From: Paludibacteraceae bacterium | GTDB lineage: Bacteria > Bacteroidota > Bacteroidia > Bacteroidales > Paludibacteraceae | NCBI GenBank assembly: GCA_024399965.1 | Contig: JAKSNJ010000007.1 | Coordinates: 2,436-66,435 of the forward strand | DNA: 64,000 nt | Direction: 5' to 3' | Shown: one piece after another, positions 1 through 64,000 of the stretch | How positions within the stretch are numbered: position 1 is the first letter of the stretch | Layout of the letters: every line of letters begins with the position of its first letter | Notes under the pieces: generated by a model | Told to the model about the DNA's origin: nothing | Databases searched by the model: none | Seen by the model: only the letters and a program-made list of their open reading frames with translations | Position numbers and translations under genes: made by a program

Positions 1-929
1 TCCATGATGGCAAATACTTCGGCTTTCGTTTCAGCGCGAAGGAGGGCAATACGGGTTTGCTTGAAATCGTATAGTCCCTTGAAAACAGGGCTATTGGCAA
101 AGTGACGACGGGAGTGGACGATGCCTTTGCGCTCGTCGCCAATCCACTCAATCGAGCGCTCGACATGATCCTTGAGGATAGAGACGCACCACTGCATGGT
201 GCGAGGTTGCAAGTTGCAGGTTGCAGGTTGCAGGTAATTTTTAATGTCCTCGAATATCCATGGGCAGCCAAAGGTGGCACGTCCAATCATGATAGCATCA
301 ACACTGTAGCGGTCAAAACACTCTTTGGCCCGTTCGGGGGTGGTGACATCGCCGTTACCGATGATAGGAATATGCATACGTGGGTTGTTCTTGACCTCGC
401 CGATGAGGGTCCAATCGGCTTCGCCGGTGTACATCTGTGCGCGTGTACGTCCGTGAATGGCCAGTTCCTGAATACCACAATCCTGCAAGGCCTCTGCCAA
501 ATCGACGATGATGATTTCGTCACTATTCCAGCCCAAGCGCGTCTTGGCCGTGACGGGCGTATGCACAGCATTGACGACGGCGCGTGTGATGTCAAGCATA
601 CGAGGCACATCGCGCAGCAAGCCGGCTCCAGCACCCTTGCCGGCGACTTTTTTTACAGGACAGCCGAAGTTAATATCTATAAAATCCGGGCGCGCCTGCT
701 CCACTATACGCGCTGCCTCAGCCATCGACTCGGCATCGCGTCCATAGATCTGGATAGCCACCGGCCGCTCGGCATCGGAGATAGTCAGTTTGCGCGTAGC
801 AGCCGACACGTCGCGTACGAGTGCATCGGCATTGATGAACTCCGAATAGACGCGGTCAGCACCAAAGCGTTTGCACAAAAGTCGAAACGCGGGGTCGGTA
901 ACATCCTCCATGGGAGCGAGGTAGAGCAT
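1..929 (-). CDS. dus: tRNA-dihydrouridine synthase (Dus family). The 3' end runs off the left edge of the window.
   Basis: Absent from the ORF track because there is no in-window stop. Reading the reverse complement from the ATG at 929 gives MLYLAPMEDVTDPAFRLLCKRFGADRVYSEFINADAL..IQIYGRD..INFGCPVKKV..TAKTRLGW..IHGRTRAQ..IGNGD..IGRATFGCPWIF, a Dus TIM-barrel pattern. I checked the frame for stops over 780-929. The 102..1136 + ORF is its antisense shadow. Confidence 0.85.
   Translation of the reverse strand, partial: MLYLAPMEDVTDPAFRLLCKRFGADRVYSEFINADALVRDVSAATRKLTISDAERPVAIQIYGRDAESMAEAARIVEQARPDFIDINFGCPVKKVAGKGAGAGLLRDVPRMLDITRAVVNAVHTPVTAKTRLGWNSDEIIIVDLAEALQDCGIQELAIHGRTRAQMYTGEADWTLIGEVKNNPRMHIPIIGNGDVTTPERAKECFDRYSVDAIMIGRATFGCPWIFEDIKNYLQPATCNLQPRTMQWCVSILKDHVERSIEWIGDERKGIVHSRRHFANSPVFKGLYDFKQTRIALLRAETKAEVFAIM
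204..235 (-). repeat. Heptamer micro-array, about 4.5 units of AGGTTGC/AAGTTGC (GCAACCT on the coding strand), in frame inside dus
   Basis: Direct reading: aggttgc aagttgc aggttgc aggttgc aggt. It encodes YLQPATCNLQPRT in Dus. Confidence 0.9.
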
Positions 930-933
930 GGGA

Positions 934-982
934 ATTTGGAGTTTAGAGGTTGGAAGTTGGAGTTTGGAAGTTGGAAGTTAGA
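934..982 (-). repeat. Heptamer micro-array, 7 degenerate units (atttgga gtttaga ggttgga agttgga gtttgga agttgga agttaga)
   Basis: Direct reading. On the minus strand it forms the last codons of tadA (..SLTSNFQTPTSNL) and the leader immediately 5' of the dus ATG. Confidence 0.9.
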
Positions 983-1425
983 GAGGGGCGTTTGGAGGCG
1001 AAGAACGAGGTCATACGTTGGGCACAGTCGTCGGCGAGTATTCCCGATGAAACGGCGCATTTTGGATGGAGTGCCTGTGGGGCAAAAGAAGAAAAACCAC
1101 GTTTGGGGTCGGACGCACCATAGACCAATCGGCTAACCTGTGCCCACCCGATGGCACCGGCACACATGACACACGGTTCGACGGTCACGTAGAGGGTGCA
1201 ATCGGTGAGGTACTTACCGCCGAGTGTCTGCGTTGCAGCGGTGATGGCTTGCATCTCGGCATGGGCGGTAACGTCCTGCAGGGTTTCGGTAAGGTTATGT
1301 CCGCGACCGATGACTTGGTTACGGCAGACGATGACACACCCGACAGGTACTTCGTCCTGCAGAAGCGCTTTATCTGCCTCCGCAAGGGCTAAAGACATAT
1401 ATCGTTCGTCATCGGACATCGGCAT
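943..1425 (-). CDS. tadA: tRNA-specific adenosine deaminase (CDA-fold)
   Basis: HAEMQAI and TVEPCVMCAGA zinc-deaminase motifs. The ATG at 1425 shares one base with the malQ TGA. The track start at 1428 is a TTG. Confidence 0.9.
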   Translation of the reverse strand: MPMSDDERYMSLALAEADKALLQDEVPVGCVIVCRNQVIGRGHNLTETLQDVTAHAEMQAITAATQTLGGKYLTDCTLYVTVEPCVMCAGAIGWAQVSRLVYGASDPKRGFSSFAPQALHPKCAVSSGILADDCAQRMTSFFASKRPSLTSNFQTPTSNL

Positions 1426-4043
1426 CAACGTACAGAGGTCAGTTTTTGTATCTTCTCGTTCAGGGCTTTTTGCTTCATCAGGTCTTCCACCGAGATGTGC
1501 ATACGGTAGTTCCAGAAGTGACGCGGATTGCTGGGCAAGTTGATGCGCTCACCTTGCGCGTCTTTGAGTCGTACATCACCATCCACGGCGAGCCAGTCTT
1601 GCAGGGGCAGAATGACCCACATAGCAGGGCTATACATGTGTTGATTAACCACGAACTCGGCAATCTCGGGCGTCATCTGTTGAGGCGCTTCACCCCACCA
1701 GCCCATCTGCTCGTTGTAGAAACGTTGGGTGGTGTTGCGGTCCTCTTCCCACCAAGCACGCAACGGATTGGTGTCGTGTGTACCCGTGGTGCAGACGCTG
1801 AGATAAGGTGCATCGGCAGGGTGTGCAAACTTGATGGTGGGGTCCTTCGGCATACGCTGAATCTCCAAACTGAGTATCTGCAATTCGTGCATTACTTGCG
1901 GTACGCACTCAGGCACCATACCAAGGTCTTCGCCGCAGCAGAGCATACCGGTGGAGTTGATGAGCGTAGGAATCTTGCTCATGGCACTCTGACGCCAGAA
2001 CTCGGTATGACGGCGGAAGAAATAGTCGTTGTAGATACCCATGATGATATCTTTTTGGTCTTGGTACAGTTCGTTGAAACTGTGACTTTGGTAGATGCTG
2101 ATACGCGGATGCACAAGGTATTCATCTTTTTGGTCTCGCACGAAGAGCACTTCGCAATGCAGGTAGATGAGCCCGTTCATCAGGTTCAGGCGCTGCTCCT
2201 CGGGCAAGTTCTTACCCTCGCCCTGCTCAAAGTAGGTTTGTACCTTGAGTTGCGTATCAAACTCCGGACGGAAATAATAGACATAGCCATCGTTAGTGAG
2301 GAGGAAATGCTCCTTGGCATATTCGGTGTCAAAACCGAAGACATCGCCGAGGAAATTGCTACGGATATAGGGCTTGGTCATACGGTCCTCGTCCAACTTA
2401 ACGCCCATGTTCCACAGGTCTTGCATACTGTAAGGCAGGGCAGGACAGAAGTGTCCGCACAGTCCCCAGACGTCGCTCTTGCGCATCTGCCAAATACGGA
2501 ACATACCCAAGATATGGTCGATACGGTAGGCGTCAAAGTAGTCCGCCATCTTACTGAAGCGGCGTTTCCACCAGTCGTAGTTATCCTTGGCCATCACGTC
2601 CCAGTTGTAGGTGGGGAAACCCCAGTTCTGACCGCGTGCATCGAAATCATCAGGCGGCGCACCGGCACTGGCCTTGAGGTTAAACAGTTCGGGGTATTCG
2701 TACGCATCGACGCTGTCGGGGTTGATACCGATAGGTATATCTCCCTTCATCGCCACACCGATGGAATGGGCATACGCCACGGCGTCCGCCAACTGACGGT
2801 CGGCATGGAACTGCAGGAAGCAATAGAAGTCCTTGGGCTGCTTGTCGCGCTTGCTCATAAAGGCGGCGTAGGAATCCAACCAGTTCTTGCTCTTTTTGTA
2901 GAACGTTTTATATTCGGCAGAAGCCAAAACGGTATCTTTCTCGGCCTTGAAGATGGCTTTGAAATACTTCATCTTCTCATCATAAACGACCTGATAATCG
3001 GCAATGGGTTTGGCATTGAACTCCTGCTTGGTGGCCTCGTATTTCTTTTTCTGCGCAGGTGTGAGTTTGCCCATCTTCTCTATGTTAATATAGATAGGAT
3101 GCAGGGCAAAGACACTAACGGGGCTGTAGGGATAACTGTCGCGATTGGTGTGGGTGAGAGTGGTGTCGTTGATAGGCAGGGTCTGAATCATCTTCATGCC
3201 GGTCAGCACAGCCCAGTCTGCCATCTTCTTAAGGTCTTGGAACTCACCTATACCAAAGCCCTCGTCGGTGCGTAAACTGAAGACAGGTATCGCCACACCG
3301 GCTCCTTTCCAACGGGGTTGGGTACGACGGAAATTGCGGTCATTCTGCATGATAACCATACCCGACTGAACGCCCCACACGTGGCGGTTCTCGCCATATT
3401 CGATATCGACAATGCGGTTGGTCGCCTTGTCGTAGATGACATATTTATACTCAAAAATCTCATTGGCCTTGACGTGGATATTGGCACGCCAAACGGGGAA
3501 GTCGTGGTCGTCCATCACCACTTTTTTTGCCTCGTTCCAATTGCCTAATTCGGGTATATTACCCATGATAGCAACCCCTTGGCAGGGCAAAATCTGCGGC
3601 AAGTCGATACTGAAACGGACGTTGGACTTAGCCATGGCAGCAGCGGTTTTCAGTTGGCCACTCTGGGGCTCGCGATGGAACAGCGACTTGAGGAAAGCGG
3701 TGGTGTAGAAGGCCTTTTCGTAATCGACGGCTTGCCAATAGTCGTGGACGGACACCTGCTTATCGGCAGCGCGCAAGGCAATGGTACGGGGCTGACCTTC
3801 CTCGTAGATATACTGCCCATTCTCCAAACGAATGGCATAGTTGTAACAGAACTCGCCCCCCTTGGACTCGATGTCAGCAGTCCAGCAATCCTGCCCCTGA
3901 CAGGACATGTAATAAGGCGTTTGCTCGGTGAATACGGCTTTTTCTCCCTTTTGAATCAGACACAGTTGCTGACCAAAAACAGTACGATAATTAACTTGAA
4001 AATGTACGGTCATGGTATTACTCTTGTTTATTATAGTTGTCAT
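1425..4043 (-). CDS. malQ: 4-alpha-glucanotransferase (GH77 amylomaltase) with N-terminal starch-binding (CBM20-like) repeats
   Basis: 872-aa ORF. N-terminal segments TVHFQVNY.. and NVRFSIDLP..GNIPELGNWN resemble CBM20. The C-terminal part is GH77-like (GAPPDDFDARGQNWGFP, YRIDHILG, CGEDLG). An alternative ATG at 4013 would remove the overlap with the upstream gene. Confidence 0.85.
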   Translation of the reverse strand: MTTIINKSNTMTVHFQVNYRTVFGQQLCLIQKGEKAVFTEQTPYYMSCQGQDCWTADIESKGGEFCYNYAIRLENGQYIYEEGQPRTIALRAADKQVSVHDYWQAVDYEKAFYTTAFLKSLFHREPQSGQLKTAAAMAKSNVRFSIDLPQILPCQGVAIMGNIPELGNWNEAKKVVMDDHDFPVWRANIHVKANEIFEYKYVIYDKATNRIVDIEYGENRHVWGVQSGMVIMQNDRNFRRTQPRWKGAGVAIPVFSLRTDEGFGIGEFQDLKKMADWAVLTGMKMIQTLPINDTTLTHTNRDSYPYSPVSVFALHPIYINIEKMGKLTPAQKKKYEATKQEFNAKPIADYQVVYDEKMKYFKAIFKAEKDTVLASAEYKTFYKKSKNWLDSYAAFMSKRDKQPKDFYCFLQFHADRQLADAVAYAHSIGVAMKGDIPIGINPDSVDAYEYPELFNLKASAGAPPDDFDARGQNWGFPTYNWDVMAKDNYDWWKRRFSKMADYFDAYRIDHILGMFRIWQMRKSDVWGLCGHFCPALPYSMQDLWNMGVKLDEDRMTKPYIRSNFLGDVFGFDTEYAKEHFLLTNDGYVYYFRPEFDTQLKVQTYFEQGEGKNLPEEQRLNLMNGLIYLHCEVLFVRDQKDEYLVHPRISIYQSHSFNELYQDQKDIIMGIYNDYFFRRHTEFWRQSAMSKIPTLINSTGMLCCGEDLGMVPECVPQVMHELQILSLEIQRMPKDPTIKFAHPADAPYLSVCTTGTHDTNPLRAWWEEDRNTTQRFYNEQMGWWGEAPQQMTPEIAEFVVNQHMYSPAMWVILPLQDWLAVDGDVRLKDAQGERINLPSNPRHFWNYRMHISVEDLMKQKALNEKIQKLTSVR

Positions 4044-4803
4044 TCATTTTAGATGTTCCGGTTCCAAACCGGTTTTGTTTGCAAAAATACAAAATTTTTT
4101 CTAAACTTGCAAATAAAACAGGAATTATTGTATTAAAAATCCAAATTATGGACACGGCAATGGCGATGGCGGGCACGTTGGCGGTGTATTGTCCGAAAAT
4201 CAGTACCGCCCAGCCGCCTTTTATGGCTACATCTGCCACAGGCAGTGAGGGCATGATGCTCACGCACACGTAATAGACGGCTATGCTGCTAACGGCTTGC
4301 CACGGCGTGAGGGCAATGCCCACGAAGCGCAGCACCGCCCACAGTTGCACACCCCATACCAGATAGCGGACGACGGTCCAGAACAGGACGGGAAGCCATT
4401 TGCGCCAGTCACGCAACCATGCCTTGCCCTGCATTTTGAGTTGTTCACGGTCGATGTCCAGCCCTGCACTCACGAGGCGTGCCGGTATGTCTCCTGCCCG
4501 ATAGGGCGTGATGAACCCTGCCACCATACCTATCAGCACCTGATGCCAACTGTCCGAGAGCGTGATACTCTTCCACCCACGCAAGAGCCACTGCCACCGC
4601 ACGGTCTCAGCCCACAGTTGCACCGGAATGAGCAGCCCTGCCACCAGCAAGACCGTTCCTTCCCACGCACCTGCCTGACGGAAATACAGACCTATGTCGG
4701 CGTAGTGGCGATAGGTGGCAAGGCGGTAGATGAGGTAGCCAAAAGCCGCCACACTGACCAGCATACCGGCCCACTGAAGATATGTGAATTTACGGTGTGT
4801 CAC
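4018..4803 (-). CDS. Polytopic membrane protein, flippase-like / lysylphosphatidylglycerol-synthase TM-region family
   Basis: 261-aa hydrophobic ORF with several predicted TM helices. The family call is by general resemblance only. Confidence 0.5.
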   Translation of the reverse strand: MTHRKFTYLQWAGMLVSVAAFGYLIYRLATYRHYADIGLYFRQAGAWEGTVLLVAGLLIPVQLWAETVRWQWLLRGWKSITLSDSWHQVLIGMVAGFITPYRAGDIPARLVSAGLDIDREQLKMQGKAWLRDWRKWLPVLFWTVVRYLVWGVQLWAVLRFVGIALTPWQAVSSIAVYYVCVSIMPSLPVADVAIKGGWAVLIFGQYTANVPAIAIAVSIIWIFNTIIPVLFASLEKILYFCKQNRFGTGTSKMNDNYNKQE

Positions 4804-4844
4804 TATAACGCAAAAAGCAACCGCTGCGGTTGCTTTTCCAATTC

Positions 4845-5705
4845 TTAGCCAAGATACGTCTTTAAGATACGGCTCTTGGACGATGCTTTCAGTTTGCGAA
4901 TGGCTTTCTCCTTGATTTGGCGCACACGCTCCCGAGTGAGATGGAAATCATCGCCAATCTCTTCCAATGTCTTTTCCGGCATTCCTATACCGAAGAACTT
5001 ACGCAAGATGTCGGCTTCGCGTGCCGTGAGGGTGTTGAGTGCGCGGTCAATCTCGCGAGAAAGGGACTCGTTAATCAGTCCGCGGTCGGCATTGGGGCTG
5101 TCCTCGTTGGGCATGACATCAATCAGGCAGTTATCTTCGCCCTCCACAAAAGGTGCATCGACCGATACATGGCGGCCGGACATCTTGAGCGTGTCGGCAA
5201 TCTTGTCCACAGGCATGTCCAAAATCTCAGCCAGTTCCTCAGCAGACGGCTTACGCTCGTACTCCTGCTCAAAACGCTGGTAGGCCTTGTTAATCTTGTT
5301 CAACGAACCAACTTGGTTCAGGGGCAAACGCACGATACGTGACTGCTCTGCCAGCGCTTGTAAGATGGATTGACGAATCCACCACACAGCATAGGAAATA
5401 AACTTAAAACCCCTTGTTTCATCGAACTTTTCGGCGGCCTTGATAAGTCCCAGATTGCCCTCGTTAATCAGGTCGGGCAAACTTAAACCTTGGTTCTGAT
5501 ACTGCTTGGCAACCGAGACGACGAAGCGCAAGTTGGCACGAGTCAGACGCTCCAAAGCGGCACGGTCACCGTTGCGGATACGTCCTGCCAACTCAACCTC
5601 CTCCTCCACGGAGACCAAGTCCTCGCGACCTATCTCCTGAAGGTATTTATCCAAGGAGGCAGATTCACGATTGGTAATTGATTTAGTAATTTTGAGTTGT
5701 CTCAT
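4845..5705 (-). CDS. rpoD: Primary RNA polymerase sigma factor (sigma-70/SigA, short Bacteroidota type)
   Basis: Regions 2-4 are readable: [63 protein letters not shown]. Confidence 0.95.
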
Positions 5706-5723
5706 AATTATTCTTTTTTATTG

Positions 5724-5797
5724 TGATCCGGCCGGGATTCGAACCCGGGACCCACAGCTTAGAAGGCTGTTGCTCTATCCAACTGAGCTACCAGACC
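5724..5797 (-). tRNA. tRNA-Arg (anticodon UCU)
   Basis: The reverse complement GGTCTGG TA GCTC AGTTGGATA GAGC A ACAGC CTTCTAA GCTGT GGGTC CCGGG TTCGAAT CCCGG CCGGATC A folds as a 74-nt cloverleaf. The anticodon stem is perfect. GG is in the D loop and TTCGA in the T loop. CCA is not encoded. Confidence 0.92.
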
Positions 5798-5845
5798 TCG
5801 CGTCCGGCAAACGGACGCTTTTGTCAATCCCACTTTTTGGGGCTG

Positions 5846-5877
5846 CAAAGATACAAAAAAATTTTGAAATATACAAA
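5846..5877 (-). promoter_or_regulatory. Bacteroidota sigma-A promoter (TTTG-N20-TAtcTTTG) upstream of tRNA-Arg and rpoD
   Basis: Minus strand reads TTTGtatatttcaaaatttttttgTAtcTTTGcag. The -7 box is 5846..5853 and the -33 box is 5874..5877. Confidence 0.7.
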
Positions 5878-5883
5878 CTTTTT

Positions 5884-5918
5884 AAATGGAAAATGGAAAA
5901 ATGAGAATGGAGAATGGC
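5884..5918. repeat. Heptamer micro-array, 5 units (aaatgga aaatgga aaaatga gaatgga gaatggc)
   Basis: Direct reading. Intergenic. Confidence 0.85.
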
Positions 5919-5986
5919 TTTTTTTCTGAGTTATGACCGCAGGGCACAAGGCAGAACGCCGAAATATACAGAAAATACAGGTTTAG

Positions 5987-6137
5987 TCACCCCCTCATCG
6001 TTCGTGTATCTCGAGACGAACGATATACGAACGATGAACGAACGATGAACGGAGAGTGAATTTTGGGTGCAAATAGGTTCTTTAGCGGCATTGATAACCA
6101 TCGACCATGTTATGTTGATGTTATGTTGCAAACAGGG
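5987..6137 (+). repeat. Intergenic repeat family, copy A (internally deleted relative to copies B and C)
   Basis: It shares tcatcgttcgtNtatctcgagacNaacgatatacgaacgatgaacgaacgNtgaacggagagtgaattttgggtg and ..atgttatgttgatgttatgttgcaaacagg with 43480..43710 and, inverted, 53135..53360. Confidence 0.9.
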
Positions 6138-6260
6138 AGAATGAGCGCTTTACTGGTTTGCCAACTTCCGACCCTCAAGAAAAAAAAGACAAATGTGGAA
6201 CAGCAGGTATATTAAAGGTAAGCAACAGGCAATAGAAGTACTATGCTGCCAAAGTAGAGA

Positions 6261-6296
6261 TTAAAAAACTACGCTACATGTAGGTGTGGCGTAGTT
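6261..6296 (-). terminator. Rho-independent-type terminator with no assigned gene
   Basis: Minus strand reads aactacgc-(14 nt)-gcgtagtt followed by ttttttaa. There is no annotated CDS upstream of it within 180 nt. Confidence 0.5.
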
Positions 6297-6478
6297 AGTT
6301 ATGTCTTATAAAGATAATTACTCTGGTCGATTCCTTGATAGGTTCTCTGTGCTGAACATTGTATATTTAATCTTGTCTGTATTTGGATTGTACTCAAATT
6401 AATGAAAACGCAAAGAAAGGACAAATAAATAAACTTTCCCATCGGAAACAGAACAAACAAATTTTTCTGCATTTTGCA

Positions 6479-6516
6479 TAAAAAATTGCCTATCTATTTC
6501 AACGTAGATAGGCAAT
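6479..6516 (-). terminator. Rho-independent terminator downstream of trxA
   Basis: Minus strand reads attgcctatcta-cgttgaaa-tagataggcaat followed by tttttt, about 45 nt after the trxA stop. Confidence 0.8.
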
Positions 6517-6561
6517 TTCTTGGAATAAACATGCTTTGCAGGGTATGCCCTGCGGAAGTAG

Positions 6562-6876
6562 TTAAACTAACTCGTCGAACAGTTTTTGCAAGTCCGGCTT
6601 ACGAGCAGCACCCACGTGACGATCCACCAACTCACCGTTCTTGAAAATCAACATGGTGGGAATGTTCATAATACCGTACTCCTCGCACGTGTCGGGGTTG
6701 TCATCTACGTTGAGTTTACCCACACGCACTTTGCCTTCGTACTCAGCAGCCAACTCGTCAACGATTGGCAACATCATTTTGCAGGGACCACACCACGGTG
6801 CCCAGAAATCTACTACGAGGGGACTGCCCTCTGCTACCAACTCCTTAATGTTGGCATCTGTAACTTCTAATGTCAT
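6562..6876 (-). CDS. trxA: Thioredoxin
   Basis: 104 aa with the WCGPC active site (FWAPWCGPCKM). Confidence 0.95.
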   Translation of the reverse strand: MTLEVTDANIKELVAEGSPLVVDFWAPWCGPCKMMLPIVDELAAEYEGKVRVGKLNVDDNPDTCEEYGIMNIPTMLIFKNGELVDRHVGAARKPDLQKLFDELV

Positions 6877-9239
6877 AATGATTGTATTTTAATGTTTTTT
6901 TCTTCAGGATAAAGCATCATTCGGTCCGTTATCAGGTCCTCCAACCCACTTTGCACGGCACGTTTGACAGGTCTGGCACCGTTCTTGGGGTCGTAAGCAC
7001 GCTCCAACAACTGCTGCATAACGTTGGCCGACAAGGAAAGTTTATACCCCTGTGCTGCAATTCGTTTCTTGAGTTCATTGACCTCTATTTGGACAATATG
7101 CGCAATGCTCTCTTTGGACAAAGGAGCGAAGGTGATGATGTCGTCTATACGATTGACAAACTCCGGTGGAAAGGCCTTTTTTAGCGCTTTGTTCATCGTT
7201 TGCTCGGCAATCGACTGAGTTACTTCTCCGGCATCAAAACCGACTCCGGCACCAAAGTCGTTCAGCTGGCGTGTACCGATGTTGGAGGTAAGAATGATGA
7301 TGGTGTTGCGGAAATCAACGGTCTGCCCCTGCCGGTCGGTCATACGACCTTCGTCCAGCACCTGCAGCAAGATATTGAATATATCGGGGTGTGCCTTCTC
7401 TATCTCGTCAAACAGCACAATCGAATAGGGACGACGACGCACCGCCTCCGTCAGTTTACCACCCTCCTCGTGGGCAATGTATCCGGGAGGCGCTCCTACC
7501 AACAGCGATACCGTATGTTTTTCCATATATTCACTCATATCGAAACGAATGACGGCCTCCTTGCTGCCAAACATCTCTTGTGCCAAGCACTGCGCCATAT
7601 AGGTCTTACCTACACCGGTCGAGCCAAGGAAGAGGAACGTACCGATAGGACGGTGTGGGTCACGCAATCCCAAACGCGAACGACGGATAGCGCGAACCAC
7701 CTTATCCACCGCCGTATCTTGACCAATCACCTGTTTGCGCAGGGCATCGGGCAATTGCAGTAACTGCTCGTTCTCCTTTTTGGCCACACGCTGTACAGGT
7801 ACGCCCGACATTATGCTCACTACGCGGGCTACATCTTCCTCCTCGACCACCTTGCTATGCGTCCGCGCACCCGCTTCGTCCATCGCGTCAATGGCCTTGT
7901 CAGGCAGGGCACGGTCGGTGATATACCTATTAGTTAACGTAGCACATGCGCGCAAGGCGCCTTCGGTATATTGCTTGCCGTGGTGTTCACTATACTTGGG
8001 GCACAACCCTTGCAGAACGAGAATGGTCTCGTCAATGGTAGCAGGGCGCACCATCACCTTCTGGAAGCGACGCTCCAAAGCGGCATCTTTCTCGATGGAT
8101 AGGCGGTATTCGGCTGTAGTCGTAGCACCAATACACTGCACTTCTCCACGCGCCAAAGCGGGCTTTAAGATATTGGCAGCATCTAAGGCACCATGCCCGT
8201 TTCCGGCACCGATGATGGTGTGTATTTCGTCGATGAACAGGATATAATCGCGATGTTCGTCCAGTTCATAGATGATTTCTTTCATACGTTCCTCAAACTG
8301 GCCCCGATAGGTGGTGCCTGCCACAATGGAAGCCATGTCCAACGCAATGATATGCCGCCGGTTGACATACTTATTTCGGCTACGTACCCATTTCTGCGCC
8401 AATCCCTCCACAATGGCGGTCTTGCCCACACCGGCATCGCCAATCAAGATGGGATTGTTCTTTTTACGGCGATTAAGTATCTGCTCCAAACGCAAAATCT
8501 CCTCCGTTCTGCCAATCACAGGGTCTAATAAACCTTCTTGCGCCATGCGGGTCAAGTCCCGACCGAAATGGTCTAAAGCCGGCGTGTCAGACTCCGGTTC
8601 GTTGGGCTCCTGCGGAGCCATATCCTCCTCGTTGGGCTGCTCAGCAGCACCGCCTTGAGGGCGCATCGTGCGCGAATTGAGCAACACAAAACCTGCCCCT
8701 GCGATGTGCGAGAACAAGTCTTTGGCTATTTGCTCCATCTCGTTGGCTATCATCTCCTGCTCCTTCTCGGTGGGCTGGCGATGTTCCTCTTTCGGCTGCT
8801 CTACCTCGGCAGCGGAATGCGGGAAGAGACGTTCGATGGTGTCGTACGTGATATTAAACTCCTCACTGAGTAGCATAGCTGGGAAGTTAGCACGCTCATG
8901 CAGAATAGCCAACAGCAAATGAATAGAGCCGCAGCTATCCGAACCATACGACTCTGCCTCGAGCAACGCCATACGCATGATGACGGTCGTGGTGTGCGTA
9001 AACTGTATCCGAGTAGTTGGATTGGGTGTGGTCGTTTCTTTCCGTAAACGCTCATCCAAACGACGTTTGAACTCGTCCATCACCAAACCGGAACGGCAAA
9101 GCAACTCATATGCCTTGCCCTCCTGCAGACGCAAGATGCCCAACATCAGGTGATCCGGCAGAATAGTCGTGTTCTCCAACCGAGTGGCTTCCTCGGCTGC
9201 ATAATGAAGAATAGTATGTAAATGTTGTGTGTAATCCAT
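6873..9239 (-). CDS. Clp/Hsp100-family AAA+ ATPase (ClpC/ClpB-like, two nucleotide-binding domains)
   Basis: N-terminal Clp repeat. Walker A motifs [15 protein letters not shown] (D1) and [15 protein letters not shown] (D2). Walker B motifs ILFIDEIH and [11 protein letters not shown]. The stop overlaps the trxA start (ATGA). Confidence 0.88.
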
Positions 9240-9248
9240 CAGCGTAAG

Positions 9249-11222
9249 TTATTTGTAAAAATGAAAGGCCAAACCGGCTCTAAACACATCGGGATTCGTG
9301 GGATACGATGGCATCGAGAAATAATAGCGTGGCATAAAAGTAGTATTAAAGTGTTCATATTCAGCAAAGAAACGCAAATGTAAGTGGCGAACATAGAAAT
9401 TAGCATACACATTCAGCGTGGGGTAGTTGCCCACCTTTTCCTCGTTCTGCACGCAGAACATTGCCAAGGCAGGATTCCACAACGGGGCATAGTAAGCGGT
9501 GTTGTACTTCAGGTCCACACCAATCTGGGTGTCCAGTGCCTTAAACCACGTGCCGTGATAGTAAAGATTACTATAGAGCGCCACCGTAGGTACGGCTATG
9601 AGTTCGTTCGATGAATACTGGTAAATTACGTGGTTGTCCAAGTTCACCCAAGGGGTGGTAATGTCCAACTCGACATCGACCGCAAGCAGCGATATACTCC
9701 CCTGCTCCATCTGCATGGGACGGGCAGCATCTTTGGTAAAATAGATGTATTTGCTAACGTTCTCGTAGTCCACTTTGACAGCAGGTTTTATCCATTTCGT
9801 GGGATACGCCACCTGTCCACCGATGTGCATTTTATAGGTTTTCTTAAAGTTGATTTCGTCTTGTGTTTCAGGACTATAGCCCCAGCGGTAGTGGTTGCTG
9901 TTGTAGTGCAGGAGATAGTAGTTGGGGGTCTCGTTTTTGAAACTTGCCTCGGCACGCAGGGTCAGACTATCTTTGCCCAACCGGAAACTACCGTCCAAGT
10001 GACCGTAGATATTGAATTGCCCTAATTTATAACCATATAGGCACACATCACCACCGAAACCATAGAACACATATTTACCACGGTTTTTGTAGAGTTCACC
10101 GCCCACAAAGACGTTATTGGTCCAGTGATACCGATACAACGAGTCTGCCATTATATCCACATTATACTCGCCATCCAAGAAGCGTTGTGCCTCATGCGTA
10201 GCAAAGACGGTGGCACCAAACTTGAGTTTGGTATTAAACTCCTCCTCAAAGGTGGCGGAGAGGGTATTGCGAATGGTGAGCGTGGCTGCCGAATCCCGTG
10301 TGGCATCAAGGTTACGGTAGCAGTTCTCATACATGGGTTGAGGCGTTTTCTCCAAATAACGGCGTGTCTGCTCGTTGGTCTCAAACACATGACGGAAAGT
10401 CATCACGGGCACGTAGATGATTTTGGTAGAGTCCAAATCGACCCACTTGCCCCGTTCGTCTCGCTCGCGATAATGCACAGTCTGCTCCCGTTCGACACAT
10501 ATACTGTAGTAATGATTCAGATACCCCGCCAAGTAGCGATAACCGGACATGGCCTCTATGTTGGTAGATATGTCTTCCGTTTTGAGTTCGTTGTTGGTAA
10601 TCTGCGTAGGGTCTGCCAAACCGCCGTTTTCAAACGAACTCAGCCGATTGAAGGTGAAGGCAGCTTGCATACTATAGTGATTGCCGTTGTACGAGGTAAA
10701 GGCCGTGCCGTTGAAGGTCTTACCGGCTTGGGACTTGTAGTGTCCGATGGCATTGGTATAGTTGAGCGTAGTACCGAAGTTCCACTTAGGTGTGATATTG
10801 CCCGTGAACATAAACTTCAGTTCATCATCCTCGTGGTAGGTCTTAAATCCACGTTTGTAGGAGATGTACGAATAGGGCGTCGTGGTGTTGTAGAACTGCA
10901 CGTTTTGGGGCGTGGGAGTGTAGATGTCATACGGGTCACCAAACAGGAAATCGGTACGGTGAGTGCGGTTGAAATAGATGGCAGAGAGCGTGGGCGAAAC
11001 CAAATTGCCGTTGTAGATATTGCATATACTCAGGTCATACAACTCGTTTCGCATCGCAAAGTTCATAAAACTGCTATCCACGGCCACCGTATCCGCCAAA
11101 TCCAACGGATGAGGCAGTTCCCAAGCACGGATTACCGTCTTGGGTAACTTTGTCTTACCCATCATCGGTATAGCCACCAATAACAGGCACATAATCCAAC
11201 CGTATGTCAGCCCTTTACACAC
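9249..11222 (-). CDS. Putative outer-membrane beta-barrel porin
   Basis: 657 aa with a signal-like N-terminus. The body is rich in alternating aromatic/polar residues. The C-terminus ..FRAGLAFHFYK is typical of OM barrels. Confidence 0.6.
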   Translation of the reverse strand: MCKGLTYGWIMCLLLVAIPMMGKTKLPKTVIRAWELPHPLDLADTVAVDSSFMNFAMRNELYDLSICNIYNGNLVSPTLSAIYFNRTHRTDFLFGDPYDIYTPTPQNVQFYNTTTPYSYISYKRGFKTYHEDDELKFMFTGNITPKWNFGTTLNYTNAIGHYKSQAGKTFNGTAFTSYNGNHYSMQAAFTFNRLSSFENGGLADPTQITNNELKTEDISTNIEAMSGYRYLAGYLNHYYSICVEREQTVHYRERDERGKWVDLDSTKIIYVPVMTFRHVFETNEQTRRYLEKTPQPMYENCYRNLDATRDSAATLTIRNTLSATFEEEFNTKLKFGATVFATHEAQRFLDGEYNVDIMADSLYRYHWTNNVFVGGELYKNRGKYVFYGFGGDVCLYGYKLGQFNIYGHLDGSFRLGKDSLTLRAEASFKNETPNYYLLHYNSNHYRWGYSPETQDEINFKKTYKMHIGGQVAYPTKWIKPAVKVDYENVSKYIYFTKDAARPMQMEQGSISLLAVDVELDITTPWVNLDNHVIYQYSSNELIAVPTVALYSNLYYHGTWFKALDTQIGVDLKYNTAYYAPLWNPALAMFCVQNEEKVGNYPTLNVYANFYVRHLHLRFFAEYEHFNTTFMPRYYFSMPSYPTNPDVFRAGLAFHFYK

Positions 11223-12496
11223 TATTTTTTCTTCTTCAGTTTACGAATTTCGGCTTGCAAGGTCGCTATCTCCTGCTCCTGATTGGTAATCGTCTTCAAC
11301 AGCGAGTTCAGTTCTTCATTCTCAATGGTCGTGGGGTACTGCTCATCGACACGTTGTAAGAAATCACTCAATATATTCATATAGTTGATGAACGCATCGT
11401 AGGCCGATTCAAAAATCGAATTACCTTGGTCTATATGGTTCATATTGTGCAAGAAATGCACATCTTGCAGCAACATCCAGTCGCGTTTCAAGCTCTTGTC
11501 TTCGCACAAGTGTACGCGCTCGGTGACGGCATAGAACTTATTGGTGGCCTCCTGCTGCAAGTCGTTGCCGAGGAAAACACTGACATCTTTTCCTTCGCCG
11601 GTCCATGTCAACGGATAAGGCGATACGATGGGCTCGGTGGCCGTCAGTTTCTTAGCCGCTTCAGCAGGAGTGAGGAAGGTCATACCCTGCTCAATGGCAT
11701 AGTAAGGCAGGGCTTTCATAAACTCGAAGATACCCGTTTCACCACGCTGAATAACGCCAAAGGTCTCAGCTCCCATCCATATATTCACCAGTTGTTCTGA
11801 CTCAGGCAACTCAGCCACTTGCTTGATAAATTTCTCTGCATCCATCGGGTAATTATACCAATTGGGATCCGAGAAATGAAAACTGATAGCATCGCTGATG
11901 GAGGCATTGCGCAGCAATAATGCCTGCTTGGTGGCAGCCGAACTGCTATAGAGGTAGTTGGGCGACTTGTAGGACAGAATATGTTTGGCCCCTTCGGTCA
12001 TCATTGTCTTATAACCCAATTTCCACGCCTGCTCGGCTATCTCATCGGAATACAGCAATTCGGTATTCCACAACGTGGTGGAATTGACACCTAACACGTC
12101 CATCACCTTGTCGGCATGGGCTTTGAGTTGCGCTTCCAATTCGGACGGATTGCATTGACCCGCCAAGGAATACGAATAGGGAACGCGGACGAACTCCACG
12201 CACTTACTGACCGCCAATTCCTTCAGCAAATCTATCATTTCCGGCACAAACTGCTCGAATAACTCCAGCATCGTTCCTGACACAGCCAAAGCACAATGAA
12301 AACGATTCTTACTGAGGCGAATCATCTCCTTAATCGTTTGGCAAAGAGGCATATAAGAGGTTTGCGTCAGCCAAGTGATGTACTCCTCCGTAGCCATATC
12401 GTCGTAGTAATAATGGTCCTGCCCAATCTCAAAGAAACGATACCGTTTCAACCGATAAGGCGCATGCATTTGAAAGCAAAAACAGATGTTTTTCAT
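11222..12496 (-). CDS. Glycoside hydrolase family 57 alpha-amylase-like protein
   Basis: The N-terminus CFCFQMHAPYRLKRY..IGQDHYYYDD resembles GH57. The context is alpha-glucan genes. Confidence 0.75.
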   Translation of the reverse strand: MKNICFCFQMHAPYRLKRYRFFEIGQDHYYYDDMATEEYITWLTQTSYMPLCQTIKEMIRLSKNRFHCALAVSGTMLELFEQFVPEMIDLLKELAVSKCVEFVRVPYSYSLAGQCNPSELEAQLKAHADKVMDVLGVNSTTLWNTELLYSDEIAEQAWKLGYKTMMTEGAKHILSYKSPNYLYSSSAATKQALLLRNASISDAISFHFSDPNWYNYPMDAEKFIKQVAELPESEQLVNIWMGAETFGVIQRGETGIFEFMKALPYYAIEQGMTFLTPAEAAKKLTATEPIVSPYPLTWTGEGKDVSVFLGNDLQQEATNKFYAVTERVHLCEDKSLKRDWMLLQDVHFLHNMNHIDQGNSIFESAYDAFINYMNILSDFLQRVDEQYPTTIENEELNSLLKTITNQEQEIATLQAEIRKLKKKK

Positions 12497-12529
12497 ATTT
12501 CTTTTCGTTCTAAATTCATAAATTGTTAA

Positions 12530-13672
12530 TTAATGCCACCCCAGCACCTTGTCGTAGATGGCTCTCACTTTCAGTCCGGCATCGTACCAGCGGATATTAT
12601 TGACCTCTTGTCGTCCTAACTCGCTGAGCGACTTATACATAGCCGGATACTTGACAATGGCATAAATAGCGTCTGCCATCGCGTCTATGTCCCAATAGTC
12701 GGTCTTAATGGCGTGGTGCAGAATCTCGGCGCAGCCGGACTGATAACTGATGATACTGGGACAGCCCACCTGCATCGCCTCCAGAGGAGAAATACCGAAC
12801 GGCTCACTCACACTGGGCATGATATACACGTCCGAATCAGCCAAAATCTGTTGCACCTGTTTACCACGCATGAAACCGGGGAAGTGGAACTTATCGGCTA
12901 TACCGCGCTGGGCCACCAAGTCAATCATCTTGGCCATCATATCGCCACTACCGGCCATAACAAAGCGCACACCGTCTGTTTTCTCTAATACACGTGCAGC
13001 CGCCTCAACAAAGTACTCCGGCCCTTTCTGCATCGTAATACGACCCAAGAAAGTGACCAACTTATCCTTACGCGGGTGCTTGACAAACTCCTCCGGATTG
13101 GGTAAGGGTTCGACGGCATTATGCACCGTACTGACCTTATTAGGGTCCTGCCCGTATTTCTCAATCACGGTACGGCGTGTCAGTTCGCTCACGCACATGA
13201 TATGATTGGCCTCGTCCATACCTCTGCGCTCAATGGCATACACGGTGGGGTTGACATTTCCCCGACTGCGGTCAAAGTCGGTAGCATGCACGTGAATAAC
13301 CAGCGGTTTACCGGTGATATGCTTCACTGCCACACCGGCAGGATAGGTAAGCCAATCGTGGCTGTGGATAATATCAAACTGCTCTCGCCATGCCAACTGG
13401 GCGGCAACGGCTTCGTAGTTGCCTATCTCCTCCACCAAGTTGTCGGGGTATCGGCCGGAGAACTCAATACATCCTCTGCCCGGTACGTCCACGCTATTGG
13501 CACCAATGATACGCAGGAACGATTGGTCCTCGTCACCCCACGGCTTGGGTAACACGAAGGTGATTTGCAAATCTTCCTGTTGAGCCATTCCTCGCGTCAA
13601 CCCGTAACTGGCTGTACCGAGTCCGCCTAAGATATGCGGCGGGAACTCCCATCCAAACATCAATGCTCTCAT
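12530..13672 (-). CDS. Glycosyltransferase family 4 (glycogen-synthase-like)
   Basis: GWEFPPHILGGLGTA N-terminus and a C-terminal E..PFG..LEAM GT-B motif (PSVSEPFGISPLEAM). Confidence 0.8.
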   Translation of the reverse strand: MRALMFGWEFPPHILGGLGTASYGLTRGMAQQEDLQITFVLPKPWGDEDQSFLRIIGANSVDVPGRGCIEFSGRYPDNLVEEIGNYEAVAAQLAWREQFDIIHSHDWLTYPAGVAVKHITGKPLVIHVHATDFDRSRGNVNPTVYAIERRGMDEANHIMCVSELTRRTVIEKYGQDPNKVSTVHNAVEPLPNPEEFVKHPRKDKLVTFLGRITMQKGPEYFVEAAARVLEKTDGVRFVMAGSGDMMAKMIDLVAQRGIADKFHFPGFMRGKQVQQILADSDVYIMPSVSEPFGISPLEAMQVGCPSIISYQSGCAEILHHAIKTDYWDIDAMADAIYAIVKYPAMYKSLSELGRQEVNNIRWYDAGLKVRAIYDKVLGWH

Positions 13673-15621
13673 AGGTTTTGTTGTGTTTCAAAGTGATTCA
13701 TGGTATCTATTACGGATATAACGGCAGCCACACTGGGGGCATACGACATACCGCCATGCCCTTTGTAGGGAGGATTGCCATCATACAGTTCGTTCAGCGT
13801 ACCGATACATAGTTCGGACATCTCCTGCTCATATCCCACCAACAGCCGCTGCATAAAACTGATGCCGCTATGTTTATAAACATTCATATACGCCCGCGCA
13901 TAAGCCGCTATCGTATAGGGCCACACGGGACCGTTGTGGAAATTGCGGTCACGCTCCAACTGGCCGCCTATGTATTCGGGTCGGTAACTGCCACTCTTGG
14001 GAGACAAAGTGCGTAGCCCACGAGGAGTCAACAGTTCTTTGGTGCAGATATCTACCACGGCTTTTTGCTGCTTTCTGTCCAGAGGCGAATACGGAAGGGC
14101 AGCAGCCCAAATCATATTCGGACGCACCTCCTTGTCATGATAGCCATCGACCACATAATCATCTAAATAAACACCGTTCCAGAACGTGTTGGTAAACGCC
14201 TCACGCATCAATTCGGCTTGGTACTCCAGCATATCGGCCATGTTCTCACGTCCCTTGGCACGCATCATCTCCGCCGTGAAGCAAAGGGCGTTGTACCAAA
14301 GAGCATTGATCTCTACCACATAGCCCGTTCGAGGCGTGATAGGTCTGCCATCTTCCACGGCATTCATCCATGTGGCAGGACGTTCCCTACCCTCTACCCA
14401 CATCAGGCCGTTGTTGTGTACCACAGCCCGCGGATGGCACGACTTACGGTAGTAATCCACAATGGTTTTGCAGAGTTCACCGTACTTGTCGGCTGCCTCA
14501 TTGACAGTATATTTATGCGCAAATTTCTGGAACGCACGCACCAACCACAGCAAAGCATCCGGCTCATCCAATCCACTTAATTCGCCATCAACATAGCCCT
14601 GCTTCATCCACGTTTGAACCATCGGAACGGCTGTCTCATCAATGATGGCTTGCCAGTATTCGGGACGGTCGATGTCCAAAGTACAACTGGGAGTGGCAAA
14701 AAACTCGTCCCGTGCAGTGGACTTAAACCACGGATAACCGGCTAACAGATAGCACTGATTACCCACACGTTTGTAGAACTGAGCAGCGCTGTTCTTCAGG
14801 CAGGCAAACATATCTTCCCGTGCGATGCGTCGCAACATCTCTTTCTCCCAAATCGTTTTCAGTGTAGTGGGTTTGGTCTCGCTGATACCGGCACTGAAGA
14901 TGATACTCTCGCCCTTTTTCATCATCACCTCAAAATAGCCCGGCACCAATTGGTCCTCCTTGTACTCAAAACCGCGTTCCTGCTCCTTCTGATACTCAAT
15001 ATCCTTGTACCATTGGGGCTCGTGGGTGTAAGTCACTTTCTTTGAGAACTGCATATATAACTCCGGAAATCCGGCATACATACGGTTCTTGCGACCATTG
15101 CTTACCTCCGTCATGTCGGTGTTGGCTTGTCCGTTGGCGTGCGTCAGTTCGTTCACGCTGCGGAAGGCCAAGAACGGACGGAAACGCATCGTAATCGGGC
15201 TACCGGCCTCCACCATCGTGTAACGAATCAGCACACGTGGCTCAAAACTAACCAACATACGCTCCTTGGTTAGTATGACACCACCCACACGGTAGGTCGT
15301 TTTGGAAATAACTTCACAGTCAAATTCACGAATATACTTGTGCCCGTTGGGCATATACGTGTTGCCGTCGTATTTATGCAAACCGAGGTTGAAGGCAGCA
15401 CCGTGCTGTATCACCGTTTCGTCTAAACTGGACAGCAACACGTAGTTATCCGACCCCAATTCGGGCAACGGCAATACCAACTGACCGTGGTACTTACGTG
15501 TGTTGCAATCCACCAGCGTAGTTGAGTTGTAGGCACCGGCACGATTGGTGCGAATCATCTCCTTGCTCAAACTGCGCTCTAAGTTGACTAACAACGTTTT
15601 ATCAAAATTCAGATAACTCAT
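13669..15621 (-). CDS. Glycogen debranching enzyme (amylo-alpha-1,6-glucosidase family)
   Basis: 650 aa. The N-terminal segment NRAGAYNSTTLVDCNTRKYHGLL-like and the (alpha/alpha)6 C-terminal region are typical of the bacterial GDE family. Confidence 0.8.
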   Translation of the reverse strand: MSYLNFDKTLLVNLERSLSKEMIRTNRAGAYNSTTLVDCNTRKYHGQLVLPLPELGSDNYVLLSSLDETVIQHGAAFNLGLHKYDGNTYMPNGHKYIREFDCEVISKTTYRVGGVILTKERMLVSFEPRVLIRYTMVEAGSPITMRFRPFLAFRSVNELTHANGQANTDMTEVSNGRKNRMYAGFPELYMQFSKKVTYTHEPQWYKDIEYQKEQERGFEYKEDQLVPGYFEVMMKKGESIIFSAGISETKPTTLKTIWEKEMLRRIAREDMFACLKNSAAQFYKRVGNQCYLLAGYPWFKSTARDEFFATPSCTLDIDRPEYWQAIIDETAVPMVQTWMKQGYVDGELSGLDEPDALLWLVRAFQKFAHKYTVNEAADKYGELCKTIVDYYRKSCHPRAVVHNNGLMWVEGRERPATWMNAVEDGRPITPRTGYVVEINALWYNALCFTAEMMRAKGRENMADMLEYQAELMREAFTNTFWNGVYLDDYVVDGYHDKEVRPNMIWAAALPYSPLDRKQQKAVVDICTKELLTPRGLRTLSPKSGSYRPEYIGGQLERDRNFHNGPVWPYTIAAYARAYMNVYKHSGISFMQRLLVGYEQEMSELCIGTLNELYDGNPPYKGHGGMSYAPSVAAVISVIDTMNHFETQQNL

Positions 15622-15623
15622 AC

Positions 15624-16763
15624 TTAATTAAATTTGCCACCATAATTTGTTTCTGCATCTGATACGAACTGCCGTATTTGTTGCTCCTCACTCTTGGGGC
15701 AAATCAGCAGCACGCCGTCCGACTCCGCCACAATCATGTCCTGCATACCACGCAGCACTGCCAAATGGCCTTCCGGCAAGGCAACGATATTGCCCTTGCT
15801 GTCATAGTAGGCGGCATTGCATTTCAGCGTCACGTTCTGCTCGGCATCTTTTTCACTCAGGTCATACAGCGAGCCCCATGTACCCAAGTCCGACCAACCG
15901 AAATCGGCCATCATCACATGTACCGACTTGGCTTTTTCCATCACGCCGTAGTCAATACTGATATTGGGGCAAGTGGGGAACATCTGCTGAATAAAATCTT
16001 CCTCTTTCTCCGTGCCCATGCACCATTCTCCGCGTGCAAAGGCCTGTGCTATCTCCGGCAAATTACTCAGGAATTCGTGACGAATAGTCCGCAGGTTCCA
16101 AAGGAAAATACCTGAGTTCCACAAGAACTCGCCACTCTCCACAAATACTTTGGCAAGGTCGGCATTGGGTTTCTCGGTAAAGGTCTTCACCTTACGCAAA
16201 CTGCTCTCGCCCGGCATCATTTGGATATATCCGTAACCCGTTTCCGGCCGTGTGGGCTTCATGCCGAGCGTGAGAAGGGTATCGTTCTTACTCACGAAAT
16301 CCAACCCCTCACCTATCACGCGTCTAAACTCATCTTCCTGTAATATCAAGTGGTCCGACGGAGCCACCACGATGTTTGCATTCAGTTTTTCATCGTCCCA
16401 ATCCACCTGCTCTCCCTCCTGCAAATGGCGCCCGTACACCTCTTGATAAGCCAAACCTTTGATATGGGCAATGGCATAGGCGATACAAGGTGCCGTGTTA
16501 CGGCGCGCCGGCTCACATAGCACTTGCGAACCGTTCATATCCGGAATTTGCTCCAGAATCAAGTCCTTGTAAATAACGTTGGTAACTATCAGAATATGCT
16601 CAATGGGCACCAGTGGACGAAAGCGGTCCACCGTCATCTGTAACAGGGATTTACCCGTGCCAAAGAAGTCTAAAAACTGCTTGGGACGGCTGTTTCTACT
16701 AAACGGCCAAAAGCGGCTACCTATGCCACCGGCCATAATCACGCAATAATTGTTGTTCTTCAT
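15624..16763 (-). CDS. manC: Mannose-1-phosphate guanylyltransferase
   Basis: The N-terminal motif VIMAGGIGSRFWPFSR..PKQFL is a nucleotidyltransferase signature. Confidence 0.85.
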   Translation of the reverse strand: MKNNNYCVIMAGGIGSRFWPFSRNSRPKQFLDFFGTGKSLLQMTVDRFRPLVPIEHILIVTNVIYKDLILEQIPDMNGSQVLCEPARRNTAPCIAYAIAHIKGLAYQEVYGRHLQEGEQVDWDDEKLNANIVVAPSDHLILQEDEFRRVIGEGLDFVSKNDTLLTLGMKPTRPETGYGYIQMMPGESSLRKVKTFTEKPNADLAKVFVESGEFLWNSGIFLWNLRTIRHEFLSNLPEIAQAFARGEWCMGTEKEEDFIQQMFPTCPNISIDYGVMEKAKSVHVMMADFGWSDLGTWGSLYDLSEKDAEQNVTLKCNAAYYDSKGNIVALPEGHLAVLRGMQDMIVAESDGVLLICPKSEEQQIRQFVSDAETNYGGKFN

Positions 16764-16802
16764 ATCTTTTTGTGTTTTTCGGGTTTATTCCAAATTAGCG
16801 TG

Positions 16803-16834
16803 CAAATATACAACTTTTTTTTCATTTACGCAAG
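16803..16834 (-). promoter_or_regulatory. Promoter for the manC-to-trxA gene string (-7 TAtaTTTG, -33 CTTG, 20-nt spacer)
   Basis: The -7 box is 16803..16810 (caaatata on +). An imperfect -33 box is at 16831..16834. Confidence 0.5.
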
Positions 16835-16954
16835 TGCGCGCGCGTTTTTTTGATAAAAAGTGTCAAACGAGATGGTCTGTCCGTTTTTTTTTGTACCTTT
16901 GCATACCCAAATTATGCAGTGGTGAAAAAGTATTGCGTCATACAACGGTCAGTA

Positions 16955-17506
16955 ATGGGTTTGCTCTTGGTATGCCTTATGCTCGGTGCCTCCTGCTCCC
17001 GTCCTGCCACACCCAAGGAATACGGCTATTTTCGTATTGCCCTGCCGGAGCATCAGTTTGTTCCGCTTTCTCAACCGTTACCCTACGCATTTTCCTACAA
17101 TTCATCGGCACAAATCCTACCTGCCGACTCGGCACAATCGACTTGGATTAATGTGTATTATCCCACACTCGACGCCACGGTACACTGCTCCTACTTACCC
17201 GTTCGGCACAACCTGCCGCAACTATTGGCTGATGCGCAGGAATTTGTATATTCCCACTCTGTCAAGGCCTCTGCCATTCCCGAGCAGGAGTACATTGATT
17301 CTGTTCATCATGTTTTTGGCATTTTCTACGAATTAGAGGGCAACACAGCCACTCCTATGCAATTCTACCTTACCGACTCCACCACACATTTCTTCCGTGC
17401 AGCAGTCTATATCAACACCATTCCCAATCAGGATTCGCTTGCTCCCGTTATTTCCTTCCTGCACGATGACATGCGCACTTTGGTTGAGTCTTTTCGTTGG
17501 CAATGA
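16955..17506 (+). CDS. gldD: GldD-like lipoprotein (gliding motility / T9SS-associated)
   Basis: Lipobox LGASC. YFRIALPEH.., WINVYYP.. and FYLTDSTTHFFRAAVY match my recollection of Flavobacterium GldD. I chose the ATG at 16955 over the track start at 16850. Confidence 0.75.
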   Translation: MGLLLVCLMLGASCSRPATPKEYGYFRIALPEHQFVPLSQPLPYAFSYNSSAQILPADSAQSTWINVYYPTLDATVHCSYLPVRHNLPQLLADAQEFVYSHSVKASAIPEQEYIDSVHHVFGIFYELEGNTATPMQFYLTDSTTHFFRAAVYINTIPNQDSLAPVISFLHDDMRTLVESFRWQ

Positions 17507-18198
17507 ACGTGTTAGAGTATATATTGGCAAAACGGCAAATGGGCCAGCACATGTTGGCTGTTCTGCTTGATCCGGAGCACGAAATACGGTTCCGCAAGGG
17601 TGAATTAGATGCTGCCGATTTAATCTTTGTCGGGGGGAGCACAGGTGCTATTTCTCCCCTGTTCATCGATAAAATACGTGCTATCACACATCGTCCCATT
17701 GTCCTCTTTCCGGGCAATCCGTCCCAGTTCTCACCACAGGCAGATGCCCTGCTCTACTTGTCCGTGCTCTCATCGCGCAATCCGGATTTATTGGTAGGTC
17801 GCCAGATTGACTCGGCACAAGTGATTGCACAATCCGGCATAGAAGTTTTGCCTATGGGGTATATCCTGATTGACGGAGGCATACCGACCAGCGTAGTACA
17901 GACCTGCCAATCGGCTCCCATTCCACAGGACCAAATAACGCTCATTACCAGCACCGCTTTGGCAGGACAAATGATGGGCAAGCAACTCATCTATTTAGAG
18001 GCAGGAAGTGGCGCAAAAAATCCAGTATCCATCGATATAATCAATGCCGTGCGTCAGGCAATAAACATTCCTCTGATTGTGGGAGGAGGCATTACCACTC
18101 CTCAGATGATGAAAGACGCTTTCCGTGCCGGAGCCGACATCGTTGTCATTGGCAATCACTTCGAGCGCCATCCCGAAGAATTGCACCTTTTCTATTAA
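17497..18198 (+). CDS. Geranylgeranylglyceryl/heptaprenylglyceryl phosphate synthase family (PcrB/GGGPS)
   Basis: Motifs FVGGS, LFPGN, YLEAGSGA and IVGGGI are spaced as in the GGGPS TIM barrel. Confidence 0.8.
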   Translation: MAMNVLEYILAKRQMGQHMLAVLLDPEHEIRFRKGELDAADLIFVGGSTGAISPLFIDKIRAITHRPIVLFPGNPSQFSPQADALLYLSVLSSRNPDLLVGRQIDSAQVIAQSGIEVLPMGYILIDGGIPTSVVQTCQSAPIPQDQITLITSTALAGQMMGKQLIYLEAGSGAKNPVSIDIINAVRQAINIPLIVGGGITTPQMMKDAFRAGADIVVIGNHFERHPEELHLFY

Positions 18199-18212
18199 TA
18201 TTTTTTATTAAA

Positions 18213-18244
18213 TTTGCATATATGCAAAAAAATTTGTATCTTTG
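18213..18244 (+). promoter_or_regulatory. Promoter of ileS (TTTG-N20-TAtcTTTG)
   Basis: The sequence atTTGcatatatgcaaaaaaatttgTAtcTTTGcac lies about 50 nt upstream of the ileS ATG. Confidence 0.75.
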
Positions 18245-18294
18245 CACGCTTTTTTGTGGGCAAAGAGGTAACGAATTACATTAAATCATACAAT

Positions 18295-21200
18295 ATGAAC
18301 AAATTTAACGAGTACAAACAGTTGAATCTGCCGGAGATGAGCAAAACTATCTTGGCAGAATGGGAGAAAGAACATTTGGCCGAGAAGGCCGTACATGGTG
18401 AAGAACCGAAACCCAAAGGGCAATTTATCTTTTTTGAGGGTCCGCCTTCTGCCAACGGTATGCCGGGTATTCACCACGTATTGGCACGTACCATCAAAGA
18501 TACGTTCTGCCGCTTCAAGACCATGCAGGGCTATGAGGTACGCCGTAAAGCCGGTTGGGACACTCACGGACTGCCTGTCGAATTGGGCGTAGAGAAAATG
18601 CTAGGCATTACCAAAGAGGATATCGGCAAGAAAATCAGCGTGGACGAATACAATGCCGCTTGCCGTCGCGAGGTGATGAAATACACCAAAGAGTGGACCA
18701 ACCTGACCCAGCAAATGGGTTATTGGGTGGACCTCGAAAATCCGTATATCACATACGATAACAAGTATATCGAAACCCTTTGGTACCTGCTCAAAGAACT
18801 CTACAAAAAGGGCTATCTCTACAAGGGTTACACCATTCAGCCCTATTCGCCGGCTGCCGGCACGGGACTGAGTAGCCACGAGTTGAACCAACCCGGCTGC
18901 TATCGTGACGTGAAAGATACAACCTGCACGGCGCAGTTCCGCATCAAAGAGAGCAGTATCATCGTGCAAAAAGAGAACCTGCCCCTCTATGCGTTAGCGT
19001 GGACCACTACCCCGTGGACCTTGCCCAGCAACACCGCCCTTTGTGTTGGTCCCAAGATAGATTACGTCGTTGTCAAGGGCGAAAACCCCTACACCAACCA
19101 ACCCGCCCTTTACCTGTTGGCAGAGGCACGCCTGAGTGCATACGCCAAAGAATTAGGTGAGGCACCCGAAGTGCTTTACCGCTGCAAAGGTACGGAATTG
19201 GAAGGTTTGGAATATGACCAACTCATACCCTTTGCCACCCCGATGCGTGGCGAGAACGATGGCACTCCGTTCCGCATCATCTTAGGTGACTACGTTACCA
19301 CCGAAGACGGTACGGGTATCGTACATATTGCCCCCACCTTTGGTGCAGACGATGCAATGGTGGCGAAGAAAGCCGGCATTCCGGGTATGACGTTCCTCAC
19401 CAAGAAAGGCGAATTGCGTCCTATGGTCGATATGACCGGCAAGTTCTTCCTCATGGACGATTTGGACGAGACCTTTGTGGCAAAGCATATCAACCAAGAT
19501 CTCTACACTCAATGGCAGGGTCAGTGGGTAAAAAATGCCTATGATCCCCAGTTCACCATTGACGGCAAATACGATGAATCGGCAGCACAAAAAGCCGAAA
19601 ATTTGGATATTCGCCTCTGCATTATGCTCAAGCAGGACGGTCGCGCTTTCCGTATTGAGAAGCACGTACACACCTACCCTCACTGCTGGCGCACGGACAA
19701 GCCCGTCCTCTATTATCCCTTGGACAGTTGGTTTATTCGTTCCACCAAAACCCGCGAGGACATGATTCGCCTCAATAACACCATTCATTGGCAACCCGAA
19801 TCCACCGGTACAGGACGCTTCGGCAAGTGGCTCGAAAACCTCAACGACTGGAACCTGTCCCGCTCGCGTTACTGGGGTACGCCCTTGCCTATCTGGCGAA
19901 CGGAAGACGGTCAGGAGGAACTGTGTATCGGTTCCATCAAGGAACTTTTTGAGGAAATAGACAAGTCCATCGCAGCCGGTTTCATGACCGCCTATCCGTG
20001 GCCCAAACACGTGGTAGGCGACTACAGCAAGGCCAACTACGACCCGTCAGTCATCGACCTGCACCGCCCCTATGTGGACAGCATTATTCTTGTCAGTCCG
20101 TCGGGCAAACCGATGAAACGCGAACTCGACCTCATCGATGTGTGGTTTGACTCGGGTGCGATGCCCTATGCTCAGGCGCACTTGCCTTTTGAGAACATGG
20201 ACGCACCGCGCACTGCCGACTTCATCTGCGAAGGTGTGGACCAAACACGTGGCTGGTTCTTCACCTTGCACGCTATTCACACGATGTTGGAAGGCACGGT
20301 GGCATATAAAAACGTCATTTCCAACGGACTCGTTCTTGACAAGAACGGCAACAAAATGTCCAAACGTCTGGGCAATGCCGTGGACCCCTTTGAGGCGCTG
20401 AATAAATACGGTGCCGACGCTGTACGTTGGTATATGCTGACCAACTCGTCTCCGTGGGAAAATCTCAAATTCGACCCTGAAGGCGTGGACGAGATTCGCC
20501 GCAAGTTCTTTGGTACCCTTTACAATACCTACGGATTCTTTGCCCTGTACGCCAATGTAGATGGGTGGCAGCCCACTTTGTCAGACGGGGTTTTGCCGAC
20601 GGCGAACCGACGGCGAATCAACCCGTGCTACTCCCACGACACACCCACGGACACCCCATCGTTCGCACTGACAGAAATTGATAAGTGGATACTTTCCAAA
20701 CTGAATTCGCTTGTCAAGGAGGTAACAGAGGATTACGAGCAATACGAGCCCACCAAGGCAGGGCGCGCTATCTCGGACTTTGTGCAAGACGACCTCAGTA
20801 ACTGGTACGTGCGCCTTAACCGCAAACGTTTCTGGGGCGGCAAGATGGACGAGGACAAGCAAGCCGCCTACGCGACACTCTACACCTGCCTCACCACCGT
20901 AGCACAACTCATGGCACCCAACGCACCGTTCTACGCCGACCGCCTCTATCGCGACTTAACCGGCACAACCGTGCATGAGAGCGAATGGCCAACAGCCGAC
21001 ACGGCACTCATTAACAAGAATTTAGAGCACCAAATGGCACTCGCACAGCAAGCCACTTCGATGATTCTATCGCTCCGCAAACGTGCCGAGAAGAACGTGC
21101 GTCAGCCCCTGCAGAAAGCCGTTATTCCTGCTCCGGATATAGAGACGGTGGAGGCACTCAAGCATGTGGAGAACCTGATTAAGTCGGAGGTGAATATCAA

Positions 21201-21762
21201 GGAGTTACTGATTACCACCGCTGACAAGAGCGAGGTGCAACTTGTCAAGAAAATCAAGCCCCAGTTCAAAGTGTTGGGTAAGAAAGTGGGCGGACAGATG
21301 AAAGAATTGGCTGCTTTCATCAATGCCATGTCTCAAGCGGATATAGCCCAATTTGAACAACAAGGAACGATGACTTGTCAATTATCAACTATCAATTATC
21401 AACTTGTTCTTGAGGATGTAGAGATTTTGACCGAAGACATGCCGGGTTGGCTTGTGGCTACCGAAGGCACACTTACCATCGCCCTCGACATCGAACTCAC
21501 CCAAGCACTGATTGAGGAAGGTATCGCACGCGAACTGATTAACCGTATTCAGAACTTACGTAAGTCGTCCGGTTTGGAGATAACCGACCGTATCGCCATC
21601 TGTATGGAAAATCGTTCGGAGATTGCCTCTGCTGTGGCGAACTTCAAGGACTACATCGCTTCCCAAGTGCTTGCCACTTCTATCACCCTTGCCGACAACG
21701 TACAGGGTGAGGCCATCGAAATGGATGGATATAACGTAAATATCAACCTCAAAAAAGCATAA
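18295..21762 (+). CDS. ileS: Isoleucine--tRNA ligase
   Basis: HIGH-type motif (PSANGMPGIHHVL), KMSKRLGN, and class Ia editing and anticodon-binding domains. Start set at MNKFNEYKQ (18295) because the track start lies inside the promoter. Confidence 0.95.
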   Translation: MNKFNEYKQLNLPEMSKTILAEWEKEHLAEKAVHGEEPKPKGQFIFFEGPPSANGMPGIHHVLARTIKDTFCRFKTMQGYEVRRKAGWDTHGLPVELGVEKMLGITKEDIGKKISVDEYNAACRREVMKYTKEWTNLTQQMGYWVDLENPYITYDNKYIETLWYLLKELYKKGYLYKGYTIQPYSPAAGTGLSSHELNQPGCYRDVKDTTCTAQFRIKESSIIVQKENLPLYALAWTTTPWTLPSNTALCVGPKIDYVVVKGENPYTNQPALYLLAEARLSAYAKELGEAPEVLYRCKGTELEGLEYDQLIPFATPMRGENDGTPFRIILGDYVTTEDGTGIVHIAPTFGADDAMVAKKAGIPGMTFLTKKGELRPMVDMTGKFFLMDDLDETFVAKHINQDLYTQWQGQWVKNAYDPQFTIDGKYDESAAQKAENLDIRLCIMLKQDGRAFRIEKHVHTYPHCWRTDKPVLYYPLDSWFIRSTKTREDMIRLNNTIHWQPESTGTGRFGKWLENLNDWNLSRSRYWGTPLPIWRTEDGQEELCIGSIKELFEEIDKSIAAGFMTAYPWPKHVVGDYSKANYDPSVIDLHRPYVDSIILVSPSGKPMKRELDLIDVWFDSGAMPYAQAHLPFENMDAPRTADFICEGVDQTRGWFFTLHAIHTMLEGTVAYKNVISNGLVLDKNGNKMSKRLGNAVDPFEALNKYGADAVRWYMLTNSSPWENLKFDPEGVDEIRRKFFGTLYNTYGFFALYANVDGWQPTLSDGVLPTANRRRINPCYSHDTPTDTPSFALTEIDKWILSKLNSLVKEVTEDYEQYEPTKAGRAISDFVQDDLSNWYVRLNRKRFWGGKMDEDKQAAYATLYTCLTTVAQLMAPNAPFYADRLYRDLTGTTVHESEWPTADTALINKNLEHQMALAQQATSMILSLRKRAEKNVRQPLQKAVIPAPDIETVEALKHVENLIKSEVNIKELLITTADKSEVQLVKKIKPQFKVLGKKVGGQMKELAAFINAMSQADIAQFEQQGTMTCQLSTINYQLVLEDVEILTEDMPGWLVATEGTLTIALDIELTQALIEEGIARELINRIQNLRKSSGLEITDRIAICMENRSEIASAVANFKDYIASQVLATSITLADNVQGEAIEMDGYNVNINLKKA
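20596..20617 (+). repeat. Perfect 11-bp tandem duplication (ccgacggcgaa x2) inside ileS
   Basis: Direct reading. It is followed by a second near-duplicate, gacacaccca cggacacccca. Together they encode ..LPTANRRRINPCYSHDTPTDTP.. Confidence 0.9.
21374..21408 (+). repeat. Heptamer micro-array, about 5 units (cttgtca attatca actatca attatca acttgtt), in frame inside ileS
   Basis: Direct reading. It encodes TCQLSTINYQLV. Confidence 0.9.
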
Positions 21763-21764
21763 TT

Positions 21765-22205
21765 ATGAAACATGTATGTAAATTATTGACATTATGCACC
21801 GTGCTGATGTTTGTTGTCACCGGTTGTAAAGAAGGGGAAGTAGAAGACCCTGAAACAATGTTAGTTGGCTATTGGCAACGCACCAACACCAACCAGTATG
21901 TCCGTTTTATGCATGATGATGGTGAAATGAGAGATGGTTATTATTTAGGGTATGAGTGGGATGAAGATGACGAGGTGTATGAAGATGATTTGTGGAATTA
22001 TATGTATCACGGAAATAGTTGGTTTGAATGGTACACCACAGTGGACAACAAAGACAATAAGTTGACACAGATTCACTTGATGGACAATGGTGGTGCAGAT
22101 ATTCCAAGAATATACACAATCACTACATTAACCGAAACAACATTGTCATTTACGGACGGATTTGACACGCGCAATTACGTTAAAATAGCAAAACCACAAT
22201 TATGA
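21765..22205 (+). CDS. Hypothetical lipoprotein
   Basis: Signal peptide plus lipobox (VVTGC). Acidic and aromatic-rich, 146 aa. No recognizable family. Confidence 0.55.
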   Translation: MKHVCKLLTLCTVLMFVVTGCKEGEVEDPETMLVGYWQRTNTNQYVRFMHDDGEMRDGYYLGYEWDEDDEVYEDDLWNYMYHGNSWFEWYTTVDNKDNKLTQIHLMDNGGADIPRIYTITTLTETTLSFTDGFDTRNYVKIAKPQL

Positions 22206-25200
22206 AACGTTTCTTCAAAATACTGGGCATTACCCTCGGCTCACTTGTAGCACTCGTTTTGGTAGCCGTGGCGGTGGCGACGTGGTGCATTTTTACACCT
22301 AAGCGACTGACTCCTATCGTGAATCAGGTGGCTGACTCTTTGCTGACCTGTTCGCACACGCTGGACGAAGTGAATCTGACGTTCTTCCGTACCTTCCCCA
22401 ATTTTGGTGTGGAAGTGAAAGGACTATATGTCATTAACCCTATGGAGGGTGCTCAATCCGACACCGTATTGGCTGTACCCAAACTGATTGTTGGTTTGGA
22501 CATCAAGAAGGCATTGGACGGAGATATTTACATCGAAAAGTGTATTCTGAAAGACATCGAAGCCAATATCTACATAGATAGCATAGGCAACAACAATTTC
22601 ATGGTTTGGAATACAGACACCATAGAAGACGAGTTAGAAGACACTACTTCTTCGTGGCAACTGCGTTCTATCGGTTGGGAAGATGCCATTCAAATCTCGG
22701 CACGCAAACTCAGTTTTGTTGACCAACAAGATTCGTTGGTAGCCGGTTTGACGGATTGCAGCATTCGACTGGATGGCACGGAAACAGAAGACCCATCTCG
22801 TGTGCAATTGGAGTTAGATGCAAATAATGTGTCCTTCCAAATGAAGGGTGAGCAGTATGCCGACAATCTGCATCTGCGCCTCACCTTGCCTATGTCTTTC
22901 CAATCGTCCGAACAAATCACTATTGATGGCACACAATTAGCCATCAATGAATACACCATCAATTTGGATGGCTATGTAGGTTCTCCGTGCTTCGCTTCGG
23001 GTATTTACAACATGGATGTAACAGTCAAGACCAACGAATGGAAAATATCTAACGTGTGGCATTTAGTACCGCCTTCGTATCAATCTCTGTGGCCGAAAGA
23101 GGTAGATGCAGACGGTCATCTGCAACTGATAGCACATGCCACCGGTACGTATGACTCCATCTCAATGCCGTTGGTTGATGCACAAATCTTACTGACAGGA
23201 GCACAGGGGCGGTACACTCCACTGCCTTATTACTTCGATGAGGTGGAAGCTGACATTACGGCACATGCCGATTTGAACAACAAGAGCAACACTACAGCCA
23301 CCATCAATCGGCTGTTTGCTCGCACGGGCAAGACTTCGGTTACCGTCTCCGGCACGGCTACCGACATACTCAAGGACCAACCTGATTTTGAATTATCCGA
23401 CCCCTTGTGCAAACTCAAAGCGGACATGAATGTTTACTTGCCAGACGCCAATTATTGGATTCAAAACGATTCAGCACAGTCATGGGTAAAAGGAACAATG
23501 ATGGGCACCGTAACAGCCCAAACACGCCTGAATGACGTGACCAACTTCAATCTGAATAAGATGGCGATTAACGGCGACCTGACGCTAAACGATATAGATA
23601 TGATGTGGCAAGATTCCACGTTGGCTACAGCAGACAATTTGACGCTGCACATCGTAGCACCAAAAAAAAATATCTCGGACAAGAATATCTTATCGGCTGA
23701 CTGCCAAGTAGGATTGACCAACCTCCATGCCCAACTATTGGCATCTGATTTAGATGCGATTTGTCAGGGAGGTCAACTGAAAGCAGCAGTGGAAATAGAC
23801 ACCAAAGACACTACGAATATACCGACTATCACAGGTGGATTTGACTTAAAGGACCTCGTGGCAGATATGGACACTATTCATGTACATGCTGCTGCTCCAA
23901 AGGGACAGGTTACCCTAACATCTTCTCGTCGCTCTAAACAAACGCCGAAGATGATGCTCACGTTCTCTGCTTCCGAGATGCAAGCAGTAATGGGTAAGGA
24001 TATGCAAGCCAAGACAGGTGCCTTAAAACTTTCTGCCGAAGCACGATACAACAGCAAGCAGGACCAACTCCTCCTGCAATGGAATCCCAAACTGAACGTC
24101 GAACTCAAGCAAGGCGAGGTTAAACTTGCATCTTTGGAACCGGTAGTTGAGATACCGCAAATCAAGTTCGCCTATTCCAACAAAGATTTTGTCATTGACA
24201 CCAGCCGTATCGTTTTGGGTAATAGCGACTTCTGCCTAAGTGGCGAGATTCAGCATATCGGCAAGTGGTTGCAACACAAAGACACCTTAGTGGGCGTGCT
24301 CAATTTCACTTCCACACGTACCGATGCCAATCAGTTTATGGAGTGGTTCTCTGCCAAACAAGGGTCTGAGGAGCAGACCGACACCGCAGCCACAACTACG
24401 ACATCTACCACCACTTCGCCTGACGAAGCCAAACCCTTCTTGGTGCCTACCGATGTCGATTTGACGCTCAACACGCATATTGACGAAACGGTTATCTTCA
24501 ATCAGGTGGCACGCAACTTGGGCGGACAGATTTATATCCGCAACGGGCGTTTGGTGCTGGAGGAAGTCGGTTTTGTATGCCGTGCTGCCAAACTGCAACT
24601 GACCGCCATGTACCGCACACCGCGTCGTAATCACCTCTACTTGGGCTTTGATTATCACATGCTGGACGTGAATATTCAAGAACTGGTCAATATGATTCCG
24701 GGGCTCACTACTATGGTGCCCATGTTGGACGCTTTCAAAGGAAATGCCGAGTTCCACATCGCTGCCGAAACCTACCTCAAAGCCAACTACGAGCCCAAAC
24801 GCTCTACCCTACGCGGTGCATGTTCCATCTTTGGCAAGGACCTCGTCGTGATGGATACAGAGACTTTCTCCAAGATTAGTAAACTGCTGATGTTCAACAA
24901 GAAGACCGAAAACCTTGTGGATTCTATCTCGGCTGAGATGACTCTTTACAAGGACCAAATCGAGGTCTTCCCCTTCTGTGTCTCCATCGACAACTACATG
25001 GCTGCCTTGGGCGGACGCCACAACTTGGACATGTCCTTTGACTACCACGTTAACCTGCTCAAACCGCTCTACTTGGGCGTGGACGTGAGTGGTACGTTCG
25101 ACAACTTGGACATCAAACTGGCACCCTGCCGTTATGCACAGGACTTCCGTCCTCTCTTCCACGGCAAAGTAAATACCCAATCGGCGGAACTGCGTTCCGT

Positions 25201-25240
25201 CATTCGTGACTCAATGCGTAAAAACGTTAAAATACAATAA
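22202..25240 (+). CDS. AsmA/TamB-like large envelope protein
   Basis: 1012 aa with a single N-terminal TM anchor (ITLGSLVALVLVAVAVATW) followed by a long beta-rich body. ATGA overlap with the upstream gene. Confidence 0.6.
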   Translation: MKRFFKILGITLGSLVALVLVAVAVATWCIFTPKRLTPIVNQVADSLLTCSHTLDEVNLTFFRTFPNFGVEVKGLYVINPMEGAQSDTVLAVPKLIVGLDIKKALDGDIYIEKCILKDIEANIYIDSIGNNNFMVWNTDTIEDELEDTTSSWQLRSIGWEDAIQISARKLSFVDQQDSLVAGLTDCSIRLDGTETEDPSRVQLELDANNVSFQMKGEQYADNLHLRLTLPMSFQSSEQITIDGTQLAINEYTINLDGYVGSPCFASGIYNMDVTVKTNEWKISNVWHLVPPSYQSLWPKEVDADGHLQLIAHATGTYDSISMPLVDAQILLTGAQGRYTPLPYYFDEVEADITAHADLNNKSNTTATINRLFARTGKTSVTVSGTATDILKDQPDFELSDPLCKLKADMNVYLPDANYWIQNDSAQSWVKGTMMGTVTAQTRLNDVTNFNLNKMAINGDLTLNDIDMMWQDSTLATADNLTLHIVAPKKNISDKNILSADCQVGLTNLHAQLLASDLDAICQGGQLKAAVEIDTKDTTNIPTITGGFDLKDLVADMDTIHVHAAAPKGQVTLTSSRRSKQTPKMMLTFSASEMQAVMGKDMQAKTGALKLSAEARYNSKQDQLLLQWNPKLNVELKQGEVKLASLEPVVEIPQIKFAYSNKDFVIDTSRIVLGNSDFCLSGEIQHIGKWLQHKDTLVGVLNFTSTRTDANQFMEWFSAKQGSEEQTDTAATTTTSTTTSPDEAKPFLVPTDVDLTLNTHIDETVIFNQVARNLGGQIYIRNGRLVLEEVGFVCRAAKLQLTAMYRTPRRNHLYLGFDYHMLDVNIQELVNMIPGLTTMVPMLDAFKGNAEFHIAAETYLKANYEPKRSTLRGACSIFGKDLVVMDTETFSKISKLLMFNKKTENLVDSISAEMTLYKDQIEVFPFCVSIDNYMAALGGRHNLDMSFDYHVNLLKPLYLGVDVSGTFDNLDIKLAPCRYAQDFRPLFHGKVNTQSAELRSVIRDSMRKNVKIQ

Positions 25241-25241
25241 T

Positions 25242-27386
25242 ATGAAAATCAATTCATCATTCTATCAATTCATCATTTCGACCTTTATGGTCCTTTCGTT
25301 TATGGCTTGTAACAAACAAAATCCTTTCCTCACTGCACAGGACACACCATTTGGTGTACCTTGCTTTGACAAGTACGAACTCAAAGATTATGAACCGGCT
25401 TTTGACGAGGCCATTCATCAGTTCCAAACCGAGATAGACGCTATCGTGACCAACACCGAAGCGCCTACGTTTGATAACACTATCGCCGCTCTCGACCGTT
25501 GTGGCGGGCTGCTGGAATTGGTGGAAGGCGTGTTCTTTAATGTACTGGAAGCAGACGGCACACCCGAGATGGACGAGATAGCCAACCGTGTAGCACCGCG
25601 TTTGAGCGAATTGTCCGACGGTGTCTATATGAACGATGCCCTCTTCGCGCGCGTTAATAAGGTGTACGAGGACCAAGCCAATCTTGACCTCAATCCCGAG
25701 CAGAAGCGTCTTCTCGACGAGACCTACAAGGCATTTATCAACAACGGTGCCAACCTGCCCGCTGACAAGAAAGAGCGCCTCAAACAAATCAATAGCGAAC
25801 TGGCTGTTCTGTCCCTCAAATTCGGTCAGAACGTAGTGGCAGAGACCAATGCCGAGGAGGCACAAGTGCTTATCACCGACGAATCGCAATTAGTCGGACT
25901 GCCCGAATCAGCCAAAGCGGCCGCCAAGGAAGAAGCCCAAGCAGCCGGCAAAGAGGGTTGGCTCTTCTCGCCTAAACGTACGTCCTTCACACCCGTGCTG
26001 CAATACTGCGAAAACCGCGATTTGCGTCGCCAACTGCTCATGGCTTACACCACCCGTGGCAATCACGACAATGCCAACGACAACAAGGCCATCATCAATC
26101 AAACGATGCACTTGCGTATTGAGAAAGCCCAATTATTCGGTTTTACCTGCCCTGCCGATTATCTCCTTCAGGACTGCATGGCCAAGGACAGCAAGACCGT
26201 TGACGACTTCCTCGCTTCTGTTTGGGAGCCCTCGCTCGCTGCAGCCAAACGCGAAGCGGCTGCTTTGCAGGAACTGCTCAATCAGGACATTGCAAACGGC
26301 AATGTGCAGTGTGCTTCGGACGCCGACAACCGTCTGCAACCGTGGGATTGGTGGTACTATGCCGAGAAACTGCGTCAGGCCAAATATGCCCTCAACGAAG
26401 AGGAACTCAAACCCTACTTTGAACTGAGCAACGTCCGCCGTGGTGTCTTCCTCTTGGCGCACAACCTGTACGGACTCAACTTTGAGCAACTCAGCGACAT
26501 GCCCGTTTATAATCCCGATGTAGAGGTATTCAAAGTTACCGATTCCGAAGGAGCATTAGTGGGTATTCTTTATACCGACTACTTCCCCCGTGCCGGCAAA
26601 CGCCCGGGTGCATGGATGAACAATATCGCCTCGCAATACGTGGACGCTGACGGAGTGGACCATCGCCCCATTATCATCAATGTCGGCAACTTCAACAAAC
26701 CTACTGCCGGCAATCCGTCTTTGCTTTCTATGGACGATGTGGAAACGATGTTCCACGAGTTCGGACATGCGCTGCACGGCTTGATGGCAAAGGCCACTTA
26801 CAAATCCCTCTCCGGCACCAATGTACCGCGTGATTTTGTTGAACTGCCCTCGCAGTTTATGGAGAACTACTGCTACGAGCCCGAGATACTTGCCACCTAT
26901 GCTTTCCACTACCAAACAGGCGAGGTTATTCCTGATTCGTTGGTACAGAAAATCAATGCTGCCAAGAAATTCAATCAGGGCTTTGTGCAAACCGAATTGC
27001 TGTCCGCCTCTATCTTAGACATGGACTATCACGAACTCAGCACGATGGACTCCATCGACGTCAATGCGTTCGAGGCCGCCTCAATGGCAAAAATGCACAT
27101 GATAGACGAGATTATCGTTCGTTATCGTTCTACTTTCTACAACCACATCTTCACCACCGGCTACGAAGCAGGGTATTACTCCTACACGTGGGCTGCCGTG
27201 CTTGATGCAGACGCTTTTGCCGCCTTCAAGGAGACCGGCAATATCCTCAATCCCGAGGTGGCTGCACGCTTCCACCATCTCTTGGAGCAAGGTGGCACAC
27301 GCGACGCACACGACCTCTACCTTGAATTCCGTGGCAGAGAGGCAGACCCGCAATATCTGCTGCGTCGTGAGGGCTTTATCGACTAA
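25242..27386 (+). CDS. dcp: M3-family peptidyl-dipeptidase (Dcp-like), lipoprotein form
   Basis: HEFGHALHG zinc motif. Lipobox FMAC. Start set at MKINSS (25242), directly after the upstream stop. Confidence 0.85.
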   Translation: MKINSSFYQFIISTFMVLSFMACNKQNPFLTAQDTPFGVPCFDKYELKDYEPAFDEAIHQFQTEIDAIVTNTEAPTFDNTIAALDRCGGLLELVEGVFFNVLEADGTPEMDEIANRVAPRLSELSDGVYMNDALFARVNKVYEDQANLDLNPEQKRLLDETYKAFINNGANLPADKKERLKQINSELAVLSLKFGQNVVAETNAEEAQVLITDESQLVGLPESAKAAAKEEAQAAGKEGWLFSPKRTSFTPVLQYCENRDLRRQLLMAYTTRGNHDNANDNKAIINQTMHLRIEKAQLFGFTCPADYLLQDCMAKDSKTVDDFLASVWEPSLAAAKREAAALQELLNQDIANGNVQCASDADNRLQPWDWWYYAEKLRQAKYALNEEELKPYFELSNVRRGVFLLAHNLYGLNFEQLSDMPVYNPDVEVFKVTDSEGALVGILYTDYFPRAGKRPGAWMNNIASQYVDADGVDHRPIIINVGNFNKPTAGNPSLLSMDDVETMFHEFGHALHGLMAKATYKSLSGTNVPRDFVELPSQFMENYCYEPEILATYAFHYQTGEVIPDSLVQKINAAKKFNQGFVQTELLSASILDMDYHELSTMDSIDVNAFEAASMAKMHMIDEIIVRYRSTFYNHIFTTGYEAGYYSYTWAAVLDADAFAAFKETGNILNPEVAARFHHLLEQGGTRDAHDLYLEFRGREADPQYLLRREGFID

Positions 27387-27422
27387 TCATTTCTGCTTAT
27401 CGACTTCCTGTCCACATATATT

Positions 27423-27731
27423 TTGACGTGGCGTTTGCCGGTGGCGTTGGCTGTGGCAGCCCTATCCCTTATCCCTATTCGCAGAGCATATCGCAAAATG
27501 CGAATAGGTGATTTGGACGTGACTGACCACGGTGCCATGGAGCAAACTTTTTGGGCTTCGCTCTGGGTAGGTGTCGCAGCGTGCATTTATCCCTATGCAC
27601 TTGCACTTGTCGTGGGCATTTGGATTGCTTTTATCGTACGGCACATGATGTCCCTTCGTGCGTGGATGGCCACGTTCCTCGCACTGGGGATATGCGCTTT
27701 TTGGTATGCCGTTATCGTTTATTTCGTATAG
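27423..27731 (+). CDS. Small hydrophobic membrane protein (hypothetical)
   Basis: About 3 predicted TM helices. The track start is a TTG and there is an internal ATG at 27498. The 3' end overlaps convergent thiD by a few nt. Confidence 0.35.
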   Translation: MTWRLPVALAVAALSLIPIRRAYRKMRIGDLDVTDHGAMEQTFWASLWVGVAACIYPYALALVVGIWIAFIVRHMMSLRAWMATFLALGICAFWYAVIVYFV

Positions 27732-28573
27732 GCGTAAAAATGGGCAACAGGACCGTATCCGTGCCCTATTTCGTATGCTGCTCCGGCTATAATGGCCTGA
27801 TTGATATATGCTTTGGCGCTTTTGACAGCGTCGGTCATTTTCATGTCTCGTGCCAAGTAGGCAGCGATGGCGGACGATAATGTACACCCTGTTCCGTGCG
27901 TATTGCGTGTTTCTACACGCCTTGCCGGCAGTTCCACCGCACGGCATGTTTCGTGGTCAAATAATATATCCGTCAGTTGTTCCTCCTCCACGTGTCCCGC
28001 TTTCAGCAGCACGCTCACCCCGTATTGCTCACTCAAGGCCTGAGCGGCCTCTTTCAATGCCATTTTGCTGTCCTTCACCTTGTCCCACTGCCACGTGCCT
28101 TGCAGAAGCACTTCGGCCTCCGGCAGATTGGGTGTAATCAGGTGCGCCAGCGGTATTAACTCTTCTTTCAGGGCTTGTACGGCCTTTTCTTCTATTAGCC
28201 GATGACCGCTGGTGGACACCATCACAGGGTCCACCACATAGTGACATAGCCCTTCCCCTCGTTGCGTCCTCTCCTTCGTGTAACGGCACAACTCATCGGC
28301 AACGGCACACACCACTTCTTCGTTATGTAGCATACCTATCTTAATGGCATCTGCCCCTATGTCGTCCAACACGGCTTCTATCTGTTGGCGCACGATGTCG
28401 GTAGGTACGGGCATTACGTTGTGTACGCCCAAGGTGTTTTGTACCGTAACGGCGGTAATGGCACTGGCGGCATAGCACCCACATGCCGAGATTGCCTTAA
28501 TATCTGCTTGTATGCCGGCACCCCCTCCCGAGTCGCTTCCGGCAATAGTTAATACACGTTTATATGTTTGCAT
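27719..28573 (-). CDS. thiD: Hydroxymethylpyrimidine/phosphomethylpyrimidine kinase
   Basis: VLTIAGSDSGGGAGIQADIK N-terminus and GTGCTLSSAIA. Confidence 0.92.
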   Translation of the reverse strand: MQTYKRVLTIAGSDSGGGAGIQADIKAISACGCYAASAITAVTVQNTLGVHNVMPVPTDIVRQQIEAVLDDIGADAIKIGMLHNEEVVCAVADELCRYTKERTQRGEGLCHYVVDPVMVSTSGHRLIEEKAVQALKEELIPLAHLITPNLPEAEVLLQGTWQWDKVKDSKMALKEAAQALSEQYGVSVLLKAGHVEEEQLTDILFDHETCRAVELPARRVETRNTHGTGCTLSSAIAAYLARDMKMTDAVKSAKAYINQAIIAGAAYEIGHGYGPVAHFYAYTK

Positions 28574-29192
28574 ATTGGGAAATGATTGTTTTTAGTTCTT
28601 GTGCCACTTGTTTCGGACAATCGGCCGACATAATATCCGAAACGACAGCTATGCCTTTCAAACCACATTGCATCGCCTGCAATGCTGTTTGGCGATTGAT
28701 ACCACCGATGCCAATGACCGGTTTAACACTTCGCTCTACTACCGCTCTACTACCGATAAGACCAAGGGGAGTACAGGTATCTAACTTGGTGCGAGTTGGG
28801 AAAACAGGTGAAACCGCCACATAATCTATTGGCATCTGATTGGCAGCATATATTTGTTCGACTTGCTCTATGCTCAAACCGATAATGGCGTCGGGTCCCA
28901 ATAACCTGCGTGCATCAACAGGTGACATATCACTCTGCCCTAAATGCACACCGTCGGCACCTATCGCCAATGCAACATCAACACGGTCGTTAATCAGCAA
29001 CGGCACACCCGTACCATTCAGCACCTGCTGAATAGCACGTGCCTGAGCAATAAAGTCCCGTGTACAGAGGTCTTTCTCGCGCAACTGCACCATCGTGCAA
29101 CCGCCCTTCACGGCCTCTTCCACCACTTTTTCCAGTGGTCTGCCACCGCAGAGTTCCCTGTCGGTGACAAGGTATAAACGTAAATCAAGCAT
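28560..29192 (-). CDS. thiE: Thiamine-phosphate synthase
   Basis: LYLVTD.., VQLREKD, GADGVHLGQ.D, GGI. Confidence 0.92.
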   Translation of the reverse strand: MLDLRLYLVTDRELCGGRPLEKVVEEAVKGGCTMVQLREKDLCTRDFIAQARAIQQVLNGTGVPLLINDRVDVALAIGADGVHLGQSDMSPVDARRLLGPDAIIGLSIEQVEQIYAANQMPIDYVAVSPVFPTRTKLDTCTPLGLIGSRAVVERSVKPVIGIGGINRQTALQAMQCGLKGIAVVSDIMSADCPKQVAQELKTIISQYANI

Positions 29193-29838
29193 AGTGGGAT
29201 AAACAATCTATAAAATGCATTCGATAACTGCCCAAACCGTAGTCGCCCTCTGCCTCTTTGCCGGCTCTGTTCATCAGCGTCATAGCGCGAACAGATGCCT
29301 CAAAAGCATCTCTCTCCTGTGCTGCGTATGCAGCAATCAGGGCGCCTGCTACGCACCCCATCGCCGTAACACGTGTCTGCAACACGGACCCGCCGTGCAG
29401 GCACTCCTGCCGTGCCCCGTCGGTAATCAAATCCGTCTCGCCGGTCGTAACGAATACGCACGCTTTCGATGGCGCAACCATCGTCTTTACCACAGCCATC
29501 TCGGCTACATTGCCTTTTATGACGCATGGCGCACAATGGGCAATAATGTCCCTCACGGCCTGTTCGCGATAGGCAGATACCTGAATACCCACCGGGTCCA
29601 GCACCACGGGTTTGCCCAGCGCCTGCATCTGTTCACCGGCACAGATGGCAGCACGAATCAGTTCATCGTTCAGAGTACCGATATTGATGAGTAACGCGTC
29701 TGCCACACGTGCAATATCGTGCATCTCATTCGGGGCAGCAGACATCAACGGACGTACGCCAACAGCCAGCAGGGCATTGGCGGTAAACTCCATTGCAACA
29801 GAATTGGTAATACAGTGTATAATAGGTTGATGTGTCAT
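29185..29838 (-). CDS. thiM: Hydroxyethylthiazole kinase (compact form)
   Basis: IHCITNSVAMEFTANALLAVG..P.M, LLINIGTL, VLDPVG, IKGN.AE, TGETD.ITDG, and C in ..AMGC... At 217 aa it is shorter than the enterobacterial ThiM I recall. Confidence 0.85.
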   Translation of the reverse strand: MTHQPIIHCITNSVAMEFTANALLAVGVRPLMSAAPNEMHDIARVADALLINIGTLNDELIRAAICAGEQMQALGKPVVLDPVGIQVSAYREQAVRDIIAHCAPCVIKGNVAEMAVVKTMVAPSKACVFVTTGETDLITDGARQECLHGGSVLQTRVTAMGCVAGALIAAYAAQERDAFEASVRAMTLMNRAGKEAEGDYGLGSYRMHFIDCLSHYA

Positions 29839-29841
29839 AAT

Positions 29842-29918
29842 TTCTTCCTTAACAGCATGACCTGTTCAGGTTCGAAGGGTGTAATCTCAGCCCGTTGAAA
29901 GGCACCCCTGAATCATTC
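29842..29918 (-). promoter_or_regulatory. TPP (THI-box) riboswitch in the thiM-thiE-thiD leader
   Basis: Minus strand reads caGGGGTGCctttcaacggGCTGAGAttaCACCCTTcGAACCTGAacaGGtcATGCTGttaAGGAAg. This matches the conserved GGGGUGC..CUGAGA..ACCCUU.GAACCUGA..GG.UAAUGC core. Confidence 0.88.
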
Positions 29919-30677
29919 TTATTTAATCGGCAGACGGTAGGCGAAGCTCACGAACCAACTCCACTCCCACATGTGCAGCCCCTTGTCTTTGCCGTGACGT
30001 CTCTGGTTATTCAGTCCAAAGTCATATCCGGCCTGCAGGCGGTAGCAATCCCACTCAAAACCGCCACCTATGCCCAGTTGCATATTAAACGGGACCAACT
30101 CCTCCTTGAAACGGTTGTAGCGCGACAGAGGCATACCCAACTCATCTTGATAGAAAGAGGTGGCTTTGGGGGGCAACTGATTGTCGATATTGTCTATCTC
30201 CGCCAAGCCAATCATAAACTGCGGACCGCCGAAGAAGAACATATTTAACTGCTTCCACAACTTGATATTGTAATACAGCCGAACGGGAACGGTCAACCAA
30301 TGTTCCGTCACGCGGTGAATAATCGAATCCGAAGCGGCATACGACTCTTCCTCGTCCACTATACCAAACTTTTGGGACGAGCGGCCATAAGCGAGGGTGT
30401 ACATCATGCCGGTCTGCAAACTCAGATGATACGGCAGCATAAAATCAAACGTCATACCCACGCGACCACCGTGCAGATACAGACGCGACGTTTCGTCTTG
30501 GCTGTGTTGCCAATGCTGCACATACCCGCCTTCCACACGATATTCCGTATGAAATTGATATGCTTCCTCTTTGTTGGCATCGGGGTCAAAAAAGGTTTGG
30601 TCGTTGGTCTGCAAGTCTTGCGCCATCACCATTCCGCCCATCGCGCACGCGAGTAATATAATAAGGTATCGCTTCAT
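29919..30677 (-). CDS. Small outer-membrane beta-barrel protein (porin-family/OmpW-like fold)
   Basis: Signal peptide MKRYLIILLACAMGGMVMAQD. Alternating beta-strand pattern with C-terminal ..SFAYRLPIK. Start set at the ATG at 30677. Confidence 0.65.
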   Translation of the reverse strand: MKRYLIILLACAMGGMVMAQDLQTNDQTFFDPDANKEEAYQFHTEYRVEGGYVQHWQHSQDETSRLYLHGGRVGMTFDFMLPYHLSLQTGMMYTLAYGRSSQKFGIVDEEESYAASDSIIHRVTEHWLTVPVRLYYNIKLWKQLNMFFFGGPQFMIGLAEIDNIDNQLPPKATSFYQDELGMPLSRYNRFKEELVPFNMQLGIGGGFEWDCYRLQAGYDFGLNNQRRHGKDKGLHMWEWSWFVSFAYRLPIK

Positions 30678-30697
30678 TTTTGCCGTCAAAATCATTG

Positions 30698-30729
30698 CAA
30701 AGGTACACTTTTTTTCTTAAATATGCAAA
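30698..30729 (-). promoter_or_regulatory. Promoter of the OM beta-barrel gene (TTTG-N20-TAccTTTG)
   Basis: Minus strand reads TTTGcatatttaagaaaaaaagtgTAccTTTGcaa. Confidence 0.7.
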
Positions 30730-30754
30730 AAAAACGCATTTTTTTCACAAAATA

Positions 30755-30786
30755 TTTGGTCAATTCAAAATTTTGTTGTAATTTTG
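30755..30786 (+). promoter_or_regulatory. Promoter of tRNA-Glu/rpsT (TTTG-N20-TAatTTTG)
   Basis: The sequence atTTTGgtcaattcaaaattttgttgTAatTTTGcac is divergent from the previous promoter. Confidence 0.7.
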
Positions 30787-30806
30787 CACGCTTTTTCCAC
30801 GAGCAC

Positions 30807-30878
30807 GGCGGGTTCGTATATCGGTTAGTACGTCAGATTTTCATTCTAAAAAGAGGAGTTCGACTCTCCTACCCGCTA
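30807..30878 (+). tRNA. tRNA-Glu (anticodon UUC), with one C-A mismatch in the anticodon stem
   Basis: GGCGGGT TC GTAT ATCGGTTA GTAC G TCAGA TTTTCAT TCTAA AAAG AGGAG TTCGACT CTCCT ACCCGCT A. U8, A14, G18G19, A21 and the T-loop TTCGA are all present. Position 1:72 is a G-T pair. Confidence 0.7.
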
Positions 30879-30939
30879 CAAAATACCGACCTTCCTCAAA
30901 AGGTAACACATTTGTTAAATGAACAAAAACTAAACTAAG

Positions 30940-31194
30940 ATGGCAAATCACAAATCATCTTTGAAAAGAATTCGCCAAACGGCTACCCGCAAGGCACACA
31001 ATCATTATTACGCTAAGACCGCTCGCAACGCCGTTCGCGACTTGCGTGCTACTTCTGAGAAAGCTGCTGCAGCTGCTATGCTGCCCAAAGTTGCTTCTAT
31101 GTTGGACAAATTGGCTAAGCGCCACATTATTCACAAGAACAAAGCTGCTAACCTCAAATCGTCTTTGGCTATTTACATCAATAAGTTGGCTTAA
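30940..31194 (+). CDS. rpsT: 30S ribosomal protein S20
   Basis: [16 protein letters not shown]...KS. Basic, 84-aa helical protein. Confidence 0.95.
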
Positions 31195-31212
31195 TACAAC
31201 CACTTATAGGAA

Positions 31213-31242
31213 ATAAGGGGCTGCCTAACGGTAGCCCCTTAT
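31213..31242 (+). terminator. Hairpin terminator after rpsT
   Basis: ataaggggct-gcctaacggt-agccccttat. The trailing T-tract is weak. Confidence 0.55.
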
Positions 31243-31250
31243 TAAATGAT

Positions 31251-31277
31251 ACTGTCAACTATCAACTATCAATTAAT
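31251..31277 (+). repeat. Heptamer micro-array, 4 units (actgtca actatca actatca attaata), abutting the start codon at 31278
   Basis: Direct reading. Confidence 0.85.
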
Positions 31278-32783
31278 ATGTCATTACCTTTTATGTCGGC
31301 TGAAGACGCCGCTAAGTTAGTCTTCAATGGTGCCATCTGTGGTATGGGTGGTTTTACCCCTGCCGGTGCACCGAAAGATGTCCCCACCGCTATTGCCAAG
31401 AAAGCAGAAGCATTGCACGCTGAGGGCAAAGAGTTCAAGATAGGTATGTACACAGGTGCCAGTACGGGCGACAGTTGCGACGGTGCTTTGGCACGCGCAC
31501 ACGCCATCCAATTCCGTACCCCCTATCAGGGCAACAAGGACCTGCGTACCGAACTCAATGCACAAGGTGCCCATTATTTCGATATGCACCTCAGCGAGTT
31601 GGCACAGGATATTCGCTATGGGTTCCTGCCCAAACCTGATTTCGCCATTATCGAGGCGTGCGACATTGTTGAGAAAGGCGACATGGTAGAAATCGTACCT
31701 ACCGCCGGTGTGGGTAATATGCTCACTTTCTGCGAATTGGCAGACAAGATTATCGTGGAGTGGAATGCTGCTATGCCGGCTACCATGCGCGGTATGCACG
31801 ACCTGTATGAGCCCGCCGATCCTCCCCAACGCCGTGAGATTCCTGTCTATAAACCCTCTGACCGCATTGGTGTAGATTGCATTACCGTACCGGCTTCGCG
31901 TCTGGCTGCCGTAGTGCGCACCAACCGTCCCAACGAAGTAGGCAAGTTCACTCCTCTGGACGAGACGACCCAACAAATCGGTAACAACGTTGCCAAGTTC
32001 CTTGAGGCAGAGATGCAAGCCGGACGTATTCCTGCCTCTTTCCTGCCTATCCAATCGGGCGTAGGTAACGTGGCCAATGCCGTATTAGGTGCCCTTGGCG
32101 AGAACAAGAACATTCCTGCCTTTGAGATGTACACCGAGGTTATTCAGGACAGCGTAGTAGGGCTGATGAAGGAAGGTCGCATTAAGTTTGCCAGCGGTTG
32201 CTCGCTCACCATCGGTGCCGATAAACTGCAGGACATCATCGACCACATGGACTTCTTCAAGGACAAGATTGTACTTCGTCCACAAGAGATTAGCAACAAC
32301 CCCGAGTTGGCACGCCGTATGGGCTTGATTACCATCAACACCGCCCTTGAGGCAGATATTTTTGGTAATATCAACTCCACCCACGTCTGCGGTACGAAGA
32401 TGATGAACGGTATAGGCGGTAGCGGTGACTTCACACGTAACGCATACATCTCTATTTATACCACACCTTCCACAGCCAAAGGCGGTTGCATCTCTGCCTT
32501 CGTGCCGATGGTTAGCCACCTTGACCACAGCGAACACTCCGTTAAGATTATCATCACGGAGCACGGTATAGCCGACCTTCGCGGTAAGAGTCCTATCCAA
32601 CGCGCACACGAGATTATCAACAACTGTGTGGACCCTGCATATCGTCCTTTACTCAACGAGTATTTGGAAATGGCGAAGACGGCACACACGCCTCATACGT
32701 TGTCTTGCGCCCTCGCTATGCACGAGGAGTTCCTCAAGTCGGGTGACATGCGCAACACCAAGTGGGAGAACTACAAACGCTAA
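31278..32783 (+). CDS. Acetyl-CoA hydrolase/transferase family protein (succinate CoA-transferase type)
   Basis: 501 aa. GMGGFTPAGAPK.., YTGASTG.., GIGGSGDF and the length are typical of the ASCT/Cat1/ScpC family. Confidence 0.8.
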   Translation: MSLPFMSAEDAAKLVFNGAICGMGGFTPAGAPKDVPTAIAKKAEALHAEGKEFKIGMYTGASTGDSCDGALARAHAIQFRTPYQGNKDLRTELNAQGAHYFDMHLSELAQDIRYGFLPKPDFAIIEACDIVEKGDMVEIVPTAGVGNMLTFCELADKIIVEWNAAMPATMRGMHDLYEPADPPQRREIPVYKPSDRIGVDCITVPASRLAAVVRTNRPNEVGKFTPLDETTQQIGNNVAKFLEAEMQAGRIPASFLPIQSGVGNVANAVLGALGENKNIPAFEMYTEVIQDSVVGLMKEGRIKFASGCSLTIGADKLQDIIDHMDFFKDKIVLRPQEISNNPELARRMGLITINTALEADIFGNINSTHVCGTKMMNGIGGSGDFTRNAYISIYTTPSTAKGGCISAFVPMVSHLDHSEHSVKIIITEHGIADLRGKSPIQRAHEIINNCVDPAYRPLLNEYLEMAKTAHTPHTLSCALAMHEEFLKSGDMRNTKWENYKR

Positions 32784-32812
32784 TCGTATTTACAAAGTAA
32801 ATAAACTATACG

Positions 32813-32845
32813 AATCGCGAAGCACAGAGATTGTGCTTCGCGATT
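32813..32845. terminator. Bidirectional terminator hairpin between convergent genes
   Basis: 14-bp stem aatcgcgaagcaca-gagat-tgtgcttcgcgatt. Confidence 0.7.
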
Positions 32846-32861
32846 TGTATGAAACCGTGCG

Positions 32862-33359
32862 CTATTTGGAACGTTGCAATAGTTCGCGGTCAATGAGATG
32901 CAGTCCACAACCACATTCACATGTGCCTATCTTACGCAGGTCGGTCAGAATGGCACGAAGTGAATCTTCTTCCTCAACCTGCTCGGTAACAAACCATTGT
33001 AAGAAAACTTGCGTAGCAAAATCTCCTTCTGTCATGGCTTTTTGCATGAGGTTCGAGATGTTCTTTGTAATCATTTCTTCGTGCTTGGCAGCATCTAGAA
33101 AGAGGTCTATGGGACTACCCCAGTCATTAGGTACATCTGCAATAGAACGGTAGAACACTTTTCCGCCCTGACGGCGTATATAGTCCGCCAAGCGTTCTGC
33201 GTGATCCTGTTCCTCACGTGCCTGCAACCGGAACCAATGGGCAATGCCTTCGTAACCGGCATCCAGTGCCCAGTTGGACATACTACAGTAAATATATGCA
33301 GACCATAATTCGGTATTTATTTGGGCGTTTAACGCCTCAGACAGTTTCTTTGATAACAT
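32862..33359 (-). CDS. ftnA: Non-heme ferritin
   Basis: LNAQINTELWSAYIY, E.QHA.. (AREEQDHAERL) ferroxidase ligands, 165 aa. Confidence 0.9.
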   Translation of the reverse strand: MLSKKLSEALNAQINTELWSAYIYCSMSNWALDAGYEGIAHWFRLQAREEQDHAERLADYIRRQGGKVFYRSIADVPNDWGSPIDLFLDAAKHEEMITKNISNLMQKAMTEGDFATQVFLQWFVTEQVEEEDSLRAILTDLRKIGTCECGCGLHLIDRELLQRSK

Positions 33360-33362
33360 AGT

Positions 33363-33404
33363 GGTTAAAGTTTAGATTATTAAGGTTAGAGTTAGGTTTA
33401 ATGG
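33363..33404 (-). repeat. Heptamer-periodic leader, about 6 degenerate units (ggttaaa gtttaga ttattaa ggttaga gttaggt ttaatgg), directly upstream of the ferritin ATG
   Basis: Direct reading. G-poor on the coding (minus) strand. Confidence 0.7.
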
Positions 33405-33460
33405 CAACAGAGATTGGTTTCGGTAGTTCATTGGACTATGTCCATCAATCTCTATTGCGT

Positions 33461-33628
33461 CTATTTCCTACAGCAATGTTTCTTACCGGTCTTTTCGTCG
33501 GAGACGGGCGTAAAAGCGTCTTTACCAGCGCCGCATACGGGACATTTCCAGTCCTTCGGCAAATCGTTGAAACGGATGGGCTCTACAGCTTCATCATAGA
33601 TGTACCCACAAATACATTGGTACTTCAT
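33461..33628 (-). CDS. Mini-rubredoxin-like protein (55 aa), not in the ORF track
   Basis: Manual translation gives [55 protein letters not shown]. The second knuckle WxCPxCGxxK is canonical. The first knuckle is CxC instead of CxxC and the central loop is shortened. It lies next to ferritin. Confidence 0.6.
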
Positions 33629-33737
33629 AGTTGTTGTTTTGTTAAGATTAATAATTAGGTTTTAGTTGTAGTGAGCACTATTTCTCACTCATAAAAGCCA
33701 TAGCAAAAGGTGTGCCAAACTCAGTTAGGGACAATTA

Positions 33738-33770
33738 AGGGACCGAAATGCTGATGCAAATCGGTTCCCT
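33738..33770 (-). terminator. Possible terminator hairpin downstream of the 33852..34514 gene
   Basis: agggaccga-(14 nt)-tcggttccct with one bulge. No strong T-tract. Confidence 0.35.
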
Positions 33771-33851
33771 AATCCTATACTCATCGTATACTTATTGCAG
33801 TTGGCGATTGACAATCCACAATGCACGATGAGAACTGACGATTTGTAAGAT

Positions 33852-34514
33852 TTATCTCATCACTCCGCCGAGGGCGTTATAAACATGTTCGGGTGTATCA
33901 ACAAAAACATGCCCATTGCGGAGTGCCTTGCGATTAGCACGAGGAGTAGAAGAAATCACTTCGTTAATATCAGTTGTCGATTCTCCGTTTCCGGGAACGG
34001 AATAAATATCAATACTTGTGATTTTCCACACCTCATTTGCTTGGCAAACATAGAATAAATAACCTTGAGTAGTTTGTATAAGTCCAAAGTCCTCGTACCT
34101 TGAAGAAAAAGTCTGTATAACTATACCATTTTCGTCATACAAGGCTAACCCACTATTCTCTTCTTCGTCACGGGGTATTGCTAAAAAATATAGTTTATCT
34201 TCCAATGCCCACACATACTTAAAGGCACATACTATTTGAGCAATATCAGTCGAAAAAATAACCACTTTATATTCATTTAATGTAGTGGCATCGTAAAAAG
34301 TAGCAGACCTTCTATCATCCGCAATTTTGACAAAATATTGTACTGGAAGTCCGTTATCAGCATACATAGGCGAAACGGAAGTTCCTGCTTGTCGAACATT
34401 ACCATCAATAGTTTTCAGCAGTTGGAGTTGAGCACTTGCTGAAACAGTAAGAATAATGGATGCAATTAAAATAAATGTTTTTTTCATAAGATTATTTTTT
34501 AGTTTTGCCTTCAC
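33852..34514 (-). CDS. Secreted hypothetical protein with a conserved C-terminal tail
   Basis: Signal peptide MKKTFILIASIILTVSASAQ, so the likely true start is 34487. AT-rich gene. The C-terminus ..RKALRNGHVFVDTPEHVYNALGGVMR resembles the tail of the 61583..62950 product. Confidence 0.6.
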   Translation of the reverse strand: MKAKLKNNLMKKTFILIASIILTVSASAQLQLLKTIDGNVRQAGTSVSPMYADNGLPVQYFVKIADDRRSATFYDATTLNEYKVVIFSTDIAQIVCAFKYVWALEDKLYFLAIPRDEEENSGLALYDENGIVIQTFSSRYEDFGLIQTTQGYLFYVCQANEVWKITSIDIYSVPGNGESTTDINEVISSTPRANRKALRNGHVFVDTPEHVYNALGGVMR

Positions 34515-34589
34515 TTTATTATTTGGCAGAAGGCATACTCCGTTTATTCAATATTCACATATATACAACAAAAAACGTGAGGCCTGTTT

Positions 34590-34740
34590 AGCTTCAATCT
34601 GGGATTTCGAGGATTCTGGACTACCTTCTTTTACCAAATATCTACAGAACAAGACTCACGCAAAGCGTGAGCAAAGGCCTTGTTCTTGGTAAAAGAATTT
34701 TTGAAAGTGTCCAGTTTTCGAAAATCCCAAGTTCTTAGCT
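34590..34740. repeat. Long imperfect palindrome (about 150 bp) centred on ctcacgc-aaa-gcgtgag
   Basis: Arms pair as gaacaag/cttgttc, cttttaccaa/ttggtaaaag, ctggac/gtccag and gggatttcga../..ttttcgaaaatccc, with bulges. Confidence 0.75.
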
Positions 34741-34810
34741 GCTTACTTTTTACAATGTCTTTGCAGGGTCATCCCCTGCGGGAGGGGTTAATTTTCTTTT
34801 TTCCTTTATA

Positions 34811-35680
34811 TTATCTTATTTGCTTCAGTATTTCTTCGGGATTTATTCCCATTTGACTAATGGCACTCAGATGGTTGCCCATTGCATTTAACGAATGACC
34901 ACAATGATACAATGTGTCATCAATAATCAGCCAACGGTCGTGGCTCTTATTCTTCCACTGATGTACCTCAATATGCTCTTTGCCTTTTTCTGCGTCGTGG
35001 GTTGCCATTAAACGCTGCATACCGGAACCTACACTATTTGTATAAATGTCAGCAGACACACCTTTTGCCCGAACATCTAAAATATCAAATGTCTGCGCGT
35101 CCACATAACCATCTATCACAATCACTCTTTGTTTGGCTTGCTTTACCAACGATTCCAATGCTACACGCGCTTCAAAGAAATTGCCTTCAAAGAAGACTTG
35201 CTCGGCAGGAGGCAAAGCCGTCCTAACAAAGAAATCCAGTTTTTCTTCATGCTTTTGCAAGATGGATTGATGTTCTGCCAATTCGCTTTCAATATGCAGC
35301 AGCCGTTGATTAAGCGCATAACCGCGAAGCATATAGTCTTTAAGAACTTTATTCGCCCACTGGCGGAACTGAATACCGCGTATAGTGTTTACCCTAAATC
35401 CAATAGATATAATGGCATCCAAATTATAATAGGCAATCGTACGCATCACTTGTCGTTTTCCTTCTTGTTGAACTGTTCGGAAATTCCGAACTGTTGCTCC
35501 CTCTTCTAACTCATGCTGAGCATAGATATTTTTTATATGCTCACTGATATTGGCTTTACTTGAAGCAAATAATTCCACAATTTGACTTTGACTGAGCCAC
35601 ACCGTTTCATCTGCCACACGAACTTCCAACTTCGTTAATTCATTGGGTTGATACAATACTATTTCATTTTGTTCATTCAT
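34811..35680 (-). CDS. RhuM-family (virulence-protein-like) N-terminal domain fused to an uncharacterized C-terminal domain
   Basis: The N-terminus IVLYQP...LEVRV.DETVWLSQSQI.ELF......ISEHIKNI......E.ATVR.F..VQQEG.RQV.R...YYNLD.IISIGFRV....G.QFRQWA matches my recollection of RhuM. The C-terminus contains ..KSHDRWLIIDDTLYHCGHSLN.. Confidence 0.7.
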   Translation of the reverse strand: MNEQNEIVLYQPNELTKLEVRVADETVWLSQSQIVELFASSKANISEHIKNIYAQHELEEGATVRNFRTVQQEGKRQVMRTIAYYNLDAIISIGFRVNTIRGIQFRQWANKVLKDYMLRGYALNQRLLHIESELAEHQSILQKHEEKLDFFVRTALPPAEQVFFEGNFFEARVALESLVKQAKQRVIVIDGYVDAQTFDILDVRAKGVSADIYTNSVGSGMQRLMATHDAEKGKEHIEVHQWKNKSHDRWLIIDDTLYHCGHSLNAMGNHLSAISQMGINPEEILKQIR

Positions 35681-35724
35681 ATTGTTCCGTTAGAAGTAAC
35701 AACTGAGCATACATTTCTACGTTG

Positions 35725-35756
35725 CAAAGGTACAAAGAATTTTTGGAATAAACAAG
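35725..35756 (-). promoter_or_regulatory. Promoter of the RhuM-like gene (-7 TAccTTTG, -33 CTTG, 20-nt spacer)
   Basis: Minus strand reads cttgtttattccaaaaattctttgTAccTTTGcaac. The spacer is nearly identical to those of the topA and 61179..61210 promoters. Confidence 0.55.
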
Positions 35757-35794
35757 AAAATGTTATCTTTTTCAGAAAAAACGTATACATTTCA

Positions 35795-35873
35795 TCATTT
35801 AGCGACAAAGTGGCAGTTAAACACATCATTTTACAAAAGGATTTGCATATTCCAAAAATTCTTTGTATCTTTG
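35795..35873 (+). promoter_or_regulatory. topA promoter (TTTG 35842..35845, TAtcTTTG 35866..35873) with a conserved upstream module of about 50 bp
   Basis: The module catttagcgacaaagtggcagttaaacacatcattttacaaaagga precedes the -33 box. Near-identical modules are at 43717..43767 and, on the minus strand, 53078..53125. Confidence 0.7.
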
Positions 35874-35921
35874 CAGCCCGAAACGAGAAAACAGAGATAA
35901 GATAACAGATAATAAGGAGTA

Positions 35922-38225
35922 ATGAGTAAGAATTTAGTCATTGTTGAGTCACCGGAGAAAGCAAAAACAATCGAGAAATTTTTAGGGAAAGACTATCGCG
36001 TTCTTTCTTCTAAAGGCCATATACGAGATATAGAGGGTATAGGAAAACGTAGTATCGGAATTGATTTTGATAACGATTATACCCCGAACTATGTCATTGA
36101 CCCGACCAAAGAATCCCTGCTGGCTACGATGCGCAGCGAAGCTGCCAAGGCCGATACGGTTTGGCTGGCAAGTGATGAGGACCGTGAGGGTGAGGCCATC
36201 GCTTGGCACCTGCAAGAAGTGCTGCAATTAGCCCCCGAACGGACACGACGCATCGTTTTTCACGAGATTACCAAAGACGCTATTCAGGACGCTATCCAGC
36301 ATCCCCGTCAGGTGGATTATAACCTTGTTCAAGCCCAACAGGCACGCCGCGTGTTGGACCGTATCGTGGGCTTTGAGTTGTCACCTATCCTGTGGCGCAA
36401 GATTGTAACAGGACTCAGTGCCGGACGTGTACAGTCTGTGGCTGTACGCCTGATTGTGGAGCGCGAACGCGAGATAGAAGAGTTTAAGGAACAGGCCCAA
36501 TACCGCGTTGTGGCGGACTTTATGGGCACAAGCACCGAAGGCCAACCTGCCGTGCTACATACCGAACTCAATCACCGTTTCACGACCAAAGACGAGGTCA
36601 TCGATTTCCTTGACCTCTGCCAACAGACCACTTTCCGTTTGGGCAGTACACAGACCAAACCCGTACATCGTGCACCGGCTCCTCCGTTCACCACATCTTC
36701 CTTACAGCAGGAGGCAGCACGTAAACTCAAATTCACCGTCAGCAAGACCATGCGCCTCGCACAGTCCTTATATGAGGCAGGTTTGATTACCTATATGCGT
36801 ACGGACTCCGTACACCTGAGCACACTCGCATTGGGCACTGCCAAGACGGAGATTCTTGCCAACTACGGAGAGCAGTACCACAAGTTGCGCCAGTACAAGA
36901 CTTCCAGCAAGGGGGCACAGGAGGCGCATGAGGCCATTCGTCCCACCTACCTGTCCAACCACACTGCGGGACGTACTGCAGACGAGAAACGCCTGTATGA
37001 ACTGATTTGGAAACGTACCATCGCCTGCCAGATGAGCGATGCCGAGATAGAAGCCACACGCATTGAGGTGGTAAGCGACGATACCCCGTATGCCTTTGTC
37101 GCTCAAGGAGAAACGGTACTCTTTGACGGTTTTACCAAAGTGTATATCAAGTCGGTAGATGACGAGAACACCGAGCGCACGGCTATCTTGCCTAAGATGG
37201 CTTCTGGACAGACACTTACCTGCGACACCTACGTCGGGCAACAGACCTTCACCAAGGCACCTTTCCGTTACAACGAGGCCTCGCTGGTGGACAAAATGGA
37301 GGAATTGGGCATCGGTCGTCCTTCTACCTACGCCACTACGATTGAGACGATTCAGTCGCGCAAGTACGTGGCACGCGGCAACGCCGACGGACACCCCCAC
37401 AAGGTACATATCATCTCCGTCAAAAAAGGACGTTATTCCGAGAAATACGAAACAGAGATAGTCGGGCAGGAGTCCGGCAAACTGTTGCCCACCGACCTCG
37501 GACGGCTGTCCAACGATTTCTTAGTGCAGAACTTCCCCGAGATACTGTCATACGACTTCACGGCACGCGAGGAAACGAACTTTGATAAGATAGCCGCCGG
37601 TAAGACGAACTGGGTCAAGGTGGTGGACACGTTCTATCACCGGTTCCATCCGCTGATTGAGCACGTGCCCGGAGGCAAGATGGATAGTCGGCTTTTGGGT
37701 ACAGACCCCAAGACGGGCGCGCCTGTCTTTGCCAAGATAAGCAAGGTTGGACCATGTATCCAAATTGGCAACGCCGACCAAGGCAAACCTAAGTTCGCCA
37801 GCATGAAAGAGGGACAGTCGATTTACACCATCACCCTCAAGGAGGCCCTCGAACTGTTTGCTGAGGTAAAGCACAAAGCCCTCTTCCTCTTGGACGGAGA
37901 CGAGGTGCAGTACGGTGTGGGTAAATACGGACCGTATGTCAAGTACCGTGGCAACTTTATCTCTGTTTCGGAAACTGACGAACAGCAACTCACGCCTGAG
38001 CGCGTGCGCGATATTTTACAAAAGGAGAAAGCCAAGAATCAGCCCCTGCACACTTTCGGTGACATCACTGTGCATCAAGGGCGGTACGGATTGTATCTCA
38101 AGAAAGGAAAAGAGAATTACCCGCTGCCCAAATCTGTTCAATTGGACGACTTGACCGAGACCTATTGTCAAGAATTGATAACCAATCATAAACCCTCTAA
38201 AAAATATGCTCGTAAACATTCTTAA
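35922..38225 (+). CDS. topA: DNA topoisomerase I
   Basis: Toprim ([25 protein letters not shown]). Catalytic region ITYMRTDS. C-terminal basic repeats. Confidence 0.95.
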
Positions 38226-38538
38226 ATCAAAGATCCATCGCGTAACCGTTACGGAGGCGAATTTGGACTACGTAGGTTCCATCACCATTGACGAGGATTG
38301 GATGGAGCAAAGTGGTATATTAGAGGGGGAGCGTGTGCAGGTAGTGGACGTTACCAACGGTGCGCGGCTGGAGACTTATGTCATTCCCGGTAAGCGCGGT
38401 AGCCACTGCATCTGTATGAACGGTGCTGCAGCGCATCTGATTAAGGTGGGGGACACCGTCATCATCATGGCGTATGCGTGGATGACGCCGGAAGAGCAAA
38501 GCACCTTCAAGCCCACCATCGTATTCCCTAAACTCTAA
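38206..38538 (+). CDS. panD: Aspartate 1-decarboxylase
   Basis: [17 protein letters not shown] self-processing site. 110 aa. It overlaps the topA 3' end by 20 nt. Confidence 0.92.
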
Positions 38539-38565
38539 AACCTACTACCTACAACCTGCTCTCTA
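38524..38565 (+). repeat. Heptamer-periodic spacer, about 6 units (ttcccta aactcta aaaccta ctaccta caacctg ctctcta), spanning the panD stop to the tgt start
   Basis: Direct reading. G-poor on the coding strand. Confidence 0.8.
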
Positions 38566-38568
38566 ACA

Positions 38569-39702
38569 ATGCCTTTCTTTGACCTACATACCACCGACCC
38601 CCACTCCCATGCGCGTGCAGGTGTGGTTCATACGGACCATGGTGATATACTCACGCCTATTTTTATGCCGGTAGGCACGGTAGGTACGGTCAAGGGTGTG
38701 CATAAACGCGACTTAATCGACGATATACATGCCCAAATCATCTTGGGCAATACGTACCATCTTTATCTTCGTCCGGGTACGGCCATTTTGCACCAAGCCG
38801 GTGGTTTGCACCGCTTTGAGGGTTGGGATAAACCTATCTTGACGGACTCCGGCGGTTATCAGGTATTCTCGCTAACCGACATTCGCAAGATGAGCGAAGA
38901 GGGCGTACAGTTCTCCTCCCACATTGACGGACGCAAACTGATGTTCACGCCGGAGAGCGTGATGGACATCGAGCGCGAGATAGGGGCAGATATTGTTATG
39001 GCGTTTGACGAGTGCTGCCCGGGTACGGCGGACAAGCAGTATGCCGAATCCAGTATGCAACGCACGCACCGCTGGTTAGACCGTTGTATTCAGCGCTTTG
39101 ACTCCACATCTGACCTGTACGGCTATCGCCAGCACCTCTTCCCCATTGTGCAGGGTTGCGTCTATACCGACCTGAGGCAAGAAGCCGCCAAACGGCTGCG
39201 CGACTTAGACCGTGACGGCTATGCCATTGGCGGACTGGCAGTGGGCGAACCTGCCGAAAAGATGTATGAGATGATAGAGGTGGTCAATGCCATCTTGCCG
39301 GAGAATAAACCCCGTTATCTGATGGGCGTAGGCACGCCGTGGAATATATTGGAGGGCATCGAGAGAGGTGTAGATATGTTCGACTGTGTGATGCCGACGC
39401 GCAACGGACGCAACGGACAAATCTTCACCCGACAGGGTGTGATGAACATGCGCAACCAAAAGTGGGAGAACGACTTTACCGAACTGGACCCCTATGGTAC
39501 CAGTTATGTTGACCACGCTTACTCGCGTGCGTATGTGCGCCATCTTATTCATAGCGAGGAAATGCTTGGATTGGAAATCCTGTCTATTCATAACTTGGCA
39601 TTCTACCTGTGGCTGGTGGGCGAAGCCCGGCAGCATATTCTACAAGGCGACTTCAAGTCGTGGAAGGACGGCATTATGCCCACGCTTATGCAACGCTTAT
39701 GA
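38569..39702 (+). CDS. tgt: tRNA-guanine(34) transglycosylase
   Basis: TPIFMPVGT.GTVK, LGNTYHL, TDSGG.Q, AFDEC, GLAVGE, DCV.PTR. Confidence 0.95.
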   Translation: MPFFDLHTTDPHSHARAGVVHTDHGDILTPIFMPVGTVGTVKGVHKRDLIDDIHAQIILGNTYHLYLRPGTAILHQAGGLHRFEGWDKPILTDSGGYQVFSLTDIRKMSEEGVQFSSHIDGRKLMFTPESVMDIEREIGADIVMAFDECCPGTADKQYAESSMQRTHRWLDRCIQRFDSTSDLYGYRQHLFPIVQGCVYTDLRQEAAKRLRDLDRDGYAIGGLAVGEPAEKMYEMIEVVNAILPENKPRYLMGVGTPWNILEGIERGVDMFDCVMPTRNGRNGQIFTRQGVMNMRNQKWENDFTELDPYGTSYVDHAYSRAYVRHLIHSEEMLGLEILSIHNLAFYLWLVGEARQHILQGDFKSWKDGIMPTLMQRL

Positions 39703-40811
39703 CCTTCAAACAGTTGGGACATACTATCACAAACCTGTTCACCACGCTGGATTGGTATATCATTCGCAAGTTCTTGGGGACGTTCTTCTTCTCCATCATC
39801 TTGATTTTGGGTATAGGCATTGTCTTTGACATTACCGAGAAGATGGACGATTTCTACGATGCACAACTCTCTTTCTCGGAGGTCGTGTTGCAGTATTACA
39901 TCTACTTTATTCCCTACTACATGAATATGTTCAGTCCGCTGTTCATCTTCATTTCGGTTATTTTCTTTACGTCCAAACTGGCAGGTAACAGTGAGATTAT
40001 TGCCATGATGTCCACCGGTATGAGTTTTCACCGGCTGATGTGGCCCTACCTGTTCTCGTCTATACTGCTGTTTTTTATGCTCTTTTTCATGGCGGGATAT
40101 ATCATACCTCCGGCTTCGGGTAAGTTACTGGACTTCACGGATAAATATGTGGACCAATTCACGGACGATAACGTGCGTAACGTGCAGATGGAAGTTGAGC
40201 CGGGCACTATACTTTATATTGAGACCTACCGCAAGTCGTCCAATGTAGGTTATCGCACCTCCTTGGAGCACTTTGACGGCAAGACGCTCAAAATGCGTAT
40301 CACGGCTGACCGCATTGTTTATGATTCCTGCTATAACTGGCACATGGAGCACTACACCCGTCGTGATTTTGACGGTATGTACGAGTCCCTCACACGCGGA
40401 GAACGTCTTGACACTATTATACCTATGCAGCCGGAAGAACTGTTTATTACGGCAGAGATGGCACAGCAGATGACCAATCCCGAACTGCGAACCTACATGG
40501 AACGGCAACGCCAACGGGGTGCCGGCAACTTACAGGCGTTCGAGAACGAGTGGCACAAACGCTTTGCCTCACCCATTGGTGCCTTTATTATGACCTTGTT
40601 GGGAGTAACGATGTCTTGTAAAAAAGTGCGTGGTGGAATGGGAAAGAACTTAGGCATAGGCATTGCCCTATCTGCCGGATATATCCTTTTCTCAACCGTC
40701 AGCACCTCTTTCTCGGTTAGCGGTACGATGAGTCCCTTTATGGCTGCGTGGATACCCAATTTCGTCTTCCTCGCTATCGGGTCGTACCTCTATTTCAAAG
40801 TACAGAAATAA
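39699..40811 (+). CDS. LptF/LptG-family LPS export permease
   Basis: LDWYIIRKFLGTFFFSIILI.. N-terminus, a large periplasmic loop and C-terminal TM helices. The ATG overlaps the tgt stop (ATGA). Confidence 0.8.
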   Translation: MTFKQLGHTITNLFTTLDWYIIRKFLGTFFFSIILILGIGIVFDITEKMDDFYDAQLSFSEVVLQYYIYFIPYYMNMFSPLFIFISVIFFTSKLAGNSEIIAMMSTGMSFHRLMWPYLFSSILLFFMLFFMAGYIIPPASGKLLDFTDKYVDQFTDDNVRNVQMEVEPGTILYIETYRKSSNVGYRTSLEHFDGKTLKMRITADRIVYDSCYNWHMEHYTRRDFDGMYESLTRGERLDTIIPMQPEELFITAEMAQQMTNPELRTYMERQRQRGAGNLQAFENEWHKRFASPIGAFIMTLLGVTMSCKKVRGGMGKNLGIGIALSAGYILFSTVSTSFSVSGTMSPFMAAWIPNFVFLAIGSYLYFKVQK

Positions 40812-40838
40812 AAAAGGGCTGCTGATGCAACCCTTTTT
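40811..40838. terminator. Bidirectional hairpin between convergent lptF/G-like and pepD genes
   Basis: aaaaagggctgc-tgat-gcaaccctttttc. Confidence 0.6.
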
Positions 40839-40844
40839 CGTATT

Positions 40845-42290
40845 TTACAATTCCTTCAGTATCGTGGTAACGTAGTGGTAGAATTTCTGCACGGTCGCTA
40901 TGTTGACGCGCTCATCAGGGCTATGCGGGTGCTCAATGGTGGGACCAAACGAAATCATATCCAAGTTCGGATAGTTCTGCCCGATGATACCGCACTCCAA
41001 GCCGGCATGAATGGCCTTCAAACTGGGTTCGTTGCCGAACTCACGTTGATAGATTTGTTTCATGAGCGACACGATAGGACGCTTCAGCGATAAGTTCCAA
41101 CCCGGGTAATCGTTAACGAACTCGATGCTTGCACCTGCCAGCGAGAAGACGGAGTGAACAATCTCACGCAACTCTTCCTTATGGCTATCTACGTTGCTGC
41201 GCGTCAGGCAAACCACCTCAACGCAGTTACCGTCCATACGAATAACGCCCACGTTATTGGAGGTCTCTACGGAATCAGGCATCTCAATCATCATGCGATA
41301 TACGCCTTGCGGACAAATCACGATGGCGTGAATGAGGAAGTCCTGCACATCTTCAGGCATCTCTTCCTTCGGGCAAGCCACTTGTTCTGCTGCCAGATGG
41401 ATATTGTCCTCTACACCGTCATATTCTTTGATAAAGCGGTCTTCCCACTCATCTACCAGTGCCATGAACTCGTCTTTGCCTTCTTGCGGAATGGTTACTA
41501 CTGCCTCGGCGTTACGTGGAATAGCGTTACGCATATCGCCGCCTTGTGCGCTAACCAAACGGGCTTCGTATTCCGATACGGCCTCTTTGAGGAAGCGGAA
41601 GAGCAGTTTATTGGCATTTGCACGCTGCAACTGAATGTCGCAACCCGAGTGACCGCCTTTCAGACCGGACACGCTCACTTTGATGGCGATGTCGCCTTCC
41701 TCTACAGCCACCGGCGTGAAGTCAAAACGTGCTACTGTATCTACGCCACCGGCGCAACCCGTATAAAGTTCGCCCTCTATCTCGCTGTCTAAGTTGAGCA
41801 TTACTTGCCCCTTCAGCACACCGGCTTCCAAGGCGTTGGCGCCAAACATACCGGTCTCTTCATCTACAGTGAAGAAGGCCTCCAAGGGAGGATGAACGGC
41901 GTTCTTGTCTGCCAAGATAGTCATTGCGGTGGCAACGCCTATGCCGTTGTCTGCGCCCAATGTCGTGCCGTCTGCCGTTACCCACTCGCCGTTGTCCTCT
42001 ACGTAGGCGCGGATGGGGTCTTTCTCAAAGTCGTGTTGCGACTCGTCGGTTTTTTGGGGCACCATGTCCATGTGTCCCTGCAGGATAACACACGGGTGGT
42101 TCTCATAACCTGCGGAAGCCGGCTTGCGGATGAGCACATTACCTATTGCATCTTGCGTTGTTTCCAAACCTAAACTGCGGCCATAGTTGGCCATAAAGTC
42201 CGAGATTTCTTTGCGTTTGCCCGACGGACGAGGCACTTGCGTGATGTGGTAGAAATTCTCCCACAACGCCTTGGGTTCTAAATTTCTCAT
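40845..42290 (-). CDS. pepD: Aminoacyl-histidine dipeptidase (M20 family, PepD)
   Basis: LWENFYHITQVPRPSGK.., ILQGHMDMV, ADNGIG, and C-terminal EHPHSPDERV. Confidence 0.9.
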   Translation of the reverse strand: MRNLEPKALWENFYHITQVPRPSGKRKEISDFMANYGRSLGLETTQDAIGNVLIRKPASAGYENHPCVILQGHMDMVPQKTDESQHDFEKDPIRAYVEDNGEWVTADGTTLGADNGIGVATAMTILADKNAVHPPLEAFFTVDEETGMFGANALEAGVLKGQVMLNLDSEIEGELYTGCAGGVDTVARFDFTPVAVEEGDIAIKVSVSGLKGGHSGCDIQLQRANANKLLFRFLKEAVSEYEARLVSAQGGDMRNAIPRNAEAVVTIPQEGKDEFMALVDEWEDRFIKEYDGVEDNIHLAAEQVACPKEEMPEDVQDFLIHAIVICPQGVYRMMIEMPDSVETSNNVGVIRMDGNCVEVVCLTRSNVDSHKEELREIVHSVFSLAGASIEFVNDYPGWNLSLKRPIVSLMKQIYQREFGNEPSLKAIHAGLECGIIGQNYPNLDMISFGPTIEHPHSPDERVNIATVQKFYHYVTTILKEL

Positions 42291-42304
42291 TGTTATTATT
42301 TTTT

Positions 42305-42346
42305 AATTCTCAATTCTCAATTCTCCATTCTCAATTCTCAATTCAC
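42305..42346. repeat. Heptamer micro-array, 6 units (aattctc x3, cattctc, aattctc, aattcac), filling the ansA-stop to pepD-start spacer
   Basis: Direct reading. The ansA TGA (42338..42340) lies inside the array. Confidence 0.92.
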
Positions 42347-43366
42347 CACTGTCATTTCTCCGCACAACGGTGTGCAAATCAGCCGCTTCACTTCCTCCGT
42401 GTCGCTGTATTCGCCCATCAGCACCATCATCTTGGTCAGCAGCGCTTCGGTGGTGATGTCATAACCGCTCAGCACTCCGGCTTTCATCAGGTTCAGACTG
42501 ACCTGATACAGCCCCATAGCCACTGTCCCTGTGTGACATTGTGTCTTGTTCACGATGACCAAACCGCGCTGTACGGCGTCCCGCAACGCCTCATACAGCC
42601 ACTCGTACGAGGGGGCATTGCCCGAGCCAAAGGTCTCTAATACCACGCCGCGCAGACCTTCTGTCTTCAAGATGGCTTGCACCACAGGTGGGGTGATGCC
42701 CGGAAATAGTTTCAGTACCGCCACATTGCGGTCTATTTTCAGGTGCGTCTGCAACGGCATTTGCGTCGTTTCCCGATGTATCAGATTCTCACGGTACGTG
42801 ATGTGTACGCCTACTTTGGCTAAGGTGGGGTAGTTGTATGAATCAAATGCCTCAAACTGCTCGCTGTTCATCTTGGTGGTGCGGTTACCGCGGAAGAGCC
42901 GTCCCTCGAAATATACGCACACTTCCGGCACCATTGCCTCGCCTTGCTCGTTCTTGGCTGCGGCTATCTCAATGGCTGTCAGCAGGTTCTCGCGTGCGTC
43001 GGAACGTAGTACGCCTATCGGCAATTGACTACCGGTCAGCACCACCGGCTTGCGCAGGTTGGTGAGCATAAAACTGAGTGCCGAAGCCGAATAGGACATG
43101 GTATCGGTGCCGTGCAGGATAACAAAACCGTCGTAGCGGTCGTAGTTGTCGGCAACTGTCTGCGCCATCTTGACCCAGTGGTCGGGGTTCATATCCGATG
43201 AGTCGATTAGTGGTTGGAAGGGTATCATATCTACTTCCACGGACGACGATACCAATTCCGGCACCATTGCCTTAAACACCTCTTTGGAAGCCGGACACAA
43301 CGCCCCGGTCTTGTGTTCTTGCACCATCGAAATGGTTCCACCCGTTAATATCAGCAGTACACGCAT
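42338..43366 (-). CDS. ansA: L-asparaginase, type I
   Basis: MRVLLILTGGTISM catalytic Thr motif and HGTDTM. Start set at the ATG at 43366. Confidence 0.9.
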   Translation of the reverse strand: MRVLLILTGGTISMVQEHKTGALCPASKEVFKAMVPELVSSSVEVDMIPFQPLIDSSDMNPDHWVKMAQTVADNYDRYDGFVILHGTDTMSYSASALSFMLTNLRKPVVLTGSQLPIGVLRSDARENLLTAIEIAAAKNEQGEAMVPEVCVYFEGRLFRGNRTTKMNSEQFEAFDSYNYPTLAKVGVHITYRENLIHRETTQMPLQTHLKIDRNVAVLKLFPGITPPVVQAILKTEGLRGVVLETFGSGNAPSYEWLYEALRDAVQRGLVIVNKTQCHTGTVAMGLYQVSLNLMKAGVLSGYDITTEALLTKMMVLMGEYSDTEEVKRLICTPLCGEMTVVN

Positions 43367-43400
43367 CTTGCTACTTGTGTTTGGTTGTTTTTTGCGACTG

Positions 43401-43432
43401 CAAATATACACTTTTTTTTTGATATATGCAAA
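43401..43432 (-). promoter_or_regulatory. Promoter of ansA (TTTG-N20-TAtaTTTG)
   Basis: Minus strand reads TTTGcatatatcaaaaaaaaaagtgTAtaTTTGcag. Confidence 0.7.
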
Positions 43433-43452
43433 TAAATTTCAATTTATCTACC

Positions 43453-43487
43453 GTGCATTGTGCATTGTCCACTGCCAACCACCACCC
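43453..43487 (+). repeat. Heptamer micro-array (gtgcatt gtgcatt gtccact gccaacc accaccc)
   Basis: Direct reading. The first about 20 nt recur at 49661..49688 inside a CDS. Confidence 0.8.
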
Positions 43488-43710
43488 CTCTTATCGTTCG
43501 TCTATCTCGAGACCAACGATATACGAACGATGAACGAACGGTGAACGGAGAGTGAATTTTGGGTGTTTTTTGGGGGCAAAAATTTTGGTTTTGGCAGTGA
43601 TTGAGTGGTCGCGATGTGGTCACGAAATACACAGGCGCTTTACTCGCCCCTTTTTTTAGCCGTATTGCCACCCACCGACTATGTTATGTTGATGTTATGT
43701 TGCAAACAGG
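43480..43710 (+). repeat. Intergenic repeat family, copy B (full length)
   Basis: Near-identical to the reverse complement of 53135..53360 over about 230 bp. It shares both ends with copy A. Confidence 0.92.
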
Positions 43711-43716
43711 TAAACA

Positions 43717-43795
43717 TCGTTCAGCCACAAAGTGGCGGTTAAACGCATCATTTTACAGAAAGATTTGCATATATCAAAAAAAATTTGTAACTTTG
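43717..43795 (+). promoter_or_regulatory. Conserved upstream module plus promoter (TTTG 43764..43767, TAacTTTG 43788..43795) of the PCMD-like gene
   Basis: cgttcagccacaaagtggcggttaaacgcatcattttacagaaagaTTTGcatatatcaaaaaaaatttgTAacTTTGcgc. Confidence 0.7.
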
Positions 43796-43814
43796 CGCGT
43801 TATTTATAAAATAG

Positions 43815-44777
43815 ATGAGAAAAGTTTATAGTATATTGTTTGTTCTATTGGTGGGGGCGGGAATGACCGTACATGCCAAGGAACGGTTTGAGATGTTGCC
43901 CTACGGCGACATGGAATCGTGGGTAACGCGTTATATTAAGGAGTCAAAGTTCTTCAGCGGCAAAACCAAAACTATTTATGCCATTGCCTCTACCGACACA
44001 ACGTACACCACCACTCCCTTCCCGTATGGCAAAAACGGTAATCCGTGGTCTATCAGCAATGCGTACGCTTCCGTACTGGGTTGGATTAAAGTGAGTGGCA
44101 CAACGCGCCCCGAACGTCGTGGCAAGGGTTGGTGCTGCCGTATGGACTGCCGGTTGGAAGATGTGGTAGCAATGGGTATTGATCTCAAGTTGCAAATAGC
44201 CGGCACTATCTTCTTGGGCAAGACCTACGAGCCCGTGCCTCTGCGTGCTGCCAACGACCCCTACAGCGTGGTCGAAATGGGTGTGCCTTATACCCGTCGT
44301 CCCAAGGCCATTCAGTTGGATTACAAAGCCAAAGTAGAAGACTCCAATATCGTGACCTATGCCAAAGCCACTGCCCACCCCAAGAAACGCGAGGGGCGTG
44401 ACTGCGCCGAGGTATATGCTTTTCTTCAACACCGTTGGGAGGAAAACGGCAAACTCTACGCTGAGCGCATAGCCACCGCATACGAGCGCATCTGGAACGA
44501 CGTGCCTGAGTGGCAAAACGCACATCGTGTGCCCTTCCGCTACGGCGACATTTCCAAGCAGTCCAATTACCACGACTACGAGGGACTGAACTACCACGGT
44601 TTTCGTGCCAAGAACAGCAAGGGCGACATGGTGACTGTCAACGAAGTGGGGTACTCCACCACCGCCAAACCGACTCATCTGGTGCTGATGATTTCCTCCG
44701 GTTGCTACGAGGCCTTCATCGGGCATGACGGTAACATTTTCTGGGTAGATAATGTCGGACTGATTTATGATGAGTGA
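43815..44777 (+). CDS. Secreted PCMD-like (putative carbohydrate metabolism domain) protein
   Basis: Signal peptide. Motifs ..MESWVTR.., ..NPWSISNAY.. and a C-terminal ..FWVDNVGLIYD pattern as I recall them for PF13201-type Bacteroidales proteins. Confidence 0.5.
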   Translation: MRKVYSILFVLLVGAGMTVHAKERFEMLPYGDMESWVTRYIKESKFFSGKTKTIYAIASTDTTYTTTPFPYGKNGNPWSISNAYASVLGWIKVSGTTRPERRGKGWCCRMDCRLEDVVAMGIDLKLQIAGTIFLGKTYEPVPLRAANDPYSVVEMGVPYTRRPKAIQLDYKAKVEDSNIVTYAKATAHPKKREGRDCAEVYAFLQHRWEENGKLYAERIATAYERIWNDVPEWQNAHRVPFRYGDISKQSNYHDYEGLNYHGFRAKNSKGDMVTVNEVGYSTTAKPTHLVLMISSGCYEAFIGHDGNIFWVDNVGLIYDE

Positions 44778-45930
44778 GTGGCTGAACATTCCTATGTGGG
44801 AATATGTACTTGCCGGCGTGCTGGCGGTACTGTTCATTTACCAAGTGTATTTCTACGCGCGGTATATCGGCAAGGTAGGTCGGGGCAAAGGTGCCTGTGC
44901 TGCACAGCCAGAAGCCACACCTGCAACAGCGGACATGCCCGGGGTATCAGTCATCGTGTCGGCACGTAACGAAGAGGACAACCTGACCAACTACCTGCAG
45001 CAATTATTAGAGCAGGATTATCCCAAGTTTGAGGTCATTGTGGTCAATGACGGTTCGGAAGACCGCACCCAAATGGTGCTGGAGGAGTACCGCCTCAAAT
45101 ATACCAATTTACACGTCACTTTTGTGCCTACTGAGGCCCGCGTAACGTCCAGCAAGAAATTGGCACTGACGCTTGCAGTCAAGGCCGCCAATTATGAATA
45201 CCTGTTACTGACTGACGCCGACTGCGTACCCGAGTCCAATCAATGGATTAAATGCATGATGGCCCCGATAGCCGACAAGAACGAGAAGCAAATCGTATTG
45301 GGTTACAGCCCCTATTTCCCCGAAAAAACGGCCGTCAATGAGGTCATTCGGTTTGATACTTTGTTCACGGGCTTGCACTACATGGGTCGCGCCATGGCAG
45401 GACATCCATATATGGGCGTGGGGCGCAATATGCTCTACCGCCGGTCGATGTTTATGGCACAAAAGGGCTTTGCCGGACTGCTGATGATGCGTTCGGGCGA
45501 TGACGACCTGTTTGTGAACAAAGTGGCTACGCACAAAAATGTAGCAGTGTCTTGTTCGCCGGACGCATTGTGTTGGTCCGTTCCCAAACGCACCTATACG
45601 GAGTGGCTGATGCAAAAAAGAAGGCACCTGTCGGTTTCGCCCCACTATAAACAAAGTACGCGCATGATGTTGGGCATCGAACCGCTGACACGCGGGCTGT
45701 GGTATATGGCACTCATTGTATGCTTTGTTTGGGGTACGGCGTGGCTGAGTTTGGTGGCTTGGGTGCTGTTCGTGGTACGTCTGCTGATGCAAGTGGGTAT
45801 CATGAATCATACTGCCCGCAAACTCGGTGAACAGACCTTTGGCTTAGAGGTGCTGTGGTACGATATGTGTCTGCCCGTTCTGACGGCTTACCTGCTATCT
45901 ACACAACCCAAACACCCTGCAAAATGGTAA
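44767..45930 (+). CDS. Glycosyltransferase family 2, membrane-anchored
   Basis: VSVIVSARNEEDNL, IVVNDGSED, LTDADC, and C-terminal TM helices. Confidence 0.85.
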   Translation: MMSEWLNIPMWEYVLAGVLAVLFIYQVYFYARYIGKVGRGKGACAAQPEATPATADMPGVSVIVSARNEEDNLTNYLQQLLEQDYPKFEVIVVNDGSEDRTQMVLEEYRLKYTNLHVTFVPTEARVTSSKKLALTLAVKAANYEYLLLTDADCVPESNQWIKCMMAPIADKNEKQIVLGYSPYFPEKTAVNEVIRFDTLFTGLHYMGRAMAGHPYMGVGRNMLYRRSMFMAQKGFAGLLMMRSGDDDLFVNKVATHKNVAVSCSPDALCWSVPKRTYTEWLMQKRRHLSVSPHYKQSTRMMLGIEPLTRGLWYMALIVCFVWGTAWLSLVAWVLFVVRLLMQVGIMNHTARKLGEQTFGLEVLWYDMCLPVLTAYLLSTQPKHPAKW

Positions 45931-45952
45931 TACATAACGAATATAAATAACT

Positions 45953-46258
45953 ATGGAAGAACAAAAACTTAACATCAACCTGACCCCTGAAATGGCGGAA
46001 GGTGTTTATGCTAACTTGGCTATTATCTCACACTCCTCGTCGGAGTTCGTTGCCGATTTTGTGCGAATGATGCCCGGACTGAAACAGGCCAACGTCAAAT
46101 CACGTATCATTCTTACTCCCGAACACGCCAAAAAACTGCTCTTTGCCCTGCAAGACAATATAGCCAAGTACGAGCAGCAGTTTGGTAAGATACAGATATC
46201 CGGCACCCCGATGCCGGGTTCGACTATTCCCATGTCCTTCGGTGGCGGAGAAGCATAA
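45953..46258 (+). CDS. DUF3467-like small protein
   Basis: 101 aa. ..GVYANLAIISHSSSEFVADF..R.ILTPEHAKKLL.AL. Confidence 0.6.
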   Translation: MEEQKLNINLTPEMAEGVYANLAIISHSSSEFVADFVRMMPGLKQANVKSRIILTPEHAKKLLFALQDNIAKYEQQFGKIQISGTPMPGSTIPMSFGGGEA

Positions 46259-46281
46259 ATAATTAATATTACCGATTTACT

Positions 46282-47157
46282 ATGAAAACGTTTCCTACTT
46301 CACAACTCATTATCAATGAGGACGGCTCGGCGTTTCATTTGCACCTGAAGCCGGAGTTTTTAGCCGATAAGATTATTTTGGTCGGCGACCAAGACCGTGT
46401 CAATATGGTGGCTTCGTTCTTTGACGAAGGAAGCATAGAATGTGACGTTCAGTCACGTGAGTTTCACACCATAACGGGCAAGTACCACGGCAAACGTATA
46501 TCGTGTATCTCTACCGGCATAGGTACGGACAACTGCGACATCGTTATGAACGAGATAGACGCATTGGCCAATATTGATTTCGCTACGCGTACCGAGAAAG
46601 CCGTTAAACGCCAATTGGAGATTATTCGTATCGGCACCTGTGGCGGTATGCAGGAGGATATTCCTTTAGGCACGTTCCTTGTCAGCCAAAAGAGTATCGG
46701 TTTTGATGGCGTGTTAGCGTTTTATGCCAACCGTGACCAAATAGCCGATGTGGGCTTTGAAAACGCTTTGGTGGACTATATCCATTACCCCGAAAAGGCA
46801 GCGCGTCCGTACGTGGTGGCAGCCAACGAGGAACTGGTTGACCGTATTGCCCGCAACGACATGATGCGCGGTTGCACCATCGCTGCCAACGGTTTCTACG
46901 GTCCTCAGGGACGGGTGCTGCGGATTGATTTGGCTGTGCCGGACATCAACGAGCGCATCTCTGATTTCCGTTACGAAAGGCAACGTATCACCAACTACGA
47001 GATGGAAGGCAGTTGTATAGCCGGTCTGGCCCTTCACATGGGGCATAAGGCGATGACCGTATGCTGCGTGATTGCACAACGCAAGGTAGAGGCCGCCAAC
47101 ACGGATTATAAACCGAGAATAAAAGAATTAGTACAGACAGTTTTAGACCGTTTCTAA
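46282..47157 (+). CDS. Nucleoside phosphorylase (PNP/UDP family 1)
   Basis: ..ILVGD..RV.., ISC.STGIG..N..I...E, RIGTCGG, E.MEG. Confidence 0.8.
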   Translation: MKTFPTSQLIINEDGSAFHLHLKPEFLADKIILVGDQDRVNMVASFFDEGSIECDVQSREFHTITGKYHGKRISCISTGIGTDNCDIVMNEIDALANIDFATRTEKAVKRQLEIIRIGTCGGMQEDIPLGTFLVSQKSIGFDGVLAFYANRDQIADVGFENALVDYIHYPEKAARPYVVAANEELVDRIARNDMMRGCTIAANGFYGPQGRVLRIDLAVPDINERISDFRYERQRITNYEMEGSCIAGLALHMGHKAMTVCCVIAQRKVEAANTDYKPRIKELVQTVLDRF

Positions 47158-47158
47158 T

Positions 47159-49141
47159 ATGAAAAAATGCTTATTGGGCTTGTTATGCTTGCCGATGTTA
47201 ATATCTTGTCAAAAACAACAGTTTAGTTACCACGTGGATAGATTTTACGATTTAGAGTTATTGCGCTACGAAGTGCCCGGTTGGGACCAATTGAGCGTGC
47301 AGCAAAAGACATTGGTGTACTACCTGTCCGAAGCCGCCTTGCAGGGGCGCGATATATTGTACGACCAAAACGGCCGTTACAACCTCCGTATCCGTCGGAC
47401 GCTGGAGAACTTATACACGAACTACCCCTATGACAAAAACACGGAGGAGTTTGCCCTGTTTGAGAAATACCTCAAGCGCGTGTGGTTCAGCAACGGTATT
47501 CACCACCACTACAGCGAAGATAAGTTCCTGCCCGAATTTACGCAGGAGTGGTTTGTAGAGGCATGTGCCCAAGCCGGTGTGGAATACGATGCAGCCATCT
47601 TGCCCGTTATGTTTGACCCTAACGTGATGGCTAAGCGCACTAACCAAGCTGCCGGTGTGGACTTAGTGGCTTGTTCTGCCGGCAATTACTACGGCGAGGG
47701 CGTGACCCAAGCCGAAGCTGAGGCATGGTATGAACAACATAAAGACACTACCGACGAACCACTGTGGATAGGGCTGAATAGCCAATTATGCAAGGATTCC
47801 ACTGGCGCTATTTACGAGCGCACCTATCGCATAGGTGGCTTATACGGCGAGGCGTTAGAGAAAATCAATTTCTGGTTAGAGAAGGCCTTGGAGGTGGCTG
47901 AAAACGATACCCAACGGGAAGTGATTGCCCACCTGATTGAATACAACCGTTCCGGTAATCTGCGCAGTTTCAATGCCTACTGCATCGCTTGGGTCAAGGA
48001 CCTTGAGAGCCGTGTGGACTTTGTGAACGGATTTACAGAGACCTATGCCGACCCCTTAGGCATCACGGGTACGTGGGAGTCGATTGTCAACTTCAAGGAC
48101 TTGGAGGCGACGCACCGTACCGAAATCATTTCCGCCAACGCACAGTGGTTTGAGGACCACTCCACCACCGACCCTATCTATAAGAAAGAGGAGGTAAAGG
48201 GTGTTAGTGCCAAGGTGATTACGGCTGCTATCTTGGCAGGTGACTGCTATCCGGCTACGCCTATCGGTATCAACCTGCCCAACGCCAACTGGATTCGCAA
48301 GTCGTATGGCAGCAAATCCGTTACGATAGACAACCTCGTTAAAGCATATAACGAGTCCGCCAAGGGCAACGGTTTCAACGAGGAGTTTATGATAGATGAC
48401 GAGATACGTGCGTTATATGACCAATATGGTGCCGTTTGCGGTGACTTGCATACCGACTTGCACGAGTGCGTCGGTCACGGTTCCGGTAAACTCATGCCGG
48501 GTGTGAGCAAGGATGCACTGAAGGAACATGCCTCCACCATAGAGGAAACACGTGCCGACCTGTTTGCCCTCTATTTCGTGGCAGACAGTAAATTGGTTGA
48601 GTTGGGGTTATTGCCGAACAAAGAGGCCTACAAGGCAGCTTATTACCAGCAGATGATGAATGGCTTGATGACGCAGTTGGTGCGTATCGAACCGGGTAAG
48701 GACATCGAGGAGGCACACATGCGCAATCGTCAGTTGATAGCCGCTTGGGTATTTGACCACTGTGAGAAGAACGAGATGGAAATCATTGAGCGCGATGGCA
48801 AACACTACTTGCAGATTAACGACTACGAGGGTGTTCGCCGTGTAGTAGGCGATATGTTAGCAGAGATACAGCGTATTACCTCCGAAGGCGACTATGCCGC
48901 GGCGAAGACATTGGTGGAGACGTATGCCGTTAAGGTGGATCAAGACTTGCATAAAGAGATTTTGGCGCGCTATGCTAAACTGAATTTGGCACCGTATAAG
49001 GGTTTTGTTAATCCTGTTTATACACCTGTTATGAACAAGAACGGTGTGATTACCGACGTCAAAATAGATTATACCGAAGGGTATGTAGAGCAGCACTTGC
49101 GCTATAGTCGAGACTACTCCAATCTGCCCGATGTGAATTGA
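47159..49141 (+). CDS. Dipeptidyl-peptidase III family (M49) lipoprotein
   Basis: HECVGHGSG zinc motif and downstream EE.RADL. Lipobox LISC. Confidence 0.8.
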   Translation: MKKCLLGLLCLPMLISCQKQQFSYHVDRFYDLELLRYEVPGWDQLSVQQKTLVYYLSEAALQGRDILYDQNGRYNLRIRRTLENLYTNYPYDKNTEEFALFEKYLKRVWFSNGIHHHYSEDKFLPEFTQEWFVEACAQAGVEYDAAILPVMFDPNVMAKRTNQAAGVDLVACSAGNYYGEGVTQAEAEAWYEQHKDTTDEPLWIGLNSQLCKDSTGAIYERTYRIGGLYGEALEKINFWLEKALEVAENDTQREVIAHLIEYNRSGNLRSFNAYCIAWVKDLESRVDFVNGFTETYADPLGITGTWESIVNFKDLEATHRTEIISANAQWFEDHSTTDPIYKKEEVKGVSAKVITAAILAGDCYPATPIGINLPNANWIRKSYGSKSVTIDNLVKAYNESAKGNGFNEEFMIDDEIRALYDQYGAVCGDLHTDLHECVGHGSGKLMPGVSKDALKEHASTIEETRADLFALYFVADSKLVELGLLPNKEAYKAAYYQQMMNGLMTQLVRIEPGKDIEEAHMRNRQLIAAWVFDHCEKNEMEIIERDGKHYLQINDYEGVRRVVGDMLAEIQRITSEGDYAAAKTLVETYAVKVDQDLHKEILARYAKLNLAPYKGFVNPVYTPVMNKNGVITDVKIDYTEGYVEQHLRYSRDYSNLPDVN

Positions 49142-50913
49142 TGGCTATTGACCTGCCAATATCAAAAAGTATAGCGAACCGTCTATTGATGTTGCAAGCT
49201 ATTCACGGAGACCCCCTCTTGGAGGTCTCTTGTGATATGCCCGACGATGTCCGCCTCATTCATGACGTATTAAGCCACCTATCACCTACCTGCTACAACC
49301 TACCACCTACAACCTATCACCTCTCCAATTGTGGCACGGCTATGCGTTTCCTGACGGCTTATTGTGCGCAGTTAGAGGGCTGTGAAGTCGTCTTGGACGG
49401 AGATGAACGTATGCACCACCGGCCGATAGGGCAATTGGTAGATGCTCTCGTGCGCGCAGGGGCGCATATAGAATATATAGGTGAGCAGGGCTATCCGCCT
49501 TTGCGTATTATGGGGCGTGCGTTGCCTCGTACTGCGATTACATTGCTGCACCCGCAATCGTCACAATTTGTAAGCGCATTGCTCTTGATGGGCTTTCCTG
49601 TAACGACCGACTGCCGTTCACCGTATATCGCTATGACCCAACACATCATAGCCAACTACCGTGCATTGTGCATTGCCAACCGTCCATTGGAGAAGGATTG
49701 GTCAGCTGCGGCTTTTTGGTATGAGTACGTGGCGTTGCATGGTGGCGAATTGGAGTTACCGGGGTTGAGTGCGCATAGTGTACAGGGAGATAAGGTAGTG
49801 GCAGACCTGTTCCGTCCGTTGGGGGTGGCAACCACCTACACCGATACAGGTATTCGAATACGCCGAACGGGTAATGTGAATGGCTGCCCAAGAGTGGTGG
49901 ATTTTACGGACTGTCCGGACCTTTACCCGGCAGTGGCTATTACTTATAGGCAGTTGGCTAAACCGTTGATAGCACGTGGCACAGCGTCCCTGCGTATTAA
50001 GGAAAGCGACCGCATCAAGGCCGTTCAGCAGCAAACGACCTACCACGACCACCGTATAGCCATGGCCTTGCTGGCTGCCGACCTGCCTTGCGACGATAAG
50101 GAATGTGTTTCCAAGTCCTACCCTCGTTTTGTAGAACAACTGTCAACTGTCAACTCTCAATTCTCAACTGTCATTCCGCGCCGAGGAATTAACGACGAGG
50201 GCAAGGGTAAGAAATATGCCTTGCATAAACTCATTTCTGCTGCCACTACCGACTATGTGTGGCTGATGGACGATGATGTTCTCCCAGCCCCCATTCTCCA
50301 TTCTCCATTCTCCATTCTCCATTTTCCTGCCGACCTATATATTTTGCCCCTGAAGATGGTGGAGGGACGGTCTTTATTGGAGCGTTTGCAGGTGGCTGAA
50401 TATGCAGCCATTCAGGAGGTGACAATGCGTACTGCGAAGCGGGGCAAGGCAGTGATGTGCAGTGGGGCGAACTTAATTGTGCGGAGAGAAAGGTGGTTGG
50501 AGAGTTATGCTGATTTGCATACGGACATACCCAGTGGCGATGATATGTTTTTGTTGGAGTCGTTTCGCCGTCGCGGTTTGCAGATAAGTGTGATTGACCG
50601 CCCCGAATATACGGCTACGGTTACTGCTATACCTTCGTGGCGTGCGTTTTTTAGGCAACGTATGCGTTGGGCAGGCAAGGCGCCTCACTATACGGACCGT
50701 TATATCATTCGTTACGGGGCTGTTGTGCTGGGGGCTAATATGCTGCAACTGCTTTGTCCGCCGGTGTTGCTGGTGAAGTTCCCGTATGAATATCGTCTCA
50801 TCAAAAAAAGAGACCCGCAGGTCTCTTTTTGGATTGCTCTGTTGTTAGAGGTGTTATACCCCTATTACATGTTATTAGTCCTCTTGGGAGGGCTCTTCCG
50901 TCGCAGCTGGTAA
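49138..50913 (+). CDS. aroA: Single ORF joining a 3-phosphoshikimate 1-carboxyvinyltransferase-like (AroA) region (about aa 1-335) to the C-terminal two-thirds of a GT2 glycosyltransferase
   Basis: AroA-like: SKSIANRLL, NCGTAMRFL, RMHHRPIG.LVDAL, SSQFVSALLL, SPYIAMT, LRIKESDR, DHRIAMA, SKSYP.F. GT2-like: GKGKKYAL...., LMDDDV, QRMRWAGK, and TM helices. Heptamer arrays lie at 49275, 49661, 50138 (the junction) and 50292. Confidence 0.7.
   Translation: MMAIDLPISKSIANRLLMLQAIHGDPLLEVSCDMPDDVRLIHDVLSHLSPTCYNLPPTTYHLSNCGTAMRFLTAYCAQLEGCEVVLDGDERMHHRPIGQLVDALVRAGAHIEYIGEQGYPPLRIMGRALPRTAITLLHPQSSQFVSALLLMGFPVTTDCRSPYIAMTQHIIANYRALCIANRPLEKDWSAAAFWYEYVALHGGELELPGLSAHSVQGDKVVADLFRPLGVATTYTDTGIRIRRTGNVNGCPRVVDFTDCPDLYPAVAITYRQLAKPLIARGTASLRIKESDRIKAVQQQTTYHDHRIAMALLAADLPCDDKECVSKSYPRFVEQLSTVNSQFSTVIPRRGINDEGKGKKYALHKLISAATTDYVWLMDDDVLPAPILHSPFSILHFPADLYILPLKMVEGRSLLERLQVAEYAAIQEVTMRTAKRGKAVMCSGANLIVRRERWLESYADLHTDIPSGDDMFLLESFRRRGLQISVIDRPEYTATVTAIPSWRAFFRQRMRWAGKAPHYTDRYIIRYGAVVLGANMLQLLCPPVLLVKFPYEYRLIKKRDPQVSFWIALLLEVLYPYYMLLVLLGGLFRRSW
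49275..49323 (+). repeat. Heptamer micro-array, 7 units (ccaccta tcaccta cctgcta caaccta ccaccta caaccta tcacctc), in frame in the AroA-like region
   Basis: Direct reading. It encodes ..HLSPTCYNLPPTTYHLS.. immediately before the NCGTAMR motif. Confidence 0.9.
49661..49688 (+). repeat. Heptamer micro-array (gtgcatt gtgcatt gccaacc gtccatt), in frame in the AroA-like region
   Basis: Direct reading. It shares ccgtgcattgtgcattg with the intergenic array at 43451..43468. Confidence 0.8.
50138..50172 (+). repeat. Heptamer micro-array, 5 units (aactgtc aactgtc aactctc aattctc aactgtc), at the AroA/GT2 junction
   Basis: Direct reading. It encodes EQLSTVNSQFSTV. Confidence 0.9.
50292..50326 (+). repeat. 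Heptamer micro-array, 5 units (cattctc x4, cattttc), in frame in the GT2-like region
   Basis: Direct reading. It encodes PILHSPFSILHFP. Confidence 0.9.
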
Positions 50914-51219
50914 TGCCTCTTGTGCAGTAGGAAGTGCGCTGGCAGCTTGCTCTACTTGTTCGGTAATAGCACTTTCGTCAGCGGAAGCTTCTTGTTGCCC
51001 TTTGCTCATGCCAACGGCTAAAATACTCAGGAAAACAATGATAGCAGCCAATGTCCAACTGGCTTTTTCCAAAAAGTCGGCAGTCTTGGGCGCGCCCATT
51101 ACTTGGTTACCACTGGCAAAACCGGCAGCCAAACCTCCACCTTTACTGTTTTGAACCAATACCAAAAGAGTCAGCAGAATAGCTGCAATAACAATCAAAA
51201 TTGTAAAAAGAATGTACAT
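50875..51219 (-). CDS. secG: Preprotein translocase subunit SecG
   Basis: The N-terminal TM helix followed by LVQNSKGGGLAAGF is the SecG signature. The acidic C-terminal tail overlaps the convergent ORF end by 39 nt. Confidence 0.88.
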   Translation of the reverse strand: MYILFTILIVIAAILLTLLVLVQNSKGGGLAAGFASGNQVMGAPKTADFLEKASWTLAAIIVFLSILAVGMSKGQQEASADESAITEQVEQAASALPTAQEALPAATEEPSQED

Positions 51220-51260
51220 AATTGTATGTTGTTTTATTATTTATCGTACTAAACGGACTG

Positions 51261-51292
51261 CAAAGGTACTATTTTTTTTTGATATACGCAAA
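51261..51292 (-). promoter_or_regulatory. Promoter of secG (TTTG-N20-TAccTTTG)
   Basis: Minus strand reads TTTGcgtatatcaaaaaaaaatagTAccTTTGcag. Confidence 0.7.
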
Positions 51293-51307
51293 TTTTTCCG
51301 CATAAAA

Positions 51308-51811
51308 TTACCATTTTGCAACGGTATCGTTGTAAATACTCTCTGCTATTTCGGTTATCATAGTGGCACATAATTCATCTTGCACGTCCGTGAGCAACTG
51401 ATTGCTGTCGAATGTTTGGTAGGCGGTGTAGGTCTTTTCAAAACTCTCGTCGGGGTTGATGTTGTTGGTAAAGCGCACACGCACGGTGATGGTTAGTTTG
51501 GTCTCGGCTGCATAACTGTCGGCAGCAATAGACATATTCGCCAAGTCGTAGCCCGTAATCTCACCCTCCAACTCCAATTGTCCGCCTTTGCGCAGTATCT
51601 CGAGGCGTGTTTGGCGGGCAAAGAGGTCACGAATACCCTCACTTAAGTCTTGACTGAGTGGGGCATAAACGAGGGCCGCCATATTGGGAAAGTCGGCAAT
51701 AGATATGTTGTGCGTTGTGGCGTAGTCGATACTGGCACCGTTGAATTTATAACTGATGGCACAACTGCTCAGCACCATTCCCAATATACCTATAATGACT
51801 ATCTTCTTCAT
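51308..51811 (-). CDS. LptE-like LPS-assembly lipoprotein
   Basis: Lipobox VLSSC. 167 aa. The conserved Bacteroidota context is sigma-54 activator / LptE-like / SecG. Confidence 0.6.
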   Translation of the reverse strand: MKKIVIIGILGMVLSSCAISYKFNGASIDYATTHNISIADFPNMAALVYAPLSQDLSEGIRDLFARQTRLEILRKGGQLELEGEITGYDLANMSIAADSYAAETKLTITVRVRFTNNINPDESFEKTYTAYQTFDSNQLLTDVQDELCATMITEIAESIYNDTVAKW

Positions 51812-51814
51812 CTT

Positions 51815-51835
51815 CTCTAAACTCTAAACTGCAGG
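51815..51835. repeat. Short heptamer array (ctctaaa ctctaaa ctgcagg) upstream of the LptE-like start
   Basis: Direct reading. Only about 3 units. Confidence 0.55.
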
Positions 51836-51857
51836 CGACTTGTCGCCGTCCTCTAAA

Positions 51858-53021
51858 CTACAACCCGTACTCCTTTATCTTCCTGTAGAGGGTACGTTCG
51901 GACTTGCCTAACAATTTAGCGGCGTCGCGTCGGTTGCCTTTGGTTTTTTCCAGAGTCTTGCGTATCATCTCTTTCTCAACCTCTTCCATGCTACTCACTT
52001 CTTCGGCATAAACGGCTGCTTCCTCTACGTCACGAATCTCCATTTTTGGTTTGGGATTTTCTACGGTAGATTGTTGCCGTTGCATCTTGAGGGCATTGAG
52101 TTGCTGGCGCATCTCGCTCATGTCGCGTTTCATGTCAAACAGCACTTTGTAGAGCAATTCGCGCTCGTTCATAAAGTTTTCGTTACTCTGCGCATTGGCG
52201 GTGCCACCCAAAACGAGGGCGTTGGCGCGTTCGTTTTCGGGCAAGTACTTACGCAGGGTGTCCGCCATGATGTCGTGGTTTTGCTCAATGATACTGATTT
52301 GTTCGGCCACGTTCTTCAGTTGGCGCACATTGCCGTTCCAGTAGTAACTCTTGAGCAGGTTGGTCGCCTCTTCGTTGAGCCGAATGGCCGGCATACGGTA
52401 TTTCTCACTGAAATCAACGGCAAACTTGCGGAATAGCATTGGTATATCGTCTTTGCGCTCGCGCAAGGCAGGTACTTTTATTTCTACGGTATTGAGACGG
52501 TAATACAGATCTTCGCGGAAACGGCCGTTGCGAATGGCGTCCTGCATATTGAGGTTGGTGGCTGCCACTACGCGCACATTCGTTTTTTGCACTTGGCTGC
52601 TGCCCATACGAATGAACTCACCTGTTTCCAATACGCGCAACAGACGCACTTGGGTAGCGATGGGAAGTTCCCCTACTTCGTCCAAGAAGAGTGTACCGCC
52701 GTTGGCTATTTCAAAGTATCCCTTTCGCTCGGCTTTGGCGTCGGTAAAGGCGCCTTTTTCGTGGCCAAACAACTCACTATCAATGGTTCCCTCTGGGATA
52801 GCACCGCAGTTAACGGCAAAATACGGACCGTGTTTGCGTGTGCTGAAGGCGTGTATTATTTGTGGGAAGAATTCTTTTCCGACACCCGACTCACCGGTCA
52901 CTAACACGCTCAACTCGGTGGGTGCTACTTGCACTGCCACTTCAATCGCACGATTCAGATGAGCGTCCTGCCCAATGATGCCAAATCGTTGCTTAATCGC
53001 CTGTAAATCTTGTGTTGTCAT
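51858..53021 (-). CDS. Sigma-54-dependent transcriptional activator (AAA+ plus Fis-type HTH, no receiver domain)
   Basis: GESGVGKE Walker A, GAFTDA (GAFTGA-like), LFLDEVGEL, and C-terminal HTH AAKLLGKSERTLYRKIKEYG. Start set at the ATG at 53021. Confidence 0.88.
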   Translation of the reverse strand: MTTQDLQAIKQRFGIIGQDAHLNRAIEVAVQVAPTELSVLVTGESGVGKEFFPQIIHAFSTRKHGPYFAVNCGAIPEGTIDSELFGHEKGAFTDAKAERKGYFEIANGGTLFLDEVGELPIATQVRLLRVLETGEFIRMGSSQVQKTNVRVVAATNLNMQDAIRNGRFREDLYYRLNTVEIKVPALRERKDDIPMLFRKFAVDFSEKYRMPAIRLNEEATNLLKSYYWNGNVRQLKNVAEQISIIEQNHDIMADTLRKYLPENERANALVLGGTANAQSNENFMNERELLYKVLFDMKRDMSEMRQQLNALKMQRQQSTVENPKPKMEIRDVEEAAVYAEEVSSMEEVEKEMIRKTLEKTKGNRRDAAKLLGKSERTLYRKIKEYGL

Positions 53022-53045
53022 ATCTCGTCTGCCAATTTGGCAGTG

Positions 53046-53125
53046 CAAAAGTACACTTTTTTTTTGATATATGCAAATCTTTTTACAAAAAGATGGATTT
53101 AACCGCCATTTTGTGGCTAAATGTT
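53046..53125 (-). promoter_or_regulatory. Promoter (TTTG 53074..53077, TActTTTG 53046..53053) plus conserved upstream module of the sigma-54 activator gene
   Basis: Minus strand reads catttagccacaaaatggcggttaaatccatctttttgtaaaaagaTTTGcatatatcaaaaaaaaagtgTActTTTGcac. Confidence 0.7.
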
Positions 53126-53134
53126 ATGTTGCTC

Positions 53135-53360
53135 CCTGTTTGCAACATAACATCAACATAACATAGTCGATGGTTGGCAATACGGCTAAAAAGGGGCGAG
53201 TAAAGCGCGAGTGTATTTCGTGACCACATCGCGACCACTCAATCACTGCCAAAACCAAGGATTTTGCACCCCAAAAACACCCAAAATTCACCCTCCGTGT
53301 ATCGTTCGTTCATCGTTCGTATATCGTTGGTCTCGAGATAGACGAACGATGAGAGGGTGA
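53135..53360 (-). repeat. Intergenic repeat family, copy C (full length, inverted relative to A and B)
   Basis: The reverse complement aligns with 43480..43710 over about 230 bp with scattered substitutions. Confidence 0.92.
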
Positions 53361-53416
53361 TGAGCACCCCGACCTCCTCAGAAAGGAGGAGGCAGGAGAT
53401 AAAAAAATACAAATTA

Positions 53417-53448
53417 TTTGTGTATTTCAAAAATTTTTAGTAACTTTG
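53417..53448 (+). promoter_or_regulatory. Promoter of the methyltransferase island (TTTG-N20-TAacTTTG)
   Basis: atTTGtgtatttcaaaaatttttagTAacTTTGcaa. Confidence 0.65.
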
Positions 53449-53469
53449 CAACGGCAAAGATAACTATAT

Positions 53470-54297
53470 ATGCAACGAACTGCGATTTTATCCGAACAAG
53501 ATTATCTGAACAAGATTATTTGCGGTGATTCTGGAGAGATATTACCCACATTTCCTGAAAATAGTGTCGATTTGGTTGTAACATCTCCACCTTATGATGA
53601 TTTGCGTACATATAATGGTTTTCAGGTTGATTTACATGCCATCGGCAAAGAATTATACAGAGTTCTAAAACCCGGTGGAGTGGTGGTGATGGTTATTCAA
53701 GATTCAACGAAAAACTTTGCCAAGTCCTTAACATCTTTCAAAACAATCGTTGATTGGTGTGATAATATCGGTTTCAAACTATTTGAAACATGTATTTATC
53801 ACAAATATGGCACAGAAGGAGCTTGGTGGAAAAATCGTTTTAGAGTTGATCATGAATATATGCCCATCTTCTTTAAGGGTGATAGGTTGCAGTATTTTGA
53901 TAAAGAGCCACTGAAAATTCCTTCAAAACATGGAGGAAAAGTAATGACCGGCAGCGGAAATCGGCATACAGATGGTACGACATCCGAGAGAGTCACTCGT
54001 CCCATCAATTTAATGAAATGCAGAGGAACCGTTTGGGATTACTTAATGGCAGGCGATAAAAACCCATTGAAAAGAAAACACCCTGCTGTTTTCCCTGATA
54101 AAATTCCCTACGATTGCATTCGATGCTTCTGTCCTGAAGATGGTATTGTTTTAGATCCTTTTGTTGGCAGTGGAACTACCGCTGTTATCGCCAAAAAATT
54201 AGGAAGGAAATATATTGGTATCGACATTTCGCAGGAATATTGCAATTTGTCAAATGAAAGAATCCGTAAAGAAGCAACAGATTTATTCAACAATTAA
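53470..54297 (+). CDS. DNA methyltransferase, beta-class amino-MTase (N4-cytosine or N6-adenine)
   Basis: Motif IV VVTSPPY precedes motif I LDPFVGSGTTAVIAKKLGRKYIGIDI. This order defines the beta class. The gene is AT-rich. Confidence 0.88.
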   Translation: MQRTAILSEQDYLNKIICGDSGEILPTFPENSVDLVVTSPPYDDLRTYNGFQVDLHAIGKELYRVLKPGGVVVMVIQDSTKNFAKSLTSFKTIVDWCDNIGFKLFETCIYHKYGTEGAWWKNRFRVDHEYMPIFFKGDRLQYFDKEPLKIPSKHGGKVMTGSGNRHTDGTTSERVTRPINLMKCRGTVWDYLMAGDKNPLKRKHPAVFPDKIPYDCIRCFCPEDGIVLDPFVGSGTTAVIAKKLGRKYIGIDISQEYCNLSNERIRKEATDLFNN

Positions 54298-54308
54298 AAC
54301 ATCGAATT

Positions 54309-55373
54309 ATGTCTAAGATAGAAGATTTATTGCAAGCACAAAACGACAAAATAGACTATGACGCGTTAATACAAAACTATCCATGGATTGTGGAATACGA
54401 CCGAAAATGTGTTCTTAGTCCCGATAGTGACGGTTTATTGTGTGGCTTGTTTATGGCTGCTGTCAGAAATTGGAAAATAGTTGGCTTTTATGATGACAAA
54501 GTGGGCTTAATAAACAATAATTATCGAACAGATGACTTGGTATTTTTAGATGGTGAGATTTTCCGTCCAAATGCAAAAAGTATGGGGCATCACATGGTTT
54601 GCCTTAACAATAAATTGAGACATCTATTAGACAATGGTTTTCAAAATTGCATACAGCCCAATTTATTAAGGAACTACGATGGTAAAAAACATTTTCGATT
54701 AAAGTACCCATTGGCATCTATTCACATGATAGTCAGTATTTTAGCGTATGCTGATAAGAACACAGACCATCCTATAACATTAACAACCAATGCCACAGCT
54801 CCCTTGTTCTTTACTGATGGTGTTTTCAATGTGTTATTTAAATATCCTGAAAATGTATTAAATTGGTTTCAGTATCTAAGAATAAATGAGGATTGGAATC
54901 CGCTAAAAGTGGTTTTTGAAAATCAAAATTCCGTTTTTAATACGATGCAATTGATGCATACTTTTTTCCAAGAACGAGACAAACTGACATTTGGAAAAGA
55001 AAGAGGAGACCGTTTAAAAATTTCCGAGAAAACGGGTGAACCCTGTAATATTGAAGGGTCCACAATCAACGAAGAAGCCGTCCAACGAATAAAGGCATTT
55101 TGTACGATGATGGGAAACGATACTGGGTGGGCATTCGATGATGCAGACTGGGAATGTTGGGAGAATTTGAAATTCTATAAATTCTCAAAGAGTAGTTTTT
55201 CCAATGATGGGAAAACGCTTACCATTGCCCATTTTGAAGATTTTATAGTTAACAAAAATCCTTTATCGTGGGCACAAACTTCAGGACAAAACATAGAATA
55301 CACAAAAGAAGAACCAAGTAGGTTTGAGTTTCTATCTGCAAAAAAAAGCAAAAAGTATAGCAAACGAAGATGA
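54309..55373 (+). CDS. Hypothetical protein, candidate nuclease partner of the adjacent methyltransferase
   Basis: 354 aa and AT-rich. It starts 11 nt after the MTase stop. I could find no clean PD-(D/E)XK or HNH motif. The N-terminus has SPDSDG .. FLDGE .. GHH, weakly reminiscent of the DHH phosphoesterase motif order. Confidence 0.5.
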   Translation: MSKIEDLLQAQNDKIDYDALIQNYPWIVEYDRKCVLSPDSDGLLCGLFMAAVRNWKIVGFYDDKVGLINNNYRTDDLVFLDGEIFRPNAKSMGHHMVCLNNKLRHLLDNGFQNCIQPNLLRNYDGKKHFRLKYPLASIHMIVSILAYADKNTDHPITLTTNATAPLFFTDGVFNVLFKYPENVLNWFQYLRINEDWNPLKVVFENQNSVFNTMQLMHTFFQERDKLTFGKERGDRLKISEKTGEPCNIEGSTINEEAVQRIKAFCTMMGNDTGWAFDDADWECWENLKFYKFSKSSFSNDGKTLTIAHFEDFIVNKNPLSWAQTSGQNIEYTKEEPSRFEFLSAKKSKKYSKRR

Positions 55374-56029
55374 GTTCGGTGGTGAGTTCGATATTGTTGT
55401 ACGAAGAGGACAGTACATTGGCGGAGCTGATGGTGGAGGCAGCGGCTAGTCATGATTATGCCGTTACGCACGCCATAGAGGCACAACAAGCCCTGCAGAT
55501 GGCCTTGTCCGGCAATTACGACTTGTGCATCTGCGACCAGTCCTTGTTGGAAGAGATACGCGAAGCCAATCTTCAATTGCCCGTTATCATTCTTTCGTCC
55601 CACAGCGACCGCAACGACATCATTGCCGGTTACCAAGCCGGTTGCGACGACTACGTGACCAAGCCATTCTCGATGGATATTCTCTTCTGCAAGATAGGTG
55701 CCGTCTTACGTCGTAGCATAGCCGCAGCGACGGCTCCATCGACGACGGTGTTTGAGTTGGGAACACTGGTGTTTGATGCCGAACGGCAGACACTGAACGG
55801 TCAGCCCCTTCGTAGCCGAGACAACGATATACTGCACCTGCTTTGTGCCCAACAGGGGCAGGTTGTGGAGCGCAGCCGACTACTCAAAACCCTTTGGAAA
55901 CGAAACGATTACTTCGCCTCTCGTTCCTTGTCCGTATATATCAACCACCTTCGTCACCTGTTGTCGTCCGAGCCCCGTTTACGGATTGTGACGGTGCACA
56001 ACAAAGGTTATAAAATCGTACTTGACTAA
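55370..56029 (+). CDS. OmpR/PhoB-type response regulator (no adjacent histidine kinase)
   Basis: Receiver domain (ILLYEEDS, LCICD, KPF). Winged-helix output (..LLKTLW....YFASRSLSVYINHLR..L......I.TV...GY). The ATG overlaps the preceding stop (ATGA). Confidence 0.85.
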   Translation: MSSVVSSILLYEEDSTLAELMVEAAASHDYAVTHAIEAQQALQMALSGNYDLCICDQSLLEEIREANLQLPVIILSSHSDRNDIIAGYQAGCDDYVTKPFSMDILFCKIGAVLRRSIAAATAPSTTVFELGTLVFDAERQTLNGQPLRSRDNDILHLLCAQQGQVVERSRLLKTLWKRNDYFASRSLSVYINHLRHLLSSEPRLRIVTVHNKGYKIVLD

Positions 56030-56030
56030 T

Positions 56031-56669
56031 ATGGTAGCCCCCTCTGTTCTTTCTGCCGACTTTGCCCGACTGGGCGAACAAATAGATTTGATTAACCGTT
56101 CCAACGCAGATATGCTGCACGTGGACGTGATGGACGGTGTGTTTGTACCGAATATATCGTTTGGTTTTCCCGTTATGAAAGCCCTGCAGCGCTGCTGTAC
56201 CAAACCGCTGGACGTGCATCTGATGATCGTTCACCCCGAGCGCTATGTAGAGCGTTTCTGCGATGCCGGTGCTTGGAGTGTGGGTTTTCATTTGGAGGCA
56301 GTAGAAGACCCTGAGCCGGCACTGCAACTGATTCGTAATAAGGGTGTTCGCACGTGCCTGACCATCAATCCGGACATTGACGCGGAGCGATTGGTGCCCT
56401 ATTTGGACAAGGTTGATATGGTGCTGCTGATGTCTGTTTTTGCGGGCTTTGGCGGACAGGCATTTATCCCGGAAACCTTAGACAAGATACGTTTTATCCG
56501 TGAGCAAATCACCCAACGGCACCTGAACACGCTCATAGAGGTAGATGGCGGTATCAACACCGGTAATGCGTCAGCCGTGTATGCAGCCGGCGCCGATGTG
56601 CTGGTGGCAGGTAGTGCCGTCTTCCACACCAAGGACCCTATTGCAGCCATTGAGCAACTACGCGCATGA
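56031..56669 (+). CDS. rpe: Ribulose-phosphate 3-epimerase
   Basis: APSVLSADF, LHVDVMDG.FVPN, DVHLM, VDGGI. Start set at the ATG at 56031. Confidence 0.93.
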   Translation: MVAPSVLSADFARLGEQIDLINRSNADMLHVDVMDGVFVPNISFGFPVMKALQRCCTKPLDVHLMIVHPERYVERFCDAGAWSVGFHLEAVEDPEPALQLIRNKGVRTCLTINPDIDAERLVPYLDKVDMVLLMSVFAGFGGQAFIPETLDKIRFIREQITQRHLNTLIEVDGGINTGNASAVYAAGADVLVAGSAVFHTKDPIAAIEQLRA

Positions 56670-57745
56670 ACTCTCTTTCGCTCTCCGAACTCAGTCAGTA
56701 TATAGGCGATGTGCTATCGGCTGAACTGGACCCGACCTACTGGGTGCGGGCCGAGATAGCCGGTCTGTCGGTGCGCGGAGGACATGCCTACTGGGAACTG
56801 GTGGAGAAAGCCGAAACGGGACTATTTGCAGCCAAAGTGCGAGCCACCTGCTGGAGCAATATGTACCCTATGTTGTCGGCCTATTTTGAGAGCGAGACGG
56901 GTACGGCATTGCAAGTCGGTATGCAAGTGCTGTTGGAGGCGGAAGTGAGTTATCACCCCGTTTACGGGTTGTCGCTCAATATCGTTAATATCGACCCCTC
57001 GTACACCTTGGGCGACCTTGCCCAGCAACGGCAGCAGACGATAGCACGTTTGCAGAAAGAGGGTGTGTTTGATATGCAAAAGCAGTTGGCATTCCCGACG
57101 TTGATTCGGCGTTTGGCAGTGGTATCGTCCACATCGGCAGCCGGTTACGAGGACTTTATGCACCAACTGTCTCCCCTGCACTGCGCTATTACCACTTTTT
57201 CTGCCACTATGCAGGGGGCTAATGCGGCAGCCGACCTCGTACAGCAACTGCAGACCATTGCACAACGGAGCGAAGAGTTTGATGCGGTGGTTATCATTCG
57301 CGGTGGCGGTGCAGGTACTGACTTGACCTGCTTTGACGACTATAACCTATGTAATCATATCGCGCAATTCCCTTTACCTATTTTAACGGGTATCGGGCAC
57401 ACGCGTGACATCAGCATTGCCGATATGGTGGCAGCCGTGGCGCTGAAAACGCCTACCGCCGTGGCGGATTGGTTGCTGGACAGGGTACAGGTACAGCGCG
57501 AATATATCGACCGCTTGCGTCTGCGGCTGCGCCAAACGGCGGAACGGCAGGTGCTGATTCGGCGTCACCACATCGAGTTACTGCGCCAGACGTTAGCTAT
57601 GCAGTCGCCTGAACGGATTTACCAAAAAGGATACTCACTGCTCACTATTCGCGGTCAGGTTGTCCGGTCGGTCAACGATGTACATTCCGGCGATATACTC
57701 ACCAGCCATTTGGCAGACGGCACTATATCGTCCCAAGCACAATGA
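56666..57745 (+). CDS. xseA: Exodeoxyribonuclease VII large subunit
   Basis: An N-terminal OB fold (LSELS.YI..VL......WV.AEI) followed by ..IAVVSS.SAAGY.DF, IIRGGG and TGIGH..D. Confidence 0.88.
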   Translation: MNSLSLSELSQYIGDVLSAELDPTYWVRAEIAGLSVRGGHAYWELVEKAETGLFAAKVRATCWSNMYPMLSAYFESETGTALQVGMQVLLEAEVSYHPVYGLSLNIVNIDPSYTLGDLAQQRQQTIARLQKEGVFDMQKQLAFPTLIRRLAVVSSTSAAGYEDFMHQLSPLHCAITTFSATMQGANAAADLVQQLQTIAQRSEEFDAVVIIRGGGAGTDLTCFDDYNLCNHIAQFPLPILTGIGHTRDISIADMVAAVALKTPTAVADWLLDRVQVQREYIDRLRLRLRQTAERQVLIRRHHIELLRQTLAMQSPERIYQKGYSLLTIRGQVVRSVNDVHSGDILTSHLADGTISSQAQ

Positions 57746-58509
57746 ACGCTCCCTTAACACGCAACCAACTGATAGGTGCGGGACTATTGCTGGTCCTGAT
57801 TGTTGGTTTCTTTGGGGCACTGCATTTCTTTCCTGCCGTCACGGTTACGGCTGTTCCTGCCCGTGATACCACAAAGCGCTACACCAAAGCTCATTACGAC
57901 AGCATACGTGCTGTCCGACGCGCCTATTATGACAGTTTACGCCTTGTACGGCGGGACAGTATTTATCACGCTATTATCGTTCATCGTGACAGTATGCGTC
58001 GTGCAGACAGTTTATGGTGGGACAGCGTGTTTACCGCCGATTCGCTATCTCGTCCGCCTCGCATTGCCAAATACGACACGATTGTGGAACTCAACACCGC
58101 CGACACGACCGACCTACAGCATATACGCGGTATCGGTGCAAGTACGGCACGGCGTATTGTGCGGTACAGGGAACAATTAGGCGGCTATGCCGATGTGAGG
58201 CAGTTGCAGGACCCCCAACTATACATGGACGACTACGGGCACTTGCACCCCAACCACTATACCATACCCGACTCCGTGCTGGTTTTCTTCACCGTAGAGC
58301 AGGACTCGGTACACCCCATAGCGGTCAATCACGCCAGTGTGGAACGGCTGCAACGGCACCCGTATATATCGTTTACGATGGCCAAAGCCATTTATACCCT
58401 ACGGCGGAAATATCTTCGCCTCAGGTGCATAGACGAATTACGGAGCCAGCCCTTTATGACCGACTCCGTAATCAACCGGCTGACGCCGTATTTGGATTTT
58501 GCGCCTTAG
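57742..58509 (+). CDS. Helix-hairpin-helix (ComEA-like) membrane-anchored protein
   Basis: N-terminal TM helix. Two HhH units (LNTADTTDLQHIRGIGASTARRIVRYR, VNHASVERLQRHPYISFTMAKAI). It has a repetitive R-R-DS-rich linker. Confidence 0.7.
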   Translation: MNAPLTRNQLIGAGLLLVLIVGFFGALHFFPAVTVTAVPARDTTKRYTKAHYDSIRAVRRAYYDSLRLVRRDSIYHAIIVHRDSMRRADSLWWDSVFTADSLSRPPRIAKYDTIVELNTADTTDLQHIRGIGASTARRIVRYREQLGGYADVRQLQDPQLYMDDYGHLHPNHYTIPDSVLVFFTVEQDSVHPIAVNHASVERLQRHPYISFTMAKAIYTLRRKYLRLRCIDELRSQPFMTDSVINRLTPYLDFAP

Positions 58510-60278
58510 ATGCCCAGCGATGCCCTGATGGCAGGCACACGTGCTTCGGCAGCGGCGGTAGCCGCAGCGTAATCAGCAGGTGTCTTCATCGTGGCAGGTA
58601 TTTCAAAGTAGAACTTAATCTTGGGCTCCGTACCGCTGGGACGCACACTGACCTTGAGTCCGCCGGCGGTGAAGTATTGCAGCACGTTGGACTTGGCGTC
58701 CAATGCCATGTGAATAGGTTTGCTCTGCCACTGCCCGTTGACCAAGTTGCGTTCCTCAGACAGTTGGTAGTCCTTGGTGCAGATGACTTGTTCACCGGCA
58801 ATCGTTTGCGGCGGGTTCTGACGGTAATTCACCATCATTTGGGCAATTTCTTCGGCACCCGTCTTACCCGGGCGAACGATGTTGACGGTTGCCTCGCGTT
58901 GGAAACCGTATTCCATGTAGATATTCAGCAGATACTCGTAGAGCGACATGCCATTATCTTTGGCGTAAGCAGCAATCTCGCAGATGAGACAGATAGCAGA
59001 TGGCGAACATTTATCGCGCACGGCATCGTATGCCATAAAGCCAAAGGACTCCTCACCGCCACCGATGTACTTGCGGTCTTTCTCCCACATACGCACGCGG
59101 TTGGCAATCCACTTAAAGCCGGTGTATTCGTCGGTCAGCGTTACGCCCTGACGGTCGGCAATACGGCGAATGACCTCACTGGTGACGATGGTTTTGGAGA
59201 GGTACATGTCGGGGGTCATTTTGCCCAGACGCTTCATGTTGTTGATGATATAGTAGCAGTACATCATGCAGGTTTGGTTACCGTTGATGATGACCCACTC
59301 GTTCTTGTCGTTTCGGCAGACGATGGCGATACGGTCTGCGTCCGGGTCACTGGCGATAACGAGGTCAGCGTTGAGTTTGGTGCCGAGGTTCATGCCCATG
59401 GTCATGGCTTCGGAGTTCTCGGGGTTAGGCGAAACGACTGTGGGGAAGTTGCCGTCTATGACCATCTGCTCGGGCACAACGTGGATATTTTGGAAGCCCC
59501 AACTGCGCAAGCACATCGGGATAATCTGCCGTCCCGTGCCATGCAGGGGAGTATAGACGATGTTGAGGTCTTTTTGGCGGAGAATAACATCTTGGTCAAT
59601 CATGACAGACTTGACCGCCATCATATAATCATAGTCCATTTCGCCGCCGATGATCTGAATCAGGTCCTTGTCGCCACCGGTCTTGACATCTGCCATGGTG
59701 ACCTTGTTCACCTCGTCGATGATGCCCTTGTCGTGGGGTTGCAGCACTTGCGAGCCGTCCTCCCAGTAGGCCTTGTAGCCGTTGTATTCCTTGGGGTTGT
59801 GCGAGGCAGTCACGTTCACACCGCCTTGGCACTTGAGATGACGGATAGCAAAACTGACTTCGGGTGTGGGGCGCAAGCTCTCAAAGAGATAGACCTTGAT
59901 GCCGTTGGCAGCGAACACGTCAGCCACCGTTTCGGCAAAGAGGCGACCGTTGTTACGGCAGTCATGCCCCACAATGACGGACACCTGCCCACCCTTTTCG
60001 AGCGTAGCAAAACCGCCCTCACGGGCAATCTTGTTCAGGTAGTTGGCATAGCCCTGCGTGGCCTGTGCCACGATGTATTTATTCATGCGGTTGGTGCCGG
60101 GCCCCATGATGCCACGCAAGCCGCCTGTACCAAATTCGAGCGTACGGTAAAACGAGTCAATGAGTTCCGATTTATCCTCTGCTTCCATCATCTGTTTGAC
60201 TTGTGCTTTGGTTTCTGCGTCATAGTTGCCATCGAGCCACGTTTGCGCAGTCGCCATAATCTGTTTCAATTCATCCAT
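58506..60278 (-). CDS. Alpha-D-phosphohexomutase (phosphoglucomutase/phosphomannomutase family)
   Basis: Active-site loop TASHNPKEYNGYK, metal loop ASDPDADR, and GEESFG. Start set at the ATG at 60278 (MDELKQ). Confidence 0.9.
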   Translation of the reverse strand: MDELKQIMATAQTWLDGNYDAETKAQVKQMMEAEDKSELIDSFYRTLEFGTGGLRGIMGPGTNRMNKYIVAQATQGYANYLNKIAREGGFATLEKGGQVSVIVGHDCRNNGRLFAETVADVFAANGIKVYLFESLRPTPEVSFAIRHLKCQGGVNVTASHNPKEYNGYKAYWEDGSQVLQPHDKGIIDEVNKVTMADVKTGGDKDLIQIIGGEMDYDYMMAVKSVMIDQDVILRQKDLNIVYTPLHGTGRQIIPMCLRSWGFQNIHVVPEQMVIDGNFPTVVSPNPENSEAMTMGMNLGTKLNADLVIASDPDADRIAIVCRNDKNEWVIINGNQTCMMYCYYIINNMKRLGKMTPDMYLSKTIVTSEVIRRIADRQGVTLTDEYTGFKWIANRVRMWEKDRKYIGGGEESFGFMAYDAVRDKCSPSAICLICEIAAYAKDNGMSLYEYLLNIYMEYGFQREATVNIVRPGKTGAEEIAQMMVNYRQNPPQTIAGEQVICTKDYQLSEERNLVNGQWQSKPIHMALDAKSNVLQYFTAGGLKVSVRPSGTEPKIKFYFEIPATMKTPADYAAATAAAEARVPAIRASLGI

Positions 60279-60315
60279 ATTTGTATTATTTCTAAAGTTA
60301 TACGAATTTGCAGTG

Positions 60316-60347
60316 CAAAGATACAACTAATTTTTGAGATATGCAAA
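60316..60347 (-). promoter_or_regulatory. Promoter of the phosphohexomutase gene (TTTG-N20-TAtcTTTG)
   Basis: Minus strand reads TTTGcatatctcaaaaattagttgTAtcTTTGcac. Confidence 0.7.
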
Positions 60348-60369
60348 TTTATTTGCCACAGCAGACCAT

Positions 60370-61170
60370 TTATTTGTTAAAGGAGGGACGGCAGAAGGTG
60401 GAATAGACGGGGGTGGCGCCGGGTCGGTAGTTGAGGTAGCGTTTGAGCCACGGCAGGTGCTGCTGCTCCACCGTTTGTACGAATAGTTGCGCAGCCATCA
60501 GTGCGCCCTGCTCGCGGTAGTGGGTGTTGTCAATCTTGCCCTCGGGGAACTTGGTACATTCCCCTGCCGGCACGTTCATGTAGTATGGCTTGCTGGCATC
60601 GTCTCCAATGGACTGCAGCCAAGCGGCGGTGAGTTGCTCCATGTCGATGAGGGGCACGCGCATATCGTGCGCGACCTGCTTGGCAGCGGTGGGGTAATCG
60701 CCGTGGTGGAAATAGAATTCACCGTTTTTGAAGTACCGACGCGCCACGGGTGTGCAGAGAATGACGTGCAACTTTTTCTGCTGCGCTTCGCGCACCATCT
60801 TGGTCAGGTTGGCGGTGTAGTCCTCCACGGAGGCATAGCGTGTAGGGTCACTGACTTTGGCATCGTTGTGTCCGAATTGGATAACCACGATGTCGCCCTT
60901 GCGGGCACGACGCATGACCTCAGCCCAACGCCCTTCGTCCAAGAAGGACTTGGTGGAACGGCCGTTCATGGCATGGTTTTGGAGAATAATATTCCCCTTA
61001 AGGTAGGTAGGCAACAGTTGTCCCCACCCCCGTTCGGGAGAGATGTCCAACTCTGTTTTGTCCGCCATGGTGGAGTCGCCCACCATAAAGAGGGTCACGG
61101 GTCGCTTGGTAGCAGCCCCACACAGCAGCAAAGCTACTGCCATACAAACCAAATAAAAGCTCTTTCTCAT
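60370..61170 (-). CDS. SGNH/GDSL hydrolase (rhamnogalacturonan acetylesterase-like)
   Basis: Block I FMVGDSTMA, block II NHAMNGRS, block III FGHND, and block V D.TH. Signal peptide. Start set at the ATG at 61170. Confidence 0.85.
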   Translation of the reverse strand: MRKSFYLVCMAVALLLCGAATKRPVTLFMVGDSTMADKTELDISPERGWGQLLPTYLKGNIILQNHAMNGRSTKSFLDEGRWAEVMRRARKGDIVVIQFGHNDAKVSDPTRYASVEDYTANLTKMVREAQQKKLHVILCTPVARRYFKNGEFYFHHGDYPTAAKQVAHDMRVPLIDMEQLTAAWLQSIGDDASKPYYMNVPAGECTKFPEGKIDNTHYREQGALMAAQLFVQTVEQQHLPWLKRYLNYRPGATPVYSTFCRPSFNK

Positions 61171-61178
61171 AATGTGTA

Positions 61179-61210
61179 CAAAGATACAAAGAATTTTTGG
61201 AATAGGCAAA
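61179..61210 (-). promoter_or_regulatory. Promoter of the SGNH hydrolase gene (TTTG-N20-TAtcTTTG)
   Basis: Minus strand reads TTTGcctattccaaaaattctttgTAtcTTTGtac. Confidence 0.7.
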
Positions 61211-61533
61211 TTTTAGTTGGTTTTTTTAGGCAAAGTAGATATTTATCTATGTTTATGGCACTCTATCGGGCGGTTGGTGCTGGCACACAATAGACCGAGA
61301 GAGGGGCATAATAAGGGCACTGCCCTGCCTAAAAAAGTGCTTAGAGCACACCAGTATAATTTGCGTATTTTAATGAAAATATGTGTATCTTTCGGGGGAA
61401 TTGTGAAACAATTCGTGCCCTTGTGACTAAGAATTGCTTTTTCACAAGGCAGAATGCCGAAATATACAACAATCTGTCATCAGGCGGCTTGTCGAAGATA
61501 CAACAAAGAACTAACAAGGAACTAACACAAAAA

Positions 61534-61564
61534 GGGCACTGAAAAGAATTCCCTTTCAGTGCCC
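61534..61564. terminator. Strong bidirectional terminator hairpin
   Basis: gggcactgaaa-agaattccc-tttcagtgccc, an 11-bp stem flanked by A-run/T-run. It lies 19 nt after the stop of the 61583..62950 gene. Confidence 0.8.
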
Positions 61565-61582
61565 TTTTGAGTGATAGTATCC

Positions 61583-62950
61583 TTAACGGATCTTTTTACC
61601 ATTTGCATTGAAGATCATATCGTTGGCCTTCAGGAAGAGATGACCATTGATGAGCATCTTCTTAGCACTTGCTTTCAGATTTTCTACGTTCTCCAGACCG
61701 GTACCGCAACCTTCTACGATAGCTTTAGCGTTGTCTTGAGCTTTCACTACGAAGCAGTGGTCACCCGGCTCCAGATTGGTTACGTCAACTGTTTGGTTGG
61801 AGTCACCATCCCAGTTTTTACCATTGACAAAGATTACATTAATCTTCTCTGCCACAGCAGAAGCGTATGTATAGGTGAATACGCCTGTTTGCTCACCGGC
61901 ATCGTTCTTTTTTGCTGTCATCTCATAGAATGTACCACTTTCACCATCCACCCAGATATAAGCCCAAACTTTTTTCTTGGTGGTAGAAGTGGAATCATAA
62001 CCATGAGCAGCAACCGTATCGTTCATCCATTTTTCGGGCATCGTAGCGGTGATGTTGAAGTATTTAGGTTCAACCGACAAATCAGAAACCACTTCTTCAG
62101 CAGCAGGCCACAAAGTAACGTCGCTGTAATCTACCAGTCCTTCGCCAACACCCTTCGAACCTTTAGCCACAATGCTCAAGCCATTTACTTCTTCTGCAGG
62201 AATGAAAGCAAAACCGGCAGCCATCATCTTGGAACCCCAAGTACCGAATACATACGGGCTGTAGTCTTTCAGTACATCGAACATCATGAAACCGCAACCG
62301 TCTATACCATAACCGCTGTTGGCATACATAGCGGCAGGGGTACCGGGAGCCTGGTGCAATTCGCCACCTTCGTCACCCTTGAAGAATACCTCTGCCAAAC
62401 CATCGGTGCCATCCACTTTACCGAAGAATTTTCCGCTGGTGTTGTTGGACATGAAGTTGTAGCGGAATTGGATAGGAGTAGCAACATACGTGCCAACAGC
62501 ACCTGTTACATTCTCGAATACGAATTGGCTCTTGTTACGGGTAGCTTTTACGAACACGATGAATTTACCGTCTTTCGTTACGTCCAGTTCGTAGCAAGCG
62601 CCTGAACCATTAGGCATTGTTAAGCCATCTACTTTACCGGGGTTCGTTTGACCTTGTACACGATTGGTAGTGAAATCCACCTCTGTACCGTTGATGTCAA
62701 TGTGGCTATAAGCCGTATCTGCCATCACACCTACGGCTTTATATTCCACTTCATACATGTTTTTTACCGTAAAGTTGGTACCTTGTGCCATTACTTCACC
62801 GGCAGGAACTTTAACCTTATCCTCTGCACTAATTTCGGTGGTGCCGTCAGCGAGTTTGTCACCTGCTTTCAGGTTGTACTGAAAGTCCACGTCTGCCATA
62901 ACAGCCATGTTTGTTGCAATAGTAGCAACGATCAAGAATAATTTTTTCAT
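61583..62950 (-). CDS. Secreted protein with a starch-binding-module-like region and a conserved C-terminal tail (PUL accessory)
   Basis: Signal peptide. ..VWAYIWVDGESGTFYEMT...INVIFVNGKNWDGDSNQTVDV.. resembles CBM25/26-type modules. The tail is ..KKMLINGHLFLKANDMIFNANGKKIR. Confidence 0.55.
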   Translation of the reverse strand: MKKLFLIVATIATNMAVMADVDFQYNLKAGDKLADGTTEISAEDKVKVPAGEVMAQGTNFTVKNMYEVEYKAVGVMADTAYSHIDINGTEVDFTTNRVQGQTNPGKVDGLTMPNGSGACYELDVTKDGKFIVFVKATRNKSQFVFENVTGAVGTYVATPIQFRYNFMSNNTSGKFFGKVDGTDGLAEVFFKGDEGGELHQAPGTPAAMYANSGYGIDGCGFMMFDVLKDYSPYVFGTWGSKMMAAGFAFIPAEEVNGLSIVAKGSKGVGEGLVDYSDVTLWPAAEEVVSDLSVEPKYFNITATMPEKWMNDTVAAHGYDSTSTTKKKVWAYIWVDGESGTFYEMTAKKNDAGEQTGVFTYTYASAVAEKINVIFVNGKNWDGDSNQTVDVTNLEPGDHCFVVKAQDNAKAIVEGCGTGLENVENLKASAKKMLINGHLFLKANDMIFNANGKKIR

Positions 62951-63015
62951 AATAAAAATTTGTAATTGGTTAATAATTTGTGTTTATCAAGGAAGGACTA
63001 AATCCTTCTCATTGT

Positions 63016-63534
63016 TTATTTCTGTATTTCTCCTTCAAAAACGTAACTATTCACCGCGTTTTTCTTCTTCCCCGGGTGAGCAGGATCGGGTATCTTGTCC
63101 GCAAAAGCGCACGCAAAACGTACTTTTTTCTTGCCATCGAAGGTTCTGCCGGCAAAGGCGGCCCCCATGGGGTTGGTCTTCATGTCGTTGTTGAAGACGA
63201 TATCTTCACCTGCATGCACGATATTGGCAACAGATGTCTTGGTCCATGTGTCCGTAGAGCCGGGCAGTTCGCCACGATAAATAGTGATTTCCCCCATGTA
63301 GTGTGTGGAGTCATTATCTTCTATTTCGATGTCCTTTATCTGCAACGTACCCTCTACGCCATAGAGATAGCCATGTTCGCCAAAAGTAGTGTCGGACGAT
63401 GCCACAGTCCACGTCCCCACATATAGTCCGGCTGCGTCGGAAGCAGGACGATTGGGGTAAGTCACCTCATCTTGTTTGCAGCTTGCCATCATAACGATGG
63501 CTGCTGCACAAAATATATACATTAATTTCTTCAT
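63016..63534 (-). CDS. Hypothetical surface lipoprotein (PUL accessory)
   Basis: Lipobox MMASC. 172 aa. It lies directly downstream of a SusD-like gene. Confidence 0.6.
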   Translation of the reverse strand: MKKLMYIFCAAAIVMMASCKQDEVTYPNRPASDAAGLYVGTWTVASSDTTFGEHGYLYGVEGTLQIKDIEIEDNDSTHYMGEITIYRGELPGSTDTWTKTSVANIVHAGEDIVFNNDMKTNPMGAAFAGRTFDGKKKVRFACAFADKIPDPAHPGKKKNAVNSYVFEGEIQK

Positions 63535-63553
63535 AATCGTAATGGATTAAAGG

Positions 63554-64000
63554 TTATTTATTGGTCCACGTTCCACCCCACTCTTGGTTTTGCTCGTTTT
63601 CGGAGATGGCCTCATTGGCATTGATTTCTGCCTGTGGGATAGGACGATACATCTTAGGTGTTTTTCCTTTGAGCAGGTCACTGAATACTTGGTTATACTC
63701 AATCAATTTACCCGTACGGTGCAGGTCCATCCAGCGATGCCCCTCGCCAAAGAGTTCGCGAGCACGCTCGTCCAAAATCAAGTCAATGGGCGAGAGGGTA
63801 TAATTCTGATACGGCAGCAAATCTTTCCATGCCGGTTGGTACGAAGCGAAGTCGGCAATGTCTTCCACGCCGGCACGTGCGCGTACCTTATTGATAAGTG
63901 TCAGCGCGTCGCCTGTTTGCCCCGACTTAAATTGAGCTTCTGCCTCCACGAGGTATATATCACTCAGGTGCAGCAGCACGATATCGCGATAGTCGTTTGC
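63554..64000 (-). CDS. RagB/SusD-family nutrient-binding outer-membrane lipoprotein. C-terminal part only; the 5' end is beyond the window.
   Basis: ..IYLVEAEA....G....AL..IN.VR.RAG.., ..ILDERARELFGEGHRWMDL.R and ..RPIPQ.EI..N.. are typical SusD C-terminal motifs. Confidence 0.85.
   Translation of the reverse strand, partial: ANDYRDIVLLHLSDIYLVEAEAQFKSGQTGDALTLINKVRARAGVEDIADFASYQPAWKDLLPYQNYTLSPIDLILDERARELFGEGHRWMDLHRTGKLIEYNQVFSDLLKGKTPKMYRPIPQAEINANEAISENEQNQEWGGTWTNK

Follow-up and report, generated by a model that had tools for sequence, protein, structure and literature searches.

EPSP synthase (EPSPS; AroA) performs the sixth step of the shikimate pathway. Canonical EPSPSs (PF00275, TIGR01356; E. 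coli 1G6S, Vibrio cholerae 3NVS) are two-lobed enzymes of 410–427 aa, and bacterial EPSPS is usually a single-domain protein (PMC9394408). Multi-domain forms, in which EPSPS is fused to a second enzyme, are represented by the fungal AROM pentafunctional enzyme, the bacterial EPSPS-cytidylate kinase (NF008816), and prephenate dehydrogenase-EPSPS (NF011381). Membrane-integrated GT2 synthases (hyaluronan, 7SP6/8SMM; chitin, 8K3W; cellulose BcsA, 4P00; PgaC/NodC/HpnI-like by NCBIfam) carry DxD, GDD, and Q(R)xRW motifs in a GT-A core, which precedes an interface helix and C-terminal membrane helices. Furthermore, TAACTGA heptamer repeats have been reported in Beggiatoaceae, cyanobacteria, and five Bacteroidetes (PMC4679880), and a general excess of heptamers has been reported in bacteria (PMC4692102).

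The window, i.e., the whole stretch of 64,000 nucleotides that was analyzed, contains one open frame in which an EPSP-synthase domain of ~335 aa is followed by a linker encoded by repeats and then by a membrane GT2 with a shortened N-terminus (Table 1). No description of an EPSPS-GT2 architecture was found in the literature searched, and the partner differs from those of the known multi-domain EPSPSs in being a GT2 with membrane helices rather than a shikimate-pathway, aromatic-pathway, or nucleotide enzyme. The fusion ORF is a real, selected two-enzyme protein. Taken jointly, the data very probably describe one polypeptide with two independently folding enzymes, which has undergone repeated fission and re-fusion and was re-fused in the window by a CAACTGT array.

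Table 1. Features of the AroA-GT2 locus and its surroundings in window coordinates.
Feature	Position	Strand	Product, basis, or remark
Whole AroA-GT2 open reading frame	49138..50913	+	591 codons from TTG 49138
Compact EPSP-synthase (AroA) domain, ~335 aa	49141..50142	+	Pfam, TIGR01356, alignment to solved EPSPS, AF2 and Foldseek
Heptamer array 1, CCACCTA x6.9, 73% matches	49275..49322	+	Encodes ..SPTCYNLPPTTYHLS..
GTGCATT x2.1	49661..49675	+	Encodes ALCIAN; trivial repeat, not significant alone
Linker array CAACTGT x5.3, 86% matches	50137..50173	+	Encodes STVNSQFSTV
Reduced GT-A catalytic core of GT2, residues ~341–517	50158..50688	+	Begins at VIPRRGINDEGKGKK; Pfam, relatives' alignment, AF2/Foldseek
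DDD motif	50269..50277	+	Followed by SGDD
Heptamer array 4, CCATTCT x5.3, 96% matches	50291..50327	+	Encodes PILHSPFSILHFP, loop after DDD motif
QRMRW motif	50656..50670	+	
C-terminal helices, predicted membrane-embedded, residues ~521–588	50698..50901	+	AF2 secondary structure; Foldseek similarity to membrane-integrated GT2 synthases
Terminator-like hairpin AAAAAGAGACC-ugcg-GGUCUCUUUUU, then U run	50803..50830	-	Folding energy
secG, convergent	50875..51219	-	Pfam match SecG

Two shortened enzymes in one frame

A preliminary description of this DNA had proposed a 591-aa ORF joining an EPSP-synthase-like N-terminal part, shorter than the usual 410–430 aa, to a GT2 that starts mid-domain, and both Pfam domains were indeed recovered in the frame. 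The N-terminal half matches EPSP_synthase (PF00275) over residues ~4–335 with 148.1 bits against a gathering threshold of 22.8, and four peripheral segments, ~90 aa in total, are missing from it, including ~30 aa between KESDR and DHR. The score for the NCBIfam equivalog TIGR01356, 171.2 bits, lies under the trusted cut-off of 287.25, whereas a canonical family relative (G020) reaches 290 bits; the shortfall is attributable to the four deletions. The motifs LPISKS..NR, NCGTAMR, RMHHRPI, SSQF, SPYI, QGD, CPD, KESDR, DHR, and KSYP are present, and alignment to 3NVS and 5XWB indicated that every EPSPS substrate-binding and catalytic residue checked is kept. In E. coli numbering, these are K22, S23, R27, N94, G96, R100, R124, S169–Q171, D313, K340, E341, R344, H385, R386, and K411; in alignments of 20 and 49 homologues, most of these positions show no variation or reach at least 90% conservation. 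The AF2 model has pLDDT 85–95 over residues 1–335 and displays the two-lobed inside-out α/β fold. As a whole (pLDDT 85.7), the modeled protein superposes on closed liganded EPSPS with a TM of 0.67, and the best 50 Foldseek matches are all EPSPS or EPSPS-derived chains (TMt up to 0.68), the smallest full-length one having 400 residues (7M0O).

Compared with canonical EPSPS, the window's domain is thus shortened and covalently joined to a membrane protein. It is apparently a miniaturized EPSP synthase, shrunken but working. We know of no EPSPS this small that has been characterized, and together with the TIGR01356 score this makes a loss or change of activity possible. If active, the 335-aa domain would be ~65–90 residues smaller than the characterized EPSPSs known to us and would indicate which parts of this glyphosate target are dispensable. 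Classifiers built on models of canonical length would miss or misname it, and public sources name the fused homologues "glycosyltransferase" or "hypothetical."

The genomic setting is in line with an EPSPS function. A search for a second aroA, as the preliminary description had advised, recovered only murA, beside murB, as another PF00275 gene in the window's genome, a metagenome-assembled genome (MAG) of 44 contigs that is 83% complete, and no further AroA was found in two 100%-complete genomes of the genus (G022 and G051). In three 98–100% complete genus genomes that carry aroK, aroE, and aroC, no EPSPS candidate besides the compact AroA was found; aroB, aroC, aroK, and aroE are present, aroB having been looked at in the window's genome only. 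Judging from gene content, the compact AroA is most likely the cell's only EPSP synthase.

In the C-terminal half, Pfam GT2 families match over residues ~350–578 (PF13641, 42.9 bits versus 27; PF13632, 30 versus 27; PF13506, 28.4 versus a gathering threshold of 21.7), and the match begins only at profile position ~60–67. The DxD, GDD, and Q(R)xRW motifs correspond to D378–D380, G467–D469, and Q507–W511, none of which varies among 49 homologues. Full-length relatives possess TM1 and the α1–β2 segment with DDxSxD, reading ..VVVACRNE..IILVNDNSTDD.., whereas both are absent from the window's GT2, which has only the sequence at the start of its core; a complete GT-A N-terminal half is therefore lacking. 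The missing part normally helps bind the nucleotide. Modeled alone, the GT2 half reaches pLDDT 85.9 and pTM 0.83, and Foldseek relates it to hyaluronan synthases (TMq 0.60–0.64, E ~1e-5). Helices span residues 501–588 after the catalytic core, with an interface helix and C-terminal membrane helices as in the membrane-integrated synthases. Residues ~341–591 would accordingly be a GT2 glycosyltransferase that is anchored in the membrane and belongs to the hyaluronan/chitin/cellulose-synthase type, although at ~250 aa and ~15% identity. It has far fewer membrane helices than the processive synthases, which makes a translocation channel doubtful. In this half, selection maintains a GT-A fold from which the α1–β2 segment is missing.

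Fused and split states among relatives

Full-length fused homologues number at least 120, with 54–83% identity and invariant motifs of both halves. Comparison with orthologous aroA loci, suggested earlier as a means of distinguishing one gene from two, revealed both states within the window's genus, an uncultured genus of Bacteroidales: 44 fused and 39 split among 83 typed loci, which were picked non-randomly from the hit table and in which frameshift errors in MAGs could explain some of the split calls. In a gene tree of 82 genus species, a quick tree with long-branch warnings, at least 13 changes between the states are counted, at least seven of them forced by starred branches, and the window's nearest neighbour (L073) is split. 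Outside the genus, relatives in the family have aroA adjacent to a GT2 of 335–376 aa with an N-terminal TM helix and DDxSxD. Of 119 genus genomes, nearly all keep aroA and GT2 adjacent or overlapping, as do several genera of the family; in six species 0.6–3.2 kb lie between the two genes, and members of the GT2 family are common throughout the order but do not neighbour aroA there. Deep-branching fused members retain graded amounts of the GT2 N-terminus.

The junction itself is informative. Split species share GAACARTTATGY, in place of which the window has the CAACTGT array, with a net gain of 13 nt. At the site of the linker array, split relatives read GAA CAR TTA TGY, a stretch that contains the ATG of GT2 and precedes the stop codon of aroA, whereas the window has CTG where they have the start ATG. 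As the array occupies the position of the GT2 start and the aroA stop, it probably re-fused the pair in this lineage. Tandem repeats of 7, 9, or 11 nt make up 22 of 34 fused linkers, compared with 17% of control segments.

These comparisons are consistent with the following order of events, the direction from fusion to fission being drawn from outgroup rooting and the graded N-termini. A family ancestor would have carried a full-length GT2 immediately 3′ of aroA; the two would have fused close to the root of the window's genus, the GT2 losing its membrane helix, and the GT-A N-terminus would have been trimmed stepwise. Fission may then have left two overlapping genes, the GT2 starting from an ATG inside the last aroA codons, and the pair may have been re-fused repeatedly, in the window's lineage by a CAACTGT heptamer array that overwrote the ATG/stop junction and joined both frames. 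We propose that the fusion is tolerated because the AroA and GT2 parts both face the cytoplasm; it is not required, since many sister species keep the genes apart. The preliminary description had offered two readings. Deletion of the spacer together with the stop of aroA and the 5′ end of GT2, by array expansion or recombination, fits as history only if divided into two separate steps: the array replaces the junction with the aroA stop and GT2 ATG, but loss of the GT2 5′ end dates to deep in the genus and did not come about via the array. A natural bifunctional protein with array-encoded linkers fits the present state, given the fused homologues, purifying selection, and repeat linkers elsewhere. 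As for the same fused architecture without repeats in relatives, named there as counter-evidence, the architecture is shared, but many relatives carry other repeats at the same sites. The genus thus offers a natural series from adjacent pair through fusion, trimming, and fission to re-fusion, and the boundary repeats, which supply frame changes, provide a concrete, testable case of repeats making and undoing domain fusions.

Heptamer arrays within the frame

The 5-unit array reported after the AroA part is present as CAACTGT x5.3. Of three further in-frame arrays proposed, array 1 and array 4 are real, whereas the GTGCATT pair has too few copies to count by itself. The in-frame arrays coincide with indel-variable regions of the family. 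Array 1 lies in the loop where canonical EPSPS has a longer β-hairpin, a region of 2–18 aa among 49 homologues, and is 21 nt longer in the window than in the fused relative L024. The GTGCATT pair sits in the family's most length-variable loop (1–41 aa). At the site of array 4, L024 carries a 37-nt array of another unit, CCTRCWA, and both the linker and GT2-loop arrays are 37 nt long in the two genomes.

Genome-wide, 298 period-7 arrays were counted against 38 expected from an order-3 Markov control, an 8-fold excess. They resemble the known bacterial heptamer repeats in being short (2–7 units of 7 nt), abundant throughout the genome, and often placed at gene boundaries, and differ from them in comprising 42 distinct canonical units, in falling inside long open frames in 62% of cases, and in forming an inter-domain linker in one case. 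Open frames with at least three arrays of at least three units number only four in the genome, the fusion ORF among them. Arrays other than the linker are probably passengers of mini-repeat formation that acts across the whole genome, and would survive only in insertion-tolerant loops.

Alternative explanations and gene boundaries

The AroA score under the equivalog cut-off, the truncation of both halves, and the four repeat tracts within the frame might suggest a recent accident heading to decay, and a decaying pair had been considered in the preliminary description. Relative to L024 (83% amino acid identity), however, dN/dS is 0.07 for the AroA half and 0.12 for the GT2 half, indicating strong purifying selection; the catalytic motifs do not vary across 49 homologues, both domains have confident AF2 folds, and the pathways, complete in their other steps, have no EPSPS candidate besides this AroA. 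A pseudogenizing pair was therefore rejected as extremely improbable. It is equally hard to credit that misassembly or sequencing error at a repeat created the single frame out of what are really two genes: repeats are error-prone, the MAG is fragmented, and the nearest tree neighbour is split, but the same open frame with orthologous arrays of equal length recurs in L024, the one independent assembly, from another run, that supports it; 43 other species are fused, and the window's junction lacks the GT2 start codon. That the arrays act as contingency switches, with a single 7-nt unit gained or dropped in the linker or GT2 loop toggling the GT2 half within a population, seems quite unlikely. 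A 7-nt unit does not divide evenly into codons, the enzyme is of a surface-glycan type, and the frame at the junction differs among sister species, all as a switch would have it; yet the linker and GT2-loop arrays are as long in L024 as in the window, and the difference in array 1 is exactly 21 nt, lengths that preserve the frame and fit selection for an open frame. Moreover, a frame shift in arrays 1 or 2 would also wreck the only EPSPS, and the arrays are short (5–7 units) and imperfect (73–96%).

A functional coupling beyond mere adjacency, in which an EPSPS-like domain was recruited to serve the GT2, either replacing its lost nucleotide-binding half or transferring enolpyruvyl to the sugar product in a MurA-like manner, is likewise improbable. 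It would account for the persistent adjacency or overlap, for the repeated gene fusion, and for the loss from GT2 of exactly the donor-nucleotide-binding part. Against it, all shikimate-3-phosphate- and PEP-binding EPSPS residues are kept, the domain is the sole EPSPS candidate in genomes with aroK and aroC, the genes are separated in six species, and the GT2 family elsewhere in the order is not beside aroA; furthermore, the whole-protein pTM of 0.63, compared with 0.83 for GT2 alone, gives no hint of a fixed interface. A bolder form, a single catalytic machine in which the EPSPS supplies the lost phospho-sugar- or nucleotide-binding surface of the half-size GT2 or adds enolpyruvyl as MurA does, is very improbable; if correct, adjacency, overlap, and repeated fusion would mark an undescribed membrane-bound pathway from chorismate/PEP chemistry to a glycan or glycolipid.

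At the 5′ end, ATG 49141 directly follows TTG 49138 and overlaps the TGA of an upstream M49 peptidase gene as TGATG; ATG is the likelier start because a database copy (P0001), 100% identical to the window protein, has 590 aa. At the 3′ end, the 39-nt overlap with convergent secG noted in the preliminary description is correct, the last 39 nt of secG overlapping the fusion ORF in the window and in L024. The terminator-like hairpin lies 45 nt downstream of the secG stop, within the GT2 codons for KKRDPQVS; the 91-nt stretch that contains it folds with -24.3 kcal/mol (z = -3.7), and the hairpin is kept, with differing loops, in ~30 relatives with the KKRD..VS motif.

Architecture and conservation of the fusion gene

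The single open frame joining a compact EPSP synthase (EPSPS, i.e., AroA) to an N-terminally short membrane GT2 glycosyltransferase encodes a real and selected fusion protein. A search of the protein collection yielded at least 120 full-length fused homologues (54–83% identity), each with both Pfam domains and the few named ones assigned to Paludibacteraceae or Bacteroidales. Alignments of 20 and of 49 of them show no variation in the motifs of either half. In comparison with the closest relative, L024 (83% amino acid identity, independent assembly), dN/dS calculated by the Nei–Gojobori method with the arrays excluded was 0.07 in the AroA half and 0.12 in the GT2 half, which rules out a decaying pair. 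Thus, of the two outcomes offered in the preliminary description, the genuine fusion is upheld and the decaying pair is rejected; an assembly artefact as the source of the single frame was also considered and rejected. Multi-domain EPSPS proteins are known, including AROM, EPSPS–cytidylate kinase, and TyrA–EPSPS, and the fusion gene is a variant on known themes, combining gene fusion with a multi-domain EPSPS and a reduced GT2. A single domain is the usual state of bacterial EPSPS (PMC9394408), and no description of an EPSPS–GT2 fusion was found in the literature searched.

Features of the fusion gene and its surroundings
Feature	Position (nt)	Strand	Remarks
GT2 paralogue	44767..45930	+	Full-length, 387 aa; 3.2 kb upstream of the fusion gene
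AroA–GT2 fusion ORF	49138..50913	+	591 open codons counted from TTG
Array 1, CCACCTA × 6.9	49275..49322	+	Tandem Repeats Finder
Linker array, CAACTGT × 5.3	50137..50173	+	Tandem Repeats Finder
GT2-loop array, CCATTCT × 5.3	50291..50327	+	Tandem Repeats Finder
Strong terminator-like hairpin for secG	50803..50830	-	Within GT2 coding sequence; 11-bp stem, then U run
secG	50875..51219	-	Convergent ORF; SecG identity by Pfam

The ATG at codon 2 (49141) shares TGATG with the stop codon that ends the M49 peptidase gene upstream and is a likelier start than the TTG, because the database protein identical to that of the window (P0001) is 590 aa long. The neighbors on the same strand are, in order, genes for a PCMD protein, the GT2 paralogue, DUF3467, a PNP/UDP phosphorylase, and the M49 peptidase, and secG is followed on the minus strand by LptE and a sigma-54 activator. 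The paralogue belongs to the same broad GT2 family, has an N-terminal transmembrane helix with VSVIVSARNEE and VVNDGSEDRT, and has a counterpart at the matching relative position in G022, a genome of the same genus. The 39-nt overlap between the fusion ORF and secG noted earlier is real. The secG hairpin was revealed by RNA folding and was not listed by a consensus terminator scan; its two arms are the codons for KKRD..VS of GT2, and it is kept in roughly 30 relatives with differing loop sequences, so that the nearly invariant KKRD..VS may be under constraint as RNA as well as protein. Furthermore, the last 58 codons of the gene (50738..50913) have a pS of 0.10 against L024, in comparison with 0.38–0.60 in the rest of the gene, and this stretch reaches well past the secG overlap.

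Predicted structure and function of the two halves

The EPSP_synthase Pfam model matches approximately the first 335 residues with 148 bits, and the NCBIfam aroA equivalog, which has a cut-off of 287 bits, gives 171. Most of the 61 genomes of the family encode MurA and a stand-alone AroA with an open frame of approximately 400–440 aa, against which the AroA part is indeed short, as had been suspected. Relative to solved EPSPS structures, four deletions are found: before NCGTAMR, around SPYI, before DWSAA, and of approximately 30 aa between KESDR and DHR. By our reading of the secondary structure of the AlphaFold2 (AF2) model, the six folding units would keep their helices, with trimming mainly in β-hairpins. 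Alignment to solved EPSPS indicates that the equivalents of Escherichia coli K22, S23, R27, N94, G96, R100, R124, S169–Q171, D313, K340, E341, R344, H385, R386, and K411 are all present. The AF2 model of the whole protein has a mean pLDDT of 85.7 (86–96 across most of the AroA domain) and a TM score of 0.67 against closed, liganded EPSPS. The search for a second aroA proposed earlier found none: apart from the fusion gene, PF00275 matches one gene in the window's genome, murA, adjoining murB, and in G022 and G051 (same genus, each 100% complete) the aroA model matches this locus and murA and nothing else. aroB, aroC, aroK, and aroE were found, and hence the pathway steps immediately before and after EPSPS exist. 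The functional EPSP synthase of the cell is most likely this AroA part. aroC and the aroA–GT2 locus share a contig, 6–20 kb apart, in G022 (C7) and G051 (C2), and aroC lies on a different contig from the fusion gene in the window's genome.

The GT2 half begins at VIPRRGINDEGKGKK, and PF13641, PF13632, and PF13506 match residues ~350–578 starting only at profile position 60–67. It lacks the N-terminal membrane helix, ..VVVACRNE.., and ..IILVNDNSTDD.. of its full-length relatives (335–376 aa), in agreement with the truncation previously described, and retains DDD, SGDD, and QRMRW. Modeled alone, it has a pLDDT of 85.9 and a pTM of 0.83, and its best structural matches are membrane-integrated GT2 synthases, i.e., hyaluronan synthases (TMq 0.60–0.64) followed by chitin and cellulose synthases. 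NCBIfam and PDB sequence searches with the full-length GT2 of a relative returned only generic similarities (PgaC/IcaA, HpnI, CruG, NodC, GtrB) and no functional assignment.

The two halves are probably related by adjacency alone, since kilobases separate the genes in some species and the pTM of the whole protein is 0.63 vs. 0.83 for GT2 alone. Functional coupling of AroA and GT2 has a low probability.

Fused and split forms of aroA and GT2 in the genus

In several genera of the family, a GT2 orthologue lies directly downstream of aroA: the two genes overlap by 8 nt in G020, a 364-aa AroA is separated by 25 nt from a 335-aa GT2 in G009, and the genes are likewise adjacent in G049, G032, and G060. 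The GT2 family occurs in 115 of 151 sampled genomes of the order and was not found beside aroA wherever coordinates were comparable; the adjacency is thus a family-level feature, and an ancient aroA–GT2 operon was dropped from consideration. The comparison with related loci that had been proposed to distinguish one gene from two has a divided outcome, with two adjacent genes in the genera of the family and both fused and split forms within the genus.

Within the genus, 119 of the 121 species genomes carry the locus. Ninety-one loci were taken and typed by tblastn, two of which (L114 and L115, without the AroA part) remained untyped, and the 90 typed rows, window included, include 44 fused loci (among them the window), 39 split loci inside the genus, and five out-of-genus pairs. 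In most split species (31), GT2 is read in the -1 frame from an ATG 1–34 nt upstream of the aroA stop, within a conserved junction, ..GAA CAR TTA TGY.., which encodes E-Q-L-C in aroA and from which GT2 opens as M-Q/S-V/I-T-x-I-V/I-P-R-R-G. One in-frame TAA separates the halves in three species, and in six (L105, L106, L107, L108, L067, and L104) aroA and the short GT2 are about 0.65–3.2 kb apart. In one genus member, L058 (G129:C8), the match to the fusion protein contains several stops (3 TGA, 1 TAA); genuine decay of this copy, faulty assembly, or a different genetic code may account for them.

A maximum-likelihood tree was built from both halves in concatenation (86 rows, 578 columns), with four out-of-genus pairs as the outgroup. 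On this tree, the fused and split states require at least 13 changes, vs. 29 for shuffled labels, and at least seven of these changes are forced by branches with SH-aLRT ≥95. The deepest branches of the genus are fused and carry graded remnants of the GT2 N-terminus, e.g., ISLLIPFRN....VWLIDDHSEDNS in L068 and FVVPYRH..IVLIDDGGKGKK in L043. As the most parsimonious order we infer that an adjacent aroA and GT2 pair would have fused with loss of the GT2 membrane helix, after which the GT2 N-terminus would have been trimmed stepwise, followed by fission into split genes and, repeatedly, by re-fusion; this order depends on outgroup rooting, and the underlying gene tree is a quick one with long-branch warnings. 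The history of fusion and fission is unusually labile, and short tandem repeats drove at least part of it.

Tandem repeats and the probable origin of the linker

Of the four in-frame arrays previously described, three were recovered by Tandem Repeats Finder, and the site at 49661 holds two copies only. All four repeat sites fall in indel-variable regions of the 49-sequence alignment (2–18, 1–41, 0–12, and 2–25 aa) and have the lowest AF2 confidence of the protein (about 69–81). Against L024, identity is 32–70% in the arrays vs. 82% elsewhere: the linker array is orthologous, at 37 nt in both, with several units altered in concert; the GT2-loop array has the same length and a different unit; and array 1 differs by 21 nt. 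Phase variation through the arrays has a low probability.

The CAACTGT array stands where split relatives have the conserved GAACARTTATGY..stop junction. Compared with a typical split relative, the junction segment has 13 additional nucleotides, the shift required to put the -1 frame in register, and the GT2 ATG is absent (CTG). The clade of the window comprises 18 rows (14 split and four fused), and the nearest rows are L073, which is split, and two loci whose halves are fused through an unrelated linker. From these features together, the window's fusion is read as a secondary re-fusion created by the array. The preliminary description had offered, as one of two alternatives, that array expansion or recombination removed the aroA stop, the spacer, and the GT2 5′ end; replacement of the stop junction and loss of the ATG fit this account, whereas loss of the helix is placed earlier, on the deep fused branches.

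In other fused species, a period of 7, 9, or 11 nt gives the best fit for 22 of 34 linkers vs. 17% of control segments. Period 11 is dominant (13/34) and period 7 is found in 3/34, so that heptamers as the general linker material were rejected in favor of short tandem repeats with units of 7, 9, and 11 nt. Genome-wide, 298 period-7 arrays were observed vs. 38 in an order-3 Markov control, and periods 11 (181 vs. 29), 9 (144 vs. 29), and 5 (38 vs. 0) are also in excess. Open frames with 150 codons or more contain 62% of period-7/14/21 arrays, vs. 90% of random segments; such arrays are thus depleted in genes, although about 200 are still translated. The fusion gene is among the four open frames of the genome with at least three arrays of at least three units. 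Heptamer repeats, by a mechanism that is not known, have been reported in Beggiatoaceae, cyanobacteria, and five Bacteroidetes (PMC4679880), and a general heptamer excess in bacteria has been mentioned (PMC4692102).

Additionally, a peptide of approximately 26 aa (..FTEDSATSVRRSGGNKISSVENKINLDF..) is inserted in an AroA loop of three homologues (P0035, P0071, and P0087) and in a GT2 loop of another (P0105), and a second cassette, ..SRSQGVDCE.KVV.., occurs at two different loops (P0018; P0028 and P0087). These inserts look like mobile in-frame DNA cassettes.

Follow-up and report, generated by a model that had tools for sequence, protein, structure and literature searches.

A horizontally acquired methyltransferase cassette in a Paludibacteraceae genome, very likely a Type IIP restriction-modification system with predicted target AGSCT

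The analysed window, a stretch of 64,000 nt from the Paludibacteraceae bacterium assembly GCA_024399965.1 (1.66 Mb; contig JAKSNJ010000007.1, positions 2,436-66,435 of the forward strand), contains a 1.9-kb cassette of low GC content. It is formed by two genes of the forward strand, a DNA methyltransferase (MTase) gene at 53470-54297 and the gene of a 354-amino acid partner at 54309-55373, separated by the 11 nt (54297 to 54309) that an earlier note on this DNA had reported. The GC content of the cassette is 0.362, against 0.521 in the following response-regulator gene and 0.501 in the sigma-54 activator gene (50-52% in the flanking genes), and local values run from 0.32 to 0.41 across 53400-55400 and from 0.50 to 0.56 on either side, so that the segment is indeed richer in AT than its surroundings. 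At the 3' end, the TGA of the partner overlaps the ATG of the regulator (...gaagATGAgtt..., junction at 55370-55373), and here too the earlier reading was accurate. The left border lies, as had been proposed, at a copy of a dispersed intergenic repeat of about 300 bp (53060-53358, without assigned strand), which contains an inverted repeat at 53310-53352 and has 54 matches in its own genome, 73-100% identical; a second copy is located in the window at about 43486-43781.

The earlier note had also credited the island with a canonical promoter of its own. A promoter does exist at 53417-53448 on the forward strand, 21 nt before the MTase ATG, but it is of the Bacteroidetes type, TTTG-N20-TAACTTTG, with TTTG at -33 and TAACTTTG at -7. 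In the window, 14 instances of the pattern TTTG-N17-23-TANNTTTG contrast with 1.6 expected, and a native promoter module near 43401-43432 can be aligned with the promoter and its leader. It was not scored as a sigma-70 site in a scan for promoters and terminators of the Escherichia coli type, which is uninformative for this organism. Judged by its sequence, the promoter of the island is of host type and looks native rather than imported. The gene behind the cassette (55370-56029, forward strand) encodes a native OmpR/RprY-like response regulator of 219 amino acids with REC (PF00072, E = 1e-15) and Trans_reg_C (PF00486, 6e-16) domains. These domains make it an OmpR-family member; its best NCBIfam model is RprY, at 162 bits versus a cut-off of 370, and hence below the equivalog threshold for RprY identity. 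No HATPase_c domain was found anywhere on its 73-kb contig, in agreement with the claim that the regulator has no kinase nearby.

The MTase (275 amino acids) is the presumed M subunit and matches PF01555 (1.4e-40) and the PADLOC model MTase_II (4.9e-49). Motif IV (TSPPY; SPPY at residues 39-42) precedes motif I (DPFVGSGTT; FVGSGTT near residue 230), and this order places it in the beta class of amino-methyltransferases, as had been read from the letters. Its best named relatives in the PDB are N4-cytosine MTases, 8s9n (1e-19) and M.PvuII (1boo, 8e-17). To judge from the SPPY motif, the target base is most likely N4-cytosine, and the product is probably N4-methylcytosine; alternatively, the enzyme may methylate the N6-adenine at position 1 of AGSCT, the pentamer discussed below.

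The partner is a protein of a different kind. No match to it was found in Pfam, NCBIfam, PADLOC or PHROGs, sequence and profile comparisons with the PDB gave only chance matches (E = 0.65-1.4), and a tblastn search that covered 72,556 plasmids and 50,697 phages gave none. The earlier note could assign it to no nuclease family, and the family, profile and PDB comparisons leave it there; a characterised non-nuclease family, which might have explained it otherwise, was likewise not encountered in these four libraries or the PDB. The protein is nevertheless far from an orphan: searches returned 652 homologs as well as 567 cluster representatives, and they constitute a large, undescribed family spread over bacteria and archaea, mostly in uncultured lineages. 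Three motifs stand out in its N-terminal part. SPDSDG occupies residues 37-42 (54417-54434, forward strand), and not 39-42 as had been noted, just after strand beta-1; it is a candidate metal-binding DxD that resembles motif I of the DHH phosphoesterases, and its aspartates are conserved in 65 (D39) and in all (D41) of 67 diverse representatives. FLDGE (79-83) and GHH (93-95), together at 54543-54593 on the same strand, are where they had been placed, each at the C-terminal end of a predicted beta strand. In the family and superfamily alignments D81 and H95 do not vary, residue 83 is acidic throughout, and H or N occupies position 94. The complete set of invariant polar residues comprises D39, D41, D81, the acidic residue 83, H95, N118, K132 (67/67 representatives), H139, D170 and N182. 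The wider superfamily retains the N-terminal, putatively catalytic domain and swaps the C-terminal one.

The association of both genes is strict. A homolog of the partner adjoins an orthologous MTase in 80 of 80 unrelated carrier loci from bacteria and archaea, with gaps of at most 158 bp, and the four distant superfamily members analysed also lie beside N6_N4 MTases; the co-inheritance anticipated for a genuine pair is thereby borne out. The MTase is placed upstream and co-directional in 22 of the 80 loci and downstream and convergent in the remaining 58. The MTase orthologs are 49-80% identical (78 of 80 at 62% or above) and the partner homologs 41-67%; a methyltransferase more conserved than its companion is usual for restriction-modification (R-M) pairs. 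In 39 of 53 assessable convergent loci an open reading frame ends at the start of the partner gene, about 35 of these frames being 66-87 codons long, and six of eight tested proved to be HTH_3 proteins of controller (C) type (1e-14 to 1e-17). Fusions occur as well: P0206 (623 amino acids) joins an N-terminal SPPY N6_N4 MTase to the partner, and P0175 joins HTH_3 to it. Only the MTase and the partner, plus the controller gene in the convergent loci, are shared among carriers. The window copy has no C gene, and its M lies directly upstream of R. The distribution is patchy, with carriers in Bacteroidota, Firmicutes, CPR, DPANN, methanogens and Planctomycetota, and with the cassette present in two of 41 related genomes and in none of 24 genomes of the same genus.

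A candidate target came from word counts, in which the ratio of observed to expected occurrences (O/E) was ranked over 512 pentamer pairs. In its own genome AGSCT is the most avoided of all (rank 1/512; 113 observed versus 1950 expected, O/E 0.058). It also ranks first in the flanks of the carrier loci (O/E 0.40), in the R-M genes themselves (0.17) and in unlinked DNA of five carrier genomes (0.24), and it falls below expectation in 68 of 76 loci (sign test, p = 6e-13). In the 24 congeners without the cassette, O/E is 0.93 (rank 139), and in non-carriers of the same order it is 1.21. The bases flanking the residual sites are without bias, which indicates that the 5-mer is the whole site. AGSCT is probably the target of the system; nothing relevant on it as a restriction or methylation motif appeared in the open literature searched, and it is not known to have a prototype enzyme.

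Taken with the strict linkage, the absence from 24 congeners, the controllers and the fusion, this avoidance supports the earlier proposal of an acquired Type II pair with a divergent nuclease, possibly of novel fold. We consider it very likely that the locus was acquired horizontally as a Type IIP R-M cassette of two genes, in which M methylates AGSCT and the partner is the cognate restriction enzyme. The MTase would modify the degenerate palindrome on both strands, and the partner, as a putative R subunit of an undescribed family proposed from MTase linkage, AGSCT avoidance and an AlphaFold2 (AF2) model, would attack unmethylated AGSCT in incoming DNA, presumably by cleavage. The partner might instead be an accessory of the MTase without a role in restriction, such as a specificity, regulatory or repair factor, the avoidance then having another cause. 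Its cleavage role is after all a deduction, and the DHH superfamily, represented among its fold matches, includes non-catalytic members such as Cdc45. However, no further candidate nuclease accompanies the MTase, and the avoidance follows carriage of the cassette, being absent from non-carrier congeners. Site avoidance is not known to result from solitary MTases such as Dam and CcrM, nor is m4C known to be strongly mutagenic. Control by C proteins, a device that delays expression of a toxic gene (PMC2377437), is a further argument against an accessory, and this explanation is accorded only a slight chance.

The earlier note had also contemplated an MTase-associated defence or modification-dependent module. 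In such a module the partner would recognise or attack DNA that is methylated or foreign, and not unmethylated AGSCT. The lack of a PADLOC or Pfam assignment for the partner leaves room for such a function, and the MTase has a weak secondary PADLOC match to mad2 of the MADS system (9.5e-17). This match is nevertheless far inferior to that of the Type II MTase model (4.9e-49), and a modification-dependent nuclease beside an MTase that makes its own target would be suicidal. Two genes, C-protein control and the depletion of a single palindromic word correspond to classical Type IIP restriction, and the module is not favoured; it is regarded as extremely improbable.

If the Type IIP reading is followed, the question becomes the chemistry of the partner. 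Five restriction-enzyme folds are recognised, PD-(D/E)XK, HNH, GIY-YIG, PLD and HALFPIPE (PMC2441816). None of them was detected in the partner by Pfam, NCBIfam or PADLOC profiles, and none was present among the best 50 Foldseek matches in the PDB with either the full model or the N-terminal domain. The AF2 model on which these searches were based is confident (pLDDT 91.5 overall and 93.5 in the N-terminal domain) and shows two alpha/beta domains, with D39/D41, D81/E83, H95 and N118 lying along one edge of a parallel sheet, the C-terminal one, in the predicted structure. This location of the invariant residues suggests a metal-dependent phosphodiesterase. An R-M system whose partner is a glycosylase/AP-lyase, or uses other non-phosphodiesterase chemistry as R.PabI does, would also account for a protein without known nuclease fold; K132, invariant in all representatives, could be the lyase lysine, and R.PabI and other restriction glycosylases provide precedents (PMC5059719, PMC10273834). 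Against it, neither HALFPIPE nor any glycosylase appears among the best 50 Foldseek matches, and four invariant Asp residues clustering with invariant His and Asn are a more typical feature of phosphoryl transfer by metal ions. A glycosylase or other non-phosphodiesterase chemistry is considered improbable, although less so than an accessory role.

The idea that the motifs follow the order of those in DHH enzymes is consistent with the comparisons made. In the three Foldseek searches (full model against PDB and BFVD, N-terminal domain alone against PDB), DHH proteins (RecJ, Cdc45, DhhP) were the top matches every time and the sole recurring class. The matches are weak, with a best E of about 3.5e-3 to 5e-3, a best probability of 0.80 and a best TMq of 0.41, excision of the N-terminal domain raising the TM to only that last value, and no fold match is significant. 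Structure prediction thus delivered a confident model clear of the known restriction folds, but only weak DHH similarity. With hhalign and purpose-built profiles, motif I alone aligned with NrnA (PDGDA ~ SPDSDG; P = 0.0035, and 7e-4 with a more diverse profile, probability at most 27%) and there was no match to the RecJ profile; a permissive alignment was co-linear for motifs I, II and IV. D39xD41, D81 and D170 are present and invariant, and motif III is G-(H/N)-H, without Asp. Pfam DHH (PF01368) and DHHA1 were not matched by the partner at E <=1, while PF01368 does recover RecJ and NrnA from each of the genomes searched, and neither GGGH nor a similar motif occurs in the family alignments. 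Being recurrent but weak, the fold matches make a DHH ancestry possible rather than established, consistent with the motif order, and the partner may be a very distant relative of the DHH/DHHA1 proteins. Among the Foldseek matches, NAD synthetase and further Rossmann-like proteins were dismissed (probability <=0.08). Readings as HAD (DxDG after beta-1), Toprim or calcineurin-like (GNH) proteins were set aside as well, these classes being absent from the fold searches and appearing unfit in spacing or topology.

The partner is similar to DHH/DHHA1 proteins (RecJ, NrnA, Borrelia DhhP, GdpP, Cdc45) in size and predicted two-domain alpha/beta organization, and a similar succession is seen in both, from a DxD directly after beta-1 through a helix to Asp, His and Asp. 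It departs from them in its motif III and in the spacing of the motifs, as well as in the missing Pfam match. The DHH enzymes characterised so far act as exonucleases, nanoRNases or phosphatases; they are not known to be linked to MTases or to serve as sequence-specific duplex endonucleases, and nothing relevant on DHH-type restriction enzymes appeared in the literature searched. That the family constitutes a sixth Type II catalytic architecture, a two-domain metal phosphodiesterase derived from DHH/DHHA1 and turned into a sequence-specific cutter of duplex DNA at AGSCT, is advanced as a tentative proposal, with the odds somewhat against it.

Among known systems, those of PvuII type (M/C/R.PvuII) are the closest in organization, with a separate small MTase carrying SPP(Y/F) before FxGxG, a palindromic target (predicted here), a mobile, patchy distribution and, in the relatives of the window system, a C-R operon convergent with M. 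They differ in that R.PvuII is a PD-(D/E)XK protein of 157 amino acids, whereas R here has about 340-354 and no PD-(D/E)XK signature or fold match; in that the window copy lacks C and has the order M then R; and in the target, CAGCTG for PvuII and probably AGSCT here. R.PabI, of the HALFPIPE fold, and other restriction enzymes outside PD-(D/E)XK, HNH, GIY-YIG and PLD would offer a precedent for a Type II enzyme of non-classical fold found through MTase linkage and mobility (PMC2441816, PMC5059719, PMC10273834), though the partner has neither structural nor sequence similarity to HALFPIPE. P0206 recalls the single-chain fusions of Types IIC/IIG by joining MTase and partner domain, but its nuclease-like domain is not PD-(D/E)XK or Mrr, and the window system has separate genes.

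Restriction enzymes are basic tools and the commonest prokaryotic defence. The proposed assignment, if true, would add a new family of restriction enzymes, possibly with a new fold and possibly with a 5-bp specificity not seen before, as well as a case of DHH-like chemistry exerted on duplex DNA, while swapping of the C-terminal domain would make the superfamily a modular source of further specificities. The family comprises hundreds of cluster representatives, almost wholly from uncultured lineages and without entry in the databases named above. Since the comparative evidence is strong and the predicted target concrete, cleavage and methylation are directly testable.

In the window the cassette seems to have been inserted with a host promoter on one side and the response-regulator gene on the other. 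The order regulator-rpe-xseA-comEA is kept in one congener without the cassette, and two such congeners keep the regulator-rpe synteny with different upstream genes. The proposed comparison with relatives thus recovered the synteny but no clean empty site, the congeners having diverged too far (39-47% identity in the regulator); an exact-protein search with the regulator returned a single match, a contig 100% identical to the window. M and R stand co-directionally, without a controller gene, directly behind the host-type promoter, in a cassette that ends exactly at the start codon of the native regulator, so that the regulator is probably read as the third cistron of a common operon. Neither intergenic space nor another promoter-like site lies between cassette and regulator, and the earlier suggestion that the island promoter drives the regulator is plausible, with the amendment that this promoter looks native and not imported. 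The cassette would thus illustrate how a selfish R-M cassette becomes welded into a host operon. As to its age, two observations are in tension: the low GC content suggests a recent arrival, while a 17-fold depletion of AGSCT across the genome implies that exposure has been long.

The MTase gene (53470-54297, + strand) codes for a beta-class enzyme of 275 aa in which TSPPY precedes DPFVGSGTT, as the earlier note had read it, and which matches PF01555 (N6_N4_Mtase, 1.4e-40) and the PADLOC Type II MTase profile (4.9e-49). The partner ORF of 354 aa (54309-55373, +) starts eleven nt after the MTase gene, and its TGA overlaps the ATG of the regulator, an OmpR/RprY-like protein of 219 aa with REC and Trans_reg_C domains (55370-56029, +); both the spacing and the overlap are as first described. 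Likewise, the AT-richness claimed for the island is evident from a GC content of 0.32-0.41 over both cassette genes vs 0.50-0.56 either side (0.362 for the cassette, 0.521 for the regulator and 0.501 for the upstream neighbour, a sigma-54 activator without receiver domain at 51858-53048, minus strand). The regulator, near which no kinase had been seen, lies on a 73-kb contig where no histidine-kinase ATPase domain was found, and the partner, in which no PD-(D/E)XK, HNH, GIY-YIG or HKD motif had been recognised, had no match in the four HMM libraries searched (Pfam, NCBIfam, PADLOC and PHROGs) or in PDB sequences.

Homologs of the partner, all unnamed, numbered 652 in a 90%-clustered collection, and a profile search of a 50%-clustered library gave 567 representatives (E <= 1e-3). 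In 80 loci taken from one-genome-per-species contigs, an ortholog of the window's MTase was located at most 158 bp from the partner in every case, which upholds the co-inheritance of two genes that the earlier note had proposed to form an R-M pair. The linked MTases are 49-80% identical to that of the window (at least 62% in 78 loci), and are placed upstream and co-directionally, as in the window, in 22 loci and downstream and convergently in 58. The carriers, nearly all MAGs, include Bacteroidota, Clostridia, Elusimicrobia, many CPR lineages, Woese- and Pacearchaeota, Methanobrevibacter, Planctomycetota, Chlorobiaceae and Hyphomicrobiales, among others; the partner was present in none of 24 same-genus and in one of 16 same-order genomes. 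Across loci the MTase was consistently more conserved than the partner (41-67% identity), and in R-M pairs the MTase is usually the better conserved. Even distant members, sharing just the N-terminal ~190 residues, stand beside N6_N4 MTases in the four cases examined, and two superfamily members are fusions, P0206 (623 aa) joining an SPPY MTase and the partner in a single chain and P0175 (272 aa) joining HTH_3 to the partner. A further variant, P0163 (459 aa), bears a ~120-aa C-terminal extension. As the N-terminal ~190 aa are retained in distant members while the C-terminal domains differ, the sequences suggest a modular superfamily in which a catalytic domain would be combined with a specificity domain. 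In one Bacteroidales MAG (L078:1838-2050) the partner ORF ends after 71 aa despite a full-length tblastn match; the MTase next to it is intact, and this copy of the partner has likely been frameshifted or inactivated.

Avoidance of the word AGSCT (S = G/C) was scored against a maximal-order Markov expectation and ranked among 512 pentamer pairs. In the window's own genome AGSCT ranked 1, with an O/E of 0.058 (113 observed, 1950 expected, z = -59), while genomes without the cassette gave 0.93 (rank 139; same genus, 140 kb) and 1.21 (rank 495; same order, 60 kb). It also ranked 1 in the 80 carrier loci, both in the flanks only (O/E 0.40) and in the R-M genes (0.17), and in unlinked DNA of five other carrier genomes (0.24). 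The word was below expectation in 68 of 76 loci (sign test p = 6e-13), with zero sites in 23, and the depletion was seen across all bins of identity to the window's partner protein. When the loss of a palindromic word follows the carriage of a gene pair linked to an MTase, it is a mark of active Type II restriction, and solitary methyltransferases are not known to cause it. Because only the two genes, plus the C gene in the convergent type, are shared among carriers, the partner is the sole nuclease candidate. The pair is very likely an R-M system, of which the 354-aa protein would most likely be the restriction enzyme, and AGSCT is highly likely to be the target. No bias was seen in the bases that flank the 113 sites remaining in the host genome, and the 5-mer would therefore be the whole target. 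The C at position 4, present on both strands, suits an N4-cytosine enzyme, and the methylated base is probably m4C; the A at position 1 is likewise symmetric, and m6A at that position is a lesser possibility. Thirty-nine of the residual sites cluster in about 45 kb of the host genome, in three stretches (contig C30, 11 kb; C23:60-71.5 kb, GC 0.37; C6:14.5-36.5 kb) with 0.4-1.8 sites per kb vs 0.03-0.04 elsewhere; recent acquisition, mobile elements or mis-binning of contigs probably accounts for these stretches. Strong avoidance in the same genome extends to other words, namely CCWGG (O/E 0.065), CTAG (0.08), GTAGAC/GTCTAC (0.09), CATATG (0.10), GTATAC (0.13), GATC (0.17) and GTGCAC (0.21), which suggests several more restriction specificities acting on the host lineage.

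AlphaFold2 modelled the partner with confidence, both whole (pLDDT 91.5, pTM 0.91) and as residues 1-228 alone (pLDDT 93.5). As modelled, the protein consists of two alpha/beta domains, of which the N-terminal one carries a helical extension. Among 67 superfamily representatives clustered at 50% identity, D39, D41, D81, H95, N118, K132, H139, D170 and N182 are near-invariant polar residues, position 83 is acidic throughout and either H or N occupies position 94. D39/D41, D81/E83, H95 and N118 come after predicted beta strands, which would put them along the C-terminal edge of a sheet of parallel strands, a placement that in the model would resemble that of many metal-dependent phosphoryl-transfer enzymes. 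The top 50 Foldseek matches held no restriction enzyme, PD-(D/E)XK, HNH, GIY-YIG, PLD or HALFPIPE protein, in keeping with the divergent, possibly novel-fold nuclease that had been envisaged. The PDB and viral lists were headed by RecJ, Cdc45, archaeal RecJ and DHH phosphohydrolases, and the N-terminal domain alone matched S. aureus RecJ and Borrelia DhhP, all DHH matches being weak (E >= 3.5e-3 throughout; best probability 0.80, best TM 0.41). With hhalign, solely beta-1, SPDSDG and the next helix aligned to motif I (PDGDA) of an NrnA profile assembled from the genomes searched here (P 0.0035, falling to 7e-4 when a superfamily profile of greater diversity was used). A permissive alignment was co-linear at motifs I, II (VFLD) and IV (FFTDG) and paired ERGDRLKIS with the DHHA1 "ikiSfRS" strand, and it put CIQPN, an invariant stretch, and not GHH, opposite the DHH motif of the template. 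The DHH-like motif order pointed out in the earlier note was a reasonable suggestion. Against DHH membership, the partner is unmatched by Pfam DHH, has no Asp in motif III and lacks GGGH. The chances of a very distant DHH/DHHA1 relationship, short of membership, appear evenly balanced, and those of a DHH-derived fold even or slightly poorer.

Of the 53 convergent loci that could be assessed, 39 have an ORF terminating at the start codon of the partner, and about 35 such ORFs are 66-87 aa long. Six of eight tested were HTH_3 proteins of the Xre/Cro type (1e-14 to 1e-17), and many bear the HRTYIGMIERGEKNI signature, which we take to be a mark of R-M controller proteins. In PvuII-type systems the C gene lies upstream of R, with M convergent, the classic arrangement for delaying a toxic nuclease (PMC2377437). 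Sharing with these systems a small beta-class SPPY MTase and, in its relatives, C control, the cassette would function in the manner of PvuII-like Type IIP R-M systems. As modelled, the putative nuclease does not fall into any of the five restriction-enzyme folds that are recognised. A survey of 2008, which makes no mention of DHH, still had 56 characterised and 521 predicted restriction enzymes without fold assignment (PMC2441816). In the literature searched, neither a restriction enzyme of DHH type nor any use of AGSCT as a motif for restriction or methylation came to light. The cassette would be an ordinary type of system with an undescribed nuclease family, possibly new in fold and specificity; REBASE may already list the family or the specificity.

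A Bacteroidetes-type promoter, TTTG-N20-TAACTTTG, is present at 53417-53448 (+), and patterns of this type number 14 in the window vs 1.6 expected. The island has the promoter ascribed to it, but one that looks native: promoter and leader, TTTGCA...GCAAA included, can be aligned to a promoter module of the host that adjoins the window's other repeat copy. Because of this match, the foreign DNA seems to start just some 15-20 nt ahead of the ATG of the MTase; it stops at the regulator's ATG. The partner C-terminus (…FLSAKKSKKYSKRR) extends about 10-14 residues beyond the family's usual end, which fits read-through into junction DNA. The regulator-rpe-xseA-comEA order is kept in a congener without the cassette; a look-up by the regulator's exact protein found no strain with an empty site. 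Insertion of the cassette would have parted the regulator from a host promoter, and the regulator would now probably be the third cistron of an M-R-regulator operon, its co-transcription from the upstream host promoter being moderately favoured. The low GC suggests a recent arrival, yet the 17-fold loss of AGSCT implies that the lineage has long been exposed to that specificity. In two congeners a sigma-54-like -24/-12 element, TGGCA(C/T)GGTATTTGT, precedes the regulator orthologs (loci L020:7330-7400 and L021:5160-5230, minus); none was found ahead of the regulator in the window.

The left border abuts a repeat, as reported, the copy at 53060-53358 being one of a dispersed intergenic family of about 300 bp with 54 matches in the 1.66-Mb assembly, 73-100% identical and often fragmentary. 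An inverted repeat of 16 nt lies within this copy (53310-53352), and a second copy is found at ~43486-43781 (minus). Bracketed by outward-facing Bacteroidetes-type promoters, the repeat has the appearance of an intergenic module, either MITE-like or carrying promoters. An extended promoter consensus, TTTGCATAT(A/T)TCAAAAAAA...TGTAnnTTTG, far longer than the usual -33/-7 elements, occurs at 14 window sites vs 1.6 expected (for example 4082, 5846, 18213, 43401, 43764, 51261, 53046, 60316 and 61179) and may be part of the repeat family. Elsewhere in the window, a 591-aa ORF (49138-50913, +) joins a partial EPSP-synthase domain (residues ~37-170 and a second stretch) to a family-2 glycosyltransferase domain; an unusual fusion and a degraded aroA are the two readings of it. 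A 788-aa ORF (58014-60380, +), antisense to a phosphoglucomutase gene (58506-60326, minus), is almost certainly a spurious shadow ORF.
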